This document shows, piece after piece, positions 1-64,000 of a stretch of 64,000 bases of DNA. The notes under the pieces were generated by a model. That model saw only the letters and a list, made by a program, of their open reading frames with translations. It was not told the origin of the DNA and made no database searches. This DNA is from Octopus sinensis. Its lineage: Eukaryota. The stretch is from the NCBI RefSeq assembly GCF_006345805.1, contig NC_042997.1:136028001-136092000 (forward strand), in the 5' to 3' direction. Within the stretch, counting starts at the first letter, position 1; each line of letters begins with the position of its first letter. Both the position numbers and the translations under genes were made by a program.

Positions 1-3000
1 CTGACATAGTTAATAGGGAACCACTACCAAAGTTTTCAAATGGCACAAGAAATAACAACACAATCATGACATATAACGTTGCCCTAGGACAGATCTTAAG
101 AAATAAGGGGAATGATTTGACAACCTTAAATAATCTCATTTATTCCACTGCTAAAGTAGTAACTACCCAACTAGGTATTAAGATGACAAAGAAAAAGGCC
201 AGGCATGTCGATGAACCTCCTAAGTGGAAAGTAGCGATACAAAAAGAGATTGAATCTCTGCGGGCGGATGTTTCAGTTCTCGATGAGCTTGCTAGAGGAG
301 TGAATATTAAGCCGAGAAAAGCTAGAAAAATCAAGCAAAATATAAAATCAAAGATCTCATAAACCTCCCTGCAACTAAGGAACTGTTGAAACAACGGATA
401 CAGTTGAAAGCTCAACGGCTTAGAAGGTATGACAAAAGAAACAAATTTTATCGACAAAATAAATTTTTTAAGACAGATGCAAAGAAATTTTATAGGGAAA
501 TTGGCAAAAATAAAATACACATAGAAGATCCACCTAAGACTGAGGAAGTGGAGGAGTTCTGAAAGAAGGTATGGAGCAACGAAAAAGAGTTTAATGCTGA
601 GGCTGACTGGATAGAACGTGAGAAAGAGAGACTGGATGAACTTGAAGAACAGAAATGGGAAGCAATAGGAATAGAGGAGCTAAGGTGTGTCCTTAGGAAG
701 GCTCATAAATGGAAAACCCCAGGACTGGATCGGATCCCTAACTTCTGGCTGAATTGTTTGACAGAGGTACACGAACATCTCGCTGCATCTCTGTCTGATG
801 TCATTCAGAACCCAGAGCAAATACCTGCTTGGCTGACTGAAGGAACCACCTACCTATTACCTAAAACCGAAGACACAAAAAACCCAAAGAATTACCGGCC
901 AATAACATGTCTCAACACCACCTACAAAATCCTCACATCCATAATAACGGAGAGAATGTACGCTTTCCTTGAACAAAATTCTATCCTTCCACAAGCTCAA
1001 AAAGGTTGTAAAAGAAACTCTTATGGGTGCAAAGATCAATTACTCATAAACAGAATGATTGTAGAGAATTGCCGGAGCAAAAACAAAAACCTGAGTATGG
1101 CATGGATAGACTACAGGAAAGCGTATGACAGTGTCCCACATAAATGGATACTCAAGGCCCTTGAGATATACAAGATCTCTCCTGTCGTCTCAAAATTCTT
1201 AGAGAATAGCATGACCATGTGGAACACACGTCTCTTTCTAAGCCATAGTAATGGGATGAGCCAGTCCAACAGCATCAACATCAAACGAGGCATCTTTCAA
1301 GGTGACTCCCTCTCTCCATTACTTTTTTGCATGGCACTGACCCCACTCTCAAACGAATTGGATAGTACCAGATATGGGTACAAAGTTTTTAGTAAGTTAA
1401 TAAACCACCTTTTCTATATGGACGACCTAAAGCTGTTTGCCAGGAATGACCAAGAGCTAGAAGGGCTGCTAACAACTGTTAAAGAGTTTAGCAATGATAT
1501 CGGAATGGATTTTGGCCTTGATAAGTGTGCTAAAGCAACTTTTGTAAGAGGCAAGCTCAGGCAAACAGCTTCTGTTGAATTAGATATTGACACTACCATC
1601 AAGGAACTTGACCCACAAGAAAGTTACAAATACCTAGGAATCAACGAAGGAGATGGTATACACCATGCTACTATGAAGGAAAAAATAAGAAAGGAATACT
1701 ATAGGAGAATAAGGCTTGTACTGAAGACTGAACTCAACTCCAAAAATTGCATTGAGGCCATTAACATCCTGGCACTTCCAGTAGTCCAGTACAGTTTTAA
1801 CATCATTAACTGGAACCTTACGGAACTCCAACGCTTGGACAGGAAGACAAGAAAGTTACTGACATCCAAGAGCATGCACCACCCTAAGGCAGATGTAGAC
1901 CGCTTGTACCTACCTAGAAGCAGCGGGGGGAGAGGAATGATGCAATTAGAGCTGTGCTATAAGACCTCTACTGTAGGAATGAACAGGTACCTATCTAGTA
2001 CAAAGGACTGGATGCTGCGACTTGTGTGCGAACACGAAAGCAGCAAAAAGCTGCATTCTATTGTCAAGGAAGCTTATAAGTTCGAAAGGGAACTAGACAT
2101 TAACCTTGAATCAGATGAAGAGTCGGAAACCACTGCTACCAAGCAAGCAAAGCGAACCAAGTAGACTGCAAAAAAGAACGGGCAGAATCAAATTGAGAGG
2201 CGGTGGAGCCAGAAGCCCCTGCATGGACAATATATTCTCCGAAGCCAAAATGCTGATGTAGACCAAGCAACAACCCATCAGTGGCTGAAGAGTTCTGGAT
2301 TGAAAGCAGAGACTGAAGGCTTCATAATGGCAGCACAAGATCAAAGCTTGTTTACCAGAAATTACCAGGCTAACGTTCTCCGAAACGGTACTGACCCTAA
2401 ATGCAGATTCTGTGACACATTTGACGAAACAATAGACCATCTCGTTTCGGGATGTCCTGTGCTGACACCAAACGAATACAAAAATCGCCACGATAGGGTA
2501 GGACAGTATATACATTGGAAGATATGTAAACACTACAAATCCGACACACCTGCTAACTGGTATGAACACCATCCTCAGCCAGTTGTTGAAGGTAAAGATG
2601 TCACCATCCTCTGGGATTTTCCAGTCAACACTGACAGAACAATCAAGGCTAATCGACCAGACATAATTGTTAAAGACAGGGAAGAAAATACCTGCAGACT
2701 AATAGAAGTAAGCGTCCCCACTGATAAAAATGTATCTGTAAAGGAATTTGACAAACTTAGTAAATATAAGGACCTGGAAATCGAAATACAGAGGATGTGG
2801 AATCTTAAAACAAAAACTGTTCCTGTTATTGTGGGTGCCCTAGGTATGATAAAAAAGGGATGTCAGAAACACCTAGACAATATCCCTGGAAAACCATGTC
2901 TCAAGGAAATCCAAAAGATTGTGCTAACAAGTACTGCCCACATCCTTAGAAAAACCCTATCAATGTAAATGTTTGTGTTTACATTACATGGAGATATATC

Positions 3001-3122
3001 TCTACTTCCCCTCCCCAAGCTTTCAGCTATATTTCAACAACTCTTAACCTTCACTTGCCCTAGGGCGCTGGGTGTGCCCCGGCAGGTGATTGCATCAAAC
3101 ATGCAGATTAAAAGTAAATGAC
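1..3122 (+). mobile_element. R4/Dong-clade non-LTR retrotransposon (RLE type), copy 1; 5' end lies outside the window
   Basis: RT motifs YRPITCL, QKGC, WIDYRKAYDSV, RGIFQGDSLSP and YMDDLKL in ORF 758-2164. CCHC knuckle CRFC-x8-H-x4-C and RLE motifs RHD / WDF / RPDIIV..LIEVSVP..KY in 2300-2968. A ~150-bp 3'UTR abuts (TAA)n, the known Dong target and tail. Confidence 0.95.
66..2968 (+). pseudogene. Disrupted RT-RLE polyprotein ORF of Dong copy 1
   Basis: Frameshift near 345-365, then one frame to 2968 broken only by TGA at 560-562 (a Trp position) and TAG at 2162-2164. ORFs 758 and 2300 are in the same frame. Confidence 0.9.
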
Positions 3123-3169
3123 AATAATAATAATAATAATAATGATGATGATAATTATAATAATGATAC

Positions 3170-3243
<74 letters not shown>
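3123..3243 (+). repeat. (TAA)n microsatellite, tail or target of Dong copy 1
   Basis: About 40 TAA-type units, with a few GAT/ACT variants, directly after the 3'UTR. Confidence 0.95.
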
Positions 3244-3285
3244 GCATTGTTTATACCAAGACAAAACAATGTTTTGTCTTTGTAT

Positions 3286-3565
3286 AAGAGATGGGCTAAA
3301 GCAAATATTCTGCTCGATACCACAGATTTGTTTGTCAGTTGCTAGACCTTAACTAGCTGAGCACTTCCATTAGCGGCTGATGATATGTGTCTGATCACGA
3401 GCAGAGGTAGTGGGGGAGCCATGTGTTGAGAGGAATTCTTTAGGGCTTGTATCATTCGCGTCTAGAAACATGGCTGTTTTGTTCATCATCCTTAAACAAA
3501 CCTTATTCAGGGACCTTTTGAACAGGATGGCCTACTGAGCCCGAAGAAAATTCTAACTGGACCAC
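3286..3565. repeat. Unclassified interspersed repeat fragment
   Basis: Complex sequence between two (TAA)n tracts with no ORF. It looks like a dispersed repeat, but the family is not identified. Confidence 0.3.
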
Positions 3566-3580
3566 ATCAGAAAGATCATT

Positions 3581-3638
<58 letters not shown>

Positions 3639-3640
3639 TA

Positions 3641-3871
3641 TATTTCTTTACTGCCTACAAGGGGCTAAACATAGAGGGGACAAACAAGGACAAACAAACG
3701 GATTAAGTTGATTATATCGACCCCAGTGCGTAACTGGTACTTATTTAATCGACCTCGAAAGGATGAAAAGCAAAGTCGACCTCGGCAGATTTTGAACTCA
3801 GAACGTAACGACAGACGAAATACCACTAAGCATTTTGCTCAGCGTGCTAACGTTTCTGCCAGCTCGCCGCC
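3641..3871 (-). mobile_element. tRNA-type SINE family A, variant with a Tx1-like 3' tail
   Basis: The reverse complement starts GGCGGCGAGCTGGCAGAAACGTTAGCAC, has B-box-like GAGTTCAAAAT, and ends TAGCCCCTTGTAGGCAGTAAAGAAATA followed by (TA)/(TTA)n. Confidence 0.8.
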
Positions 3872-3949
3872 TTATAATAGTATTAATGATGATGATAATG
3901 ATGATGATGATGAGGAGGAGGAGGAGGTGGAGGAGCAGCAGCAGCAGCA

Positions 3950-4160
3950 GCTTGCAGAATCGTTAACACGCCGGGTAAAATGCGTAGCCGCATTTCGTCC
4001 GTCCTCACGTTTTGAGTTCTAATCCCACTGATGTCGACTTTGCCTTTCATTCATCCCTTCAGGGTCGATAAAACAAGTACCAGTTGAGTACAGGGGTCAA
4101 TGTAATTAACTGTCCTCCTCCCCTAAATGTCAGGCCTTGTGACTTTAATAGAGAAAGGAT
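3950..4160 (+). mobile_element. SINE family A
   Basis: GCAGAATCGTTAAC...TTTGAGTTCTAATCCC...GTCGACTTTGCCTTTCAT...CAGGCCTTGTG...GAAAGGAT plus an (ATT)n tail. Homologous to the copies at 5259, 20221, 31361 and 31586. Confidence 0.8.
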
Positions 4161-4791
4161 AATTATTATTATTATTATTATCCTCATCATCATCGTCGTT
4201 CGTCATCGTCGTTGTTGTTATTGTTGTCGCTGTTGCCACTCCTGCTGCTGCTGTTGTGGCCGGAAGAACACTGTGTAAAATGATATGATATAATATATAC
4301 TACATGCTATCCTGTGGATTCAGTAGATTGGTTCAAGTGTTGATACACAATTCGCATCTACTTCAAGTATATGATAATGTAAACTTAACGCGATGTACGG
4401 TATGCCATTGCAATGAATATTATAAAAACAAGAAAACTGAATGGATAATAAAAACCTATTGAAAATACCATAATCTGCTAAGTAAAACAATGCACAGCAC
4501 TGCTAAATCACAATGTGAGTGTAGGTGGGGAGGTGTTTGTGTGCGTATACACACATATAGATATACTGAAAATGAGAACAAAAACGAAAAACAAGTCCTT
4601 AACTCCTGGACGCTCGCCATCAAAATAAAGCAAACCAGCACTACCAATTATAATTCAACGTGCACACAAAGCGACAAGTTCTCCCTCATATATATGCACG
4701 AACTAAAATAACTATATGTGTAACTGTATCTATATATATTATTGTGTGAGTATATAAATATGTGTGTATGTGTGAGTAGATACACACACAC

Positions 4792-4826
<35 letters not shown>

Positions 4827-5258
4827 ATGTATGTATATATGTATATATGTATGTACATATGTATATATGTTTGTATATATGTATTATGTATGTATGTATG
4901 TATGTATGTATGTATGTATGTATGTATGTATGTATGTATATTATCCGTGAGGGAATAATTTGTTGTTCAGGAGGACGAAGAGAATCAATGTGAGTAAATA
5001 TGTATATCTTGTTTACCTGTTATAAGTGTTTATATGTATGTGAGTTTGCGTGTGTATGTGCTTTGAACAGGTAATGAATATTAATGAAACGTCTAATGAA
5101 AATTTATAAAACGAATTATATGTGTGCAAAGTATGTGTGTATGTGTACCTATGCGTGTGCGTGAGTGTGCTCATGAGTGTGTGTGTTTTGTTCGTGCCTC
5201 ATTATATTCGAGCCTTGGAAAATATCAACCATAAGATTAATATTTCTAAAGTACCTCA

Positions 5259-5431
5259 GGCGGCGAGCTGGCAGAATCATTAGCACACCGAGCAATATTC
5301 TTCGCAGCATATCGCCAGTCTTCTCGCTCTGAGTTCTAATTCCGCCGATGTTGACTTTGAGTAGATAAAATAAGTAACAGCTGAATACTTAGGTCGATGG
5401 CATCGACTTACTGTGCCAAAATTTAAAAACC
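5259..5431 (+). mobile_element. SINE family A, internally deleted
   Basis: GGCGGCGAGCTGGCAGAATCATTAGCAC head, GAGTTCTAATTCCGCCG, and a shortened body. Confidence 0.75.
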
Positions 5432-6216
5432 AACAATTCTAAAGTAACTTTGTGTCAATTTCTACCAGTTTAAAGGCAATCTTTGAAATACACAAAAACT
5501 TTCAATGTGAATATTGCTTATGGGTATATTTTTGTGTGAGAGATTCCCCAGTTTCAAAACACAATCATCTTGTGAACGAAAAGAGAATTTAGGTGTTATT
5601 CATTAGACAACATTGTTTTGTCACAATTTCGATAAGAATTACTTGAGAAATAATGAATATTTGTAGACTTTTAATTTGTCATAATTACAATAAAAATTAC
5701 TTGAGAATATGCATTTATATACTTTTGTTTTAAAACGAGATAAAGTTTTAAAACATATCCTATTTAGTTAGTACGAGCTACATTCACAGACAAGGAGGCA
5801 GATTGCCAATGAGCAAATGAAAGAGACCGTAATTTTTACAAGTGGTAGCCAAATATTTGCTCATTATATATTTCACTAACCTATTTGATTGTCGCATGCT
5901 TGATTGACTTCCCTCTCGCCTTAAACAACGATATAATGTTTTTTTAATGAAAGTTTTCTTAACAATCAAACTTAGTTTGCATATTAGAGAATAAGATAAA
6001 GAACATTAGCAAAAGTTTACAAGATATAAAACAGCAATCGATGCAAAGATCTATGCAACCTTAACAAAAGGAAGCAATTATTTAAATCTTTTATTAAGTG
6101 AAATTTAGTGCCAACAAATTGTTACTTGATATACACACACACACACACACACACACGTGCTATTAAGTTAGACATGGCCTGGGCCAATAATGGCCGAAAC
6201 CTATCAAAGTATCAAA

Positions 6217-6283
<67 letters not shown>

Positions 6284-6700
6284 GTGTGTGTGTGTGTGTG
6301 TGTATGTATGTATATATATGTATATATACCAATTAAGTTAGGGGTTGTGGATCCAACCCACTAAGGGATAATACTTATCCAATATACTGTTGGTATAATA
6401 CCCAAATTATTAATACACAACTGTTTTTAATTGCAATGCAATAAACTTACTTATTGTATTAAATGGGTGAAGGTAAATAAATATTTTACCAATAACTTAT
6501 ATTACAAATAAGAAAATGGAGAAACACATTAGTTGGTTTATCAGCTTTAGGATATTAGAACGTTGACTTAATTTATCAAAGCGACAACCATAATAACAAA
6601 CATATATACCAGTATAAAATACCATACATATAAGATAAGAATACAAATAGTTATTAAAAAACCTTAATATAAATTGTTATATGTATATATATATATATAT

Positions 6701-6760
<60 letters not shown>

Positions 6761-7063
6761 AGATAATTGTACAAAAGCTTATGTGCCAAATACGTCCTAC
6801 CACTTCAAATATTCACTCCAGAAATAATTACACGAGTTGGAAGTAGGAAAGCAGACTGGCTAAAAATTCATAAAATATTTCAATTAATTTTTTATTGATC
6901 AACTTCTGGGTTAGTTTAGTAACTTTTCTTTCGTCAGCAAAACAAACTGGACGAAATGAATGAAAATATCTCTAAATACCCGCAGAAGAGCATACGCAAA
7001 ATGCAAGTACATATAAATATCCACAAATATTTGCGCACCTCAACACACGGGTCAGTATAGTAC

Positions 7064-7311
7064 AGAGGTATGCTGGCAACAGATAAAATTCATTAACGTT
7101 AATGTTTTATCCTCTAATTATGTTTTAAATATAACTCATGTGTACGTAATTATTCACGCACACACACACTCACGCACGCACGCACACACACATAATCACA
7201 CATAAACACACATACATACATACATACATACATACATACATACATACATACATACATACATACATACATACACACACACATACATATCAAAAGGCTTTTG
7301 AGCATTTTTGG
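7064..7311 (+). repeat. ~245-bp direct repeat, copy 1 (copy 2 at 9208-9451)
   Basis: AGAGGTATGCTGGC...ATAAAATTCATTAA...TTATCCTCTAATTATGTTTTAAATATAAC...(TACA)n...GAGCATTTTTGG occurs at both loci. Confidence 0.85.
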
Positions 7312-7779
7312 TAAAAATTCACATAACCTGGTTGGTAAACATATAAAATCAATATTTAATATGATTAATGCGATGCGGAATAAATTATTGGTAAATTTAA
7401 TTGACGGTTGATTGGTAACAAATAGATCTTTCTTCATATATACTTTTGATAAGCACTATACTTTTATAAACATGTTTTAGATGTTAATATTGAGAATCTG
7501 AAAGTATAAGATGGTTAAACGACACACATATATAGATGCAATACAGGGAACACATGAAATTATCGTAAGCTAGTGAGAAAGAACAGGTTTCATTAAGCGG
7601 TGCAGTCAACAGTTCGATGACTGATTTGGTGTTTTTTTTTGTTTTATTTCTTGTTTCTTGTCGGAGAATGAAATTAGATGACTTCATTTTCAATTTAACT
7701 TAATGAATGGTAAATTATATATTTTTAACAACTTCTAAATCTCTAAAGATTTTTTGTCTTTCGCAGAACTTATATATAT

Positions 7780-7960
7780 AAAGGGAAAGTTTACGAAAAT
7801 AAACAAAAGACGAAGGCAGATGATGTACAAACAAACAAATGTATTAGTATAGCGCTCAGGAATAGAAAAAGTCTTTATACGTTTCGAACGTACGCTCTTC
7901 TACAGTAAGATACACAGAAAAAAACAAGGAGAGAAACAAGGAGAGAAAAAAATGTGTGTA
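7780..7960 (-). mobile_element. Putative solo Penelope-like terminal (pLTR) fragment with a degenerate hammerhead motif
   Basis: Minus strand reads CTTA-CTGTAGA-AGAGCGTACGTTC-GAAA-CG-TA-TAAAG (7873-7910) inside a pyrimidine-rich tract that ends at TA repeats. Same layout as 33660-33840. Confidence 0.45.
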
Positions 7961-8375
7961 GTAACTAATGTTCTATCATGGCGTCTGGCTATGCATATAT
8001 GGGTACAGGATGTCACCATGTGTGTAAACAGCATGAAATACGTAGACACAGAGAAACGACACTTCATCAATTGTCGGATATCTACTCCTCATTTCGAGCA
8101 TTCAATAATATGGGTCTTCAAAGACAGTTGATCCCATAAATTCTAAAATAAGATTTAGGATTTATGGAGGGTCAAAGTTTGGAAAAACAGGACAGTGGAG
8201 ACTTACAAGGAAACTGAACGAAAACAAATACGGAGGGTCTTTAGACCAGAATCTGAGAAAAGTAGTGAACGCTGGGAGAAATATTTTCTTTGAAAAGAGA
8301 AAATATAGAAGAGAGAAAAACCGTCTAGTCCTTTGGGCGTGCATGCAAGAAAAGAAAGATGGTCACGTGAGGAAA

Positions 8376-8435
<60 letters not shown>

Positions 8436-8623
8436 ATCAACGTACCTTCCCGAGCCATACTCTCATACAGACGATTGCAGGAATATTCATTTTTTCCAGC
8501 TCTCTGGATTAGAGAACGCGAAGAGAAATGTTTTGCTGAAGAACAGAGCATCGCTCGCTGCCAGAAAGAAACCACAACCTTACGGTCTTGAATGCAACAC
8601 CATAACCAGTAAGCCACGTGCCT

Positions 8624-8658
<35 letters not shown>

Positions 8659-8719
8659 TAAAAATTGTAAGACATCAAAAGAATGAAAGAGACTTCGATA
8701 TTATGTAAATAGAGGAATT

Positions 8720-8816
8720 TATCTGTAAATGTGATACGTGACAATTATTCGGTAGCCATGATAAAACACGGATTTTTATCATGGCTACCGAATAATTGTC
8801 ACATATACATTTACAG

Positions 8817-8819
<3 letters not shown>
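8720..8819. repeat. Hairpin with a perfect 29-bp stem
   Basis: 8738-8766 is the reverse complement of 8774-8802, with a 7-nt loop. An outer imperfect stem TATCTGTAAATGT / ACATTTACAGATA extends it. Confidence 0.9.
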
Positions 8820-8902
<83 letters not shown>

Positions 8903-9076
8903 ACATATATATATGTATACATATATATATATATGTAAATGTAAAAAATACAAACTGGGACAAAAACGTGAAACATTTAGAAGACGATGCAAGAAACACG
9001 GACGGGACATTCGAAGCCTTCAATCTTCAGTCAAGAACCGGAACATCTTCGCAATTTCGGCTGATTAATCTTGAGA

Positions 9077-9122
<46 letters not shown>

Positions 9123-9207
9123 AACAAACACACACACACACATATATATATAAGTATAAGTATGTATAGTTTAGGGCAATCAGTAAGTTGTCATAATAGA
9201 ACAGTAG

Positions 9208-9382
9208 AGAGGTATGCTGGCCACTGATAAAATTCATTAATGTTAATGTTTTATCCTCTAATTATGTTTTAAATATAACCCATTCACATATATATTATAC
9301 GTATTTATTCACACTCACACACATACACACACTGCACGCACGCACACATAAACACACACACATACATACGTACATACATACA

Positions 9383-9414
<32 letters not shown>

Positions 9415-9451
9415 CATACATACATATCAAATGGCCTTTGAGCATTTTTGG
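9208..9451 (+). repeat. ~245-bp direct repeat, copy 2
   Basis: Homologous to 7064-7311. The homology stops where Dong copy 2 appears to begin. Confidence 0.85.
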
Positions 9452-12400
9452 AAACATCTAAAAGAAAAAATACATCAGGAAAATGTAGATAGAAGCCACA
9501 CAACAATGCCCAATAATATAAACACTGAAACAGTAAAACACGAAGACAAACGTAACATTCCCAACAAACGCGATGTAAACAAAAAACAACAAACCCAGAC
9601 CGTAAGGATGCATAATAATACACGACAAACAGCAAGCCAAAACACGGCAAACAAACATATAAATAAGAAAGAAAGCGACACAAAGCTAAAACCTGGAAAC
9701 AACGAAGGGGAGCCTAATGATTATGATAATATGAAAAGTAAAATAATCAAAGAACTGAAAACCACAGAGCTCAAAATGGACCACCGACCATACATCCCCA
9801 AAAATCAAAATAGACGAAACAACAACACCAATTATAAACAACATAAACCTAGCCGTCACGGAACTAATAGCCACTGAAACAAAAAGCGATATCACTGAGC
9901 TAAATGACTTAGTATACGCAGCAGCCACTGCAGCCACAAAAGAAGCTGGATACTCACTCAAACACATCCAAACAGGAGTACTACCACCCAAACAAACCCT
10001 GTGGATAAATAACATCCAAAACAAAATACAAAAAATGAGAAAACATCTGCCGATTCTTAATGAAATCAGTAGACAATCAACGCTACTGAGCAACAAAAAG
10101 AAAACAAAAATACTCCGCAAATATACCATTACAGAAAAAGATTTACCTGAGATAAACGAAAAGCTGAAGCAAGGTATCCTTGCCAAAGCACAAAGGATCC
10201 GCCGGTACGAGAAACGCCAGCGCTTCTTTGAACAAAACAAAAGTTCAACTCCAACCCCGCAAGGTTCTACCAAGAACTTGGCAAAAATAAAATAGAAATT
10301 ACTGCAGCACCAACGGTAGAAGAAGTGGAAGAATTCTGGAGAGAAATATGGTCGGCGAACGAACAACCAAAAACAAGGAGTATTAAAACAACAAACTCAG
10401 CATCTGAGCAACTTTGGACCCCCATAAAAACTGAAGAGGTCACCCAGGCACTGCAAAGACTAAGCAACTGGAAGGCACCTGGGCATGACAAGACCCCCAA
10501 CTTCTGATTGAAATATCTAGCAGGAGTGCACAAAAAGCTGGCTGAAAACTTTAACAACATACTAGCAGAGCCAGAGACAATGCCTGAATGCCTCACGAAG
10601 GGGAAAACCATCTTAATTCCCAAATCAAATGAGACAGCAAAACCAGAAAACTACAGACCAATAACCTGTCCTCCTACAATGTACAAGGCATTTACTGCAG
10701 TGATATCGCAAAGGCTGAACAAGTACCTGGACGAAAACAACCTGTTTCCAGAAGAGCAGAAAGGATGCCGCAAAGGCTCATATGGCTGTAAAGATCAACT
10801 AATGATTAATAAAGCCATGACTGAAGACAGCCACAGATAGAAGAAAGACCTCAGTATGGCCTGGATCGACTACAAAAAGGCGTTTGATAGCATCCCCCAC
10901 ACATGGATCCTCGAAACACTAGCCATTAACAAAGTAGCACCAACAATCATAAAAGTCATAGGGCACTCCATGAATAAATGGCAAACAGTGCTACAGCTAC
11001 AAACAAAAGAGGGACTCATGAAAACCAAAGTCATCCCCATTAGAAGAGGAATATTCCAGGGAGACACGCCTTTTCTGCTTGGCACTGTCACCTCTATCTG
11101 ATATTCTAAATAGAACTAGATGCGGATATAAATGTTACGGCAAAACGATCAGCCACCTTTTATATATGGATGACCTAAAACTATACGCTGCAAATGACAA
11201 ACAGCTGGAAACACAATTAAAGACAGTTCATGCATTTACCAAAGAAATAGATATGAAATTTGGATTAGAAACATGCGCCAAAGTAACCATGAAAAGGGGA
11301 AAACTAGTTAAGAGTAGCAACATCACACTAGATAAAGCCAATGAAATAAAAGAATTAGACCAAAGCCAAACTTACAAATACTTAGGAATCCATGAACTAG
11401 ATAAGACACAACACACACAAATGAAAGAGAAAATAAAAAAAAGAATATTATAGACGAGTTAGATCAATACTAAAAACAGAGCTCAATGCCAAAAACAAGA
11501 TAATAGGTATTAACACTTTAGCTGTCCCAGTTATAAGTTACAGCTACAATATCCTTAACTGGACACTAAATGAACTGACCAAAATAGACAGGAAAACATG
11601 AAAAATAATGACAGGATCTAGGATACATCACCCAAAATCTGACATAGAAAGACTATATATACAACGTATAGAAGGTGGTAAAGGCCTTATACAGCTGGAA
11701 AACTACTATAAAATAACCACCATAGGACTGCAAAAATATCTACTTCAGAAGGAAGGAAAACTGATACAAATAGCGGCAAAACACGAGCAAGAAATATAAC
11801 AAGTAACTGCAGAATATGTGGAGATGGACAAGAAACAATAAATCATATTATCTCTAGCTGCCCAGTCCTGGCTAAGAAGAAATATATTCACAGACACGAC
11901 AGAGTTGGGACCTATATACACTGGAAAATATGCCAACATTATGGAATAACAACAGAAAAAAGATGGTATAGGCACACACCAGAAAAGGTCACAGAAAACG
12001 AGAAAGCAACCATACTCTGGGATATGCCAATACACACAGATAGAGAAATTAAGGCCAACAGACCAGATATAGTTGTCAGAGATCATGAAGAAAAAAAATG
12101 TTTTCTAATTGACGTATCAATACCAGCGGATGACAACGTGTCTGTAAAAGAAATGGAGAAACTCTCAAAATACAAAGACCTGGAAATAGAGGTAACTAGA
12201 ATGTGGAATCTAAAAACAGAAACAATTCCTATCATAATAGGTGCATTAAGCATGATAAAAAAATATTCAGACAAATACATAACAAAAACACCAGGACTTA
12301 CAAACACATATAACATACAGAAAATTGCACTACTAGGCACTACACACATTCTACGCAGAACACTTTCCATACAATAACCATCAGAGCTTCACAACAAATC

Positions 12401-12452
12401 ACAGCACATACCTAAGGCACACAGAGCTGCGCTCGGTAATGAAGTGAAAGCA
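9452..12452 (+). mobile_element. R4/Dong-clade retrotransposon, copy 2 (second family, degraded)
   Basis: Fragmented ORFs carry NWKAPGHD, YRPITC, EQKGCRKG, WIDYKKAFDS, RGIFQGD, YMDDLKL, CRICG..ETINHIISSC, RHD and RPDIVV..LIDVSIP..KY. There are many stops and frameshifts, and a deletion near 11790 between the post-RT region and the knuckle. Confidence 0.92.
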
Positions 12453-15400
12453 GGAGAGTATAAAGAAGTAATATACGTTTATTACTATGCATTAGATAGG
12501 CCATCTCAAGAGAGACACACCGCAAACTCTTACAGTATATGGAGAACACGGAATCAAGACAGTAGGCCCTATTTGGACGAGAACAAATTGGCAAATGTGA
12601 GGAGGGATATCCTTAGAAATAACAGACTCACAAACAGTGAAATAAGCGCGATCAAGCACGTAACGGAACATGATAAAACAACAGTAACTGAAGATCTCGC
12701 ATTTGCTGAAGAATACAGAGAGTCTATGTCAGAAATGAGGCAGAAAATCTTGAATACGCTTGAAGTCGTAAGACATACAAGTATGAATGATAGAGAACCA
12801 CTTCATAAACTCTCAAATACAAACCAAAATAAAAAACAAATCCAAATTGGCAACTATGTAACAAATGAAATAATACAAGAATTAAAACCTGATTTTACTG
12901 AGTTAAATGAAATTATTTACGCTTCTGCTAGGGCAATTGAAACCAGCTGTATGCCCCCGAAAAAAACAAAGAAAACCAAACCTGGGAAGAAATCAAACCT
13001 GGAGAAGTAAAATTGAAAAAGAGATTGAATTTATGAGAGGGGAAATATCAATAGTAAATGAACTAATATGTTGAAATGATGTAAGATCCAGATCAGGAAG
13101 AAAGATGAAGAGAAAATTTGGATCCTTACCGAGAGAAGAACTGATATCAATAAAAGAAACGCTGAAACAAAAAGTCCAAGCAAAAGCCCAAAGAATACGA
13201 AGATTTGAGAAGAGAAACAAGTTTTACAAGCAAAATAAGCTGTTCACATCCAATGCCAAAAAATTCTACAGAGAAATAGGGAAGGAGAAAGTAACCGTTA
13301 AAGACCCCCCTCCCATGGAAGAAGTTCAATACTTTTGGAAAAGGATTTGGAGTGACAAGAAGACGTACAACATAAATGCAGACTGGATTATACAAGCAGA
13401 AGGATCCTACCAAAATTTACAACAAGCATGGGAAGACATCACAATAGCAGACCTAAGAAAGGCACTCACGAAGGTCCATAATTGGAAATCCCCCGGTAAA
13501 GATAGGGTGCCGAATTTCTGGCTCACATCGCTCCCATGCGCACACGGTAAGCTAGTTCAGCTGCTCAATGGAATTATGAGAGACCCAAAGAAAACACCTG
13601 AATGGTTAGCAAGTGGTATTACTTACCTACTCCCAAAGAATAACGAAACCAACCTTCCAAAAAACTACCGGTCTATAACCTGTCTATCCACCACGTATAA
13701 AACCCTAACATCTATCCTGGCGGAGAAAACATATGCATTCATGGAGAAGAACGATATTTTCCCCATTGAACAAAAAGGGTGCCGCCGAGGCTCATACGGA
13801 TGCAAAGATCAACTGCTAATTAATCGTATGATCCTTGAGAACTGTCACAACAAGCGCAGAAATCTCAGCTCCGTATGGATTGTCTATAAAAAGTCCTTCG
13901 ACAGTATACCGTATCCATGGATCTTGAGATCGCTGGACATCTTCAAAATTTCCTCTGTGATTTCAAACTTCCTGAAGTACAATATGTCGTTGTGGAATAC
14001 GAATCTCCAATTATACCACTCTAATGGAGTACTTGCCTCAGAAAATATAAACATCAACTGTAGAATTTTTCAAGATGATTCACTTTCACCTTTAATATTC
14101 TGCATAGCCCTAATACCTCTTACAAGTGAATTAAACAGAACAGGGTATGGGTATAAAATTGCCAATAAAAAAAAGCCATCTATTTTATATGGATGAATTA
14201 AAACTCTATGGTAAAGACGATAATGAACTTGAAGGCTTATTGCGCACTGTAAAAGCATTCAGCGATGACATCGGAATGGAGTTTGGGCTGGAGAAGTGTG
14301 CCAAGGCCACTTTCCAGAAAGGGCAAATTCAGTCGTGTTAGATGTTGACACAGTCATAAGAGAGCTTGAGCAAGAACAAACATACAAATATTTAGGGATA
14401 AATGAAGGCTCTGGTATTCAGCATGCAAGCATGAAAGAGAAAATCAGAAATGAATGTTATAGGAGAGTTCGTGCAGTCCTGAAATCTGAACTAAATGCAC
14501 GTAACAAGGTGTTAGCTATAAATTCCTTAGCAGTTCCAGTTGTTACTTATAGCTACAATGTGTTGAACTGGAATATGAGTGAAGTAAAAAATATAGATAG
14601 GAAAATACGCAAGCTGCTGAGTTGTAATAGGATGCACCACCCAAAGGCAGACGTAGATCGCCTTTACCTTCCCAGAGCCCGAGGAGGTCGAGGCCTGATC
14701 CAATTTGAACTAGCTTACAAAACAACCACAATTGGACTGGCCAAATATCTTGAAATAACGAATGACTGGATGCTAAATCTCGTGGAAAATCACGAGAGAC
14801 GAAAGAAGCTCCATTCTATCATAAAGGAAAGCAAAAAATTTGCTATTGATCTCGTGCAGGATACCCAAACTGAACAACCCGAGGGAAGTACGGCAACTAT
14901 TGTTGCAAAGAAGGTGAAAATAATGGCAACGAAAAAAGCGCACGAGCAATTGGTTGATAGGTGGGAGGAGAAACCTATGCACAGCAAATATGTGGCCCGT
15001 AGCAAACAAGCTGATGTTGACCAGAAGCAAACCCATCACTGGCTACGGAGCTCAGGGCTAAAAGCAGAGAGGGAAGATTTCATCCTGGCTGCTCAAGATC
15101 CAAGCCTATTAACCCGGAACTACCAGGCCAATGTGATGAAAAATGGAGCAGACCCAAAATGCCAATTCTGCAACGACATGATTGAAACAGTGGAACACCT
15201 AATCTCTGGATGTAAAGTCTAAGCACCAGTGGAGTATAAATTAAGACATGACAGAGTTGGCCAATATCTACACTGGCTAATAAGTCGGCATTACAATATC
15301 AAAACTGCCGACAAGTGGTATAATCACCACCCTGAAGCTGTAACTGAAGGAGAAAATGTAACCATTCTGTGGGACTTTCCAGTACATACAGACCGAACCA

Positions 15401-15902
15401 TCAAAGCCAATAAACCGGATATTGTTGTGAAAGACCAAAACAATAAAGTTTGCTTATTGATCGACATGAGCATCCCCTGTGATCATAATATTTCGGCGAA
15501 AGAGTTTGACAAGCTCAGAAAATATAAAGACCTGCTCATTGAAATTGAGAAAATGTGGCATCTCAAGGCGGTTACAATACCAGTGATCGTAGGAGCACTA
15601 GGAATGATCAAGAACGGAACCGAAAATTATATGAGAATGATCCCTGGCTTACCATCCCTACAAGAAGTGCAAAAGATTGTCTTAACTGGTACATCACATG
15701 TATTGAGAAGAGCATTGTCGATGTGAGAACTATTACTACCCATATATTTTAATTTAACTTTTAAAAAAAATATTAAAATGAACGAACTAGTGAGTTTAGT
15801 TTAATGGCCAACCAATGTATACTATGAGTTTCTTTGCACTAGGTGTCGGGAAGACACTCGGCAAGAAATGGAAGCAAATTTGAAAGAAGAGGAAAAAAAA
15901 AG
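12453..15902 (+). mobile_element. R4/Dong-clade retrotransposon, copy 3 (third family, nearly full length)
   Basis: ORF pieces 12444-13010, 13105-14196, 14147-14341, 14296-15222 and 15229-15726 give the N-terminal domain, RT (YMDELKL), CQFC..ETVEHLISGC and RLE. The 3'UTR runs into (TAA)n. Confidence 0.93.
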
Positions 15903-15908
15903 ATAATA

Positions 15909-15988
<80 letters not shown>

Positions 15989-15994
15989 ATAGTA

Positions 15995-16065
<71 letters not shown>

Positions 16066-16080
16066 AACAATAACAATAAC

Positions 16081-16125
<45 letters not shown>
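15903..16125 (+). repeat. Compound (TAA)/(TAG)/(CAA) microsatellite
   Basis: In-phase blocks TAA, TAG, TAA, CAA, TAA directly after Dong copy 3. Confidence 0.95.
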
Positions 16126-16217
16126 TGGGGAAGATCAATCCCAGTGCCACAGGAATGAGAGATTCAAATTAAATATATTAAATTGAATTTCTTTTAATAA
16201 TCAATTCATATATATCA

Positions 16218-16472
16218 AAATAGTGTTAGAGATAGCAACACCTACAATTTCATCAACTCCAAACGATATTAACTCAACCAAGCCATAAAATATTTAATAT
16301 TATACTTACTTACAACACGTGTTTCATGAGGGTACGTATGGCATTGTTAAGACACAAAGTCTTAACAATGCCATATAAATAGTCAGTATAATATTAAATA
16401 TTTATGGCTTGTTTGAGTTAATATCGTTCGGAGTTGATGAAGTTGGTGCTGTTTCTATCTGTAACACTATTT
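16218..16472. repeat. Foldback (MITE-like) with an inner perfect hairpin
   Basis: Imperfect arms 16218-16310 and 16381-16472. Perfect 17-bp inner stem 16337-16353 / 16359-16375. TA-rich flanks. Confidence 0.85.
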
Positions 16473-16589
16473 ATATATATATATATATAACAGACAGGTG
16501 TGCAGGTGTCCAGTACCGATGCAGCGTAAAGATCTAGAAATCATGGTCTACTGGTCTTGCCAAGCTGGAGAGGAGTGATTCGCTCCTTT

Positions 16590-17730
16590 ACTCACAATAT
16601 ACTGGACACAGATCGTATGTCGTTAACCAAATGGAAAAGACGTTTTCCTGGACGTACATGCACAGGAGCGTAGCCCCACCTACCAAAGATTCTGAAAGTA
16701 TTAACCATGAGGTTAGAGAGATACCGATTAAACTAGGCATAAGAGATATGGTAGAGACAGTTGCAAAAGAATGGGCCTTGATAACGATCAAGGACCATAA
16801 AACAAACTTCGCTTGTAACCCCAAGTGCAGGCTAATAAAGCTTGCGATGTCGGAGATCAGACAGGTAAGCAAACGGCTTATCAGGAAGATCAGCAACGAC
16901 GTTAGAAACGCCTCTGACCTCGCCATATGGCGTAACACCAACGTGGCCATTACATGGTTTAAAATGAATAGCAGAAAGGGTAGAGTTAGGTTTCCTTGCA
17001 GAAATCCTTAATTTGATGTCTGGTGTCTATAGACCCTTTAGGAATCCAAACAAGAAGCTATCATACATTAACACATGTTCTTGTCATCCACAGATTGCTG
17101 TCATAGTTTTCAAGAACTTGATAAAGGGCGTCAGCAGAAGATTCTCCAGCTTATCTTAAAGTAAAGAGATTTTCGATGCTGCGTCCCGTACTACAATGAG
17201 GCTCTGGCTGCCAGCAATGCAAGGATAGGATTAGCTGCACGCCAGAACTTAACACCTCCAAACGAGAGCGACACCTGGAAGAGTTTTGGTTCACACCGCC
17301 CTTCTCTTTAAATGTTAAAACCCGAGTAGGTAAGATTTATTTCTTAGCTTAGTTAAGCACTTCCCCCGTACAAATAGATTCAACAAAATATTAAATAGGC
17401 ATACCTTGAGAATTTCCTTTATCTGTGCATCTGATGTAAAAATGGTTTTAGTAAGTAAGTTCTACATGAGGCAAACTTAACAGCTATAGGATCAAATGGG
17501 CAGTCAAACGTGCAAAAGTATGGAGCGCATGAAGAAACTTTCAGAAACCCGATTTAACAACCACAAGTCCTACTTTAACATTCCGGGGAGTCGCAACGCC
17601 ACAAATCCGGCTAAGCACGTTTGGTCTTTGACTACAACATCAAGTGGAAAATCATGGGGAAATGTAAAGTGTACTTCAGTAGCAGCAGGAAGCGCAGGCT
17701 ATGTTTGGCTGGGAATTAATTATTAGCAAA
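16590..17730 (+). mobile_element. Degraded Penelope-like element (RT core deleted)
   Basis: ITIKDHKTNF..NPKCRLI and WRNT..AITWFK (N-terminal RT region), then PYYNEAL and WFTPPFSLNV..KHFP, then the GIY-YIG tail RFNNHKS..KHVWSL..YNIKWKI. Collinear with the PLE at 62655. Confidence 0.8.
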
Positions 17731-17741
17731 TTAATTATGTG

Positions 17742-19211
17742 ACTGTTTCCGACGAGGAATGTTATAAGTATCTAGGGGTGGATGAAAATATCTTATTGAG
17801 GCACTTGTAACAAAACACGTACCACTAAAGAATATTACAGCCGAATAAAGAAAATTTTACCCCAGAACGCTCTGCATTCAACATTTGGGCTGCTTGATTG
17901 GACACTTGATGAGATCCGAGCCATTGATTTGAAAACCCGAAAAATACTAACAAGCACACATCATTTCCTCATAAACAGTGATGTAGACCGCCTCTACCTA
18001 AAACAAAAACAAGGCGGAAGAGGCTTAACATCGATCCAAAATGCTTTTGAATGTCGCATAATATCCATTCGGAAACATCATTTAACCACCAAGTGTCGAA
18101 GTGTATCCCTTGACCAAGTTGGAATACATGAGACTGATAACATCGTAAGACTTGGAAGGCAGCTACTTCAGCAACACTCTTTGTCTGATAACCTAAAATA
18201 CATGCCCAAACAAGTCGCACGACTCTACCGCAACGTATCTTCAGGTGAAAGGAGCACAAGGCTCTCTCATGGACTAATAGCCGGATTACTAATTCCTACT
18301 TTGAAGGGTATTCATTTGCAATCCAGGAACAGGAAATATCAACCACGTACCTGATGCACAAAAGGGATAGAGATGCAAGTTAAGTCGGAAAGTATGACAA
18401 CCGATGCAGACTTTGTGGAGTTCATAGTGAAAATATCACTCACATATTAAGCAGTTATCCGAAAAGGTCATCACGGTATTATCTACCGATGAAACATGAG
18501 GTTGTAGCTAGGACGTTCTATAATGAAATCCGTCGGAAAGATAATCCCGAAAACAAAGAAATAAGGACCCACAGTATGATAGAAGCCATAGCCACTCATA
18601 ATAAAAAGGAATAATGGTGGAATGTACCAGGGAAGTCCTCAATAAAATGTAAGCACAGCAGACCTGCTATAATGATTTGGGATAGAGAAGAGAAATTGTG
18701 TACAGTTGTGAAAATTAACTACTCAGCGGATGTTAACATAAAGCGAAAGATCACTGAAAAAGAGAACACTTATGCTGAACAATTGAAAAATCTGCAGTTA
18801 CTCTATCCAGATTAAAAGTTTAGATTTATACTTGTAATTACAGGTGCTCTAGGACGTGTAACACACTGCCCAAATACCAATCTTGAGAAATTGGGCTTCT
18901 CAGGGCCAGAAAGGATAACGTTAATTCGAAGACTACAGATCCAATCTATCACTGGAACTGCTAAAATCTCTAAAACTTTCCAGAAGTCTATCAATTATAT
19001 ATATATGAGCATGTCTAGATATGCAACTATATGCATGAGAATACATACATGAATCATACAAATCTGCACATACATACATACATACATACATACATACATA
19101 CAAAAATACCCTGCTGTGGATGTTGAAATTCCAATGAAGGAGTCTTGGATCTAGTTTAGGAACCGGTTCTTTCTCTATTGGCAAGAACTCTTGAAATAAA
19201 CTGAATAATGA
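17742..19211 (+). mobile_element. R4/Dong-clade retrotransposon, copy 4 (5'-truncated, fourth family, ends in (TACA)n)
   Basis: ECYKYLGVDE, DLKTRKILT..DVDRLYL..GGRGL, and the RLE tail ITGALG..LQIQSITGTAKISKTF. The putative 3'UTR ends CTTGAAATAAACTGAATAATGA and is followed by (TACA)n. Confidence 0.8.
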
Positions 19212-19213
19212 TA

Positions 19214-19356
19214 TACATACATACATACATACATACATACATACATACATACATACATACATACATGCATACATACATACATGCATACATACATACATAC
19301 ATACATACATACATACATACATACATACATACATACATACATACATACATACATAC
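19214..19356 (+). repeat. (TACA)n microsatellite
   Basis: About 35 TACA units with two TGCA variants. Confidence 0.95.
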
Positions 19357-20220
19357 AGCAAAACTGAGTTGTAAATGCTGATACCGAAAACCAAAACGTG
19401 ATACAGAGAGACTGATACTGTTCCACAATTTGAGACCTAAATCAATAGTTTGCATCTGTCTTTTCATGACTAATTTTGCTTGCTGTAATGTGTCGGTTAG
19501 AACCTTACAAAATATTTACAGGATAAATCTTGCCAACGTTGCTACAAGTAGTTTTATTCACCTCATCGGCACTAGGAGAGAACGAGCATTTGAATAGATA
19601 AGGCAGCCATCGAGTATATTTCAAGCCTAAAGTACGAAATGAACTCAACACTTAATGAAACAGTAAAGTTAATGAAATATTCACAAAATTATAGTAGTTT
19701 TTCTCACTACTCACTCTTCTACTAAGAGCATTGCGAGAAACGTATATGACTATAGATTATGTGCTATGTGACTATAGACTATGTGTTATGTGACGAACAT
19801 ATCCCAAAATGCTTTTAGCTCGACCAGCAAGCCATCCACAGTAGAAAAATACGGTGAGAATAATCCCATGACGGTCCAATCATTCACACTCGTTAATCTG
19901 AATTGTCTTTCTGTTATAGTTTAGTTTAACTTATGTGTGGCTAATTTGTATTTATTTGTGATTATTGATACTTAAAATCCGTTTCTTTGTTGTTTTTTTT
20001 TCAATGGTTAGAAATTATAAAATCATGAAACTAACTTTGAGTTTACCAATAAACTTTGTATTTATGTATAACAAGAATACTTGTACTGATAAGTTCAAGC
20101 AACACAAAAGTTTATGTTTGCGAAATGTCATTTGTATGACAATAGGTTGATTATTGAATGTGACCTGTCTAGTCATAGAACAATTGATAAACATTAGTTC
20201 TGATATGAAAAAGAATAAGA

Positions 20221-20431
20221 AGTCGGTGAGATAGTAGAATCGTTAGCAGGCGAGGAAAAATGCTTAGCCTCATTCCGTCCGTCTTTACGTTCTGAGTTCA
20301 AATTCCGCCGAGGTTGACTTTGCCTTTCATTCTTTTCGGAGTCGATGAATTAAGTACCAGTCAAGTGCTGTGGCCGATCTGATTGACTCTCCCCTTCCTC
20401 CTAATTTCAGGCCTTGTGACTATAGAAGAAA
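20221..20431 (+). mobile_element. SINE family A with a 20-bp target-site duplication
   Basis: TGATATGAAAAAGAATAAGA at 20201-20220 and 20432-20451 flanks the SINE body (GTTCTGAGTTCAAATTCCGCCGAGG). Confidence 0.88.
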
Positions 20432-20587
20432 TGATATGAAAAAGAATAAGATTTGTTGGCTGTTTTCTTTCATTAAAATATTCACCTCTACAAATATGGG
20501 TTTAAGAAATGAGACATTTTGTAATCAAAGGCTACACGACATAAATCAAAACATTGATGATGATATTAAACGAGAATATTTTCCACA

Positions 20588-20710
20588 AATTTGAACTCAG
20601 AACGTAAAGACGGACGAAATGAGGCTAAGCATTTTTCCTCGCCTGCTAACGATTCTACAATCTCACCGACTTCTTATTCTTTTTCATATCAGAACTAATG
20701 TTTAGTCAAT
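20588..20710 (-). repeat. Inverted duplication of 20183-20304 (SINE head plus its flank)
   Basis: Near-identical reverse complement that includes the non-SINE flank and the TSD sequence. Confidence 0.88.
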
Positions 20711-21359
20711 ACAAATATCTCATAAGGACATATAAAGATTCCTTCATCTATAACAATCATAATCAACGTTGAATATGGAATTTAATGTGGATCTAATTCA
20801 TATCCAAGTTAAATGTTCATAGCTAAAAATTGATACATAATTTTTAGTAATATATCTTAAGAGAATCCTATGTATAGATATATATATTTTCAGTCAAACA
20901 GAAATTGTCTTTTACACTGATATGTTGAAAAGTCCTCTAGTCTCGACTTATTCTATAATTTTATATTTATCTACAATGCATAACAAAAGTATGTCAACAG
21001 TTGTTAACCGGTAATTTATCTCATCAGCCATGGATGAAAATTAAAATTGAAGCTAAAGCGTAAAAAAACAGTAAGTAAACGTTAGATCATTTCTCAATGC
21101 TTTTTCTTTTTTGTGACAATCCATTGCCGTTCTAATGTGAAATTGGCAAGAAACAGTAGAAACATGTCTGCCTAAATTGTGGAACCATAATTCAAATTTC
21201 ATGTGAAAGCAAATATTTTCTTTCTTAACGCTCTATCTATCAATAGACCACATCAAAATATTACACATCTCCAAAAGTCTGCACCACACACTCAAAGGCA
21301 TTTTCCCCAGTGCGGTTGGTAAATGCCAAAAATATCTCACAAAGAAACTGTACTGGGAT

Positions 21360-24300
21360 CTTCTCGAGGACAAACCAACGGAGGAGAAAGCAAAAACTTT
21401 CGAGCAGTAAGTAACCCTCTGTATTCTAATTCATTAGAACTATGATCAAGATTGGTTGTGTAAATGCGCGTGGCTTGGGGTCCCCTTGGAAACAAGGGTA
21501 CCTCTTAAATGACATAAAGTCACATAAGTTAGAAATCATAGCCATAAGCGAGACCAGACTCCACAATCCGCGGGCCCTAAAGACCATGTTTGGCGGACAG
21601 TTCAACATTTATTTTTCCCCCTGTCTGCCGAGAATGGGCGGTAGTGGCACCGCGGTACTTTTTCACAAGAGTCTGGATCTCAATGTAAGGACAATATTCG
21701 TAGACCCGGAGGGTAGACTGGTCGTCCTGGATGTCGACGGCAGCAATGGGTGCGCTTTTCGACTCGTATCAGTTTACGCACCACCCTTAACAGGTCGGGC
21801 GGATTTCTTTCAACGTCTAGAAGTTTTCTTGGGAACGTCTCGTCCTTTACTCTTAGTGGGGGATTGGAATGCTACCTTGGACACGCATGTAGACTACGTG
21901 GGTAGAGATAGGAATAGACGGGGATGCAAATGCCTCAGAGACCTGCTCAGACGCTTTCAACTGTCTGACAGGTTCCGACTAGACCACCCGAATGCGCCAA
22001 CGTGGACATGGAGCAACCGCATCGGGTCGTCGAGATCGTATCTAGATAGGATACTGTGTAGGACAGTAGATAGAGATAGCATAGGATGTCCACAATTCCA
22101 CATAGTCAGCTACACGGATCACAAACTTGTGACATGTACGCTAGACTTAGGTAAGACACTTAGGCAGGGTCCCGGATACTGGAAACTAAACGCGTCTTTC
22201 CCATCGAGACAAGTTTTCAGAGACCGGATTAGCACACTAGTAAAGAGGGCTTTGACGGGAGCCATCATCAACAACAAATGGTGGTTTGCCTTCAAGAGAG
22301 CAGTAAAAGCAGAAGCGATTAGGTACAGCAAAGCACTAGCCATAGATAGAAATAGAGTAGAGGGTGAGCTAGTTAAGAAGCTAGAAGAGGCAATTAGAAG
22401 CGGCATCGCATCCGACGTTTTGGCGGCGAGGTTGGCCCTCGACCAACACTTCAACGCCAAACACGAAGGATGTGCTGTCAGAGCTAGGATGCGTGCTCTA
22501 AGGAACGAAGGTGTTGGAGCCGCGAGAGAGGCCCGGGTGGCAGAGGCGCAACAGGGCAACAAAGCCACCATTCGGTCACTGGTAGATGAACAGGGGCGCG
22601 AATTGCTCGAGCCAAGTAAAATGTGTGAGGCCTTTCAGCAGCATTTTGCCCGACTGTTCGGAACGAGTGGAGGGCAAGAACGTAGGGTGGACTTCAGTGC
22701 CTACCTACATAGCCTACCACGACTCTCGACAAGAAAGGCAGGGTGCTGCGAAGGTGCCTTCACGGCGGCGGAAGTGCGGGAAGCGATGGCAGAATGCTCG
22801 AGGGACAAATCACCGGGTTGGATGGTCTACCCTACGAGCTTTACAATTGTATGCCAGACTTGTTTGGAGATCTCTTGGCGGCGGTGTACAGCAACTGGCA
22901 GCAAAACGGGAGCATTCCTGGTTTTGTGAGCCGAGGAGCCGTAACACTGCTGAAGAAAGATCTAAGCAAGGAAATGTAATAGATAACTTTAGGCCCATCA
23001 CTCTGCTTAATGCAGACTTGAAAATTTTGGCCAAGGTGCTAGCCAAGAGGTTGGCGCTTGTCATCGAGAAACTGGTCGACAAGGCGCAAACATGCGCCGT
23101 GCCAGGCCGGACCATCCATGACAACCTCCATCTGATGCGCTACATCATAGACAGGGTAGTTAACGAACCTGGCATGGGTGGGGCCCTGATCAACTTGGAT
23201 CAATCGAAAGCCTTTGATAGGGTAGACCATCGATACTTGGAGGCAGTCCTGAGAGCGGCTGGTTTCGGTCCCGTCTTCCGCGGCTGGATAGCTGCCTTGT
23301 ACAGAGGCATCCGTTCGGTAATTCGCGTAAATGGACATCTATCGAGACCTTTCGACATTGCACGTTCGGTCCGTCAGGGATGCCCCCTCTCGGCGCTTCT
23401 ATACGTATTGACTCTTGAGCCACTACTGCGGAAGCTGGCGACTCTAAGGGGCATCCCGCGAGAATTGGGATGCGGGACGAGCGTGTCTGCATACGCGGAC
23501 GACGTCACCGTCATAGTGTCTAGCCACGAGCACATCGAGCTGGTCGGCGAGACACTGAAAAACTACGAAGCGGTGACAGGAGCGAAAATCAACCGGGAAA
23601 AGTCAGTGGGCTTGCGACTAGGGACCTGGAGAAGCAAGCCCATGCCGTCCACCAGCGCCTCCGTCGTGGGACGCTGGACCGACGGCCCGGTTGAGTTGCT
23701 CGGGATCTGGTTTGGTCCGGACCTCCAAGTGGAGAAGAACTGGAACGAGATAACGAGTAGGGTGGTCACTCTCGCCCGGCAATGGGCCGAGAGGAAACTG
23801 TCCCTAAAAGGTCGAGCGGAGGTGGCGAACACGTACATCGCGTCCGTCATCTACTACCGCCTGACCGTCGTACCTTGTCCCGACCCTACCATCACCAAAC
23901 TACAACGCATCCTCTTTCGCTTCTTGTGGAAAGGATGCGTCCCGATGGTCAGGCGATCCATTTGCTGTCAACACCCGTTAAAAGGAGGGCTGGGCATGCC
24001 GTGGTTGATGATGCGCAGACACGCGCTGAGACTGCGACATCTCTGGCTCTATGTAGACGACGGTGAACAGGTGTGGTCGCCGTTTGTGAGGCACGCTTTC
24101 CCGCAGCTCGTTTCCATGACCGAACTGCAGTCGTGGATCAAAAAGAGGCCGAGGAAGGGCGAGTGTCGCGTTGCTCTCAAGCAACTCTGCCGTCCTGGGT
24201 CGACCTTAAGTGACTTCAACACAACCAAAGCATTCTATAGGGGTTTAGTGGAGGGGAGGTACGACGACGAGCTCGGGGCGAACCTGGACGTCGACGAGGA

Positions 24301-25250
24301 GTACCTGACCCGCCTGTTCGGGACGACTTTCGGACCAGGGCCCATGGACAACTTCCAGAGATCCCTGGCCTGGCAGTGCTACCGAGAAGCGCTACCCGTT
24401 CGGGATAAGCTCTACAGACACGGCTCGAGAAACACGGGGCCGACCTGCCCGAGATGCGGTCAGAGCGACGAAACCGTTCTGCACGCACTCGTTCAGTGTC
24501 CAACAATTTCCGACCTGTGGGCTTATGTCGAACAACTGCTGTCACGTGTGGGACGAGTCGGTTTATCAGCTGAGTCTATCGTCAATATTGTCACGCCTCC
24601 TTCCTTCAAACGGGAAGGAAGAGCTATTTTCATCATCCTTGTGGCTATGGCGAAAGAATGTATCTGGTGGACGCGTCTGAAAGGATTGGAGACAAACACT
24701 TTCCTCTCTGGTCAATCTCTCATCAACTTCTTCAAGTACCACTTGAAAAGGAAAGTGAGAGTAGAGAGGCAAGTTTTGTCTAGCGAATGTTTTAAAAAAA
24801 GATGGGTGAATGTAACAAGAATGGCACGTATGAATGACGAAGCCACCTTGAGCATAGTCCTATGAACCCAGAAATCGAAAACAGAGAGTTGCTTATTTGC
24901 AAAAAAAAAAAAAAAAAAAAAGAAATATAAAATGTGACTTCATTGACCGAGGTTACCGTGGTCTTTTCCGTAGGCTTTTCTTTCCACGGGTAAACCTCAC
25001 CTGTCCTCCCCTTTACACTTCATATTGACATTTCTGTGATAACGATCCCTATTGATCAATTTTTTTTCCTCTCCCCCTTTTTTTTTTTTTTAACCCCCCC
25101 TTTTTTTTGTCCTCTTTCTCTCCTTTTACGATCCCTTTTGATCGAAACTCCCCCTTCCTTTTTTTTTTTTTTTAAAACCTTCAAAAGAAAAGCTCTACCT
25201 TGTAATTTGTTCTATCTGTGTGCAGCCCTGTGTGGCTAATAAAGAAACAT
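21360..25250 (+). mobile_element. Tx1/L1-clade LINE, 5'-truncated within the end of ORF1
   Basis: GC-rich island with an APE-RT ORF2. A putative ORF1 tail (LEDKPTEEKAKTFEQ*) ends at 21410. The 3'UTR has A and T tracts and ends GCCCTGTGTGGCTAATAAAGAAACATAT before AT/AC repeats. Confidence 0.92.
21442..24865 (+). pseudogene. LINE ORF2 (AP endonuclease, RT, zinc finger) with two frameshifts
   Basis: APE motifs NARGL, ISETRL, GDWN, YLDRIL and TDHKLV. RT motifs RPITLLN, DQSKAFDRV, QGCPLS and YADD. Zinc finger CPRC..ETVLHALVQC. The frame changes near 22815 (PGLDGLPYE is in ORF 22743-22979) and near 22970. Confidence 0.92.
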
Positions 25251-26180
25251 ATCTCTCTTATGTGTATATACATACATACATACACAGATATATGTACGCT
25301 CATATATATATATATATATATATATATTGCTATATTCCTGTAACTTTCCGATATTTGTATGCAGAAGAAAATATTTCAAGAAAATGGACAGTCAACATTC
25401 TAAGGAACTATTTCATGTCACGGTAGAAAATTCAAGAATAGTTTGTATATATGCTACTTCATTCACGACGACTATAATATAGATCTTATCTGTTCTGTTC
25501 TCTGACAATATACATGGATTAAATTTCAACGTAACAAGTCAACGAATACATATAACTAGCATTCCCACACTGACACCTGCCATAGAATTGGGAAAGTAAA
25601 TTTCATTGTGTAGTAGATACGCTGCTGTAGCCAAAGAATTGTGAAAACTTAATTGCTTCGCATTTCCTATTATTTAGCTTTCTGGTTTGTTTGCAAGCTT
25701 TGTGGCGACAGTTGAGCTGTCTTTTCTCTTTTCCAAAACAGACTACTTATGTTCCCCGACTTGTTCTACGGCTACACGATTTAGTTTGTAAACTTGCTAA
25801 GCAAAACGCTAGTATGTTATATATGTAGTGTATTACACTCTTTATTACAATCGATTCAATTAATATTGTAGGTTTTACGGTGTCCAGAATAAATGTATGA
25901 GCACGATTAGTTCGCTGTTTTGAGGTATTTTCGTTCGCGTAATGGTATTTGATTGGTGAGAGACAATGCGAAAGAATTTCTCAAGAACATTTCTCAACGG
26001 GGAAGTTAAGTGCCATTAGATTTAATGTCAGAGAGAGACAGAATCGGGTATGGGGGAAGATGCTTATCGAGCACTAATCTACCGCTGATATTATAAATCA
26101 GTAGCCACGTGTATGAATAAAACGTGTATATCTTGTATATCTTAAAATATGTTAAATACTGTATCCGTGTGTCAAACTAT

Positions 26181-26584
26181 ACTCTTTTACTCTTTTACTT
26201 GTTTTAGTCATTTGACTGCGGCCATGCTGGAGCACCGCTTCCAGTCGAGCAAATCGAGCCCAGAACTTATTCTTTGTAAGCCTAGTACTTATTTTATCGG
26301 TCTCTTTTGCCGAACCGCTAAGTAAACATACCAGCATCGGTTGTCAAGCGATGTTGGGGAAACAAACACAGACACACAAACATATGCACACATATACATA
26401 TATATATATATACATATATACAACGGGCTTCTTTCAGTTTCCGTCTACCAAGTCCACTCACAAGGCTTTGGTCGGCCCGAGACTATAGTAGAAGACACTT
26501 GCCCAAGGTGTCACGCAGTGGACTGAACCCAGAACCATGTGGTTGTTAAGCAAGCTACTTACCACACAGCCACTCCTACGCCTA
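26181..26584 (-). mobile_element. tRNA-derived SINE family B with a central microsatellite
   Basis: The reverse complement has A-box-like TGGCTGTGTGGT, B-box-like GGTTCAGTCC, a central (TA)/(TG) tract and the tail CAGTCAAATGACTAAAACAAGTAAAAGAGT. Confidence 0.85.
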
Positions 26585-27656
26585 TACAAAATAATAACAA
26601 ACTGTCTGCAGTTCTTTTTGTAGTTTGGACGACGGAAAAATACAAATCTAAGAGATTTTACTCCACACAATGTCCAAATTCGAACTTATTAAATATCACT
26701 TGATATTACATTAAGGATTAAATATATGAAAAATACAATGAATTCTGGAAATTTTATACCTGAAATGGAATACGTCTGGAATCAATATCAAATGGGAATG
26801 TACGTTTGAATCCTGCAGTTGTGTGTAAAAAAAAAAACGAAACAAGAAAGCCTTTTAGTGATAGTGAAATAAAAAGCAGTTGAAGAAGACTGTAATAGAA
26901 AAACATCGGAATGGTAATTCAGTATCTTGAGTTTAAATTGTTTCAGAACGAGTTTGCCTTCAATTTCTTTCGAAGCAGACCAAATTATTTGTGACACTGA
27001 GAATATACGAATTGAAAGCGATTTATTTCTTACTCCAAATGAGTGATTTTCTTCTTGCCAACTTGAATTTCTAAATGTGAACAGATCAAATGAACATTTG
27101 ATTAAGTCTAGCCGTCATATATATAACTCTGTGTGTGTGTGTGTGTGTGTGTGTGGAATGCCTTTTTCTTTTTCTATTTTGTCCACTCACATTTTCTGAA
27201 AATGTTATTTTTCCTAAATAAAGTTCACTTCATATCCAAGGCTCCGGGGAAGCTATAGGATGTTACCCAAGGACTCTACTAAAAGTACACCACATCTTAT
27301 AGCAGAACCAGTTGTAAGTTAATAAAGTTCATTATATCTCTTCACTGTCTTCGATGAAGAGATATAATAAATACCCTGGAAGCAGCTGTAAGACCTTCTA
27401 GTTATAAATGTTCTAAAATCTTCACAGCCTTGGTATATCTATATATACATATATATTTATACACACATAAATAACAATGGTGCCCTAGCATGACCGCAGC
27501 TTTGAAGCTGAAGAAATTTAAAGAATGAAAGAATATATATATATGTGTGTGTGTGTGTATTATATAAATAAGGATAAGATCGATATTTGAATATCAAACT
27601 TATCAAGTGGCCAGCATGGGAATAAACACCTTCCAAGGTAATAATTATTATTAAAT

Positions 27657-27818
27657 TTATAATTTAGGGTATCTAAGCGATACCACCACTCTTCAAATAG
27701 CAGCCAAAACTTGACTCTAAAACCACATTAAAAGTATGAACTTTTAATGTTGTTTTAGAGTCAAGTTTTGGCTGCTATTTTAAGCGTGGTGGTATCGCTT
27801 AGATACCCTAAATTATAA
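27657..27818. repeat. Long hairpin, 79-bp arms with 3 mismatches and a 4-nt loop
   Basis: 27657-27735 compared with the reverse complement of 27740-27818. The loop is ATGA. Confidence 0.92.
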
Positions 27819-27828
27819 TCTCTCTCTT

Positions 27829-27931
<103 letters not shown>

Positions 27932-27947
27932 TACATATATATATATA

Positions 27948-29239
27948 CGAGGGACGTTCAATAAGTAATGCCCCTGACCCACTTGCATTTGTTTGACCTA
28001 GCTGAAAGTTTGCATGTGCAATTATGTATATCTCTATAGATTAAGTGGCAAATTACAGCTCTGAACTAATTGTGTTTTCTGATTTACAGGTGTTTGAACT
28101 GAGTCAAGTGTGAAATGGAGCCTGTTGAGTGTCGAGCAGTGATCCGGTTTTTGTATTTGAAAGGACGCACACCACGGGAGACTTTTGATGAAATGAAAGT
28201 AACTTATGGTGATGATGCCCCATCATATGACCTTGTAAAACGCTGGCATCGTGAATTCAAACATGGTCGGAACTCTGTGGAAACAGCTCCCAGATCTGGT
28301 CGCCCCCCATCTGGCATTGATGAGGCATCTGTCCGTCAAGTTGAGGCTGCCATTTTGGAAGATCGACGCATAACTATTCGCCAAATAGTCCATCAGGTCA
28401 AGACTAGTACCGTATCTGTGGAAACTATCATTCATGACCATTTGCATATGCAAAAAGTGTCTGCCAGATGGATTCCCAGGTTGCTCACACCTTTCCAAAA
28501 GCAAGAACGCGTCGAGTCCTCGAGGATGAATGTGGAGATGTGCCAAGAAGATGAGGCAAAATTTTTCAAAAGACTGATTACACAGGTGGAAACCTGGGTC
28601 CATCACTATGATCCAGAGACCAAAGCCCAGTCAATGCAGTGGAAGCACCGTGACTCACCTCCTCCAAAGCAGGCAAGGGTGCAGCCCTCCGCTGGCAAGG
28701 TCATGCTCACAGTCTTCTGGGATCAGAACGGAGTAGTGATGACAGATTTCCTGGCAAAGGGTACCACAATTACTGGAGCCTATTATGCTTCACTTCGAGG
28801 AAATTAAGAGAGGTTATCAAAATCAAGAGGCGGGGCAAGATCAGCAAAGGCATCCTCCTCCTGCAGGACAACGCTCCGGCCCACAACTCGCTTGTCGCCA
28901 GATCAGAAGCACAGGCGTGTGGCTATGAAATCCTCCCCCATTCCCCCTAATCTCCTGACCTTGCACCCTCTGATTTTCACCTCTTCCCAGCCATTAAGTT
29001 GTTTTTGAAAGGGAAGCGTTTCCCAGATGATGCAGCCTTGATTTCTGAAGTCACGTCGTGGTTGGAGGACCAAGCTGGGGTCTTCTACAAAAACGGTCTC
29101 CAGAGCTGCATCAAACAATGGGAGAAATGTGTAACTCTGGGTGCTTCCTACGTAGAAAAAGACTAATAAGCTTGCCAAGTTTTGTTGCTTTACTGCTATG
29201 GAAAGTGGGTCAGGGGCATTACTTATTGAACGCCCCTTG
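27948..29239 (+). mobile_element. Full-length mariner (D,D34D) DNA transposon, non-autonomous
   Basis: 37-bp TIRs at 27948-27984 and 29203-29239 (2 mismatches), TA on both sides, length 1292 bp, inserted in (TA)n. Confidence 0.95.
28115..29166 (+). pseudogene. Mariner transposase pseudogene (possibly irritans-like)
   Basis: HTH region, RSGRP and WIPRLL. The first catalytic Asp is changed (TQVETW). Frameshift near 28795. QDNA-x-SPDLAPSD shows D34D spacing, and the HPPYSPDL motif reads HSP*SPDL. Confidence 0.92.
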
Positions 29240-29305
29240 TATGTATATATGTATATATATGTACGTATTAGAATATATATAATACTTATATTTATACATG
29301 TTTAT

Positions 29306-29351
29306 ATAGATAGATAGACAGATAGACATGCAAGCAGACAGATAGACCAAC

Positions 29352-29403
<52 letters not shown>

Positions 29404-29440
29404 GGATAGATAGATAGATAGATAGATGAATGGATGGATG

Positions 29441-29523
<83 letters not shown>

Positions 29524-29630
29524 GGATGGATGGATGGATACACATACATACACACACACGCACACATACATACATACATACATACATACATACATACATA
29601 CATACATACATACATACATACATACATGCA
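29306..29630 (+). repeat. (TAGA)n/(TGGA)n followed by (TACA)n microsatellite
   Basis: Direct reading of the tandem tetranucleotides. Confidence 0.95.
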
Positions 29631-31360
29631 TAATACGTGCATGCATACATAACTGTCTCGCCTTCCGCGAGTGTGTGCGCGATTGTTTTAGATATCAACT
29701 GACTTGACAAACTTGATGTTGGCATATACAATCTGCATGAAATAAAATTTAATATAATTGTATAGACGATTACGCACCCAGATTACAGAAATTTAATGGC
29801 TGCTTGTCTTTTAAATTAATCTTATAATTGATGCACAACCAACTCTTTTGAAAATGTGAATAAGGTTACTAAAATTAGCAACGTTTTTACTTCAGTCATT
29901 TGAAATGCCTTTTAGTTACGCTGTCAATTACACATAGCAATGAACATCTTAATTCATTATTCATTAACTTTGTATTGTTTCATAAACAATAACACAAATA
30001 TGATAATAAAATTTGATTAATAAACGACAATTCAATCGTAAATGAAAATATTCGGTGAAGGTTATACATTTTCATACTTGATTATGTCTGTATTCAATGC
30101 ACTGCACATCGTTGAACTGTATATTCTTTTCCTCTCACCTAACGTATTTCAAATGTCTGTGCTTTTCCGAAAATATTGGTTCTACATTAGTATACTCATT
30201 CCGACTACCACCACTTCTTTTATCCAGTGACTAAACCTTGAACAAATCACTTTATTGAATTCTTCGTCAACAAAACTGGCATTTCTTCCGGTTCCTCCTC
30301 CGCTGTATCTCTCTATTATACATTCAGACACTGACCTTCAAGATTTCATTGTGATGATTAACTGTATTAGTATTATTCAACTTATGTAAATGTTTCTGCA
30401 ATCGCTAGGAGGACAGGTTTTCCTGTAAAAGCTTAATTACAAAAGAAATCTAGATTCCTTTTTTTATTATCACTTTCATTGTACACAGAATTTTATCTGA
30501 GAAGCAATTGAAAACAGCAGTCATCTCACGATCGGATTATACTTCATAAAAACAAAACGTTGCAGTCATTAAAATACGCTTTTCTTTTTTCATAAGTGAT
30601 ATTTTTTTTTAACACTGTAAAACGTCAATTATTCATACTGTAGATGTATTCAAATACAATTAATATTAATGGAGTTACATGACTTAATAGACGAGAAAAC
30701 TGTTTTTGAACTCTTTTATGTTGATACGCCACTTAGATATTGCCGAAGCTGACCGATACAGTATAGTAGCGAACTGCGTGTTATAGATTTTAATATTATT
30801 TCATTAACAGTGAAGAAATAAACATTGTTATTTTGTGGTTGAACCATCGTATAATGGTAGTATCACGGAATATCAGCTAAGTTTCGATGTGTGGTTACGT
30901 ATTTTATATATTTTATCTGAAATCATGCCTAAATCTACCATATTGTATCACTCTGATTTTGATAAAGCAGAAGTCATTAATGTATTGGATACATTCCATT
31001 GATGATAATCTTCCACAATATATGTGTGGCGTTGAGGTAATGTAAATTTTTATCACATGGGGTTCAGAATTGACTATATAGATATCTTTCAGTTATTGCT
31101 CTTTCGAAGCTATAAACTTATAAAACCTTACATCTTTTCAATTTCTGTCTCTGGAATGGTGACTAACAAATATCTTATGCTTGTTTGAAAAAGCTAATAT
31201 ATTCTAACATTTCCATTTAAGAATCAAACTTCGATTTCTACTTTGGTTTCCTAAGCCAGCCAATTTTAAGTTTTAGATGTTGCCATACAATATATTTGAC
31301 AATTAGCTGAGATCATTATACATCTTATCTTCAATACTTTCTTCTTATAAGACAGATAGT

Positions 31361-31560
31361 AGGCAGAAGTGTTAGCACGCAAGCCAATATGCTTAGCAGC
31401 ATTTCGACCGTCTTTACGTTCTGAGTTCAAATTCCGCCGAGGTCAGCTTTGACTTTCATCCCTCCGAGGTCGATAAAATAATTACTAGTTTGGTACTGGA
31501 GTCGATGTAATCGACTTACACTCTCCTCCGAAATTACTGGCCTGGTACCAAAATTTGAAA
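31361..31560 (+). mobile_element. SINE family A
   Basis: CGTCTTTACGTTCTGAGTTCAAATTCCGCCGAGG core and tail GGCCTGGTACCAAAATTTGAAA. Confidence 0.8.
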
Positions 31561-31585
31561 TCAATATTTAAGGATTGTAAGTCAG

Positions 31586-31795
31586 TGAGCCGCCAGAATC
31601 ATTAACATGCCGAACAGAATGCTTAGTGACACTTCATCCGTCTTTACGTTCTGAGTTCAAACTCCCTCGAGGTCGACTTTGCCTTTCATGATTTCAGTCG
31701 TGATAAAGAAATATATCAGTTGAATACTGGGACCGCTGTAATCGACTGAACTCTTCTCCTGAAATTGCTGGCCTTGTGCCAAATTTTGAAACCTA
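31586..31795 (+). mobile_element. SINE family A (tandem with the previous copy)
   Basis: Same core, with tail GGCCTTGTGCCAAATTTTGAAACC. Confidence 0.8.
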
Positions 31796-31899
31796 CATTT
31801 TCTTCGTATGCCAAAATAAAGCAAAAATCACTCAAATCTTAACACGAATATGTCACAAGGAAATCTGAAGAGTTAGTTTAACACAATATGATTGTACTT

Positions 31900-32800
31900 G
31901 TTATATATATATGGCAAATGAAAGACGGAAGATGAAATATACGAGAATTTATTATTAATCACGACAATTGTTTCGACACATCTAGCATTGATCCCTCACA
32001 GGTAAGACACTCAACAACTGATTCATGAGTATCCGGCGGTGTAGATGTATCTCATCGAGTGATAAATAGAAACAACTCGTTAAAATGGCAGTTCCGCAAT
32101 GTAACTTCTCATTTTGTAGAAAGAAAAACAGCCAGACACAGGAAATATCTTCATTTACATAGAAGATTCAAACTAAAATCACAGATGGAAAAAAGAGAAA
32201 CGAACACGCAATACAACGAGAAAAGTATTACAAATAATCGTAAACAGACATGGATGTATAAACGCCCTCGGGGAGCAGCATGGCGCACGTACACTTGCTC
32301 ATACAAGAAGCCGCGAAACTGTGAGCACACGCACACGTGAGGTTTGGTACTCTTACGATCGCAAAGCGAGTTATCTGTCTACTTGGTGTCTGTAAGAATG
32401 GAGAGGTTAAAAGTAAACTTAATTCATCCATACCTTAAAGTAAATTATGTTAACAGTTACTCAAAATTCATTCCTACTGCATTATGGGAAAATACATTTA
32501 TATGCATGTAGGCATCTCGAGAGTCTTTCAGAAATTCTATTAAGGATCTCAGTCCACAGAATAGGCAGGCATTCCTTGGAGCAGAGACGGCATATCCTGG
32601 AAATTAAATGAATCAGCCGTCTGCCCAATGTAAACATGCGGTCCATCCCTTGTGTGCACGATACATCTATATACGAGATTTATACTCATGCATAGATTCA
32701 TCAATGGACATTTTGATTTTTCTCTGCATGAGCATTTATCGAATTTATTTGTATATAAGGCAGTCACGACTTCATTTACCGACGTTGTTACCGTGTTAGC
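31900..32800 (-). mobile_element. Penelope-like element 3' portion (GIY-YIG remnant plus terminal region)
   Basis: ORF 32549-32767 reads CSCREKSKCPLMNLC..LVYRC..VYIGQT (CxCx5C linker plus GIY-YIG). A hammerhead-like motif lies downstream, near TA repeats. Confidence 0.75.
31958..32063 (-). ncRNA. Type I hammerhead ribozyme-like motif (variant core)
   Basis: Stem I ATCAC/GTGAT. Core TCGATGA (canonical CUGAUGA). 10-bp stem II GATACATCTA/TAGATGTGTC with a long loop. GAAA, palindromic stem III CAATTG, GUC cleavage triplet. Confidence 0.6.
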
Positions 32801-33488
32801 TGCATTTCTACTATCACAAGTATTTCTATCACAATTTGGCCATAATTAGAGTTTTTCATCGCGGTTTATACCCCCTTTGTTAGTAATGAGATGTGTATGT
32901 TGGCTAGATCCAGTAGGTGGGTTATTGAACCTCTGTCACATTTTGCTATTGTTTATGCGATGCATAAGCGGCTCTAAATTAGCAGAGTTAGCGTAGGATA
33001 ACTTCACGGTGTGCCGATTAAAGATAGTATGACGCCGATTAGATTTAAGAATACATTTGCCCAAATTCGTTTATTATCCAATATCTATCTATATGTGTGT
33101 GTGTATTACATATATGTGTGTGTGTGTATGTGTATTATCTTGGCGATACTGTATTGTCTCATAAATTGGTATAGATGCTGGTTGTCCACGACTGTTCAAT
33201 TACAGAGTACTCAAGCTTGAATAGATGCTGGTACTTATAAGCTTCTCTTGTTCGGGAGATCCTTGTTCCTATTCAGAACTGCAAATATTCCGTAGAGTAT
33301 ATAATTGAAAACAGAGAGGAGAAATTGCAGAGAGTTGAATGCATAATCCATACAGAGAAATGTGCAGTTGCTGCATCAAAAACAGATGTTGGTCATTGTT
33401 ATATATGGTGCAGAAAACATTTTTATAAAAAAGTTTTGGATGTGAATACATCTCCTCTCTCCTCTTTGTTTTCCCTTATAAATATATA

Positions 33489-33597
<109 letters not shown>

Positions 33598-33709
33598 CAT
33601 ATTTATATTTATATCATATACTTACATACATACATGTATACATACGTACATACATACATATATTTTTTTTTCCTCCGTCTTCCCTTCTCTGGATGTTTCC
33701 TTTTCCTAT

Positions 33710-33744
33710 GTTTCTGACGAAGAGCTCCGGTCGAAACGTTAAAC
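33710..33744 (+). ncRNA. Minimal type I hammerhead motif in a putative solo pLTR (about 33660-33840)
   Basis: GTTT-CTGACGA-AGAGCTCCGGTC-GAAA-CG-TT-AAAC. Canonical CUGANGA and GAAA cores, 4-bp stem I, and a minimal ACGU stem III as in PLE hammerheads. Confidence 0.65.
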
Positions 33745-33880
33745 CCTCCTTTTTCCCTTCCTTCCTGACGTCCAATAACACTATATTTGTTCCACGTCCT
33801 CGTGTTGTGTTTTCCCATTGTGTTTTCATGTTTGAATTCACTATATACATGCATACACACACACACATATATATATATAT

Positions 33881-34296
33881 AGGCGCAAACGTGGCTGTGT
33901 GGTAAGTAGCTTGCTTACCAACCACATGGTTCCGGGTTCAGTCTCATTGCGTGGTACATTGGGCGAGTGACCTCTACTATGGACCCAGGCCGACCAAAGC
34001 CTTGTGAGTGGATTTGGTAGACGGAAACTGAAAGAATCCCGTCGTATGTATGTATGTATGTATGTATGTATGTATGTATGTGCATATGCTTGTGTTTGTG
34101 TGTGTTTGTGTGTTTGTCTCCCCAACATCACTTGACAACCGATGCTTATGTCCCCGTAGCTTAGTGGTTCGGGAAAAGAAATAGATAGAATAAGTATTAA
34201 GCTTACAAAGAATAAGTCCTGGGATCGGTTTACTCGACTAAATGCGGTGCTCCAGTATGGTCGCAATCAAATGACTGAAGCAAGTAAAAGAGTAAA
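33881..34296 (+). mobile_element. tRNA-derived SINE family B
   Basis: GGCGC..GTGGCTGTGTGGTAAGTAGC head, GGGTTCAGTC B-box-like motif, central (TATG)n, tail AATGACTGAAGCAAGTAAAAGAGT. Confidence 0.88.
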
Positions 34297-34301
34297 CGAA
34301 C

Positions 34302-34348
<47 letters not shown>

Positions 34349-34463
34349 GAAAGGAAGAAATGGAGAGTTAATGTAGTTTTAAATAATTCATTTGTATGAT
34401 ATAATAACGTGGAAAGTTTTTTTAAAGCAATACTAATAAAATATAACTTATAAAGCTCTAATC

Positions 34464-34950
34464 GAAATAGCAGATGCCAAAATCCAAGATACGTGTTTCG
34501 AATCATGCCCATAGGTGATTAGTAATTCTAAGCATTTGAGTAGGGCCTAATGCTAAGAATTGGTCATCATTTTCAACTATATGGAGGTGGGGTGAAAAAT
34601 CTCATCAGGGCTGTATGAGCTTATACTACAATGGTTAGCATATTTCTTGAAAGGATGCAGACGAATTACTAATAAGTTTATGAAGTTAAAACATATGTAT
34701 ATATGTTAGAATATAATATATATGCTCTAACGTCTTAAACTTATTAGTAATTCGTCAGCATCTTTTCTAGAAATATATTAACCATTGTAATATAAGCTCA
34801 TAAATCCCTGAGGAGATTCTGCTCCATATAGATGAACATGACTTACCAATTTTTAGCATAATACTCTACTCAAATGCTTAGAATTAGTAATCTCCCAGAG
34901 GCATGAATCGAAACATAAATGTAGGTTTTTTTGGCATCTGCCATTTCTTT
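34464..34950. repeat. Imperfect foldback / MITE-like element, ~215-bp arms
   Basis: Arms of about 34464-34680 and 34736-34950 are reverse complements, with GAAAT(A/G)GCAGATGCCAAAA at both ends. Confidence 0.85.
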
Positions 34951-35189
34951 TAGAATTTTATATTTTATAAAATATTTGTATTGTTTTTATAAAAAAAAAC
35001 TTTCAATCTCATACAAATGAATTATTCTCCATTTTCTTCCTTTCATTATTAACAATATGTATTTCTATAATAATCTCTAACATATCGCCGAGACTTTCTC
35101 CTTATATGATAGTGATTAACTAGTGGAACTTCTGGATTATTTAATCCCTAATGACGACCTCTTTGAGCTCGTCCGAAATCACTAACTTA

Positions 35190-35365
35190 CAACCGGTGTT
35201 GGTGTGTTTACCTCTCCCGTATCTTATGGATTCCGCCAGAGCGACTGTAGAATCAACACCAAGCTTTACAAAATGAGTAGTGCGGGGCAATCTGTTGTAT
35301 TAAAATTTTCAAAAGTGGTAGCCCAGAATGGTCGCGCTCTAATGACGGAAACGAGTGAAATATAA
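35190..35365 (+). mobile_element. Degenerate 3' half of SINE family B
   Basis: ACAACCGGTGTTGGTGTGTTTAC...AATGACGGAAACGAGTGAAA resembles the family B tail. Confidence 0.5.
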
Positions 35366-35417
35366 AATGTAATACAGATATGTATATATATATATATATA
35401 TTATATATATATATATA

Positions 35418-35937
35418 TGCATTTAAACAAGATGATCAACATTTTTTATATTATTGAATGTTATGAATATTGAAATCATATTTGATATTATTGAATTATG
35501 CAAACATTGAATTTTTGAAACATGTTTTTCTACTATGTAATTTTAAATTTTTACCATTGATGAACAAAAAGTATCGTTGAATCAAGTTTGGCATGTATGT
35601 AAATAAATTTATTTAAAAACCTTTTCCTGCGTGGAAATACACCCCCTCTATTCTTATATATTTAAGAATAGAGGGGGTGTATTTCCACGCAGAAAAAGTT
35701 TTAGTAGAATTTGTTGCTGAAAATGCACCTGAATTGTTTTTAAATAAATTTATTTACATATATGCCTAACTTGATTCAACGATACTTTTTGTTTACCAAT
35801 GGTACAAATTTAAAACTACATAGTAGAAAAACATGTTTAAAAGATTCAATGATGGCATAATTCAATAATATCAAATATGATTTCAATATTCATTATATTC
35901 AATAATAAAAAATGTGGATCATCTTGTTGAAAATGCA
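35418..35937. repeat. Foldback with ~200-bp arms and a perfect 30-bp terminal stem
   Basis: Outer arms 35418-35620 and 35736-35937. Perfect stem 35627-35656 / 35663-35692. One-sided bulge of about 35 nt. Confidence 0.9.
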
Positions 35938-36239
35938 CAAATTTCAATAGTGTTAGAAGTGATCGATAAGAAATGTGGATCACCGACGGTTCGGTCATAC
36001 TGAGTTAAGAGGAAGTAAAATAAGGGAGAAATGAAGATAGTAAAAGAAAGAAGTTTTGTTACAGTTTCTCTGATCCTTGGACCGTCGGGTGCGGGGATTT
36101 TTGCTTGTAACGGCGTTTTTTAATCCAGTGTATTTATAATTTTTTCCTTGAACGGATCTGATTTTTGACTCATTAAAGTACTGTTGACGGTTTATTTTTC
36201 TAGTCGTCAAGTTTGTCGTTCTGCCTGGTTGAATTCCCT

Positions 36240-36440
36240 GTGGAAAGCGATTAGCCGTCCCTCGTGTGAGACACACAGACTCAGTAACTTTATTGACGTC
36301 CTCCTTAAACCTATTCTCCAATATATTCCAAGTTTTATATGGGATGATCTGGACTTGTTAAACCATCTTCCAAACAAAACCAGCAAGGACTCCCTTCTGG
36401 TTTCATTTGATGTAATAAACTTCTACACCTCTAGTCCTAA
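36240..36440 (+). mobile_element. Penelope/Neptune-type RT fragment
   Basis: PSCETHRLSNFIDVLLKPILQYIPSFIWDDLDLLNHLP...LLVSFDVINFYTS matches the PLE RT region around motif A. Confidence 0.7.
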
Positions 36441-36645
36441 AGCTTTAGTCTTATATTTATAAGACTGCCATATTAGTATGGCGATAACTATTAATTCCCA
36501 GTAACGCTGCCGTAATCTCCTTTAGAGAGACTTAGTAATTTTAATATTTCTATTATTGAAAACAAGTGGATGTATTCCACTGAAAATAGGTAAATAAAGC
36601 CTTCGAACTGGGACGATCAGTAGCGACACCTGCAAGTCTGACTAC

Positions 36646-36686
36646 GCTGCATTGATAAGGGGCAACAACCCTGAAACGTCTGTAGC
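36646..36686 (+). ncRNA. Degenerate minimal hammerhead motif within a 309-bp insert
   Basis: GCTGCA-TTGATAA-GGGGCAACAACCCT-GAAA-CG-TC-TGTAGC. 6-bp stem I, 4-bp stem II, ACGUC end. The core carries two substitutions. Confidence 0.5.
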
Positions 36687-36853
36687 TGTCTGACTGGCAG
36701 GATTAAGCGGCTGATCTCCCTTGTTCGAAGGTTTTTAATGGACGCAGGTTCGTGTGTCAAATAGCTAGCTTGAGGCGGTGGCCTCATGGAGCTAACCAGC
36801 GACAGCTTTAGTCTTATATTTATAAGACTGCCATATTAGTATGGCGATAACTA

Positions 36854-36890
<37 letters not shown>

Positions 36891-36907
36891 ATAAAACGGT
36901 AAGATAA

Positions 36908-37630
36908 AAATATACACCTATCACTAGCCCAACAGTAAGGAAAAGGAATAATAGAAATAGGAAGGTCATCTGGTTTACGCCCCCTTACTCACCCGAGGTG
37001 GCCTTCAATATAGGTAAATATTTCCTAGCACTGATAGATAGACATTTTCCAGTTAACCATACTTATAGGAAACTCTTCAATAGACACAATTTAAAAATTA
37101 GTTTTAGATCAACTACCAATTTTAAAAACATAATCAAACATAACATACAAAAAACACAACAACAAAACAGCTGTTCATGCAGGAATAAAGAATTGTGCCC
37201 GCTAAATGGAGCTTGCATGTCCAAGACCATCATATATGAAGCTACCGTAAACTCTATAACCACTAAAGACACCGTTTCGACGAAGAAATACGTGGGCCTT
37301 ACAGAGGGTAATTTCAAGGCCAGGTTCAATAACCACACTTTGAGCTTTAGGAACTGGAACAAAAGAAAAGCGACACAATTATCTAATCATATTTGGTCTT
37401 TAAGAGCTAAAGGTGTCGATTATAACATACAATGGAAGATTTTGGCCAGATGTAAGCCCTATACTAACGGCAGCGGAAGGTGCGGTCTATGCGACATGGA
37501 GAGATGGCTTATCTGGAAAAGCAGCTTAGACCCTACTACATGTCTAAATACAAGGACAGAGCTTTTCGGATCATGCCCACATGTGACTAAATTTCTGTTA
37601 CGTTTTTGGTCCCCTAAAGAAAACAGATAG
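36908..37630 (+). CDS. C-terminal part of the PLE ORF (thumb/linker plus GIY-YIG endonuclease), uninterrupted
   Basis: The provided ORF 36998-37630 extends upstream in frame to 36908 (stop at 36905-36907). Confidence 0.8.
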   Translation, partial: KYTPITSPTVRKRNNRNRKVIWFTPPYSPEVAFNIGKYFLALIDRHFPVNHTYRKLFNRHNLKISFRSTTNFKNIIKHNIQKTQQQNSCSCRNKELCPLNGACMSKTIIYEATVNSITTKDTVSTKKYVGLTEGNFKARFNNHTLSFRNWNKRKATQLSNHIWSLRAKGVDYNIQWKILARCKPYTNGSGRCGLCDMERWLIWKSSLDPTTCLNTRTELFGSCPHVTKFLLRFWSPKENR

Positions 37631-37826
37631 AACATGCTTTCTATGTTATGTCCCAAGAAGAATTTATATATTTTTATATATTTTTATATATTTTTTATAT
37701 ATTTTTTATGTATTTTTATATAATTTTTACATAATTTTTATGACGAAAAATGCGAGCGATGTATAGTTATAACAGAGTAATTTCCCTTTATTTAACGGTA
37801 TTTTTTCATGACATTTTCAAATAGCC

Positions 37827-37889
37827 AGATAACCGAAGAGATGGTGTTGTGGATTTCCACTTCGGCATCTGAAACTCAGAGTTTTATCT
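37827..37889 (+). ncRNA. Type I hammerhead-like motif in the PLE 3' terminus
   Basis: Stem I AGATAA/TTATCT, core CCGAAGA (one substitution), stem II GATG/CATC, GAAA, palindromic stem III CTC-A-GAG, then TT. Confidence 0.55.
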
Positions 37890-37911
37890 TGACTACCGAG
37901 TAATGTAACAT

Positions 37912-37963
<52 letters not shown>

Positions 37964-37977
37964 TATGGCGATAACTA

Positions 37978-38026
<49 letters not shown>

Positions 38027-38240
38027 CGAGGTGGTGCTTAAAAGTTCTTGACTTTGGGTAAAAGGTAATACGGGAGGATCAGTTATGATTTTATTTAACA
38101 TATTTCCCCTCCCAGCTTCACAAATTTATTGCAGCGGTCCTTCTGTTTTTCTAAGCCTTGTAAAAGAACTTGCAACGTTGAGCCTCCAATCAGGTTTTTC
38201 GAAATATCCTTAAAGCCAGGAACTTTTCAACACCCCCTCG
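38027..38240. mobile_element. Mariner-derived MITE, 214 bp
   Basis: TIRs CGAGGTGGTGCTTAAAAGTTCTTGACTTT and the reverse complement of AAAGCCAGGAACTTTTCAACACCCCCTCG, with TA on both sides. Confidence 0.85.
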
Positions 38241-38449
38241 TATGCATCTAATCTAAGATACATATGGGATAGATACAAAGACTAGCACACAGTTATGAAA
38301 CACGCCCTTGTATACTAAACGAAAAAATCAACCGATACATGATCGCAATTTTATCCACACGAGCACCTTGCATTCACACAGACATATATACACAGATAGA
38401 GTTACATATACAAATATATATATATTCATTTATATATAAAAACACACTC

Positions 38450-38539
<90 letters not shown>

Positions 38540-38859
38540 TATATATATATACATATTATGGCCCGTCGTTGGCGGGTGATAGTGCTAGTGCATGTATATA
38601 TGTGTATATATATGTGTACATATTACATGTACATCTATATATATATACATCTACACATAAAATACAAAATACAAAGTTATATCTTGATATTGCTAGTGAT
38701 AACAATACTCAAAATATATAACAGACTGGAATTGTAAGCTCGTCTCTTGCAATTTCGATCAATTGTATCTTGTCCTCCCTCTTTTATAGAAGTGTGGCTC
38801 CAATCCAGCCTACCTCAACTTCGGGGGGAGGGAGCATTTTTTTTTTTATCCTGCACGAC

Positions 38860-39330
38860 CTACGTCCCAGATATAAAGGTAAAAATAAAATATTTCCACT
38901 TTGTAAGTTCGAGTTGAGTACTCCCTTGCACGCTCCGTTGACTCGAACCTTGCTTCTATTGTGGCGAATTTACCGCCTCTGGTTAGATATCTTTCATAGT
39001 CGCACCAAGACACTTTTCGATAGTGCTTTCCTCCAGGTGTTTAAATCTTCTTTTTTCTCTACATTGTATACTTTATAGACAATAGTCTTTTCTTTAATTT
39101 AATTTTTTATTATCCATCTGGACTATTCCATTTCTGCGCGCTAATTTTATTTTTAATTTATTCCCATTCATGTGAAACCACTTATTCAAGTTCAAGTCAT
39201 TGATGCAATTTTATATCACTTGCTATTTTTACCTTTGTTATGATACGATTATATTATACTTTAGTTTGACTTTAATTATTATTTACTACATATTATTCAA
39301 TTGTTATTATTATTTTTATTGTTAAAGTGA
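38860..39330 (+). mobile_element. Possible Neptune-type PLE 3' remnant
   Basis: KNKIFPLCKF resembles the F-x-IFPFYK motif of PLE endonuclease C-termini and is followed by a T-rich tract. Weak evidence. Confidence 0.25.
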
Positions 39331-39334
39331 AAGT

Positions 39335-39577
39335 ATCTGACATAAAATAGAGAAATGTTTTTGTTTCACTTTTAACACGTAATACTGAAATAGTGGAGAA
39401 GATATGATATTGCTATAGGCTCGCTCTAGGCAAGAAGTTGAACATTTTTTGCCGATGACACTCCCCGGAACCTAAGTAAGGCATGTGTAAAATTTGAATG
39501 AAATTGGTTGTGTAGTTCTCAAGTCTTAGGGAAACACGCAGACAGACAGACACACATTCTCAGTTTTATATATATAG
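39335..39577 (+). mobile_element. Possible non-autonomous Helitron/Helentron-like repeat
   Basis: Ends AAATTTGAATGAAATTGGTTGTGTAGTTCTC...(CAGA)n CACACATTCTCAGTTTTATATATATAG, a layout like Lep1/HINE-type elements. Recognised by pattern only. Confidence 0.35.
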
Positions 39578-39699
39578 CGATATATACATACATATATACA
39601 TATACATCCACGCGTGTGAACGCGCTCACGCGCGCACACATAAATAAGCACGCATTTATATCATCGCCATGATAATATAAGATTATGCTCTTTCTCCAG

Positions 39700-40430
39700 C
39701 AGGTAGTGTTCGAAATTTCGCAAAGTGTATTTTACTATTTCTCTTTCCTTTTGTGTTTGCGACATAGGAGTATCTTTCCACCTTCTGATCACCAGTCTCA
39801 TTGTCGTAAGCAGCAATTACTGCAGACAAGTAGATATTCTTTTTTTAGCTATATTCGAATTTGGCACAGGGTGGTTTTCTGAAAATAGATGCCTTTTGAA
39901 GTGGTTAACATGACCGACATGTCAATCTATAACATGAATGGATTTTGATTATTACATCGCTAACAACCTATTTGTACAGCTCGTTAAGGTAATAAAGAAC
40001 CAAGGATTAATACCATTCCTAATTTCTCTGGCAGTGATCCATATATTCCACTGCAGGACGACTCCTGTGGACAGGGGTATCGCGCAATTACCATACCCCG
40101 CCACTTAGTTGGTCTTGAAAACAAGATACATTATCCCATCTGGGCTTCCACCATTACTGGCACACTGAAAATCCTTTCAATTTATAATAAAGTTATGCCA
40201 CCTTTTCTTTTTGCCCCTTTCTTGATAGAGTTGACAAACATAGAAGTAGAAGCCTTCGTACCACATTATTCCACAGACTCTTTTCATTTTAAATGCTGTC
40301 TGATATTCAGAATTAAATTTTACAGGCAACTTTTACATCAAATTTGCTATTTTCATTATAGTCCTCCATGTTGCTGCTTACTGTTTGTGAAAGTCATTTT
40401 TTCAGGTTAGTGTAAATATTTATATTTAAA
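39700..40430 (-). mobile_element. Highly degraded R4/Dong-like RT fragment (copy 5)
   Basis: Minus-strand remnants in the expected order: SLWNNV, WKPRWDNVSCF (compare WKAPGxD..NFW), ITCRSC, GDQK. Confidence 0.4.
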
Positions 40431-40661
40431 AAGAAAAACACCATCCTTACCGTCCACTGTTTGTAGAATTTTCATTCTTTTCAGTGTAGTGTAAATGTTT
40501 ATACTTTCTTTATACACACACATGTAACCGTATTTAGAAATGTTCAAAGATTTCTTCAAAATTCTTGGAGCAGAATTGATAAAATTTTCTTTTTTTATAT
40601 TGCATCTTGCCGCTAACCCAAACGGAGTAGTAGTATTTAAATGACTTTTTTAAAACAAAGA

Positions 40662-41006
40662 AAGGCGGTTACAATACCAGTGATCGTAGGAGCACTAGGA
40701 ATGATCAAGAACGGAACCGAAAATTATATGAGAATGATCCCTGGCTTACCATCCCTGCAAGAAGTGCAAAAGATTGTCTTAACTGGTACATCACACGTAT
40801 TGAGAAGAGCATTGTCGATGTGAGAACTATTACTACCCATGTATTTTAATTTAAGTTTTAAAAAAAATGAACGAACTATTGAGTTTAGTTTTATGGCCTA
40901 CCAATGTATACTATGAGTTTCTTTGCCCTAGGAGTCGGGAAGACACTCGGCAAGAAATGGAAGCAAATTTGAAAGAAGAAAAAAAATAACAATAATAATA
41001 ATAATA
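40662..41006 (+). mobile_element. 5'-truncated Dong copy 6, same family as copy 3
   Basis: Near-identical to 15565-15910 (KAVTIPVIVGALG..RRALSM plus 3'UTR) and ends in (TAA)n. Confidence 0.95.
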
Positions 41007-42057
41007 GTTAGCAATCACACTCATATAACACCCAACCGCCTTAAATTTGAGAATGAAACAGAAAGTTTGGTCCTAGATACGCAAAAAAAAAGACAGAATT
41101 CATGAAACGATTTTGATCACAGATTTCGCCAACTAAAACTGAATGGGTGCTAAGCCACGACTACAAGTCTCTTAGATCTCCTCACAACTATCAAACTAAT
41201 GATTAGTGTAGAGATAAATAGGCATTTCTTAGCAACACGAAATTCTGCGGAAAGATAAACATTCAAATCTTTTAATGCTTTCAGCAATATATATTGACAT
41301 ATCAAAAGCAATAGCGGAAATTCAGTGTACATAACTATAGCTTTTTTCTTCTTTGTAACTGATATCCAAGACTCAGATTTTATGACACACGAAATAAATA
41401 AAAATTAAAACCCAAGGGATATTTCTATGGGTGAGAGCATATCTCAATTTCATGTGCTTTAAATGGAGAGCGAAAAATGTAACCGCTCATATGTTAGTTA
41501 CGATTATGCATATTTCTTATGCATATTTCTCGAACTGCTGTGAGGAATTATTTATATATTTTAACTAAATGCAAAACAGATCCAAGATTAATACAAAATG
41601 ATCGGTCCAAAATCAATAAATACCTGTGTTGAATAGGAATATTTAACCATGTTGCTATCAGTCAAAGAACTTTCGCCTTCGGTCATTTCACTTTCATAAG
41701 TATTGACACATATGGGTGCAAGTACCTGAGCAGTTGCATTTGTGTGTGTGTGTGTTTTGTGTGCGCGTGCGTGTGTGTATGTATATGAGTGTGTGTACAT
41801 ATCTATGTGTGTGTGTGTGTGTGCACGCGCGCGTAAATACGGAAATATAATTCAGTTTTGGGGATTAATAGATATATGGGTATTCTATTTCAGATTATGC
41901 AAAAAAATAACATAACGAGTATACCTGAAGGTAAACCCGTGGTATGTATATGCACATCCAGAAATTATACTTTAAGGATAAAACTAGTGCACCATTTAGG
42001 GTATAAAATATACTTCCTTAATTTTCTCTTACTTAAGTTAAAATTATCATTATGAAG

Positions 42058-42088
42058 GAACTACACGTGTTTCAGTTTTGGAAGATTA

Positions 42089-42142
<54 letters not shown>

Positions 42143-42168
42143 GTAGAATTGTAAATCTGATATTATAT

Positions 42169-42204
<36 letters not shown>

Positions 42205-42243
42205 ATATCAGATTTACAATTCTACCAACACATCTTCAGGTTC
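42058..42243 (-). ncRNA. Hammerhead motif split by an inverted duplication and (TA)n
   Basis: GAAC-CTGAAGA-[about 160 nt: hairpin 42138-42230 plus (TA)n]-GAAA-CACGTG-TA-GTTC. Confidence 0.5.
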
Positions 42244-43019
42244 TTTTTCAAAATATTGTTAACGTAATTTTACATCAGTTGAAAATTAAACGTTAAATTA
42301 ATCATTAAAAATAAAAATTAAAAAATTAAACTTTACAAAATTAAGAATTAAAAAATTATAAATTATAAATATAAATTAGTATACACATATCAAATTTATA
42401 AAGTCGAGTATACAATGTCAAATATAAAATATAAAATTATACGTCAGAATAAAAATGTATGTGATTAAATGTGGAAAATAATGTAAAAACTAAAGATACA
42501 TATCCTCTTTTGATAGAGCAGGATGTCATTCAAAATGGCGATCAAAGGAAGTGAAAATAGCAAAGCACTATGGGAATTTATCGTTGATTAGTTCCAAGGG
42601 GGTAATTCCATTATGGATAGTTTAAATTAAATCATCTATTATAATCTTCTATCCAACTGTGTTGAGGGATATATATATATTTCGTCTTTGTTCATCGTCT
42701 TAAATCAAATTTATTCAATTTCGTGTGTCCACTCTCTATTGTATTGTTTTGTTTGGTTTTGTTTGCTCTCGGCACTATATTCTCCGCAAATTTTTCTGAG
42801 CACCGCCAATATGGTAAGTTCTCAGTCTCATCATTAATGGTGCAAAACTGAGTATTACTAATTAGTTGACAACTGATGAAAAGTTAGTGACATTCTGTGT
42901 CTGTCTCCCGTCCAGTTGTACACTCAATATAAGTTATGTGGTTTGTTTATTTACCAAACATTCTTTCATCTATTAAGTAACGGAATGCAACGCACATCGA
43001 ATTGTATATACATATATAT

Positions 43020-43075
<56 letters not shown>

Positions 43076-43700
43076 TGATTAAATATATAAGTAAATGTAT
43101 ATATATATATATATATAAATGTGTAACAAAGATGTGTAAGTGTCAATTCATTACGGCCGTTTCGAGCGACTCCTTTCATTGATCAATAAAATCATTACAT
43201 TATTACAAACAAACCCATTCTCATCAGACGACCGCATAGACCTCAAGCATAAAGGAAAAGTTAGATATTTAAACATATTCATATCATCAATAGAGAGTAA
43301 ATATTTACAATGATTCCTCTGCTAAATTTTTGGGCAGAATGGAAAAAAGGCAGTACAGCGGTGGGAGGATGAATGAGATTAGCGACCACCTTATCTACAC
43401 ATCGAAATGGGGGAATGTAGTCTTCAAAATATCTAAAATTAGATTTTTGGGGAGTTAGTATCATGACAAATCGTTATACTATTTGAAAAAATAGTATATA
43501 GCTATATCAACACCAAAAGGGTAGGCCATGGAGTGGTAAACAAGAAGTGTTGATAATAGAAAGAGAATAGGGATCGGGATGGCTAATAAGGCTTAATTTG
43601 ATTGTCATCTTAAAGGGAAGTAAAAAGTATTATGGGTGGGACATAAATTGAAGGGATATGTTTTTACCTTAGTTTACATATACCGTTAAAGCAAAATGCA
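42058..43700 (-). mobile_element. Degraded Penelope-like remnant(s)
   Basis: Minus-strand RT-like remnants MAYPFGVDIA (motif B-like) and PFRCVDKV (RYVDD-like), an EN-like tail YPLGTN, and a terminal hammerhead motif at 42058-42243. The boundaries are uncertain. Confidence 0.4.
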
Positions 43701-46169
43701 TATATATATATATAAAATCTAGAAATAAATCTCATATATAACTAAATAAGAAGATAACGTATAATTTAATATATGATGATAGAAATTTGCAGTATATAGC
43801 GATTTTTATGAAATAAATTAGAAATTAGAAATTGCCACCAAATTTTTATGCTATACACACTTTAAAAATATAAAGAAATAAAAAATGAAAGTAAAAATAT
43901 AACCAAATATAAAAATAAAATATAAGAAAATATGGAAAAATATAAAGGATATATACACAAGCATGAACATATAAAATATTTATATATATATAAAAATACA
44001 AAGTGTAAAAGATATAACTTTATAATTTTAGGTTCGCAGTACACAGTGCGATATATGAACAACTTTAAAACCGTCAAAGTATTAATAAAATATACAAAAA
44101 TTATGAAAAAAGGTATGAAGTGTATATAAAATCTTAAGATATAAGGATGTAAGATATAAGATTTATAAAATATACGAGGAAATATAGGAAAATATCAGAG
44201 ACAAGAAATATACGGAAAGCTATAATAAAAAATTTGAAAAGAGATATGCTTAAATGAATTCTTTCTTAAAAAGTTTTATAAAGTAAGCCAATAAAAGATA
44301 CTATACTAAGATATATAAAAAGGAAATAAGGTAATATAAAATGATAATAAAGAAAATATGATAGTGGAATTGTTATATAAATTTTTATAATCAGAATATT
44401 TATCAATTATTAATATAGATGGAAAAAAGCATAAGTATACCGGGTTATAATAAAAATAAAATAGAATTCAAATTATCATTAGAAATAGGTTAAGAAAATA
44501 TATTTAAAATACAACGAGGAGCAAGAATTGAGGTATGATAGTAACAGATCATAGAGGGTATATTTTAGAATCAGGAGAGATTTGAAAATTAAGGACTCGT
44601 TGGGAAAAAATGATATATTTATATTAACCATGATAGGATAGATACACCACTGGTATTGGGTAGGTATATATTATGATTACTAAGAGTTAATAGATCAAAG
44701 GGGTTACAGGGAAACTTTTTTAGTCGCAAAAAAATTATATGATATACTAAATAATTATCATCGCCTAAAGTATTTAAAGGTAGGGTAATCTTATGAACAC
44801 ATGACAGTCTACGATCTAATTTATTAGTAATTAAGTTGTTCATATCTCAATATTTAAAATGTTCATACAATTCCATACAGCATAGTTTACATCCATATCG
44901 GCTGTTTGTGTATGGTTGAGCTCAAAGCACTAAATCCAATTTAAGACAGAAATCGATATTATTGTCTTTAAGTTCCCAGATTTTCGTGCGTAATGAGGTA
45001 CTATAATTTTATACTCAAGTCTAAGGATGAAAAATAGTTAGTCAATCGTTTTTCACATTTACTGAGCACCCTATATAAATATAATGATGTAATGCTTTCA
45101 TTGATCAATTAAAGGACTTACTCGAAACGGCTGTAACCAATTGAAACTTAGACAAATTTGTTACTCATTTATATTTTACTCACCTACCCTGGAATCTGCA
45201 CGTCGCAAGTATAATGAAAGTATCTTTATATAGAGTACATGTTTGAACAAACAAGAGCGAATTTATTCACTTTCTTGGATTCTGCCATCTGCATACGCAG
45301 CATGAATACTCTATGTAAAGTCTGACAGTCACCTAATATTGAGTGTGCAAATAAGTTCGTCCTAACAAGGTGCCTCAATGTAAGTACCTAATTCAACTGA
45401 AACTAAATTACATTTTTATACATATGTGTGTGAGTGAGTGTTTGTGTATGCGTTTTTTTGTGTGTGTTTGTGCGTGCACGTGTGTCTGTGTGCGGGGGGT
45501 CTGTGTGTGTATGCCTGTGTGTGTTCGTGTGTGTAATTATGTATGTATAGAAGCTGTTTTAGACGTGTCCAGGATGTATAAAGATGTACAAGGCAGAGGA
45601 AAGGAAGTTATTTCCTTATCTTTCATTTCGGCATAACAAGATAAATAATTATATTGTAAAGCACTGAATGTAACAACGATTATTGCTTCCTGGAATGTTC
45701 TGCAACTACACACAATATTTAGTATGCACACAAGCGCACTGTCACATTCTTTCGGATCCTAGGACATTCTTTAAATACATAACACTCTAATCCAGCATGA
45801 AATCAACCTTATAGAATATGCAGCACGCATTGTGAATATTATCGGTTTATCTTAGCTAATCCTTCTTCAAACATTACCTAAATGATAATCATCGGTATCA
45901 CGTCAATAATAGTAATGGCAACAAAAACAAAAACAGCAATGATAATATTGATGAGGATAATAATAACAACGATGATGATGACTATAATAGAAGACTTTTT
46001 CCCTATATTTGCCGCCAGGACTAATTCATTCATATAATAAATGCGTGTTGAAAAGTCGTTAAAAAATGTGTGCAGATGGACAGATGATAGTTATGAACAA
46101 ACAAGAGAAGTTGTTAAGGTAAATAGGCAGACGACAGACAGACAGATACATACATTCATTATTTTCTTT

Positions 46170-46708
46170 TTTCTTTTACTTGTTTTAGTCATTGGACTTT
46201 TGTCATGATGCAGCACCACCTTCAAGAATTTTTTGTCGAATGAATCCCACTATTTAATGTTTTTAAAGTTTTGTACTTATTCTATCGGTCTCTTTGCCGA
46301 ATCACTAAGTTAGGGATGTAAACACACCAACACCGGTTGTCATGCGATGGCGGTAGACAAAGAATAATACAAAGACACACAAACATGCATACACACACAC
46401 AAACACACACATATATATATATATAATTAAGGGTTTAGCAACAAGTTGCTTCACCACATACCAAAAATTTAGAAATAGCAGCCAAAAGACAGCTAATTCT
46501 TTTAACTACAAATATGACTCCACAGACAATATATATATATATACATTTATGACAGACTTCTTTCAGTTTCCGTTTACCAAATTCACTAATAAGGCTTTGG
46601 TCAGCCCGAGGATGTAGCAGAAGACACTTGCCCAAGGTGCCATGCAGTGCGCCTGGACCCGGAACCGTGTTTTTGGGAAGCAAGCTTCTTACCATACCTC
46701 TACGCCTA
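46170..46708 (-). mobile_element. SINE family B with an insertion in its central microsatellite
   Basis: Family B head and tail. An extra ~100 bp at 46425-46530 resembles 51160-51210. Confidence 0.8.
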
Positions 46709-46716
46709 CTCTTTCT

Positions 46717-47099
46717 CTCTTTTACTTGTTTCAGTCATTTGACTGCGGCCATGCTGGAGCACCGCCTTTAGTCGAGCAAATAGACCCCGGGGCTTTGTAA
46801 GCCCAGTACTTATTCTATCGGTCTCTATTGCCGAACCGCTAAGTGACGGGGACGTAAACACACCAGCATCGGTTGTCAAGTAATGCTAGGGGGACAAACA
46901 CAGACACACAAACACACACACACATATATATATACATATATACGACAGGCTTCTTTCAGTTTCCGTCTACCAAATCCACTCACAAGGCATTGGTCGGCCC
47001 GGGGCTATAGCAGAAGACACTTGCCCAAGATGCCACGCAGTGGGACTGAACCCGTGGTTGGTAAGCAAGCTACTTACCACACAGCCACTCCTGCGCCTA
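46717..47099 (-). mobile_element. SINE family B (tandem with the previous copy)
   Basis: Closely similar to 26181-26584. Confidence 0.88.
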
Positions 47100-50000
47100 C
47101 ATTAGAATTCTATTTGAAACGTATATGCAGAATAAATAATGACCACTAATCCATTTTTACTTTGGTTGGTTGTACCTCGGGGAGCTCAGTATCACACGAG
47201 GAATTGATTTTTAGCAACTTTTAGACCAAAAGCTTACTGTTTATCAATACGCTTCTGGGTGTTCTTGGTAGAGGCATAGGAAATCGCACTCCAGCAACAC
47301 ATTTGTGGTTTCATTTTATTTTTCTTAGATCAATCATAAAATTAAGCAGTCTATGTATTTTCACTTCAGAGCTCTCTGCAGTGAACCAACTCCACGGGAA
47401 CAGATATCACTTAAGGCGTTTCAGGGATACTTACGATGTTTTAAACGCTTTCTGTTTGGATTTACCTTCCTTCTTTATTTGATGTCTTTTCCTCTTTTAC
47501 CCTGTCACTTTTATTGAGCTATCAATTGCTCCCATCTTAGCCTAACAGTTGGACTGTCTGTCCAGCAAGACTTATTGCAAATGTTTTAGCCACCCAAAGC
47601 AGATATCAAGCCTCGTGGCTTGGAGAAGAGTCACTGGGACACTAAAGTTCATACTGATTCATCCAGACTCTTCCATAAGTTTTCGTCAGCGTTGCACTCA
47701 CTACTAGTCCACATTGCAGCACAACGATGACATCCACTCAATATTTCTGCAAGTGAACGTGACTCTCAACCCTATTTTCTAGTGTATTGCTGTATAAATC
47801 TTTGAGCATGAGTGTGTCTACACAATCTTTGCTTGTTGCTTCTCCACGCATTCGATCTTGAATACTGTTTGTTAATGTTCATAATTTCATTCGTATTTTT
47901 TTCATGACTCTTGTGAAAATGTTTTGGGGATTTTGGGGGTGGTGCTGTTGTTGTTGTAACGGATGAGTGTGTGTGTGTGTCTAACCGATCGCGTTTGTTT
48001 ACTGTCGTTTAACGAAGAAGATATTTTCAATTTTTTTTATTTTTCCATAAATATTCTCGAAGAAAGGATAAATAAGAAAAAAACCTTCATTTCCTTGAAT
48101 ACTATTCGGCACAAGAAAACGCAGAGAGCAAAATTCGATAAAATATAATCCACAGAGTAGAGCACAAATGAAAATGTCTTACCAACACAAGAAGTAACAA
48201 AAGTAACATAATAATGATGATGGTGGTGGTGGTGGTGGTGGTGGTGGTAACGAGGAGGATGATGATGACGATGATAATAATAATCACAGCAATGGCGCAA
48301 ATTGTGTGTATATTTAGATTATATTGACAATGATCATATGTCATATAGCGTAACTCTGGGTGTTATTCTTAATGACTTGTTTGATCTCTTTGTTTTCTTT
48401 TGCTGTATTCGTGCTTTGTTTATGTCGGAAGTGAGAAATTCTAAACGTTAAGCTCAGTATCATGGATAAAATTACTAGATGATATTTATTTAGACAACAG
48501 AAGAATGAAGTAATAGTTCTTTAAAACAATCTTAATCCTAATTTAAATATGTCTTCAACTTTGGCACGATTTCATTGCTATCTAACTCCAATTTTTATTC
48601 AAATGAAAAACACAATTAATTTCCTTTAGCGCAACTTTTTTAGACATGTAAATATGAGGTTCCAATCGTAATCGGAAATGGAGTGAATGATAGTTTCCAT
48701 TCGGTTTTATTCAGTAAAATAAAGATGGATAAATGAATAAAAGGCATGCTTCACGTGCTTCAGTATTTGTCTTCTTTCGCTTTTAGTTCCAAATCTCTTG
48801 TTTAAAATATACAAAAAAGAGGTGAATACATTTTTGGTGCTGTCAACCTTAACCAAGCAGACCTATGATCGAAAGTGTTCTAGTCCTAACCATCTCCCTC
48901 CGACAGAGATTATGTAAAACCATATTATCCAATGTCTCTTTCCTCTTTCAAAAGTGTAAGGTGTGAGCTAGAGTGATTTCACTGTTAATTCTAGCAGATC
49001 GAGTGACAATGGACTGCATTTGTTGATTCATTCTGTAAGCATGCTGCTTTCTTTCTCTCTCTCTCCCCGCTTTCTGTGTTTGTATGTGGATAGCGTGGGA
49101 GAGAGAGCGCGTGTGTGTTTGTGTGTGAGGGGGGGTGAGTGTGTAGGCGTGTTTGTTCCTGCAGTATATAATGGTACAATCTCAAGTGAAATCTTTTGTT
49201 CTTCTAAAAGTAACTTCATTGTCAAAACCCCTGTCATTAGATATTACATCCTTTCACATGAACAAACGAGGAAGCATTGTGAACCTACTAAAAATAACTG
49301 CCAAATCTTCCTCAACTCACAACTTTCGTAACTTACTGTCTTGGTAAATGCAAATACATACGATAATGTAATCCATGAAATAAATCTAAATAAAATAGGA
49401 TATAATCTGGGTTATAACAGGAGCGACTTAAATCACAAGATCGATTTGTAAGAAATGCTTGTATGAGTTAAACAACAATAACAACTTATTTAATTTCCTT
49501 CTTAGCCGGAGTCAATTTTATACTGTTCCAATGCCTACACTAAACAACTTTAAAAGTTATTCTTCCCCAAACCATACAACTTTTGTATTCTAGGAATCCC
49601 TCCATAACTACATGTTATTTTTGAAATGTCAAACTTGTTTCACTTTACCGAAAGATTCCGCTGTCTGATTTGTTCTCCTTGTAGCATAACAGCCGAAAAT
49701 ATCTGCTAAAAGCGCGGCACAGTCTTCTTGATTACAAAATAAAAATTTCACGCATTTTTTCAGATCGACAAAAATTATGTAGCTCTATAACCATGAAGTA
49801 AATTGCATATTGTATGGATATTTCTTTTAGATTAATGTGCTGTGTTAAAGTTAAGTGTGAAACATACAGAAAACAGGTAATTCTACCCAAGAGGCATTAA
49901 GAACGCCTTATTTTTAACAGTGACAATCGTTGCTTATAAGTTCAAACAAACCTCGCTTGTTACATAGAACTGCACTCAGAGCCATGTGTCGCGTGATTTT

Positions 50001-50845
50001 ACACACATGCACACACACATATACACACAGACACATTAGCCATATAGTTTGTTATTTTTTCTTAGGGGTGAGTTTGTGCTATATTCTTTAGTTTTGTGAG
50101 ATCCACACTTCTTCGCAAAAATATATAGTGCACAGAGTATGAGATATAGAACCTATTCAGGAAGTGAACTGAAAGAAGTTGGTAAATCGTAGAAGTAAAT
50201 CCAGTCAGTACACCTTCAATAGTCTTAAATGCGGTAGTGTATTATCTATTCAGGATACACTTAGATCAGATAACATGAAATATTTAAATGACTCCATTAC
50301 ATAACATTTGCAGAAGATATTTTTTCAGAGTTTGGGTACGATCTCTAGTATTGGCAGATATCTTGCGGCTTTATTTAAAAAAAAACAGATTGATACGATA
50401 GTCATGAACTTATGAGTTTATTATTTATTTCAATACGAAACGTTTAAACTCTGAATTTTTCTTATGTATATGACGTATTCGAAACTACCAAGAATGCACG
50501 AAGATATACATACTTTGCATTGTCATATGATTTCTGTAACTGCCATTTGGTCATCTAGTCATCGTTGTTAGTTGACATTATCATATTTATTTGAACACAA
50601 AAACAAAATAAAAATCTACTATATTCAACGAAGATTTACAGCTAACATAATACTGTTATCTTTTACTCGTCAAATAGTTTTGCTTGTCAACTACACTATC
50701 ATATGACAGACTAATCTGCCGTATTGATTAAATTTCAGTCGTGAAGAAGATATTAATGTATTGTGTATTAATTCTTATTCCCATAACATCAAACTTTAAG
50801 AATGAATCGCTAAAGTATGTTCTCTTTGTTCATTCAGGCAATATG

Positions 50846-50891
<46 letters not shown>

Positions 50892-52492
50892 TGTGTGGTG
50901 TGTGTGTGTGTGTGTGTGTGTGCTATGTGTGTTATATAAACCACAATTCTTGTTAAATTATTATAACTTTATCTTTACTCTCTTAGCTGACCGAGTGTAT
51001 TCCTACTTCCTACTTGTTGAAGCATTACCACATAATATATATATATATACTCATTACAGATATAGGGTGAAAGATAATTAACTTAATAAAATCAACAAAT
51101 TTCACCTAGTAGTATTTCGGTATGGAAAAGGACCATATTCGGTAAAAACTTATATAATTATAACAATAAGGGTTTGCAACAAGTTGCATGACCACATACC
51201 GAAAGTTTTTAATATATTTTTAATATTTAAAATGATTCTGAATTTAACTGTTGAATAGATATTGAATCATACTAATTGTGACGCATGGCTACTGAAACTC
51301 TTATATTCATCACGAAAATTGTGAATATAACGTCTCACCAAAGGGAACATTTTCAATATCAAATGGAATTATCGTTGCACTCACATTCAGATATACGGGA
51401 AAACAACAAGTAGCATATGAAACAGGAATGTACAGAACATGAAGTGAGAATGACGGCAGTTGTATAAACTTAATGATGCAATGGAAACCGCTCAAACAAA
51501 CACGATGTTATGTCAAACAGAAAAGTAAATAAAAGGACAAACTGCATGAATTAATAAGAAATAGCTGTCGAGAAATATGAGAAACGCTTATATCTTATAG
51601 TGGTCAGACCAACAATGTTGATGATGATGATGATGATGATGTATAAGAGGAGGAGAAGCAGAAAGATGGGGTTAGATATGAATATAGTGATGAGGAGGAC
51701 GAGTGAGAATGAAAATGATGATTTTCATCGCTGCTACAAGAGTAATTACTATCGTTATCATCATCATCGCCATCTCCATCATCAGCATTATTATCTCCAC
51801 TGTATTATGTCGCAAGTAAGATTTAATTTACAAATCTGAATAGAATATCTTCTTGAAGAAAATCAGGGCATTTCAGATAATATCTATTGTTCATTGTTGT
51901 TGAGGTTTATTTTGGAGAGGGGTGAGTCGTTAGAATTTATCAAATCACCATCTTTGTAAGAGCTGATTAAAGTTCATTAAAATTTACTACTTTTGTTTTT
52001 TTGTCAACCAATGTTATCAAAAAAGGTCTGTCGGATGTGTTTGGATACTTTATCAATTAACCTATCTTTTTATATCCGTTGTATGCAGCATCTGGTTGAT
52101 AACATCACATAAATTATTCTGATTTGATATATGGCCTGCAAAAGTCAGCCGTATGATAAACTAGTTTCAGTTAAATGCACATTAAAAAATTTTTTTATGG
52201 TTCACTAAGAGAACGTTCTCTAGCAATATTCAGGAAATAGTACCGACTTTCAATATTTTCTCCGACCCGCTAATGATTCATAATCACAAAGGTATATTGC
52301 TTTTATAACAATGCAAATATGAAATTTTGGCTTTAGTGGTTTTCATTGCCATCCGGTTTCTCAGCTCTGCTACATCACATCTCTTTGCTCTTCACCTCAC
52401 TGTTTTTGTCTTTTTTATTTCTTGTTATTATTTTAGGACACTCCATAAAACGTTCAGTCACCTTTCGTGATTTTATTCTTTAAAAGTGATCG

Positions 52493-52591
52493 TATTACAA
52501 CTGGAAATTTCATTCGGCAAATCGACTCCATTAAGCATTCTTGAGCAGATCACAAACACAACAATAGTTTTACGTATGTGCGCACACGCAT

Positions 52592-52642
<51 letters not shown>

Positions 52643-52766
52643 TTTGTGTGTGTGTGTGTGTGTGTGCATGCGTGTGCGCACATACGTAAAACTATTGTTG
52701 TGTTTGTGATCTGCTCAAGAATGCTTAATGGAGTCGATTTGCCGAATGAAATTTCCAGTTGTAATA
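52493..52766. repeat. Palindrome A: identical 100-bp arms around (CA)24-AATT-(TG)11
   Basis: 52493-52592 is the exact reverse complement of 52667-52766. The ORF track shows the same peptide on both strands. Confidence 0.97.
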
Positions 52767-53228
52767 GTTTAGTCCTGTCAATTTTGAAACACTTAACAAT
52801 TACATTATGATATAACTCCATGTGCAGCCTTGTCCTACGGTGCTAGCATAAAGCCTGAGCATTTCAGTAAATGTGCCACCACTCAATAAACTCATTTTTT
52901 TGTATTTCACATAAGTAACTTTCAATGTGTATGTTACATTTGTTACGTATGATACATACACACAGATAAACACACACACACACACCACACACACACACAA
53001 ATTGTGTGTGTGTGTGTGTGTGTGTTTATCTGTGTGTATGTATCATACGTAACAAATGTAACATACACATTGAAAGTTACTTATGTGAAATACAAAAAGA
53101 TGAGTTTATTGAGTGGTGGCACATTTACTGAAATGCTCAGGCTTTATGCTAGCACCGTAGGACAAGGCTGCACATGGAGTTATATCATAATGTAATTGTT
53201 AAGTGTTTCAAAATTGACAGGACTAAAC
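52767..53228. repeat. Palindrome B: 204-bp arms (1 mismatch) around (CA)n-AAT-(TG)n
   Basis: 52767-52970 compared with the reverse complement of 53025-53228. It directly abuts palindrome A. Confidence 0.97.
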
Positions 53229-54894
53229 TTAAAGCCTAGATTGAATGGATTCTGCCAGACTTCTTATCTATAATTACGCTAATTTGAGACATAGTCTTTA
53301 ATGAGATTCATTTTAATCTTAAGCATTAGGCATTCAAATATTTTAAATTCCTCGCTAAAAGAAGTGACTTTTGCATAAGATATCTACTAAAATTAGATTT
53401 GTTTTCATTTATTTTTATGTATAACCTTTCAGCTATTCAGTGCAAGTGTTAAGCTCTGGGCGGAACGAATCCGCCCTTCCATTTCGTTCAGGTTGCACAT
53501 ATATACTTCAGTTTGTCTTTCAGTATGACTGAATATTACCTTACTACATCCATCTGTACTCAGTCTTGCTCAAGTTCATTTTAAGTCTCTTTTTCTGAGA
53601 AATAGTGCTGAAATATGTACTATGGTTGATTCACTTGACTTTGTCCCATTACTAATAAGTTTGATAACAGCAAATAAATCTCCATTTTCAACACCTTCAA
53701 GTGAGATATAATTCTTTTATGCATTATTCTTAATGTTTTTTTTTGTTTTGTTGTTGTTGTTTTGTTTTTTTTGTTTTGGTGGGGGGGTTGCAATATGTGT
53801 GAATCTGCGTCATTAAAATACTGATATTTATTGATCAAGGTGAGTAATGGGATAGAAAAATTCACCCAATGCAGGATTTGAACTCAAGTCCTATAAGATT
53901 GAGAATAAATACTACAAGGTAATTGAGTTCGTGTCACCTCCCAGTTCTACCATTCGCCACCCTCTTCTAAGTTTCGTAATTGATGAAATGTTCGTAATCT
54001 TAGATTAGTTGAAGGAACTTCTCAAGTTTTCTTGCATATCCGGTAATTAGGTTTATTAAATTCTCACATTACTTTCTGATGAGTATCATCAATAAACTTT
54101 TCAAGTGAATGCAACGAATTAAATGGAAGTTTCGATGATAACAGTTGTCGAAGGTCAATGTTCTTCTACCTTAGGCTAAAAGATATTCAAAAGATGAGTC
54201 AAATATTATATTATCCCTGATCACTAAACCTTTTGTGATTTCATACATTTTCCATCTGAGCAATTCATAAAGCAATTACGTAATAAAATTAATTACAAAA
54301 CTAATTTTGCAAAGTAATCCCATCAAAATTTCTAACATTTTATATTTCTTGTAGTGGTAAAAAATTTTTTAAATAAAGGACAATTCTTTAGAGTGTCGTT
54401 TACACTTTAACTGTGATTTGACAGATTAATGATCCATGTAGCAACCATAATGTAAATTAGTTTTAGCTATTATTTCTATAAGACCTCCGTTAACACTGCC
54501 TAACGTAGAAATCCATAATTACGTTCATTGGTAAATTAATTGATAATGAAAAAGACCAATATAATACTTTTTAAAAATACGTATTCAAAGACACCTTTTT
54601 GTGAAATACTTTGAATATTTTAGTAATTATATAAAGGAGATTTCAAAATTTCTCAGATAAAGACATGATTTTGTGTTACAGGTACAAGGTTTTAGATTTA
54701 TAACTGACAGGTAAAATTATGAAGCACACATGTTTGTGTTGTTTAGTCATAATTTGGTCCTACTCTAGAAGCCGCATTATCAAAAAGCGTTTAAACCATA
54801 AGCCTCCCTTCTTTGCGTTTCCAAAAATAATTCAACATCGAAGTACATTATCTAGTATGTACTTTTTTAAGAGTGTTGGGTGTAGTTTGATGTA

Positions 54895-56103
54895 TATTTG
54901 ACTGAGTCAAAAGTTTTGCAATATTATAGCAATTTATTTTCTTTATTGGTCAAGTTACAATAAAAGCTAACTAGCATTCAAAGTAGAGGCCATCAAGTTG
55001 CACAGTCAGACGCCACCTTTCTGCCAGGTCTTTCATACCAGGTTAACACCAGTTCTTGTCCTTCGGGACGAAGAACTCTTTTACTAAAACTTTTCACTTC
55101 CTCTTAATTTATGAAGCGTCTCGAGCGCAAGACGATTGGATTCGAACAAGAAATTATCCGAAGGAGCTAGATCCAGATTGCATGCTGGGTATGGCATCAG
55201 TTCGATTCATTCACGTCCCTAGAGTTTATTCGGGTTGGTCAAGCGGTGTGAGGTCTTGCGTTGTCTTATTTGCTTTTTGTTAACTAATACCGGGTACATT
55301 GGCCGCACAATGGCATAAATCTATACTAGCTGTTCAAAATACAGATTGGCATCGATGGTTCGACCGTTCGAAACTAACTCTTCGTGATTTTTACTCTCAT
55401 AATTCCACCAGACACATGTTTGGTAAGAGGTTCCGGAAGATGACCGTTACTTAACCACTGATTATGCACGCTAGGATTGCAGAAAAATATCTACTTTTCA
55501 TCGCACATTCTTATTTTCTTGGGGAAACGCAGATAGTGCGAGTTTGGGTTTTCCAGTTCCTTAGAAACATCCACTCACCTCTGTTATAGAACTGGGGTCA
55601 GTTTGTGAAGTATAATTCGGCAGCTCTAGATACTTTTACCGAGGCCATGAAGGTGACGAACCACACTGGACTGTTAGATACCGAGCTCGCTTGATATTCT
55701 CCGAGTGCTAGTCACCGGATTTGTCACAATCGCTTGGATCACGGCCTCGAAATCCGCGATTTTGTTCCTACCTGACCTTCTCTAATCGTCGAGGTTCTTA
55801 CAAACCCAATTTCTCGAATCATCTGGTTACTGTACTGTGATAAACTCCGCTTTTACCTCTCGTACAACAAATGTTTTTGGCTGCCTCTGCAGTATCATGG
55901 ACCTGTTCGAATTCGTAAAGCATACTTTCCCGAATTAGACTACGTTGCACGTTCATCTGTGCAGCATTCAAACTACATACGGAGTGAAGCAACGCACAAC
56001 CTTTCAGCGCACCTAATATCACGATACTACCAACGGCAGCGGCTACCTTCCACGTCTTGAACTACTTCGGACACGGGACATACACGTCACAAACTGGCTC
56101 GTA
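54895..56103 (-). mobile_element. Degenerate mariner transposon
   Basis: Minus strand: MLYEFE..AEAAKNICC..HSTVTR, RSGR, STRRISSELG, CDEK*IF, DNARPH, DLAPSDNFLF, LAERW. Many stops. The terminus at 56103 reads TACGAGCCAG. Confidence 0.8.
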
Positions 56104-57711
56104 TGCAAATGTTTCAATCATTTGGCTCGCCTTTGTAGAATTCTTGTAATTTTAATGACGTTAGCGAATTTAAATTGGTACAAATAAGAATGAAAACTGA
56201 GCGTAAACATTATTCGTCAGAATGAAATCTGTAAAATTTATATGATGAAGTTATTTAAGTTATATAAACTGTATGGTTTTTAAAAAAATCTGTATATTTA
56301 ATAAGTACTGTACAGGCTTGAATTTGTACCAAACGGGATCGAACTTGCATGTATTGAATTATTTATCTTCATTTAAAACCCTCCAACTCACCAAGTTCAT
56401 CGAAGAAGAACCTCATGAATACCTCTTTTAGTATACAAGCTTCATTCTTTAACAGATCTTGTTAGTCCTAAACTTACCACGTTTGCCGTGGACACGCAAA
56501 AGCTTTAATACTGTCACGCTGTAACTACGTTCAAAATATATAAATCTGTCCACCTAACAGCTACGATAATACATAGGTTTAGTTCGAATTCAGTTTTGGT
56601 CCCCTTTACTCAAGTAGCTGCCATAATTAAATAATTATCAGAACTCATTATCTAAGCACTCTACATGTAAAAGCCCGTGGTATTTTCATTTGAGAATTTT
56701 CTTGAAATTTGATCTATACTCTAACCTTAAAAAAGGCCTTGTCACCTTTATACAATTACATTTTTCTTAACTCACAAAATATGGAAATCCCACTGACCTA
56801 AGAAGCAGTACTTCATTAAGGTTTGTTTCATAAGTTTACAGTAGATTATACAAGAAATCGAGAGATATCTGCTCTAATATTCTATCTCAGACCAGGTTGC
56901 TCAAATCAAAATATAAATTCTTGTAACTATCTCAAACTATCAATCAATCTATAATAGTATCACACATGCAAGTCTGTGTGAAATATAAAAATCAATCAGA
57001 TACATCCACCAATATTGTATGAGATCTATTGACCTCATAATAGTGCTTCCCATCTTATATTCATGGATAGAATTTCGACTCAGTAATGCAAATAAAAAGT
57101 AAAACATTCATCAATTTATTTGTCACTACTCTTCTATGGTAGGTATTTCAGTTTAGGCATAAGTGTCTGTATTATTCAAATAAACTTTACTAATATCGTG
57201 ATTGGAAGTGTTAACCTTTTGAATTCTAGGTCGCTAGATATTTTATGTCCTTGTGGAGTCAAACAGTAAGATTTAAATTTCAGTTATCAATCATTGTAAA
57301 CAGTTGAATTTTTTTTATTGACAAGAATACACAGTATGTATGTGTTTGTATATGTGTGTGCATGTATGTGTCTGCGTCTCTGTGTGTGTGTACGAATAAA
57401 CTAACAGTACAATTGTTATATATCAACACACTGTAAATAAGTTGGTATCGTTTAACAATAGAAGAAAACGTTTACATATTACATTTTTTAGATTCCGAAG
57501 AACAAATATAAAACCGGATAACATAGAAATCTTCCTATATTTTTGTCATAGTCCGGCTAAAGTTTCTGGTTTATTTTCATTGAATGCAATGTGATATTTC
57601 TAAATTACAGGAACGTTTTTTTTTTAACATTATCTAGCCGTGATTGTTGAACTCTTGATTTTTTTTTATCTTCATCGCTTATCTAATATTGTGCTAAGAT
57701 GGGAAGTAAAA

Positions 57712-57857
57712 GAAGAAGAAGAAGAAGAAGAAGAAGAAGAAGAAGAAGAAGAAGAAGAAGAAGAAGAAGAAGAAGAAGAAGAAGAAGAAGAAGAAGAAGA
57801 AGAAGAAGAAGAAGAAGAAGAAGAAGAAGAAGAAGAAGAAGAAGAAGAAGAAGAAGA
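57712..57857 (+). repeat. Pure (GAA)n microsatellite, about 48 units
   Basis: Direct reading. Confidence 0.97.
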
Positions 57858-58334
57858 CAAGGAGGAGTCCGGAGATGACGATTTAAGAGATAATTTACAG
57901 AGTTTAAGATGGATAAAGGCGATTAATGAGATGCTTTATATTGGTATTTTCTCTTTCAAACAAGTTTGAGGAACGGATGTACCACAGAGAATCTTTGATT
58001 ATATTATCCTCAATTTACATTTTCACGTATATTAACTCTTTTTTTTTCTTTCTCATAACTAACTTGCCTATATCCTATTCACTGGATCAGATAAGGAATG
58101 AAAATAATAAAGTTCTGCTGTCTCACCTAATACATAATAATAGGCTCCCTTGACTAATTTCGTCAGAACGCCATTGATACGAAATTTTCTTTATATTTGA
58201 TCAAGGAAATAGTAGTTTTAAGTAACAAATTATCTGAATTGAGCACATAGACACACGAACACAAACGTATGCATTTGTGTGTACGTGTTTGTGTATGTGT
58301 GTATTTATACGTATATATATACGTATATATATAC

Positions 58335-58373
<39 letters not shown>

Positions 58374-58404
58374 GTGTGTGTGTGTGTGTGTGTGTCTGTG
58401 TCTC

Positions 58405-58447
<43 letters not shown>

Positions 58448-58619
58448 ATGTATATACATATATATATGTATATATAAAATATAAATTAGAGATAAAACCA
58501 CAATTATGCAACTCAAACAGTGATAGACATAAACCAATACGTATATATACATATATGCATTGTTATGTTTTCAATATATAATAGGGTTGAGCAGAATATC
58601 ACAAATTCGAAATATAACA

Positions 58620-58672
<53 letters not shown>

Positions 58673-58758
58673 TTATGAATTTGTGTTGCAAGCTTCCTAA
58701 TGTGAAGTCATGTTGAAACAGATGTTGTATTTCGGGATGGGTTTTTTTTTTCCCCAAA

Positions 58759-59201
58759 ATAAACACAGACACTATATATTCGTTCGTCACTCGTTTATTA
58801 CTCTTCTTATTCTAACTCATGTCCATTATCTGGAAATCTTTCAACACATATCTGTGACCTCCTCAGTGACATTTTCCGTCTTCGTGTGTACTCTTGCTCT
58901 GCTTATTCCATTCACGTCAAGAAATCCGCAAGTGGGCTGCTTAAACTCATACGGCGCACAAAAAATAGGGACTCGGTGTGCTTTCCTACGGACAAGTCCG
59001 GCAGAATGTCGACACATAGCCAGCTGAACTACACCCAGGCCGAAGAGAATGGCACAAGCAGAGCAAGAGCACACACGATGACGGAATGTGTCGGTGTGGG
59101 TGTTATAGATGTGTGACGAAAGATTTCCAGACAATGGACATGAGTTAGAATAAGAACAGTAATAAACGAATAAAGTAAGAATATATAGTGCGTGTGTTTA
59201 T
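58759..59201. repeat. Inverted repeat with ~145-bp arms enclosing a PLE-like coding remnant
   Basis: Imperfect arms 58759-58904 and 59056-59201. The spacer encodes GLLKLIRRTKNRDSVCFPTDKSGRM, similar to the TDKSG motif upstream of PLE RTs. Confidence 0.75.
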
Positions 59202-59215
59202 CTGGCAAAAACATG

Positions 59216-59607
59216 ACCAACATGGTTCTGGATTCAGTCCCACAGCGAGACACCTTGGGCAAGTGTCTTCCACAATAGCCTCGGACCGACCAAAACCTTA
59301 TGAGTGGATTTGGCAGACAGAAACTGAAAGAAGCAGGTTGTATATATACATATATATATGTATATATATGTATGTGTCTGTATGTGTTTGTGTGTCTGTG
59401 TTTAACACCTCAACATCGCTTGACAACCGATGCTGGTGTATTTACGTCCCCGTAACTTAACAGTTCGGCAAAAGAGACCGATAGAATAAATAATAGGTTT
59501 GCAGAGAATAAATCCTAGGGGATCGGTTTGCTCGACTGGAAGCAGTGCTCCAGTATGGCCGCAGTCAAATGACTGAAGCAAGTAAAAGAATAGAAGAATA
59601 AAAGAAT
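59216..59607 (+). mobile_element. SINE family B, 5'-truncated
   Basis: Begins at CATGGTTCTGGATTCAGTCCC. Family B body and tail GCAGTCAAATGACTGAAGCAAGTAAAAGAAT. Confidence 0.85.
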
Positions 59608-59638
59608 CCCGAAATACAACAATATATATATATATATT

Positions 59639-59691
<53 letters not shown>

Positions 59692-61135
59692 ATGTATATA
59701 CATATATATATTCTCCTACGTAGAATATATTATAGATTTCAGCCAACTTTTGAGAGTTTATTATTTTTTCCTCTTAATTCGTTTTCTTTCTGTTTTTGTC
59801 TTTTTATGAAAGTGAGATGTTTTTATTTGTTTTTGTTTGTCTGTGTTTCGTATTCTGTTTTCAATTCTTTGAAACGGAGATTAATGCTGTCAAACTAGTC
59901 AATACTTAATTCTTTGCGTGAAGTTGATCAAATTGAAACAGATGGCCCAATATTTCATTTGATTAGTTAAATTATATCGGATAATGGTTCATATTTTCCA
60001 ATAATTTTCAACTGAACTGGGTCACAAAGGTTTACATAAGCTATGTACTTGTAGAGACCCAATCTAAAGCCCCAATTCTCATAGACCAAAATAACTTTCA
60101 CTGCTGATAAAAACAGGTCATGATTAGGTTGAGATAAGAGATGCTTAGGTGGCCGATTGAAACGAACTCACTGACATTACGTTACTAACGACATTTTGAT
60201 GTGAATAAATAGCACATCTTTATCCTCTTTGGCTACGAAGATTCTACGAGGGAAAGGGGGCAAGTTAGTTCTTTGTCCTCTTGTATATTTGTCACTTGGT
60301 GTTTATCTCATCCACAACTCTCTTCATCAATCAATCTCTGTTATCATGTATGCATGTACATGTATATATGTGTGTACGTGCGTGCGTAAGTGAGTGTGCA
60401 TGTATATGTCTTTGTACGCAGTATGTGTGAGGGTGCATGCTGTTTTAAAAATACAACTGTGTTTTAAGTTTTATGTTCTTATCAAAATTTCTTAAATATT
60501 TTTGTATGAGTTCCTCGTACTTAGAAGTATTGGAAATTGTAAATTTAATCATTTATTTTGCAACTCTTTCAAGTCTCACCTTCAGGATGCAGTGACATTA
60601 TCAACTACAACGATGTTTTTTTTATGATTTAGGCGGTCGTTTTTTCTTGGTTTATATGAGTACCAGTAATCTATACGAGCCGGGTGAATCGATTATGTTC
60701 CCATCTCAAACAATAACTTACCTTTTCCAAAATTTGAATCATCGATATTCAGTATTTCCGCAACTAGCACAAATATTGCAGTTGACGCTATTTTTACCAT
60801 GTCTATGTAATATAATCATTACCATCAAGTTCATCTGCAAAATCATCTTATCATCCTCATCAACATCATTATCATCACCATCATCATCATCATGATAAAC
60901 AGCAACAGCAGCAGAAGCAGCAGCATCAATAGCAACAACAACAAGAAACTATTTGAAAAATGACTGGAGAAATTGCCAATGGATATATTTTGAAACGTCA
61001 AGAATTATGTTGCAAAATAATTTTTTTTTTTTTTACATCCTGAACGTAAGAAAATACAAAACCGTGTTGATGAATCACCGATATTTGAGATATTTTAAAA
61101 TATCCGGAGTTGTTTCTTTATTTTATTTTACATAT

Positions 61136-61196
<61 letters not shown>

Positions 61197-62382
61197 ACAG
61201 AATCTAAAATTATTTTCGGATTTCGGTCGGTCTTTTGGGCTTTCAATATTTCATTGCGTTTTTGCGAAAGCTGTCAATAATATAAGTAGATTAATTCATG
61301 TTGAAGTATTTTGCAAGTGAACACTGGGGGAAGCGTTTAAGAGAGTAATGACACTGATGTCTTATTTTAGCTATCCAAACCAATCGGGCGCTGATGGTCC
61401 CCGTTTAAACTTACTGATATTTCTAATGCCTTTGGGAAAACAATTTTCTCAGTTTGTAATTTTGCCGACAGGCTATGGAGTTCTATAGAGTACTCCTTAA
61501 CTTTATACTTCGGAGCAAGCATTCGTCTTCTCATTTAAGCTCATAGTAGGATGTCGTTGATATTTACTTTAACGACGGGTGGAGATGCATGTTACTCACG
61601 CAAGACATCGATTCCATACAGCGCAGTACGGTTTCTTTATTTTCTGTTTCATATTCGAAATCAACAGAAGACTCTCTCACATCATTCATCACCAAATACT
61701 CTACAGTATCCATACGTTTCGGTTGTAATCATTTAGTATTAGAAAAACTGATGTATATGGAAATGCGTTGCTATTGTATTTGTATCTTATATTTTAAAGA
61801 TGTAGTTTATCTGGAACTAAGTTTCCCAATGTGCTCTTCCTTTTTCATGAGATACCATCATGCTCTTCCCAATGCGCTCTTCCTTTTTCATGAGGTATCA
61901 CACAGAGGCGTCATCGTTCTTTCAATTCACAACATGTAATAAGCGGAATTTTAATCATTAATTATAGGAATGCTTCTCAAAATTCGAATTGTTCCTATAT
62001 GCATAAATATCTCAGATAGTTTTCTCAAATACGAAACTACGCCTCATAAATTTTATAGTCTTGGACATCAAACTTACGCTATTTAATCACTATGCAGCTT
62101 GTAAGAGTTGCTACACTTGTTTAATTCTATTCTTTCCAAGCGTGCCCTTGCATTTGCATTAGCTATAATTGAAAATACTACACATTTAGTTTCTGGCTTT
62201 GAGGGAAAATATTTTAATAAACTTTCTTTTCCTTTTACTAGTCACAATCTTGGGTTATTGCCAAAAATGAAGGAAACAGCAATATGCGTATTATGTATGT
62301 ATGTTGTTTATGTATGTATATATGTATGTATGTATGTGTCTATGTATATAGATAGATAGATATATGTGTTTGTGTGTGTGTG

Positions 62383-62421
<39 letters not shown>

Positions 62422-62440
62422 TATATATATTTATTATATA

Positions 62441-62654
62441 GAAGGAGCTTCTACAGGACTAGAACTGTTTCATTCAAGAGAAATCTTCAGGAAGCTAGTT
62501 AACAAGAATTGTATTGGCATTTATACATTTAGGCAGGTTTAAAGGGGTGGTGGTGGGGGACTTTTTGGGGGTAGGCATAGCGCAAAATATCATACTTGGG
62601 GGAGTGGTCAAGGAGTCAGTGGTAAATTAGATAAAAGAATAAATAAAAAAATAA
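62441..62654 (-). mobile_element. Inverted terminal (pLTR) segment of the adjacent PLE
   Basis: G-rich on the plus strand, so C-rich like the PLE coding strand when reversed. It holds a canonical hammerhead and abuts (TA)n. Inverted 5' structures are typical of PLE insertions. Confidence 0.65.
62446..62496 (-). ncRNA. Type I hammerhead ribozyme with a canonical core
   Basis: AGCTTC-CTGAAGA-TTTCTCTTGAAT-GAAA-CAG-TTCTAGTC-CTG-TA-GAAGCT. 6-bp stem I, 3-bp stem II plus a U-U pair, stem III, GUA cleavage site. Confidence 0.75.
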
Positions 62655-64000
62655 ATGCGTGAAGCTTCACCCCTTCCACTCTGGAATAGGACCTCCGAGG
62701 CAATAACCTGGTTCCGGGATTTACCTGACAAAAGCAACACCCGATTCCTACAACTGGATATCGAGGATTACTACGCCTCCATATCGGAGAGCTTGCTGAT
62801 CGACGCGATTAACTTCGCCAGGAGGTCCTCCACCATCACCGAGGCCGAGCAAGATGTGATCCTCCACGCACGTAAGACTTTTCTTTTCTATGACGGATCC
62901 CACTGGATCAACAAAAAATCTGAGACCTCCTTCGGCGTCAGCATGGGTGCTAGCGACTCTGCTGAAATAAGTGACCTAGTGGGCCTTTTCATCCTCCATA
63001 GACTGAAAACCCTATTCACAGGCCTCTCCGGTGGTCTTTACCGCGATGACGGCCTTTTCGCCCTCCACAAAATAAACCCCAGGACCACGGATGGGTTCCG
63101 GAAAAATCTTTACACCTTCTTTAAAAACTTAGGCCTTAGGATTACCTTAGAATCCAACTTAACCAAAGCTAACTTCCTTGACGTCACCCTCGACTTAAAA
63201 ACCTCACTTTATTACCCGTACCACAAACCAAATGAATCCCTTAGATATATAGATATTAATTCCAACCACCCCAAAAATATATTAGATAACCTAGTAAAAA
63301 GTGTCTCAATTAGAATTTCTAGCCTGTCCGCCACGGAAGATATCTTTAAGGCCGCAGCCCCCTATTACAACGAGGCCCTGGCCCGCAGTGGCTTTAAAGA
63401 TAAGATTACCTATACTAGTATAGCCCCACGCCAACCCAGGAAAAATAGACGAAGACACATTAGCTGGTACAACCCCCCCCCCTTCAACCGTGAGGTCGCT
63501 ACACCTGTAGCTAAAATCTTCTTCACTCTCCTACAGAAACACTTCCCCACCCAACATAAGTACTACACTATCCTAAATAAGAACACTATTAGACTCTCCT
63601 ACTCTACCACGCCCAATCTAGCCAGGAACCTAGCCAACAACAATGTGAAAAAACTTAACATATCTACTTTTTCCGAGGCCCATCCAACGTCCGATAGCAA
63701 TTGCAACTGCCCTGATAAAACCACCTGCCCCCTCAACAACAACTGCCTACAGAGGGACCTAGTATATACATGCGAGGTAAGATCAGGCCCTGACGATAAA
63801 AGAAAATCCTACATCGGAATGACGTCAAACAGCTTTAAGACCCGTTGGTACGCACACACACACTCGTTCCGGCGACAGGATAAATCCAACCAAACTACCC
63901 TCGCCGCCCACATCTGGTACCTTAAAAGGAACTCCATCCCCTTCAAGACCAAGTGGAAACTACTACAGAAGGCGCGTTCGTACACAGGAGGCCATACCTG
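62655..64000 (+). CDS. Penelope-like RT plus GIY-YIG ORF, uninterrupted for at least 448 codons and running off the window
   Basis: Manual translation from ATG 62655: LQLDIEDYYASI (motif A), VSMGASDSAEI (B), GLYRDDGL (C), NFLDVTLDL, SNHP, WYNPPPF, CNCPDKTTCPLNNNC, LVYTC..SYIGMT, AHIW. No stop was found. Confidence 0.9.
   Translation, partial: MREASPLPLWNRTSEAITWFRDLPDKSNTRFLQLDIEDYYASISESLLIDAINFARRSSTITEAEQDVILHARKTFLFYDGSHWINKKSETSFGVSMGASDSAEISDLVGLFILHRLKTLFTGLSGGLYRDDGLFALHKINPRTTDGFRKNLYTFFKNLGLRITLESNLTKANFLDVTLDLKTSLYYPYHKPNESLRYIDINSNHPKNILDNLVKSVSIRISSLSATEDIFKAAAPYYNEALARSGFKDKITYTSIAPRQPRKNRRRHISWYNPPPFNREVATPVAKIFFTLLQKHFPTQHKYYTILNKNTIRLSYSTTPNLARNLANNNVKKLNISTFSEAHPTSDSNCNCPDKTTCPLNNNCLQRDLVYTCEVRSGPDDKRKSYIGMTSNSFKTRWYAHTHSFRRQDKSNQTTLAAHIWYLKRNSIPFKTKWKLLQKARSYTGGHT

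What the first reader, a model, noticed from the sequence alone, without database searches (positions are those of the whole stretch)
52493..53228. Two abutting near-perfect palindromes with the geometry of an inverted re-integrated ~370-bp circle
Seen: the layout is x-C-x'-y-C-y'. x is 100 bp with identical arms, y is 204 bp with one mismatch, and both centres C are the self-complementary (CA)n-AAT(T)-(TG)n. The x'/y junction at 52766 has only about 1 bp of microhomology. Inference: if the ancestral locus was x-C-y', circularising it joins the end of y' to the start of x. One crossover at the palindromic C in inverted orientation then gives exactly this layout. The unit of about 360-380 bp is in the microDNA size range. 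Serial fold-back template switching would give the same result. This would be a route to cruciform or hairpin-RNA loci driven by (CA)n/(TG)n junctions.
Basis: partly seen in the sequence, partly recalled or inferred. Interest (0 to 1): 0.75.

Follow-up and report, generated by a model that had tools for sequence, protein, structure and literature searches.

The report
Twin fold-back palindromes at CA/GT repeat
A 737-bp stretch of non-coding cephalopod DNA consists of two back-to-back, almost perfect hairpin-forming palindromes; they most likely arose recently when DNA synthesis switched strands at a CA/GT repeat, which is a known kind of mutation seen here in an unusually clean form.

Summary
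Positions 52493-53229 parse exactly as x-(CA)24-AATT-(TG)11-x'-y-(AC)8(CA)7-AATT-(GT)11-y'. The x arms (100 nt) are identical. The y arms (204 nt) differ at one base. x' and y share only one base (A, 52766).

Three single-base details at the two centres were informative:
- centre 1 reads AAATTT;
- centre 2 reads AAATT;
- a 'CC' phase break lies at 52985|52986.

With repeat lengths free, these details match fold-back priming at the self-complementary AATT, followed by a return into the (CA)n tract, with zero edits. A reciprocal crossover with an inverted circle needs two edits. A hairpin-capped break also needs two.

x and y are single-copy in the window and have no target-site duplication, so nothing here supports a transposon. 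The window is octopod-like, repeat-rich DNA. I found no orthologous or allelic sequence, so the empty allele, read support and genome-wide copy number remain untested.

Verdict: probably a genuine, young, in-situ template-switch rearrangement. This is a known class of mutation in an uncommon geometry. Interest is moderate to low.

The parts
52093..52492 (+). Left flank L. Unique in the window and not part of either palindrome.
   Evidence: blastn against the window finds only itself. No direct repeat is shared with the right flank.
52493..52592 (+). x: the unique left arm of palindrome P1 (100 nt). Inferred to be ancestral.
   Evidence: Identical to the reverse complement of 52667-52766. No other copy in the window.
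52593..52640 (+). (CA)24 tract on the left side of centre 1.
   Evidence: Tandem Repeats Finder reports 24 perfect copies. Regex parse.
52641..52644 (.). AATT, the exact symmetry centre of P1. Proposed junction J1, where synthesis folded back by pairing on this self-complementary tetranucleotide.
   Evidence: Parse. The centre reads AAATTT, the perfectly symmetric form expected if an ancestral AAATT was copied back from the AATT.
52645..52666 (+). (TG)11, the inverted copy of part of the (CA) tract. It is 13 units shorter than its partner.
52667..52766 (+). x': the inverted copy of x. Inferred to be newly synthesised.
   Evidence: xp == rc(x) is True.
52766..52766 (.). Junction J2: the single A shared by the end of x' and the start of y (1 nt of microhomology).
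   Evidence: Both inverted repeats include 52766. Junction strings are printed.
52767..52969 (+). y: the inverted copy of y'. Inferred to be newly synthesised.
   Evidence: 203 of 204 positions complementary to 53026-53229, counting the shared A at 52766. The mismatch is at 52896.
52970..52985 (+). (AC)8, the inverted copy of part of the (GT)11 tract. It ends at junction J3.
   Evidence: Regex parse.
52985..52986 (.). Junction J3: a 'CC' phase break between (AC)8 and (CA)7. Proposed point where synthesis returned to the original template.
   Evidence: The observed sequence fits (AC)8(CA)7 with 0 edits. Any in-phase tract costs 1 edit.
52986..53025 (+). (CA)7-AATT-(GT)11: centre 2. Inferred to be the ancestral quasi-palindromic microsatellite junction, reading AAATT.
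   Evidence: The (CA)7 is in the same phase as the x-side tract. The modelled ancestral centre folds as a 23-bp hairpin at -39 kcal/mol.
53026..53229 (+). y': the unique right arm of P2 (204 nt). Inferred to be ancestral and contiguous with the right flank.
53230..53630 (+). Right flank R. Unique in the window.
   Evidence: No target-site duplication with L.

Best explanation
This is a genuine, evolutionarily young, in-situ rearrangement of non-coding DNA in a cephalopod genome.

**Inferred ancestor.** The locus was L-x-(CA)N-AATT-(GT)11-y'-R, about 378 bp between the flanks. Its (CA)n/(GT)n strand-switch junction is a hairpin-prone quasi-palindrome.

**Inferred events, during replication or repair synthesis.**
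1. The growing strand copied x-(CA)N-AATT.
2. It paired through the self-complementary AATT with the opposite-sense template and copied backwards. This produced (TG)n-x' and turned AAATT into the perfectly symmetric AAATTT (J1).
3. After about 122 nt it left that template. With 1 nt of microhomology it re-primed about 380 bp away at the y'/R boundary (J2). It then copied y and (AC)8 back towards the centre.
4. It returned to the original template inside the (CA) tract, 7 units upstream of AATT. This left a one-base phase break, CC (J3), and it then continued through y' into R.

An equivalent two-step route gives the same product. First comes a tandem duplication of the unit, which creates the y'|x joint. 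Then a single strand-switch, or an inversion, occurs between the two palindromic centres.

**Product.** The result is an inverted, circularly permuted duplicate of the unit. It reads as two abutting palindromes that can form 122-bp and 220-bp hairpins or cruciforms.

**Shown:** the layout, the arm identities, the junction sequences and the exact parse. **Inferred:** the ancestor, the order of switches and the polymerase or fork context.
For: - The exact layout and arm identities are confirmed.
- The whole 737 bp matches x (CA)a AATT (TG)b x' y (AC)c (CA)d AATT (GT)e y' with 0 edits. This is the literal output of a fold-back at AATT plus a return that ignores repeat phase. The hairpin-cap model and both versions of the reciprocal-crossover model each need 2 single-base edits.
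- The only CA-to-TG switch points in 64 kb sit at the two centres. At least seven plain CA/TG tracts elsewhere in the window are not rearranged. This ties the event to the quasi-palindrome.
- The modelled ancestral centre forms a 23-bp hairpin.
- x, y and both flanks are single-copy in the window, and there is no target-site duplication.
- Arm identities of 100% and 99.5% indicate a recent origin.
- The mechanism class is established. Template-switch mutations create perfect inverted repeats in one step (PMC5453318, PMC8794818). Leading/lagging strand switching at short inverted repeats gives inverted junctions (PMC4689423, PMC10766183). Iterative switches build complex inverted structures (PMC11293582).
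Against: - No ancestral or allelic sequence was obtained, so the ancestor is assumed.
- The discrimination between models rests on two single-base markers next to microsatellites. One of them is a homopolymer-length difference, which a sequencing or consensus error, or a later mutation, could produce.
- The (TG)11 copy is 13 units shorter than its (CA)24 template, so slippage must be invoked under this model, as under all the others.
- The middle jump has only 1 nt of microhomology and lands exactly at the unit's far end. A circle or a tandem-duplication intermediate explains that landing point more naturally than a free jump does.
- Read support for the assembly is unknown.
Confidence: 0.5

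Rival explanations
1. Hairpin-capped double-strand break. The quasi-palindromic centre extrudes as a cruciform or hairpin and is cut. Both broken ends keep a copy of the centre as a fold-back primer and are extended along themselves, by 100 nt on one side and 204 nt on the other. The two extended ends are then joined by end joining at x'|y. This resembles very long P-nucleotide tracts or snap-back synthesis.
For: - It gives the same layout without any coincidence, because x and y are simply the extents of fold-back synthesis.
- The 1-nt microhomology at 52766 is typical of end joining.
- Palindrome centre-breaks and hairpin-capped ends are well documented (PMC3855049, PMC8053094).
- Fold-back templated inverted insertions at breaks are known (PMC11724301, PMC5728401, PMC4912351).
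Against: - With the same ancestor it predicts AAATT at centre 1 and an in-phase tract at centre 2. That is two single-base discrepancies.
- Documented snap-back insertions are mostly about 5-34 bp (PMC11724301 abstract), not 120-220 bp.
Confidence: 0.15
2. The ~378-bp unit x-C-y' was copied out as a microDNA-sized circle. The circle then re-integrated at its own locus by one crossover within the palindromic centre, in inverted orientation.
For: - The geometry fits exactly: the reverse complement of x'|y is the circle junction.
- The unit size of 378 bp lies in the microDNA range; microDNAs are eccDNAs under 1000 bp (PMC12847890).
- The 1-nt microhomology is compatible with circle closure by end joining.
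Against: - A reciprocal crossover puts both junctions at one homologous site. Whether placed in AATT or in the CA tract, the prediction differs from the observed centres by 2 single-base edits.
- The (CA)7-AATT segment is duplicated at both centres, which a simple crossover does not do.
- No circle data are available.
- As far as I know, germline re-integration of microDNA has little direct support. The reviews returned discuss re-integration mainly for large cancer ecDNA.
Confidence: 0.1
3. An assembly or library artefact. An in-vitro strand-switch chimera, from whole-genome amplification or long-read library preparation, or a consensus error, was carried into the contig.
For: - Fold-back and palindromic chimeras are a known artefact of ONT and PacBio reads and of amplified DNA (PMC12870357, PMC6218980).
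- Near-perfect arm identity is what an artefact would show.
- Reads could not be inspected.
Against: - The described artefacts are read-length palindromes with the breakpoint near the middle of the read (PMC12870357). Here two small palindromes (274 and 464 bp) are embedded in a contig that continues for more than 10 kb of unique sequence on both sides and resumes the original strand.
- The arms differ by a substitution and by repeat lengths. That fits in-vivo history better than a single chimeric molecule does.
- Assemblers use several reads per position.
Confidence: 0.12
4. Mobile DNA. Either P1 and P2 are two adjacent palindromic MITE or foldback elements, or the whole 737 bp is an ectopic insertion of a linearised inverted-dimer circle or hairpin-capped 'dog-bone'. 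In the second case the native sequence (TG)n-x'y-(CA)n lies elsewhere in the genome.
For: - The window holds several other 160-590-bp palindromes. One of them, 35422-35932, has a clear 5-bp target-site duplication, ATGCA. Palindromic elements therefore exist in this genome.
- Any inverted-dimer circle cut at a random point gives exactly this layout (my inference).
- P1 begins and ends with TA.
Against: - There is no target-site duplication around P1+P2 or around P2. The TA ends of P1 follow automatically from the palindrome's own symmetry.
- x and y have no other copy in the 64 kb and no exact match in JGI metagenomes. Those metagenomes do contain cephalopod-like LINE DNA.
- Two unrelated elements sharing the same rare (CA)n-AATT-(GT)n centre and landing side by side is very unlikely.
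- By my own derivation (not scripted), the dimer model also needs 2 single-base edits at centre 2.
Confidence: 0.08

Closest known systems
Template-switch mutations (four-point model; Loytynoja & Goldman 2017, PMC5453318; Monttinen & Loytynoja 2022, PMC8794818)
   Same: Replication briefly copies the complementary or nascent strand. This creates a perfect reverse-complement repeat, and hence a hairpin stem, in a single event. The switches occur at short self-complementary sequences.
   Different: Described events copy one contiguous nearby segment and are usually tens of bases long. Here about 340 nt are copied in two segments that wrap around the unit (x' then y). This needs three switches or a tandem-duplication intermediate, and it yields two abutting palindromes.
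[quoted passage not shown]
   Same: The first step is the same kind of error: the leading strand switches to the lagging side at a short inverted repeat, giving a palindromic junction. In my reading, the 737 bp equals one turn around a hairpin-capped 'dog-bone' or inverted dimer.
   Different: ODIRA gives interstitial inverted triplications of kilobases or more, through an extrachromosomal intermediate that contains an origin. Here there are two copies, not three. The unit is 0.38 kb. The two junctions use the same centre.
DUP-TRP/INV-DUP and iterative template switching, MMBIR/FoSTeS (PMC11293582)
   Same: Several consecutive template switches occur. One is mediated by inverted repeats and another by microhomology, and the product contains an inverted segment.
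   Different: The human events span kilobases to megabases and use large inverted low-copy repeats. The copy-number pattern also differs: there is no triplicated segment here.
Fold-back / snap-back templated insertions at double-strand breaks: SD-MMEJ and Pol theta (PMC11724301, PMC5728401, PMC4912351)
   Same: A 3' end folds back on itself, is extended to give an inverted duplication of the flank, and is then joined with minimal microhomology.
   Different: Reported tracts are mostly about 5-34 bp. Here they are 122 and 220 bp, on both sides, and centre 1 has the wrong single-base signature for simple snap-back.
Palindromic MITEs / foldback transposons
   Same: Whole-element hairpins of 150-600 bp in AT-rich non-coding DNA. 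Examples with a target-site duplication occur in the same window (35422-35932).
   Different: There is no target-site duplication, no second copy in the window, and two unrelated arm sequences share one microsatellite centre.
microDNA / small eccDNA (PMC12847890; reviews PMC8414719, PMC9527254)
   Same: A unit of about 378 bp, and a junction with 1 nt of microhomology that equals a circle junction.
   Different: No circle has been observed. The centres do not carry the signature of a reciprocal crossover.

Membership tests
Template-switch mutation (four-point model) | The new sequence is the reverse complement of sequence lying within a short distance at the same locus. | tested here: met
   x' = rc(x) exactly. 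y = rc(y') at 203 of 204 positions. Both sources lie within 740 bp.
Template-switch mutation (four-point model) | One contiguous source segment is copied between switch points 2 and 3. | tested here: not met
   The inverted insert is x' followed by y. This is not contiguous in the inferred ancestor x-C-y' because it wraps around the unit. It needs a third switch or a tandem-duplication intermediate.
Template-switch mutation (four-point model) | The ancestral state is established from an outgroup or a sister allele. | not testable with these tools
   No orthologous or allelic DNA was found.
ODIRA | Palindromic junctions centred on pre-existing short inverted repeats. | tested here: met
   Both centres lie on AATT inside a (CA)n/(GT)n quasi-palindrome. 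The modelled ancestral centre forms a hairpin.
ODIRA | An interstitial inverted triplication: three copies with the middle one inverted. | tested here: not met
   x and y are each present exactly twice.
ODIRA | The amplified segment contains a replication origin. | not testable with these tools
   There is no origin map for this genome, and a 378-bp unit is unlikely to carry an origin.
MITE / foldback transposon | A target-site duplication flanks the element. | tested here: not met
   There is no direct repeat of 2 bp or more at the ends of P1 or of P1+P2. For P2 there is only an offset TAA. The control palindrome 35422-35932 shows ATGCA on both sides.
MITE / foldback transposon | Multiple dispersed copies in the genome. 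| tested here: inconclusive
   There is no other copy in the 64-kb window and there are no exact matches in JGI metagenomes. The genome itself was not searchable.
eccDNA (microDNA) re-integration | The unit is in the microDNA size range, and a junction equal to a circle junction is present. | tested here: met
   The unit is 378-379 bp. rc(x'|y) equals y'-end joined to x-start.
eccDNA (microDNA) re-integration | Integration by a single reciprocal crossover, so both recombinant junctions lie at the same homologous position. | tested here: not met
   The best-fitting reciprocal models differ from the observed centres by 2 single-base edits. The staggered fold-back/return model fits with 0. This depends on the assumed ancestor.
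eccDNA (microDNA) re-integration | The circle is physically detectable. | not testable with these tools
   No Circle-seq or read data were available.
Long-read fold-back artefact | A read-scale palindrome: one half of a read maps to the opposite strand at the same place, with the breakpoint near the middle of the read. | tested here: not met
   The palindromes are 274 and 464 bp. The sequence returns to the original strand and continues for more than 10 kb on each side. The artefact is described in PMC12870357.
Long-read fold-back artefact | The structure lacks support from independent reads. | not testable with these tools
   No reads were available.
Hairpin-capped break / long P-nucleotide joint | Two palindromes, each made from one flank, abut at the repair joint. 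| tested here: met
   The layout is x-C-x'|y-C-y' with a 1-nt joint.
Hairpin-capped break / long P-nucleotide joint | Each centre is the direct fold-back of its own end, with the predicted centre sequences. | tested here: not met
   The model predicts AAATT at centre 1 and an in-phase tract at centre 2. The observed sequence has AAATTT and a CC break, giving 2 edits.

The most novel reading that the evidence does not exclude
The locus may be the youngest product of a systematic palindrome-birth process in cephalopod genomes. In this reading, strand-switch junctions in dinucleotide repeats repeatedly seed template switching. That would turn ordinary unique DNA into hairpins hundreds of base pairs long, giving potential cruciform sites and, if transcribed, long dsRNA for siRNA or A-to-I editing pathways.

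The same 64-kb window holds at least five other palindromes that are single-copy within the window. They are 160-590 bp long with 75-94% arm identity, and most lack a recognisable target-site duplication. They could be older products of the same process rather than transposons.
Probability: 0.1. Interest if true: 0.65.

Novelty: new member of a known kind. Interest (0 to 1): 0.35.

Why it matters
If the structure is real, the locus is a very clean natural record of a multi-step strand-switching error. All three junctions are preserved at single-base resolution, and almost no later mutation has accumulated. It shows how a hairpin-prone (CA)n/(GT)n junction can turn about 380 bp of ordinary DNA into two perfect hairpins of 100-220 bp in one or two steps.

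This bears on how long inverted repeats, cruciform-prone fragile sites and hairpin-RNA loci arise. It also offers a concrete case for telling replication-based origins from circle-based origins.

It does not reveal a new class of element, and no function is indicated.

Tried and rejected
**Searches for independent contigs or copies (all negative)**
- I looked for independent contigs through exact ORF products of the locus: 52570-52821(-), which spans the x'|y joint, and 53620-53865(-). Neither is on record.
- I searched the 5.8-billion-protein collection with a composite of all stop-to-stop translations of x'y and both flanks, hoping for ORF-called contigs from other assemblies or runs. 4765 word candidates were scored and none reached E <= 0.001.
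- Exact-match scans of JGI metagenome contigs for a 24-mer of x and a 22-mer of y each returned 0.

**Other checks that led nowhere**
- Rfam at gathering thresholds over the whole window gave no RNA family.
- I tested whether x and y are homologous near the centres, which would point to an older, nested palindrome. They share TTACGTATG at similar offsets, but 22.6% of shuffles reach that local-alignment score, so I dropped the idea.
- I looked for host-gene exons near the locus to anchor an ortholog search. The ORF survey shows only LINE, mariner and low-complexity translations.

**Explanations rejected**
- A simple fold-back read artefact: the scale and the return to the original strand do not fit.
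- Two independent MITEs: there is no target-site duplication, and both share the same rare centre.
- Chance.

Full report
**1. What is there**

Reading 52200-53500 and running repeat detection confirm two abutting palindromes.

- P1 spans 52493-52766. Its arms are 122 nt and 100% complementary.
- P2 spans 52766-53229. Its arms are 220 nt.
- Global self-alignment and direct comparison show that the 100-nt unique arm x is identical to its partner.
- The 204-nt arm y differs from its partner at one position: T at 52896 faces G at 53099.
- The two palindromes overlap by the single A at 52766.
- The reverse complement of the x'|y joint equals the end of y' joined to the start of x.
- As single-stranded DNA the region folds into two uninterrupted hairpins at -431 kcal/mol, against -100 +/- 6.5 for shuffles (z = -51).

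**2. Context**

The window is 36% G+C and dense in microsatellites. It carries LINE-type reverse-transcriptase and endonuclease ORFs and a mariner transposase remnant. No Rfam family was found.

The best named relatives of the LINE ORF at 22586-24865 come from Argonauta hians (64% identity) and Acanthosepion pharaonis. The DNA is therefore cephalopod, probably octopod.

I found no host-gene exon near the locus. x, y and 400 bp of each flank have no other copy in the 64 kb.

**3. Fine structure of the centres**

A regular-expression parse shows that the whole 737 bp is exactly x (CA)24 AATT (TG)11 x' y (AC)8 (CA)7 AATT (GT)11 y'. Three single-base features follow, and dinucleotide slippage cannot create any of them.

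- Centre 1 reads AAATTT and is perfectly symmetric.
- Centre 2 reads AAATT, one T fewer.
- The left tract of centre 2 changes phase at a CC, at 52985|52986. Its inner (CA)7 is in the phase of the x-side tract, and its outer (AC)8 mirrors the y'-side (GT) tract.

In every in-situ model the right half of P2 is contiguous with y' and R, so it must be ancestral. The most economical ancestor is therefore L-x-(CA)N-AATT-(GT)11-y'-R, about 378 bp. These two centres are the only CA-to-TG strand switches in the window, although at least seven other CA/TG tracts are present. The modelled ancestral junction folds as a 23-bp hairpin.

**4. Testing the mechanisms against that structure**

I left the repeat lengths free and used the ancestor above. 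I then generated the centre sequences each model predicts and measured the edit distance to the observed centres.

| Model | Edits, centre 1 | Edits, centre 2 |
|---|---|---|
| Fold-back primed on AATT, then return into the (CA) tract ignoring phase | 0 | 0 |
| Hairpin-capped or cruciform break, each end keeping the centre as a cap | 1 | 1 |

In the fold-back model, the backward copying yields (TG)n-x' and automatically converts AAATT to AAATTT.

In this reading J1 is the AATT at 52641-52644, J2 is the 1-nt joint at 52766, and J3 is the CC. The (CA)7-AATT segment is duplicated at both centres, as expected when the return lands upstream of the departure point.

A two-step route gives the identical product. 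It consists of a tandem duplication of the unit followed by one strand switch, or an inversion, between the two palindromic centres. It also explains naturally why the middle joint equals a head-to-tail junction.

All models need extra slippage to explain (TG)11 opposite (CA)24.

The margin between models is two single-base markers beside repeats, and one of them is a homopolymer length. I treat it as suggestive, not decisive.

I also note, as inference only, that the two back-copied stretches (122 and 220 nt) are of Okazaki-fragment size. That would fit a leading strand that temporarily copied the lagging-strand template.

**5. Other explanations**

*Transposon.* There is no target-site duplication around P1+P2 or around P2. 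The TA ends of P1 follow from its own symmetry. By contrast the palindrome at 35422-35932 has a clean 5-bp duplication, ATGCA. Two unrelated elements sharing the same rare centre and landing side by side is implausible. Genome-wide copy number could not be tested.

*Ectopic insertion of a linearised inverted-dimer circle or 'dog-bone'.* Any such circle cut at a random point gives this layout, so this cannot be excluded. It predicts an empty site with L joined to R, and a donor locus elsewhere.

*Artefact.* Known long-read fold-back artefacts are read-scale palindromes (PMC12870357). Amplification chimeras are corrected at read level (PMC6218980). The structure here is small, returns to the original strand, sits inside long unique sequence, and has arms that differ by a substitution and by repeat lengths. 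An artefact is therefore less likely, but it remains untested without reads.

**6. Attempts to obtain independent sequence**

All attempts failed. Exact ORF products of the locus are not on record. A composite six-frame query of the locus found no related called protein. Diagnostic 22-24-mers of x and y are absent from JGI metagenome contigs. The empty allele, population frequency and read support therefore remain open.

**7. Comparison with known systems**

The event works like a template-switch mutation, which creates perfect inverted repeats in one step (PMC5453318, PMC8794818). It differs in scale, and because the copied material is non-contiguous it fails the 'single contiguous source' criterion.

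It shares its first step with ODIRA (PMC4689423, PMC10766183). It is a duplication, not a triplication, and it is only 0.38 kb.

It resembles iterative template switching at genomic-disorder loci (PMC11293582) in miniature. It also resembles fold-back templated insertions at breaks (PMC11724301, PMC5728401, PMC4912351), but its tracts are several-fold longer.

I therefore file it as a new example of a known class, complex strand-switch inverted duplication, with an uncommon 'inverted circular permutation' geometry.

**8. Verdict**

The preferred circle mechanism is disfavoured but not excluded.
- The best explanation is in-situ fold-back template switching at a quasi-palindromic (CA)n/(GT)n junction, with confidence about 0.5.
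- Interest is moderate to low (0.35). It would rise if a genome-wide survey showed that such junctions systematically seed palindromes in cephalopod genomes. The window's several other palindromes that are single-copy within it hint at this.

Noticed in passing
window 35422-35932: A 511-bp palindromic element. Its outer arms are 93% identical and it contains a nested perfect inner palindrome at 35617-35702. It is flanked by a clean 5-bp direct repeat, ATGCA, and so looks like a MITE-type insertion.
   Followed up: partly
window 34412-35004; 58759-59201; 16208-16482; 27657-27818: Four more palindromes of 160-590 bp, each single-copy within the window, with 75-94% arm identity and no obvious target-site duplication. 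They could be old transposons or older products of the kind of event studied here. Palindromes are unusually dense in this window, about one per 10 kb.
   Followed up: partly
window 20188-20704 (related copies at 3716-4161, 5258-5359, 31354-31778): Two copies of a SINE-like repeat lie in inverted orientation, with 117-nt arms at 98% identity and a 283-bp spacer. The same family recurs elsewhere in the window at 72-85% identity.
   Followed up: partly
window 21442-24865: A LINE with an endonuclease ORF (495 aa) and an overlapping reverse-transcriptase/zf-RVT ORF (759 aa). It is 51-54% G+C in a 36% G+C background and its reading frames are long and open, so it may be a young or active copy. The two ORFs overlap in different frames over 22586-22929.
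   Followed up: partly
protein P0005: A protein 63% identical to the C-terminal half of this cephalopod LINE ORF is deposited as coming from a Herbaspirillum sp. metagenome-assembled genome. This is probably animal DNA mis-binned into a bacterial MAG.
   Followed up: no
window 57710-57857; 15903-16125; 3123-3243: Very long trinucleotide arrays: a perfect (AAG)49, an (ATA)75 and an (AAT)40. The perfect AAG/CTT tract could form a triplex.
   Followed up: no
window 28115-28807: A mariner-type transposase remnant (HTH_48 plus a partial DDE domain). It lies between inverted repeats at 27821-27984 and 29203-29366 that are 73% identical and consist largely of (TC)n/(TA)n and (ATAG)n arrays.
   Followed up: no
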